From positions 35,836,001 to 35,900,000 of the forward strand of contig OZ287759.1 in NCBI GenBank assembly GCA_965649765.1: a stretch of DNA of 64,000 nucleotides, in the 5' to 3' direction. A program made the position numbers and the translations under genes. Below are positions 1 through 64,000 of the stretch, piece after piece. Origin of the DNA: Bispira polyomma (taxonomy: Eukaryota). Below the pieces are notes generated by a model. That model saw only the letters and a list, made by a program, of their open reading frames with translations, made no database searches and was not told the origin of the DNA. The first letter of the stretch is position 1; the number at the start of each line of letters is the position of its first letter.

Positions 1-207
1 AAATAAAGCAATGCAATTTTATATATCTTATTTATTTGTATTTCCCCTTTGCGACAATGTGCTTTTAGCTTCATACTAAAAGTCGGCACATAGAAAGTAA
101 AATAGACATGATCTAGTGGCAAAGCCTGGACTCGATGCATCGCTATATTTGTCACAGTAGACTGATATATCGATCTTTTAACTAATCGCCGCAGCTTTAG
201 TACTTAC

Positions 208-298
208 ATGGGGAGATATCTCTATATCTGTTTTTTGGCAAGTTAGCATCTAATCTGGCAGCGTTCATGGTCATCCCTGGCTTTTTTCTGTACAATTG
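208..298 (-). CDS. PTPN4: PTPN4-like exon, start of PTP domain: QLYRKKPGMTMNAARLDANLPKNRYRDISP(Y)
   Basis: 91 nt, ctgcag|CAA...CCAT|gtaagt. Contains the KNRY pTyr-recognition loop and QLYRKKPGMTM as in PTPN4. Confidence 0.97.
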
Positions 299-992
299 CT
301 GCAGGAGGAAATAAAAGAAACAGTTACTATGAGTATGTCGTTCATCAGTATTGAAATCGTCAAAATAAAACAATGTTGAATTTTTAATTCAAGAAAACTA
401 GAAGATAGATAGAAGTATATTATATTTCACATAATACTTAAGAGTCTTTAAGTGAGAGCAAACCTTTGAACTGGAACCAAGATGTAACACGTATTGTGTC
501 CTAAGGCTGGGATCAATCCCCATGTCCTGTGTGTTAGCAAAGTGAGTGTGTTACCCACTAAACCACAGGGGTCTCCTACATTGTCCTAACTTTTTAGAAT
601 TTAGTGAAATCATGGCATTAAAATATTACCAGATTTTCACAATTATGTCACAATTTAAAATGTAGAATTATTTTCTAAAAATACTCTACTCCCAATTTAT
701 TTATATTTTGAGGATTATTGGTCAACTGTTTTGTTATAAAATAGGAATCACTGACTGTTTCATGCATTACCTGCACACGTTTGCCATAATTCATGTGAAC
801 ATTGCCTTTTAACATTTAAAATTGAAAGTGAACTAAAGCTGTCACATATATGATTTTCCAATGCAACTATACCGTACCGATCTAGTGAATTCTAAGTCCC
901 CAGGGTATCACGATTACACAACTCTAATCACGACACCTATATTAGCATATTTCCTCGACGATATCATGATACACGCCGACATCCTTACTCAC

Positions 993-1156
993 ATCAAACT
1001 GTGCTAGACCCGCTCCACTCTCGAGTCCCTCCGACAGTAACATGAGTGATGCGTCTAAGGCGTCTCCACCAGGAGGCAGGTTAGTCGTGATGTGGTGTGT
1101 GTCTGGGATATACTGGAACTCAGGCTCTGTGTCAGCAGTCTCGTCACCAATATACA
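993..1156 (-). CDS. PTPN4: PTPN4-like exon, PDZ-PTP linker: (V)YIGDETADTEPEFQYIPDTHH...SLMLLSEGLESGAGLAQFD
   Basis: 164 nt inside ORF 942..1190, ttccag|TG...GAT|gtgagt, phase 1 to phase 0. The EP.FQYIP and L.EGL..G..L.QFD motifs match PTPN4. Confidence 0.95.
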
Positions 1157-1725
1157 CTGGAAAGACACAATAACACACTACTGAAAACATGGAAATTTCC
1201 CTCCGACCTTAAAGGAGAAGTGTAAAGGTCAATGTATGTACTTAAACCCAGACTCAGTGTCAACAGCCTCGTCACCTATGTACACTGTAATAACACACAA
1301 GAACATATTCCTCAATACATAGAAACTCTCACCTTAGTTTAAACTTTAAAGGTCAACCTTAGTTTAAAGGTCAAAATATTCTGAAACTCAGTATAAGCAG
1401 TGTCATCACCAATATACACTGTAAAACACAACAAATAGAACACTCTTTAATGCATGAAAACTGTGACTTTGAAGCAGGAGTTTAAAGGTCAATATGTACT
1501 TAAACTCAGGTTCTGTGACTACAGTGTCATGACCAATTTACACTGGAACACACCATAACATACTCTTTAATATATGGAAATTTCCCTCTGACCTTGACAG
1601 ATTTAAAAGGTCAATATATACTAAAACTCAGGTTTAGTATTGTCACAACATATAGACTGGAAACACAACATTGTCTTTAATCCAAAAAAATTCCCTCTGC
1701 CCTTGAAGGAGGGGTTAAAGGTCAA
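1110..1725. repeat. Diverged tandem array of five ~125-bp units that copies an exon acceptor
   Basis: Recurrent (tact)..aactcagg..tgt..cag..tc.tcaccaat.tacactg....aaaggtcaa units. The first unit overlaps exon 1156-993. Confidence 0.85.
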
Positions 1726-2667
1726 ACCTGATTGTAGACATCATTGCTCACAAGTATTAAGGGCTGAGATTCAAAAAAGCAAACCAGTCATCTTTTGACT
1801 TTCATATATCACATGTAAAGACAAGAAGAAATTTACTCTTCAATGCGATAGGAATAACAAGTTTCCTTTTAGAATGTAATATTACACAGAGAATCAAAAT
1901 TTAAGATACAATATATGATATCAACTGATTGCATTACACAAGTAAACATTAGTTTTGTCCAAAAACATATTTATAGTCTGCCATCTTTCAAGTTTCAGGA
2001 GTGCAGTGAACTTTGGGATGTGATGATATTTCAAGATCACGTCCATATATTTTTTATTAATAACTTGGAATATAAACACGAAGAATTTTCGGAAATCTAA
2101 CCCAACGCTTCCTTGGGCTACATAGTTATTATTGTCAACAACCAAAAAACAACAAACTTAATTATATTGATGAAATTTAAAACCATTGAAAGAAAAATTT
2201 GAGTATGCTCCGACGTCTGCCCGGTAACAATACCACAGCTAATTAATAAAATAACAGCAAAGCAGTGTCGCCTCATTGTGGACTATTTAGATGAAAGTCG
2301 CAGGGTAAATGAGTACGAACAGAGCCTAATGGTCCATTCACACAGGCCGGAATGATATTGTAGATCTGGAGAACGTAAATAAAACAGTGTACATAGTTAT
2401 ACAGAAGACGGATCTGGAGCCAGATCTCCTGATCCAGTCCGTATAAAATTTATAAATTTTATTTTTGATTTTTGGAGGATCCAGACCCCTACCAAGCACC
2501 TGCAAAGTAGCTCTGTCCAGTGTAAATAGAAAACAGGCAATATCAATTTTTAGATAATTATACGGATGTGAATCCACTGTAGTGTGAATCTACCTTAACT
2601 TACTTTATCTAGCACTTTGTTTGGTGTTGTCTCTGGTTTAAAGACAAAAAGCTTAATGTCAAAGTGC

Positions 2668-2759
2668 AACCAGAATTAATTTACACCGTTATTATTTAAC
2701 CAGGATTAATTTACACCTTTATTATTTAACCAAAATTAATTTACACCTTTATTATTTAA
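2668..2759. repeat. 30-bp tandem repeat x3
   Basis: aaccagaattaatttacacc.ttattattt units. Confidence 0.85.
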
Positions 2760-3709
2760 TGTTTTTGTTTTGAAGTCAAAAAAATATATATCCATATATC
2801 AAGGTATTAGAAGTGCACACATGAACAAAAGAATTCACAGAATTAATTTACATCTTCTGTTAATAATATAATAAACTGCTGATGTTCCAGGAGACTGTGC
2901 TAAAATTGGTACAATAATAACCTGCTTTTATAAGCGATCTTTGCACACACAAAAAATGTTATAATTAATTTATGTTAAGTTAATATATATATACATATCA
3001 GATGTTATATGGTAATATGTGTGGTACATCACTAAGTTAATAAGTTTTCTTGGAACAAAATGATCTTTCTATGAAATCTTGTCGGGGTCGGGTGGGGCAC
3101 CAATTCCTTTCTGGAAAATAATCAAATTTCCTAACATCACATCAACAAAACTAATACGTACTACTGTACAACTCTTTGTAATGCTACTCTCCGGATATTA
3201 TGGCCCGTCTATATCGAGACATTCACCTTTAATTATGATTTCCAATGTGGTGAGTTGGAAGGCCAATGGCTCATGGACTATTAACTGAATCTTAAGAAAA
3301 CATAGGGGATGGGCTTTTTATGAGAATGTTATTTTCAGTGTGAAACTGGGGCTGTAAATATTAGTGGGTAAATTGTTTACCGATGTTGACCTTTTTATTC
3401 TTTGGGCTCTTCAGATGCCAATATCGATGGAATACAAACTTGTAAATGATACATTTTTAATGGTATTTAAAGTTTATACCTTTTAATTAATAAATGATAA
3501 ACTATTTTCAGTCCATTCTTACTTGTACACAATTTAGTGATTCGCACTACCAGATTATTTTTTCTTTTGAAAAAAATTTCCAGTTTCATTGTATGTCCCA
3601 ATATCAGCTGTTATTGAACTAATTTATTTTTATATATCGATCTTCTGACACACACAAATGATTTACCCACTAGTAAATATATATACCAAAATTATAGGTG
3701 GACTGTTAC

Positions 3710-4069
3710 TAGGGCTGTGACGGTAACAGTTTTTGTATGTCGGTATCCTGCCGATGCAGATTCAGGGATATCGAAAATTATTTGTTTCTAGTATCTACCC
3801 AATCGAATGCAGCTTATTACCGGAAGTAAGTTTCGCCAAATAAAACAAACACGTTTCCACTGAATGAAATCGCAAATAAAAGTAATAAATCTGCAAAAAT
3901 GTAGCATGACAGGTTATACTTGCTGAAGATATTGTATCTGTTTATAAAATTTGATGTTTTCCCACCATTTTATGTACATTGTAACGATACACCGGTATCT
4001 ATATTTACTTTCAGTCGGCAAGTATTTCTGTCTCGATACCGGGATACCGGCACTACCGCCCCAGCCCTA
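3710..4069. mobile_element. hAT-type MITE
   Basis: TIRs TAGGGCTGTGACGGTA / TACCGCCCCAGCCCTA. 8-bp TSD actgttac / gctgttac. Confidence 0.85.
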
Positions 4070-5508
4070 GCTGTTACATACAAGCATGAGCTGTTCTAAG
4101 AGATCATCCATGTAATTACCCATACTAAAGTGATGAGGGAAAACAGGCTCAATATCTCCTTATATGGTCGTAATTCCCGCAAACATTGTCTCTATCTATT
4201 ATTGCAGTAAAAGAAGGCGTTAAGACAGACTTCAGTAACCAAACAAAACCCAAAATGGTGATTTAGTAGATTTACATTCACAAATATCATTATGAGTAAG
4301 CAGTTCCATTGAAAAGTTTGCACCCTGCAATTTCTGTAACTCATTAATTATTTATATATCAAGGAATGTGGCCGTTATTTTGCAAAATAACTGAATGGCC
4401 CCACTCTCACATACTAAGTAAATTGATATTATTTTCCTAGAATCTCTTTTGGGGTGCACGTAAAATAAAATATTACAAAGTCATTTCCATTTAATACGTG
4501 CAGGCTTTCTCTATATTTAAAAAAAAAAAAAAAAAAAAAAAAAGTAAGAACCATTTAAATTGAAGCTGACAAATCGACGTAATAGAGTGTGTTCAAAGAA
4601 TTATATTACATGTAATTGGAAATCCTAGTTCTCAGAAAGCATGTGGCTGAGCTAACACATCCTAGAATTGACCAAAAAACCTACATGTTCGATCAACAAA
4701 GGTTTTTTTTTTATATAAGGTCAAGCCTCTATTTTCCATTCAAATTATGTTTGGATAATAAAAAGTTCATCAAATAGAAGACGTATTTTTGTACAAATCA
4801 ACAAAAAAACATAAAATTGGGAGATGAGTAAAAATGAGTTCATCAAAATCAAATATTTGGATAATTGATAGAAGTTTGGATTATTGAAGTTTAGATAAGA
4901 GGTTCTACTGTACTTTTCAAACACAATGCCAAACTTAACACTACTGCAAACTTCTGCTTGATCGGATTACATTGGATTTGTGATGTGGTCATCTGAGTGG
5001 GTTTAGTTGACAGGCCAGTGAGAAATCACACACAGTTACCCTGGGAATCCTAGGCTATTTTTAAACACTCAGTCGTCCAATGTATGTACACATACAGCAG
5101 AATCTCTATTATCTAAACTTCTATTATCCGAGTATTCAATTGTATGATCATATTTTCAAATCTCCCAAATTTACAATTGCCTATTGGTTTATGCTCAAAT
5201 ACTATCTTTTTTTTTGTTGGTGGGAGATGGGGGTGGTAACACTGACCCGTTAAACAAAATTTAGAGGTTAATTTTAAATTTTTTGGGGGAGGGGGGAATT
5301 GGTTGTACAACAATGGATATATATGAACGGTATAAAATCAAAAATATTATATGTCTGTATAGATCTGATCCCAAGATTATTTATTTGTGCATAATTCATG
5401 AAATTTCTGCTTAAATTTAACCGCAAGTGTGTGTGTAAATGGAATTGTTTGAAGTTCTACTGTTGTAACACTGTATTAAACTGGATATCAAGCAGAGTTA
5501 TCGCTTAC

Positions 5509-5578
5509 CGTTAGGCCTGACGACCAACACCAACTCTCCCGAGTGTCGCTCTCTAGACGCACGAATGAACATCACCAC
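5509..5578 (-). CDS. PTPN4: PTPN4-like exon, PDZ end: VVMFIRASRERHSGELVLVVRPN
   Basis: 70 nt, ttcag|GTG...ACG|gtaagc, phase 0 to phase 1. VV.FI.AS.ERHSGEL.L.VRPN motif. Confidence 0.97.
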
Positions 5579-5626
5579 CTGAAAGTAGTACAAACAAACG
5601 ACACATGAACAGTAAACTCACACATA

Positions 5627-5806
5627 GATTTCAGTTTCAATTTGATTTGGATATTTAACGTCCACTCCAGTACCTGTTTAGGTTATACTGGGACGGGTAG
5701 TTGGAAATGCTTCAGGAAACACTGCATACAGTTGATCAAGGTTCTGCACTGAAACCAGCGACCCACAGTAAGGAACTACCACCTTTCCCACATAGGTATT
5801 GACGGA
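5627..5806 (-). mobile_element. 5'-truncated copy of the same SINE family
   Basis: Reverse complement matches the SINE body and tail from just after the B box. TSD aaactcacacata (5614-5626) / aaactcatacata (5807-5819). Confidence 0.9.
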
Positions 5807-8707
5807 AAACTCATACATAAAATAAAACATAGAATAAACATCAACACCTGAAGGAAGTACAACCAACCTATAGCGGGCATTTAATATAATTGTAATATCA
5901 GAACTCGTTGGGCGATAATTAAAGCATACATCGAGTCTTGCAACTAATCACCCGAGTCGCACACTTGTAAACCCAAAACAACTAAAAAGTACTCCCAACT
6001 CACCCTACATAATATATATTTAGCTTAATTTCTAATATTCTACTATATATTTGCCATTTATGTTCAAAACATTAGGTTTACATCAGTCACCATAATTCTA
6101 GATTTGATTTGAGATTGGTTGATACTAAAGGCGAGGGTACCCAGATTCTCAAGACTGTGAAGACATTTGCCATTACTCAGGTTTCAGCTACTGGAGTTAA
6201 ACTTGCTCCATAAATGTGATGCTCTATCTCCTCACACTACAGCCGCCGATCCCAGCACTATTACCTACAGAAAATAACTGTCTTTTTCATCAAATGATTT
6301 CCTGGAGGTCTATGTATTAAAAGGTCTTGAGGTTACACTTGTGCTTAAACTCAAAAACCATGTACAAGTGCAACATGTACCTAATGTAGAGATATTCTCT
6401 TTGAATGGGCCAATCACCTGGACACATCCTACTATGTGTTTCAATGGAGCCAGGAAACTATAAGGAAATTTAAGTATTTACATACATGTCTAGTCAGAGA
6501 TATTTTTTTAAATGTACACAAAAGATACATGACGTCATTTGAGAATATTTGCGAGTTTAAGTTTTAAAGAAATTTGAATATAAATAAGATGGACACCTAT
6601 TGTCATTCCCTTTGTATGATCTAATTATATCCTAGTAATGACTTACTCCAATGAGGAAACAGGATGTGTGGATTTGTATAAAGAAAGCACACACATAGCC
6701 CCCCTTAGGGGGTGGGGGTATGATTTTTACAGATGCCAGACATTTACAAAAGGTATGACACAAAATAGACAAGCCTAATTACAACTTCCTACCTATCAGC
6801 ATGTATGTTTTTGGCATGCAAGGAATTATCTTATCAGAAATTAGAAAAGAACACCATGACTTATCAACTGACTTGAGTACAATATAAGACAGGATGTCAT
6901 GAACCTCAAACAGGAAGTGTATGTGTATTAGCAAACGGCAGGATACTATAAAATGTCTGGTCAAGAATGTGTGACTACTGGTGGTACCTATTGCCTTTCT
7001 AATTTAAAAAGGTTGTATTTCAAACTACCAAAGCTCAGTTTTAAGTATAAAATTAAACGTTCCATAAAATAAATAAAGAGCCATTTATGGAGGTTGTGTG
7101 GTTCTTGGTTGTATTAGTTAATTATATCTGTTGTATTAGTTTTAATTATATTTGTGCGTGGTTCTTGATTGTATTAGTTTTAGTTATATTTGTGTGTGGC
7201 TTTTTTTTTATCAGTGAAAATAGAACATGAATCATAGATTTAAAAACACATGTTTATTACTAATTGTTTGTAAAATTAGTTAAAACCCAGCCAGCCCAAT
7301 GTTGATTTGTTTCAAACAATTACTCAGCCTTACTTGCTGTTATCAGACTAGGTGGCTGAATTCTGTGGTGTGTATATGACCACATCAATGAATCAATGCA
7401 GTTTATCAGCTGATAGTGTATTATTTGTATGTGTGAACACACCCCAGAACTTTGTAATGATTTTATACACATAGATATACCTGTGCATGACAGACCATGA
7501 CAAATCAACATATGCTGATTAAAACATTGACACACATATATATGCCACATGTAAATGCAAACCTAATATCGATTCACAGAAATCCTAAGTAATGATTAAA
7601 TGTATTAATTCTAAGTGATGCCTTAGAATTTTAGGAGAGATGCATGTTTTAATGTTTAAAATTGCAAACAATTTCCAATTCATTTCTAATTTACACATAT
7701 CTAATTTATTTTTATTTTTTTTAAAGCAATCGTTTTGTTTTTTTTAAATTTAAGATTCCTCTTTTAAACTACTCTGAAAGATCATGTGATTGTCAGTGAT
7801 TAAGAATCACATCTGCAGAAATATTTATTCATTTTAAGCAACTGACTTACGGTAATAAGAATATCATTGACACAGGATATCTTTTGACTATTTTCTTAGT
7901 TGTCTAATATTCTAATATAATAATTACAACATTAGATAAAGTTGATGTTTATGCTTTATAAGCCAACCTTCTATTATCCGAATAGTCGATTGTATGAACA
8001 AAATTTCACTCTCTCTGATATTTTAATTTTCGTATTGTTTTACACTAAACTGCTCCCATTTTCTAAACAATAGCAACAAGAACTCAAACACCCACTGACA
8101 AACTAATGTAAAAATTAATTTCCCCCAATTCACTAAATACTTCCTTCCTGACAATATCCTAATTAAAACTGCAGTGCTGAATCTTATTTTCTCCACCAAC
8201 GCAGGCCAGTGAACTTGTAAAAAGTCAAAGACCCTGACAAAAAGAATTGCTTGAAAATTATTCCTACATTAAAATTAGTTGTCTGTAGAAAGTTTTACCA
8301 TTCATTAAATTATCATAATTTTCTTACCATTTACACATTCGTGTTTCTCTGCATTATACTTATAATGGATTTACTGATTGTAAAAACAATCCACCAAATC
8401 TAGTATATACACAACCTATCCAGTATTTAACAACTACAGAACTTTACAAACCAATACTAATATTTGTACTATTATTACTGACTGACCCATTAATACAATA
8501 CAAAATCTACACAATAAATGTTTTGTTTTAAAAAAAAAACAACCCAATGAAAAACATATACCAATTCTCTATATCTTTACGTAGCCGATATCTATATGCC
8601 TGGACCAAGAAGGGAAAGGTCCACAATGAACTTATTCCAGGTGCTAATTAAATTTCAACAGGTTTTTTTTAAAGGGAGAACAAAGTACAAAACAAAATAA
8701 TTATTAC

Positions 8708-8794
8708 CTTTTTCTTATCAATGTCTTCCTTTTTATTCCCTTTTTTAATCTGCAGTTTTCTCTGGGTAATTTGAGAATCTGGTCCCTGAGACAT
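8708..8794 (-). CDS. Candidate alternative first coding exon: MSQGPDSQITQRKLQIKKGNKKEDIDKKK
   Basis: ATG at 8794, in-frame upstream TAG at 8891-8893, donor AAG|gtaata in phase 0 compatible with exon 5578. No homology support. Confidence 0.35.
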
Positions 8795-11700
8795 TGTATA
8801 TTGTAAGAGTGGAGATTTCCTAAGTAAAGTTGACTTTTTGCTTATTAAACTGTACTCGTGACAATCAACTACACGATTATTGTGTCTTCTCTATTCTTAT
8901 TCACTAAACACACTGCGCTGTCCTCGTCGACCAATTGTAGTCGCCCTCTAGTGATTTGTAGATATTAGTCAAAATGTATTATGATCAATGTGGTCAAGTA
9001 CATTTCTTTGGAAGTATTCATAAATAACACTATCTGTCTTGAAATTCGCAAGAATTCCTTTTTTATTGTGATCTATATAGATATCCTGTAAGGTCAAACC
9101 CCAGGAAGGAAGCCAATTGATAATTTGTTCTTCAATACACTTTGTTATATAGATAGATATATATGAATTATTTATACTATTATTCCTTTTTGATGTAGTC
9201 AATGCATTCCAGTGTATTAACTAGGTAGAAGTTTTACAACAACTAGTCACTTCCCTCCTGATTATAAACTGCAAATGAATCATTTAGTTCACAAACTGCC
9301 TACATAGAGATTGATCAATGAACACACTAATTATATTACACACAGAGAAAAAAACAACGCAACTCCTTTTAATGAAACCAACCACATGACATCAGACGTC
9401 CTTATATGGCAATGACTACTACAAAGTACACACACACACACACACACACATACACACTGAGTGACATCCTCTTGGAAAGACATGTACTCTCTTAACTTAG
9501 CTGTAAGGAGCACATGCTGCACTATACATAGTGTTATAGACAGATATGGCCTGGCTTGGGGCTCCATGTTTGATGTTAGAAAAGTCTCATTTCAATATTT
9601 GGAAGTAATTTTAAAAAATGCATACATATAAGTCATTTCAGCAAAATGTACTTCTATGAGAAACCCTACGCTTCCATGGCACCAATCTTAATGTCAGCCA
9701 AGTTTATAGAGAAGTAGTATTTTGTTAGATGTCGACCGATTGATTCTTCCATGCAGCTGATAAAAGTATGTACCTGTGTGTGTCATATTTCAGTAGAAAG
9801 ACATTTTAAAATGGCATATTCGACGAAAACACCCCAAACTGGGCCAGAGTTACCGACAGGAAAAAAAAGAAGAGTCTACTTCTGGCCATTTCTAGATAAG
9901 TTATAAAGAACAACAAGACCTTTTTTCTGACTAACATGAGCCCTTCAGCAAGACTATTTTTAGGGATCAGGGGGCATATGTAATAAACACCTCCTACATC
10001 AAACAATAAATACAAACAATGAACAGCACTGTGCTTTCCTTCCTGTTTCTTTTATTTTTCTAGAGAATCTTCACCTAACGTCAAGACTTTTCTTCTTATA
10101 ACAACAATACAGATTTATAAATAAATGTACTACAGTGTGCGGACAAAATGCTGGTCAAATTTGTAACGGTGGACAAAATGCTAGTTAAATGCGCAAAGGT
10201 GGCCAAAATGCCGGTATTGTCAAAACATTTTAAAGACATTTTCTACAAGCATTAACTATAATTTTTTATCTTTGTTTTCATGACTTTGTAATCACCTTAA
10301 GCCTTATCGTGTCCCTCAAAACGTACGACACAAAGAGCTGATTTGACCATGTTGTGTAGTAGGATGCTTTCTTTCTACATTTTTCTGGGAACATCATCAT
10401 GATGTGGTCTTTTGTTTTCTCTTTTTTTTGTCCCATTGAGACAAATTTTGGCCTGATTAATCTAGTAGTTGCTTGTAAACACACCTATTAAATGACAGAT
10501 TATCAAGGGAGATTTAATTGTGGGACTTTTTGTAACAAGTATATACTAAAAAAAATAACTTCTTCCAATCTTATAATGTTATCACACAAAAGATTCTGTT
10601 CAAGTAATTATAATAATGAACCATATTATCCATGTGTACAAAATACTATGCATACCCTCTCCATCTCTAAACTAGTTTTTCATCATTTCTAGCAATATTC
10701 TTTTGACATTTAATGAAATCACTTTAATAGCCCACTATACAAGAAATCTTAACATATAGAAGCAAAATTCAGAAAATAAATAAAAAACATATTAAACAAA
10801 ATGTGGGGAAAAAATAGCCGACCAGCACTCAATAGGCAAATGTTCTAGCAACATTTTGAACTTTTGTTTTGTGGTTTTTCCTTTAAGTTGACTTGTCCCA
10901 GTCTGAGTGGGATGGGGACAAATAAAACCCAGAAAGGCATATGTTCCTTCATTCTGGAGTCTGTATCCTATTCCTTATGGCACCTCCATTGATCAGATAA
11001 TCTCTGTGTGTGTATTCAGAGTATTACATTGCCAATATGGCAGCTCCAGACAGAGAGATATAATAAGTTCCTAGAAGTCTTAATTACATCTATTGATTTA
11101 TTTCCAAAAGGTCATATCTTCACAGTGTAAAATTAACACAATGCAGTGGTCCCTGTCTCAGGCTTTGCTATAAAAGATTTAAAGAATTGATCCTGTGATT
11201 GGGAAATCAGTGTGTGGGGGCCGGAAAAGGAAGGAAACATGTTTTGTTGTGATGTCACCAATATGGAAGCTGGGTGTGTGTTTGTGTGTGGGGAGGGGGG
11301 GCCGGAATTAGGGAGGAGTTGGTAAAGCAAGACATACTGTATAAATAATTGTACCAATAACACGCCACTGATTTATTGGAAATCTAAAGTTGTTTACATG
11401 CTCACTGTGTTGTCAGATCGTTCTGACCTTAAAAGGCTGTCGATATAATCTACAGATTCCTAGTTTTTCTGTTTTCTAATCAGTTTGGGTATGATTTTAT
11501 TCGTTATTTCTAAGTAATCTACCACCAGATGCTATCTATGTATAGCAGAATAAACCTTGCAATGAATTTAAAATTGGCCATAAATTTGTGTATAAATTAA
11601 TGTCAAAATGCTTAGTAACTATCAACAAATACTAGAATTTGTTGCTCGTAAATATGTTTTTTACATTTTTTCCACGAACTACCAAATAAAGGATAGCTTC

Positions 11701-25600: not shown

Positions 25601-28180
25601 CTATATCACCAGTGATGACCTTAAGCCTAACTTAGTAAGGCTGACAATCTCCATTAAAGAAAACTACCATTTAACCTTTTTCTGACTCCATCCCTTGTGT
25701 CAAGTACATATTTTCTTTGATATTTGCCCAGTACAAGTAAGAGTAAGTGAATCAATAATAAACCTTGTTTTTAATGACCTGTAAGTGTGGGAATGGGTTG
25801 TTTTTGTGTAATAATTGATGACCTGGTCCCATCTGGTATTGTGCTGACAATTTCCTTAGGTATAAATATTGTCCCCAGTGTGTGACACTTTCAAGCACCT
25901 ATCACAACAGGACATCATCTGAATACAAATGACTTCATTAATTACTTATATCAGCTCAAACTTCAATGAATTGCACTGAATTAAGTCAATTTGTGGCACA
26001 TTTCATACTAAGTGGATCTAGTCTTTCAAATTATATAAAAGAAAAAGCACTTTACCTCGTGTCATTATAAATTAACCCCATTAGCAAACACATGCCAAGT
26101 TACTTTAGAATATTTTTATAAAGGTAAGCATTTAACTTTTTAAAGGTAAGTTCTGTAAGTCATTTTCAAACACAAATCACTAAAACTCTTTGTGGTACTG
26201 GGAGATTTTAAAATTCCTGTTAATTTTTACTATGAAGTGAATATGTTTTTACTCTGATTCTGGCCATAATACTGCTAAATTTGATCTACCAACATTTTGC
26301 TTATTGTTTACTTTGTGTCTGGCTTTACAATTTTGTTGGTACTCTTTTGAAGATGCCGTAAATACAATACCCAACATAATTCCCATTTATTGTCACATTT
26401 TTTTAACCTTTTTTTAAATTTATATATACATATACCAAATTTCATAAGCTATAACTTGTATGTGAATGTTACACTAAGTTCAACAGTGTAAATATTAGCT
26501 AATTTTATGAAAGTTATACCGTTTATTCCATCCTAAGTGTACCTCTAGCTTCTGTTCCAATATATAATGATCAATGTGACCTTGCAGAAATACCACTTAC
26601 TTTTTCTAGTATTTCAGTTGACTGGCTTTTCACATATAATAGGTGGATCGCAAAAGGGAAACCCTATGTGTATTCTTAGTAAAGCCTATTTCAGACCTGT
26701 GTTCTTGCCTTGCAGCTAATTATGCTAATAATATAAAGTAGTTAAAGAAAAAATACCAAGCTATCCCACTCATATTCAGAAATGAAAATTTTTATGCAAA
26801 TGTAAGAGTGACTATGCCAATAACTATCACTTATTTTAGAGTAAGGAATCTATCGTGTATCTGAAATTTGCCACCAAGAAAATGTTGTGTTTTGCGTAGA
26901 GTTGTGGGCAAATATTTGCTGAAATTGAGATTTTGTAACTATTTTGCCTTACTTCCCAAAAATCAAGCTATCCCCCCCCCCAACAAACAATCTGATAATA
27001 AAGAACCTGATTCAAATTTAACTATCCCATATTGTGTGTGCATACATAGTGCATATATGACCCCTTTAATCGCCTGGGCTTGTTAACATTTAGGTGATAC
27101 AGTGCCATTCTTGTCTAATATACCCATTTTGGGGCTGGAATTATTGCATAATTCCCTCTGCTTTGAGTCATCTCACTTTACTTTGACAATGATAACAATA
27201 AACATCAAAGCTGGCCTTGTAAAGAGATATTAACAGAGTGAACTACTTGTGTATCCTTTGATACCCTTTTCCCTACTCATATCATTCAGGTTTCTCCCTG
27301 ATAGGTAGTAAAGAGAGTCCTGTTGAACAGCCTCTTCAAATGGGAGAACGTTAAGCTGGTCACAACAACTTTTCTCACCATTTTTGCAAAGGGCCACTTT
27401 TGTCACTGCACGTTTTTGCAAGAGGCCACTTTCGTCAGCACCATTTTTATGCATTTTTCCACATTAATTTGAAAAAAAATCTGCGGTGACGAAAGTGGCC
27501 CCTTGCAAAAATGGTACTGATAAAGCTTATTGATACAATTTTGAATTTGTTTTGTTTACTGCCATGTTTAGAGGAAGGTGGTACATAGGTTATCGAAACA
27601 TGCTAATTGTCGAACATCGAAAGCTTAGTCAAATTCCTAACAAACACTATATATTAGGTCCGGGATGGCATGAGGTGTACTTACTGTGATATTTCAAACA
27701 ATGAAGTTAGCTGAATAACCGATTAGAGGTCGATCATCAGTTGGGAAAAAAAATCGATTAATCAACCTGGAAAAGACCCGACCAATTCACAATACTAATA
27801 AAAGTACTGGTGACGTAAGCGACTGTGACGAAAGTGAACACATTCCTCCAAATCATCAGTTCTCGTAAAAGCTCCCCCCCCCTCCCTCCTCCTCTTATCA
27901 TTTGCTCTTCTCTGCCATTTAGAGATTATAATTAAACCCCTTTCCTTGTTTGATCATTTATCAACAGATTTATATATTTACACACTGTTGGCCTAAACCA
28001 TCTCAGTAATATATATGTGTATAAAAGATAAGTACACTTCTATACATAATGGCCATTTTCTAGTTTCAAAATATAATTGCACACATTGCAAGTATATGAC
28101 AGTGTTCTGGAGGAGCACTCTTCAGTTTGGGTTATTACGCACTGAGCTAACCCCTCCAAAACACCCTTCTTCAACTTGTA

Positions 28181-28389
28181 GAGTAAGGAATAGAAAATTC
28201 GACACCTAGAAAATGTTGTGTTTTTGGTAGAAAGGTGGGTAATATTTTCTGAAATTGAGATTTTTGAGATTACTTTGCCTTGCTTACCTAAATTCCATGT
28301 ACTTTTTGACCAGTTTTTATTGATTTGGCTTAAATTTTAGGGGTTGACAAATTTCATATGCAGTGTGGCAAATTGTAGATTCCTTACTG
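28181..28389. mobile_element. TA-flanked MITE family D (.AGTAAGGAATCTA.AATT.GCCAC)
   Basis: ta|GAGTAAGGAA...GATTCCTTACTG|ta. Other copies at 45005-45224, about 26840-26960 and 16385-16590. Confidence 0.75.
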
Positions 28390-28815
28390 TAACTGTTATT
28401 ATTATTGAGGAATATCAAGGCAACAAACATGCTATAGCAAAGAATTACACAGTCCAAGATGACAAGGAGACAAAACACATGTAGTACCTAATACGATAAT
28501 AGGTGGTGATTTAAATTACTATTTACGTTCTCTCTCCAAAGGGTTTTCAGTACAAGTGACAACCCAGCTGAGATAATTATATTATGTGTAAAGTATGTTG
28601 AGATGATTATTGTACAATTGATTTGATATTTACCCTTGATGCACTCATTATAAGACAAGACATAACATAGGGGGACATATTAAACATGGACCACATAACA
28701 ATTCATTCAAATAGAGAAATTATAGGATTAAAATAAAATTTTTAGAATTTCAAACACTCGCATCGCTCAGTGGTAAAAACGACTACATTACAGCTATACC
28801 ACTATCATAACTACT

Positions 28816-29072
28816 GGGGCCACGGTGGCCTAGTGGTTAGCAAGCATTGCGCTTCACAATCACTGGTCTCTCACCTCTGGGCGGCGTGAGTTCGACTCCC
28901 GTCGATGCCTATGTGGGAAAGGTGGTAGTTCCTTACTGTGGGCCGCTGGTTTCTCTGCAGAACCTTGACCGACTGTATGCAGTGTTTCCTCCAGCGTTTC
29001 CAACTACCCGTCCCAATATAACCTACTAAAAGGTACTAGAGTGGACGTTAAATATCCAAATTCAAATTCAAA
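28816..29072 (+). mobile_element. Young tRNA-derived SINE, full length (copy 2)
   Basis: Near-identical to copy 1. Perfect 12-bp TSD atcataactact at 28804-28815 and 29073-29084. Confidence 0.93.
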
Positions 29073-29843
29073 ATCATAACTACTTCAGCTACTTGGAAAC
29101 GAAGGAATTTGTTCACCTTTAACTTAAACATCAAACAGACGCTTCTGTTAAATAAAGACACAATTTAAATGTTCTCTGTATTTAAACAAATAAAACATAC
29201 ACATACAGGGCTTTATATTATATATTTATAAATATACTTATAAGTAGAAGTTTTCACCTTGGGATAAAAATGTTTACTTATTTATTTGCACAATATGCAG
29301 CTTGAACATTGTAAATTGATCTCAGATAAAAATTCAAAATTTGCATTTGATGTTAATATCAAGTTATAAGCAAAGATGGTAAGCAATGAGAATCTTATGA
29401 AAGTCAGTAGCAGCTCAAATATTGAAAGAAATTTTAGAATTCACTGGACCAGGCCATAGCCATGTTGGATTTTTGGTGTATGAATACAGAACGCTAGACC
29501 GTAAGGAATAAACACAAACCTTTCATTATATTACTGGAATAGGAGCAAGAACCACTTATACAACATAGTCGCTCCCTGTCAAATGAACTTGACAGCTTTA
29601 AGGTCATGTGACCTAATATTGGCGGGAAGACGGACTCAACTGTAACCCATTGGCCTGGTTAATGGTACTTTAATATACCTCAAAAATCGCATCTCTGCAT
29701 CGGCCAATGAGTTTGGATAGCTCCAACATATAGAGCCAGTGTCAGAAAATGGTATTTCGCTATATAAAATCTAAAATTTAGTCCAAATTACTTCTTATAT
29801 ACAGTGTTAAATGTAAGACCCGCTTGTGATCATTCTCTCTCAC

Positions 29844-29936
29844 CTTGACATTGAAGCCGAAACGCCCCTGTGCATCTGGTTTCATTTTGATAGTGACTAG
29901 ACCTTGTGAATCTGATGAGTAGGCATTTCCATTGGG
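29844..29936 (-). CDS. PTPN4: PTPN4-like exon, start of PDZ domain: PNGNAYSSDSQGLVTIKMKPDAQGRFGFNVK
   Basis: 93 nt, ttttag|CCC...AAG|gtgaga, phase 0/0. LV.I.MKPD..GRFGFNVK is the PTPN4 PDZ carboxylate-binding loop. Confidence 0.96.
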
Positions 29937-32672
29937 CTAAAAATAAAAAACACAGGCAAAAAAACTATATGAGGTGTAAAAAGAAGAAGAAAAGAAACCA
30001 TTTGAATGTCACATTAAAGGTAAGGGTGGAATGAGCGGTCAGTTAATCCCCAAAAGAGTGGTTCGGCTTGTGGCCCGAGTTGAAAACGGGCAGCCGTCTT
30101 ACTCGCTCAGTTTACTTCTGACACACATACAATACATTAAACATAAACTTATATATATAATTAGACATCAAAACTTACTATTTTCCCCAATAACCACACC
30201 ACCCCTCTCTTTAGTATTTACAATTTATATTTCTTACAGTTGTCAGAAAGCAGTAAAACAACGACCTCATTTTGGTTAGGGATAAAAATTTTTAGCGAGT
30301 ACTCAGTACCGAATCGCAAATCACCTAGCGAGTACCCGGGCCAATATTCCGGATGGCTTACAGCCTTTATTAAAACACATTCCAGTCTGCCCTTTTTGGG
30401 GCAGACCTATTGACAAATATAAGTCGTGAAAATTTTGTTCACCTTTTTTTGGTAATATACAGAAACATGACAATCATTGGGATAGGTAGAGGATTGTTTG
30501 GTTTATAGATCACGTATCTACCATGCCCAAAATTTGTGTGAAGTTATCTCAACATTAATATTACCATATATATGTATGCATATAGTCAACTTGATTATCT
30601 ATACATACAACATTCCCTGCGATTAATGAACAGTACTTGACACAGGAATTTAATAGAGTATCAAGTATCACACAAGAAGAACTCCATTTACAAAGCATCT
30701 TCTCTTTTTTATCACATTAATTGAAATAGAAAACCTTCTTTGTGACTCAACATAGAAATCTCTTTCTGAGTGAATGAATCTTTGGGATCATATTCACAAA
30801 CGGTCTTAGACTCTTGACTTAGACCTAAGCTTAACATTTATGTCTAAAATATTTAAGACTGTCTACTGTTAGTCTTAGTGTTCAGAATAAAGTTAACATT
30901 ATAACTAGAGATTGTTTCTTACTATCACTAAGACCGACAAGACCAAAATCTTAAGGTGAAGACTAAGTTAAGACTCTGGGATTTCTCGTAAATACAGCCC
31001 AAGTATTCCTTAATATACAAACCTTTTTTAATCATATACCGGTTCCGCTCTCGGAAGCGCCCAGGGGCAAAAACGACAAAAATTCAAATAAGTTGGGGGT
31101 GGGCGTTTGCGAGAATGGGTCATTACGCGAACTAATTTTTCGCTTCGATCCGTATAAACACTATAAAATGACATAAAATATATCAAAATCACCTACCGGT
31201 ATTTAGGTATTTTAAGGGGGAAAGTGTAAATTATTCAAAACGTACTGTATTTGTTTTTTGTCATATACATACACGTACACAATTTTGTTTTCAAGCCCAC
31301 TGACATTTTCCTCTTTGTATATTTCAATCTGGTTTTAATTGATGCTGTCTTTTCTACAGAAGGACCATATTTAGTTCATCTGACCTTTCATACCTGCCCA
31401 GCACCACACGAAAAAAACACATTGCCACAATTGAGATACACCCCTCATTCAGAAAAACTATTCATTCCATTCAAAGATATCAATCAAATTAAAGAAAAAG
31501 CTGGTGAGCTGACAGAAAAAGAAGTTTTCCTCCATCCATTAATAGAGGTCACCCAACAAACCAGGCTAATAATTATACACAGAGCTCTGCCTTATTTCAT
31601 TTTAATCAGGCGCAGCCTGATATTGTTTTCATTCTGAAAAGGGCACTGCCATCTTAGAAAATATATAAGGCCTTCATAGATTGGTTGGAAGCAGTCTTAA
31701 CCTGGCCAAACTGATGGGTGTCAGATTTATTGTTATCAGGCAAAGCCTGGGGCCTGAGTATACAGTGGCCACATCAATGTTAGTATATTTCACACTGTGT
31801 CTTTTTTAAAAGACAACTCTTGTTCCTCTTTCTGTTTTTTACCTTGTAAAGTAACTTGACGGGTGGAATATTTAATAAACAACGATAACAAATCTGACAA
31901 TTTATATTTTCGACATTAGACACAAAGGAGAAACAAAGTGAATGACTAAAAAGAAGTAGTGGGAGTTTTCACTCGGAAATTACACACCAAATGTCAACTT
32001 TCTTTTGTGGCCAAAAATGATGTAGGACCTTTAACCACAGGACCTAAAACCCGTCAGAAGAAACGGGTAAATGTGTACAAACTGTAAAGGTCCCTAAGAC
32101 GTTAAAAAGAGAAAACAGCAGCTGTCTCACCATGCGTTTTTTTTTTTTGTACTGAATATCTTCACATGTTCAACTCTCTCTAATCTTAGTCTAATATACC
32201 CTGTTCTATCTTATACTGTAACAAGATCAGCAAACAGAACAAATTTTACAGACAAACAATTGTGTAGCAATAGTTTTCATAATTATATACATGTAGTTAG
32301 CAATTTTATACTGCAAAACGATCAGCAAATAGTGTCCCGCTTTTTCTTTTATCTTTTGCGTGCAAGGAAGAGATCTAAGATCTGACTAGATATTCCAGTT
32401 CCTCACTTAAAGCTCTATCAAAATTAATGGTAAGAAGTATAGGCTATTACTATTGATAAGGAAATCTATTGGCAAGATTTTTTTAAAAATTTTTTTGATA
32501 GATACAACCCACCTGATATATTATTATTACACAAAGGTATTAACAGGAAAGTGGTAAATTCTTATTTTTTGTTCCCCAATAAGAAAAGTTTAATTTGTGA
32601 CTTCAACTTTGGTTTAGGAACAATTGCCCTCTGAAACTACGCATGTCTTATAGTACACACTGCATGCATCTG

Positions 32673-32914
32673 GGCTGGTATTCTCGAACGTATACTCAGC
32701 TCAAACTCATACTCAACTCAAATCTGGATTCTCTATAACTCTGGATACAGCAAAGATAACCAAAATCTGACTTCATATTTGAATTCAGGGTTAAAAGCTC
32801 TATTAAAATCAATGGTCACAAGTATAGGTTATTTCCATGTACAATGATTTTCACATAGCTTGTATTTGAGTTGAGTATGAGTTTAAGCTGAGTATACGTT
32901 CGAGAATACGGCCC
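32673..32914. mobile_element. Harbinger-like MITE with long TIRs
   Basis: About 50-bp TIRs GTATTCTCGAACGTATACTCAGCT.AAACTCATACTCAACTCAAAT, with CTG on both flanks. Decayed relatives near 32380-32460 and 57900-58030. Confidence 0.85.
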
Positions 32915-33978
32915 CTGAGTTTTACTTTAAAAGTTATTTACATTTTTATCACCAATTACCAAAACTTATTTTCCTTCTTTTGGTCTTCTTCAATGGTCTA
33001 TACACTGCTTGCCTGGTAGTTTTACAGGTTAAAATTATTTTTATGGATTTATATTACATGTATAGCAGTAGTAAATGCATATATTTCTTTTTTACCTTAG
33101 TCTTAAGACATTTTATGTGCCTTGTGTATTATTCTAAACTTCAAAAACTTAATTGTTCAAATTTTAAGCGAACAGAGCAAGTGGCACGCAGATAATCTTT
33201 AAGAAAGTCCTTTTATTTTTGGTATGGCAGGTATGTAGGTGCATGTTTAATTCTATGTGATAAATTAGTAATTTATAGTAATTCAATACTTAAATTATTT
33301 GAATTAAAAAGCTGCACAAAGGAAGCCACAACAAAAACAATACTGAATGTTTTTGTTTAACATAAAAGTTCAGATAATAGAGGTTCTAGACTACTAAATG
33401 ATAACTTTATATAACACGGGTACACAGTCACTTATTTAACAATATTAACAACTAAACTGTCACACGTTAAACTAATTTACAAACCATGTTTATAAATATT
33501 TGTTTATACTTAATTCTCAAGAAAAACGCATACGGTAATATTTACTGAAGTTCTCCTTGTTAAAAAGCTTTAGTTTTTTTTTGATAACAGAAATCTTTTT
33601 AGTGGTTCTGAAAAGATTTTACAGTCGGATTCACATACTTTCAAGGCATTACACCCAAAACAACTTGCAATTTGAGAAGCTTTAAGGAAGCATTTAAACT
33701 TGGGACATATAAGATTGAATCTGATATCAGACAAGATTATATAATATATCTCAATTGTATAATGTTTAAAGTACACAAAATTAATTAATTAATTGTGTTA
33801 ACTTTATTTAAAGTCCTAAACATTTCTAGTGAACACAAAATAAATATCTGAATGTAGATAAAAAATTAAAAGGGTTGTCTATGCAATGTGAGACTTAAAG
33901 ATTAATCAACCTTTATAACACAAGGACATCAGAATTTACAGAAAGTAATTCACACATTTTCACAGGACTATTATTCTA

Positions 33979-34177
33979 GGTTTCCATATTGGCAATGGGC
34001 GACAGCAATCAAGCGACGGCAATCCACAATTTTTAGGTTTTCGCCACCAGAAGCGAAAAAATTGCCTTGCATTGCCTGCCAACTATCAGCATTGTTTACA
34101 TTGAAACAACAGATACTTCTAAATCAATCAAATTGCCATCGGCTGAGGTGCCTCAGAAAATTGCCTACATGGAAACA
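33979..34177. mobile_element. Probable MITE
   Basis: Inverted termini GTTTCCATATTGGCAAT / ATTGCCTACATGGAAAC, with internal GGCAA/TTGCC repeats. Confidence 0.55.
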
Positions 34178-35289
34178 TCAACTTAGTCTCTCTATGTTTC
34201 TTTTATATGTTCTCAATGAAAGAAACTGATCAAGTTACCAAATTTACACAGAATTTATTAAGTAATGAACTGAGCCTGTTTTTAGCACAGTAAAGACTTC
34301 ACGGGCCAGGACAAAAGAAATTCCATTTGGGTTTCCCAAAAAGTGCCTTCAACTGTAAAAAGTGAATATCATTAACTTGACTGAACAATAATCACTTCTT
34401 TCACTAACGTCCCCCCCCCCCCTCATCTTCATTTTCTAAAAAGCCCCTGAAGACATAATACTATAAATATATTCATTCTTACAAAGTTATGACAAAGTTT
34501 GCTAAAGCCTGATCTAAATATGAAAGAATGGTTTTCCTTACACAGAGCTGAATATTGACAGACATTTATATTGTGACCAAATATGAGCTTGGTGTTGGTA
34601 TATGTATAGTCTTCTTCTTTGAACCATTTTAGCAAAGTATGGTTGTTTCAACAAATGACATGAAAGATATAAATTACGCCATAAAGATTAAAAAGATAAG
34701 AGGCTATTTGATAATTTGGCCCACAGGCTATTAAACATACCTATATTATGCCGGCTATTATACTTACCAGTATATACTTAAGACTACAACCACATCGGAA
34801 ACTGATTTATAATGTGATTTCTGTGTCTATAAAGTTTAAACCCTATTAACTTTGAACCTCATAGGACTTACAAGGTATTCTAGTTAATATAGGGTAAAGA
34901 TTAATGGAAATGACAGATTCAACTCCATATTTCACAAAATGTTTGAGGAAAAAGAGTTTCCACTACAGTGGGAGCTACAACAATGCTAAATATACTTAAT
35001 CCCACAAACTATGTAACTGCTAGCACACATATACTGCTGTTTGAATTAGAATTGGAATTTAGTAGGGATTTCTGTCACTTTCAACAACAAGGTCATATTG
35101 CAATGGGCAGATTCAATGGTTAAAGAAACCAATGGTCAAAAGCCACTGTAAACCACTGTAAACCACTGACCTTCTAACCACCCAAAGGCCATTACAACCC
35201 ACCACACAATGCTATATATATTATGCCCTAAACTTCTATTATGCTCCGACTTATTTCAATAAATTTCTTGTAATTTTTTTTAAACTTAC

Positions 35290-37410
35290 AATGACTCGGC
35301 CAGCAGTCAATACTGCATCTCTGAGCATATTGTGACTTGGAAAGATGCCACAGTTTTTGACCTCTCTGTACATTTTGGGCTTTAGTTGACCTATTTGACC
35401 TGTGGTGTAGTATTCCATACAACAATCCTGTAGCTGTAGTTTAATGTCAGTATCATCTCCACCACCAGCTGAACTACACACTGAAGAAGAACCACTGGCA
35501 AATGTCCTCTTGTTCTTACAAGACGGAGAATGGATGAAATTGATAGGTTTTTGGGGCTTGGCGTAGATTCCAAACACTGTCCCTTCACCGATGTCATACT
35601 GCCTTAGCCTGACACACCCTGAACATGTGTCTGTCGTGTCAAGGTCAGCGTCCACACAGGTGTCCTTGACTGCTGCATATTTAGAGGAGGAAGACGACAA
35701 TACAGAGGTGGGAGGAGTCTGTTGATGGACGACGTTGGGGTGGTTCTTAATGACAGTAAACACCTCAGTCATATGATGCCTTTCATCCTCCTCAACTTGA
35801 CTAGGACTACAGAAAGTAGTTGTAACGTTGCTTCTCACATCAGATGAGCAGCTTTTACTCCGTCTCTTCAGGGCAATGTTATTCTCCCCACTAGAGGTGG
35901 AGTCAGAGTCACCACTACTATTATCTACCACCACAGTCTTCACGGGACGTTCTCTGGACCTGGCATTGCGGTGTCTTTGAGCTAAATGTGACCTTGAACT
36001 TGGCCTTGACAACCTTCCACCGAGGTCGCCTGAACGCTGCTGCTGTAAGTCTTGAAGGTACAGGTTGCTACAGATACTCGATCCGCCAGCCGATTGGCTC
36101 TTTGTGTTATGGTCTAATACTTGTAAGATCTGGTCAAAGTTTTTGCTACTAATTCGAACCCAGTTTTCGCCCTGTTTATGCAACGTATCCCCTGACTCGG
36201 TAACCACTGGGATCTGTCTCCTCTTTGCCTTCCTTACATGTACAGTTTTGTGGGCCTGTTCAGAATAATCAGGCAAATGTGTGTGGGCCGGTTCAGAATA
36301 ATTAGGCAAATGTTTATGGGCCTGTTCAGAATAATCAGGCAAATGTTTATGGGCCTGTTCAGAATAATCAGGCAAATGTTTATGGGCCTGTTCAAAATAA
36401 TCAGGCAAATGTTTGTGGGCCTGTTCAGAATAATCAGGCAAATTTTTATGGGCTTGTTCAGATCTACCGGAGACACTAGACTTGAGTGCGATGTTGGTGG
36501 ACTCTTTGGTCTGTTTCTGACTGAAGTCAATCTTCTCTATAGCATACTTAGGAGAAACTGACTTACAAGATGCCTGTAATACTGCTGCATCTGGCCCTGA
36601 ATCAAAGTAGTTCCCTCTATAATCTAGGGAAGGAGAGGTTTTAGTGGTCGAGAAGGAGCGTAACTTGACATGGCCCGGTGACTGAGGGAGGACACGGATC
36701 ATAGTCGGTGGCACATCGCGTCTATAGGATTCTCTACTTAACGGAGAAGTCATCAACTTCCTGTTTTCTTCGGAAACACTCGTCGACCTTGCACTGTCAG
36801 AACTCAGTGTTCGCTGATGGGGACGAAGTATACGATTGTCTGTCACGTGACTAGAATTATTCCAACCTTCAGTGTAACGATCTGCCACTCTAAACTGTTC
36901 CGGGTTTTCTGCACTGGAGCGGCGGTAATTCGCATTGTCCTTCTTTGTAAAGAATGGTTTGTATTTTGGAAAATTGATCGGCAACTTTGAATCTGTCTGA
37001 TCTTTCCCCTCCACATGCTCATGAAAGCCAGACTTTGTTTTCCTGCCTAGAACAGGGCTGGATGTAGCCAAAACGCGGCCACAATTAAAATCCCGATTTC
37101 GAAATCCATGGCCCACAATGGGACTTGGTGGTGGTGGTGGCTGGTGTGAGTGTACGGAGGAGGAGGGATGATGAGCATGAGACACCACATCTGCTGGCTG
37201 ATGATGAACTATCCTTGGCACTGGCTGGTCTGGAGGAGGAGGTAACACCAACGCATTCTCCCTGGCAACGAATCCAGGACTGGGTGGATCTGATCTGGAT
37301 CTATTGGATGAGTTTCCATCCCAGTCGGACTCGTAACAACTGTCTTGCGACATACTCATTGTGTTGTGTAGTAGTGGGCCTGTGCTGTCTGTCACTACCA
37401 AGTTATACAT
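35290..37410 (-). CDS. Large intronic exon (707 codons), candidate alternative N-terminus or cassette of the PTPN4-like gene
   Basis: 719-aa ORF 35251..37410 on the host strand with coding-like GC content and an in-frame 33-bp repeat. Consensus donor ATT|GTAAGT at 35290/35289 in phase 0, matching the phase-0 PDZ exon at 29936. Confidence 0.75.
36247..36462 (-). repeat. Coding minisatellite, 33-bp unit x6.5 (SEQAHKHLPDY)
   Basis: Direct reading. The unit length is a multiple of 3 and the array is in frame within the 719-aa ORF. Confidence 0.95.
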
Positions 37411-63701: not shown

Positions 63702-64000
63702 TTTCCTTCAGTTTCTGGCAATGGTTTTTTTTGCCTAAACAGGGCATAACCTGATCAGAACTTGTGTGATCTGGACAGGACTTGTGTAATCTGGAGCAAA
63801 TGTTGCAAAACCGTGTGATGATCTGCTTAAATCTGGTCTGGGCATAAACTTGTCATAATCTGGTGAGATCTGGTAAAAACTGGGCAATTCAATTGGTATA
63901 AAAGTATTCCCCAAGGTAACCATAAAATAATGCTATATATATATTTATATATAGGTAATATACCTATGGCGATATTTTTTTTACAAAAATACTGTTTATC

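Follow-up and report, generated by a model that had tools for sequence, protein, structure and literature searches.

A giant intronic open reading frame in a PTPN3/4-type phosphatase gene of Bispira polyomma as a candidate first coding exon of a FERM-less isoform

What is an open reading frame (ORF) of some 700 codons doing inside an intron of a conserved phosphatase gene, and which protein, if any, does it help to build? The question is posed by a 64,000-nucleotide stretch of the Bispira polyomma genome (contig OZ287759.1, positions 35,836,001 to 35,900,000; hereafter the window). The initial annotation had pointed to a 719-residue ORF on the host strand, between the linker exon and the first PDZ exon, and we could confirm it: a minus-strand ORF of 719 codons begins at ATG 37410 and terminates with the stop at 35251, within a 747-codon frame free of stops, in the 19.4-kb intron that separates the exons at 49547-49361 and 29936-29844 (Table 1).

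The host gene has the layout FERM, linker, single PDZ and single classical PTP domain. Its FERM exons fall outside the window, past its right edge, where FERM_C matches at C12:35907477 (E 1e-13) and 35906264 and a FERM_M match at 35918810 are found upstream on the same strand. In PDB the PDZ domain best matched PTPN4 (2e-21) and then PTPN3 (8e-18), with the next family at 2e-9. The PTP domain, located by PF00102 matches at C12:35832466-35834839, has PTPN4 as its top single-domain phosphatase match in PDB, and the exons with its catalytic motifs are present (KNRY, WPDHG, an intact HCSAGIGR and the Q-loop). With FERM, a PTPN3/4-like PDZ and a C-terminal PTP domain all found, the gene is, as judged from its sequence, of the PTPN3/4 (PTP-MEG) type. 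Since the exons flanking the intron are both in phase 0 (the end at 49361 and the start at 29936), the usual FERM-PDZ-PTP form can be made without any part of the intron.

Table 1. Features of the host gene and of the giant intronic exon, in window coordinates.
Feature	Position	Strand	Remarks
Linker exon 1	50060..50857	-	End of FERM-adjacent region and Ser/Asn-rich linker
Linker exon 2	49361..49547	-	Phase-0 donor in both species
Conserved non-coding block	37995..38130	-	72% identity, upstream of the exon
TTCAG/TT element	37708..37720	-	~305 nt upstream of ATG 37410; ~330 nt in the orthologue
Earlier-proposed phase-0 acceptor gctcag/CAT	37428..37436	-	Weak; without usable counterpart in the orthologue
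Upstream in-frame ATG	37408..37410	-	Weak context; M-Y-N versus M-H-N, 10/11 nt alike
Likely main start, ATG 37359	37357..37362	-	ACA-ATG here, ACG-ATG in the orthologue
Giant exon, coding part	35290..37410	-	707 codons from ATG 37410, 690 from the better-supported ATG 37359
Coding 33-bp minisatellite	36247..36462	-	Encodes an 11-residue LPxY unit in 6.5 copies, against a single copy in the orthologue
5' splice site GTAAGT	35284..35289	-	Phase 0; kept in the orthologue as TCA/GTAAGT
Intron read-through to stop	35251..35289	-	12 codons here versus 3 in the orthologue
PDZ exon 1	29844..29936	-	Phase 0 to 0, strong acceptor; predicted splice partner of the giant exon
PDZ exon 2	18158..18301	-	Best PDB match PTPN4 PDZ, E 2e-21
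PDZ exon 3	5509..5578	-	Host exon
PTP-domain start exon	208..298	-	KNRY motif; remainder of PTP past the left edge of the window

An ORF of this length could in principle be a chance opening, a transposon remnant or an assembly artefact, and it has no Pfam family or fold; none of the three public sequencing runs that contain the stretch is on record as RNA. A chance ORF is excluded, because the longest open frame reached 187 codons after shuffling of the intron (300 shuffles) and 218 after shuffling of the ORF's own letters (2000 shuffles), never near 719. The same three runs contain 97% of the words of the stretch, and DNA and protein searches found the ORF to be single-copy in the 1.035-Gb genome, with weak additional matches confined to its internal repeat. 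Its GC content is 43-45%, against ~34% in the surroundings. In line with the earlier view that the product does not resemble a transposase or reverse transcriptase, no Pfam match rose above the cut-off and no transposase or reverse transcriptase homology appeared; a multi-copy or transposon origin likewise found no support, in copy number or in homology.

The strongest argument comes from a second species. Searches of 5.8 billion clusters and of 1.84 billion representatives returned a single true homologue, P0001/P0002, on two near-identical contigs of ENA assembly ERZ22147071 that are probably haplotypes. The orthologous ORF has 658 codons (L006 10031-12004), and its contig carries linker exon 1, linker exon 2, the ORF and PDZ exon 1 in the same order as the window, with a dozen non-coding blocks between those exons common to both. 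In this comparison of two species, the ORFs share 59% amino-acid identity over ~625 aligned codons, with identities of 69, 74 and 44% at codon positions 1, 2 and 3, and the 20 gaps in their alignment leave the reading frame open throughout. We obtained a dN of 0.34 and a dS of ~2.4, hence a dN/dS of ~0.14, a rough value because dS is near saturation, although substituting the dS of the linker exons (~1.2) would give ~0.29, again well under 1. From the orthologous intron position, the low dN/dS, the codon-position pattern and the frame-keeping gaps, we infer that the giant ORF is a real coding exon under selection. The constitutive linker exons gave dN/dS values of 0.11 and 0.08, and by this measure the giant ORF evolves faster than the ordinary linker. 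Purifying selection against an orthologue seen on two haplotypes, together with synteny, largely refutes an artefactual origin, which we regard as the most improbable of the readings considered here. The syntenic intronic ORF with a dN/dS below 1 that the initial annotation had proposed to look for in a relative thus exists, with synteny on both sides.

The head encoded by the ORF had also been called lineage-specific, which fits its presence in one other species only among the protein and metagenome searches. With phmmer against the 1.84 billion representatives, the other 25 matches fell only in the repeat region (residues 285-423); a profile search with a three-sequence alignment of the ORF gave no further homologue, and the JGI metagenomes gave none.

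We then consider where the coding part ends. The previously described ATT/GTAAGT donor is indeed there, in phase 0 after codon 707 and 12 codons ahead of the stop. The donor of the orthologue lies within one codon of the equivalent place, directly after the last conserved block, and protein similarity ends at the donor in both species, while the position of the stop differs and the tail behind the donor is not conserved. Were selection to act on the residues Val-Ser alone, codon usage would put the chance of finding the same letters in both species at ~0.004. The next host exon begins in phase 0 with a strong acceptor in both species and, given also the conserved phase-0 donor, splicing from 35290 to 29936 is a strong inference from phase and conservation. 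Internal GTAAGG and GTGAGA sites are common to both species as well; these were set aside as protein constraint because the codons concerned encode conserved H-V-R and D-V-R.

The behaviour of the 3' end bears on a quite different possibility, a nested gene whose unspliced, single-exon transcript would be read to the stop at 35251 and yield a disordered protein of 700 residues without a phosphatase. In both species the ORF has its own ATG and its own stop, and AATAAA (window) and ATTAAA (orthologue) hexamers occur ~1.0 kb past the donor. Chance alone, however, would produce such hexamers in 1.5 kb at 33% GC, and it is the perfect in-phase donor, not the stop or the tail, that has been conserved. 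We therefore hold a nested gene to be quite improbable.

At the 5' end, a run of ~30 identical residues starts at the Met of ATG 37359, which has an A at -3 in both species, and by this comparison ATG 37359 is likely the main start. The frame does run for 707 codons from ATG 37410, as first described, but the better-supported start shortens the exon to 690 codons. The upstream ATG is possibly conserved too. The phase-0 acceptor gctcag/CAT that had been proposed at ~37428 does exist; it is weak and has no usable phase-0 counterpart in the orthologue. By an acceptor model trained on 14 host sites, of which two themselves score low, the two phase-0 candidates of the window (37428 and 37494, the latter inside a 22-bp tandem repeat) score -0.3 and -0.2, under 12 of the 14 true host acceptors. 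Upstream of the conserved block, the orthologue offers in phase 0 only a GAG (-5.3) and an AAG (-6.7), both with poor pyrimidine tracts.

These acceptors bear on the choice between an alternative start and a giant cassette exon. The latter would require a phase-0 acceptor between the upstream stop and the conserved block: the donor at 49361 would join a weak, regulated phase-0 acceptor (37428) and some 710 residues would be inserted into the full-length linker. In both species the flanking exons are in phase 0, and no stop interrupts the frame 5' of the first ATG for 28 codons in the window and 16 in the orthologue. Regulated cassette exons frequently carry weak acceptors, and a weak acceptor would suit a regulated exon here. 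Against this stand the orthologue, in which the AG-CAT aligned to the 37428 site is out of phase and the phase-0 AGs are those just given, and the finding that conservation sets in at a Met whose context suits a start, and not at an acceptor. A cassette is accordingly unlikely, and we favour a FERM-less start over it because the phase-0 acceptors are weak in the window and are not conserved in the orthologue. Joining of a longer head by way of a phase-1 or phase-2 acceptor, from a small upstream coding exon or a microexon, would be consistent with several conserved blocks upstream in the intron and with a moderate phase-1 acceptor at 37466. No upstream block, however, combines a coding pattern with conserved splice sites at both ends, and the phases of the candidate acceptors differ between the species, so that we consider such a head very improbable.

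If translation begins within the exon, a promoter should lie in the intron. The TTCAG/TT element, which recurs in the orthologue, could act as the acceptor of a non-coding leader exon or as an initiator-like site. A point against an internal start is that the 300-nt leader contains six upstream ATGs in the window and eight in the orthologue. The conserved block upstream of the exon (37995-38130) is a candidate promoter or leader element. Rfam searches over 30000-39600 gave no match. Further non-coding blocks in the PTPN4 introns have 70-84% identity to the orthologue (48162-47978, 44926-44876, 41439-41338, 39221-39143, 38959-38922, 34402-34314, 32051-31863, 24455-24357, 22359-22215, 21321-21139 and 19704-19613), and the one at 39221-39143 retains a perfect run with TGATTAATGA. 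These blocks are shared even though synonymous sites are largely saturated, and they are candidate enhancers or promoter elements.

Several other features were noted in these introns. The 22-bp tandem repeat (window 37478-37543), just 5' of the ORF, includes the stop that closes the frame upstream as well as one of the phase-0 AG pair. G exceeds C unusually strongly on the sense strand over window 38001-44000, upstream of the giant exon, with a skew of ~0.07-0.28 per kb against ~0.05 elsewhere. At window ~49300-49250 the 3' end of this gene's linker exon 2 is present a second time, followed closely by a phase-0 GTCAGT donor of its own; no such copy was seen in the ~100 nt after the exon in the orthologue. 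Intronic minisatellites lie at 56832-57606 (17/34 bp, 45 copies) and 53188-53330 (19 bp, 7.5 copies). In the second species, the intron with the orthologous ORF contains a multi-copy element several kb long, together with a satellite array of 169-bp units (L007 1260-5938, L022 2650-6940), and single satellite-like units match window 46231-46040.

The protein head encoded by the exon is predicted to be mostly disordered (69-75%), with 14% Ser, a net charge of +14 and no hydrophobic segment, and AlphaFold2 modelled it at a mean pLDDT of 29.6. Pfam searches with the ORF, its halves and the orthologue gave sub-threshold matches only, one of them on the repeat, and the best score in the ESM Atlas was 0.80, under the level of a lead, with nothing for residues 575-707; thus neither Pfam, the ESM Atlas nor AlphaFold2 assigned a family or fold. 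The conserved parts are short blocks, namely the first 30 residues, a basic, kinase-docking-like stretch at ~230-245, a basic cluster at ~390-400, an amphipathic helix at ~415-435 and a Cys-containing, beta-hairpin-like block at ~585-635. Motif matches within the head are leads only. The polyproline runs singled out earlier (LPPPPDQP, QPPPPPSP) are present, but belong to the less conserved parts of the head. The coding minisatellite expands the one LPDY motif of the orthologue to six LPxY motifs.

Altogether, we consider that the ORF is probably (at a probability of about 0.68) the first coding exon of an alternative, internally started PTPN3/4 transcript that lacks FERM and would encode ~1,120-1,140 residues, a length counted exon by exon with the exons not joined. 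This reading, which the initial annotation had put first, gains support from the absence of a conserved phase-0 acceptor, which favours it over a cassette. A promoter inside the 19.4-kb intron, possibly with a short non-coding leader exon, would drive the transcript; translation would start at ATG 37359 (or 37410) and the donor at 35289 would be spliced to the PDZ exon at 29936. In the product, a largely disordered head of ~690-707 residues would precede intact PDZ and PTP domains, with FERM and the normal linker absent. The phosphatase would then lose FERM-dependent cortical anchoring and FERM-linked restraint, like cleaved PTPN3/4, and the conserved motifs of the head (basic clusters, the kinase-docking-like stretch, Ser-rich phospho-sites and the Cys-rich block) could re-target or regulate the enzyme. 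By analogy with these forms, the isoform would likely be a phosphatase freed from its cortical anchor and re-addressed by its head.

Precedents exist for parts of this scheme. Removal of FERM from human PTPN4 makes the protein cytoplasmic, and cleavage activates the enzyme (PMC5554198). Two of three PTPN3 isoforms have a truncated FERM, and the location and role of FERM-less human PTPN3 forms are reported as unknown (PMC10185773). Of the two axon functions of Drosophila Ptpmeg, only one depends on FERM, and the protein thus has FERM-independent roles (PMC9880076). The host gene shares FERM, linker, PDZ, PTP and HCSAGIGR with PTPN3/PTPN4 (PTPH1, PTP-MEG1) and Drosophila Ptpmeg; among the proteins searched, however, no described homologue of the 690-residue head turned up, and we know of no described member with it. 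FERM-truncated PTPN3 isoforms and the calpain- or trypsin-cleaved PDZ-PTP bidomain share the outcome proposed here, PDZ and PTP without FERM, but they lose sequence, whereas the isoform of the window would exchange FERM for a head encoded by a conserved exon. Our literature search did not turn up the isoform proposed here. There are thus precedents for internal starts and for FERM-less PTPN3, and what is new is the long, conserved and selected head.

A different comparison is with the giant ankyrins, in which a single exon of several kilobases, in an otherwise ordinary gene, codes for disordered sequence that carries short conserved motifs and lies between folded domains. Their giant exons are internal cassettes, whereas the exon of the window more probably encodes the beginning of the protein, and the two are not similar in sequence. 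More speculatively, this lineage might repeatedly provide cortical and cytoskeletal proteins (PTPN4, filamin, Cav-beta) with giant, disordered, motif-bearing heads through intronic promoters. The isoforms would then form a coordinated programme specific to cell types, and the PTPN4 head would be a new targeting module in place of FERM; we rate this a doubtful extension.

The mechanism itself, an internal start with an alternative first exon, is ordinary. The locus indicates that multi-kilobase coding exons without a database homologue can hide in introns of familiar genes. If the favoured reading is true, it would amount to a genetically encoded uncoupling of a PTPN3/4 phosphatase from its FERM anchor, with a new, selected targeting region of 700 residues. 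With the location and role of FERM-less PTPN3 reported as unknown (PMC10185773) and FERM-independent roles described for fly Ptpmeg (PMC9880076), an isoform that replaces FERM naturally and is conserved would be a useful test case.
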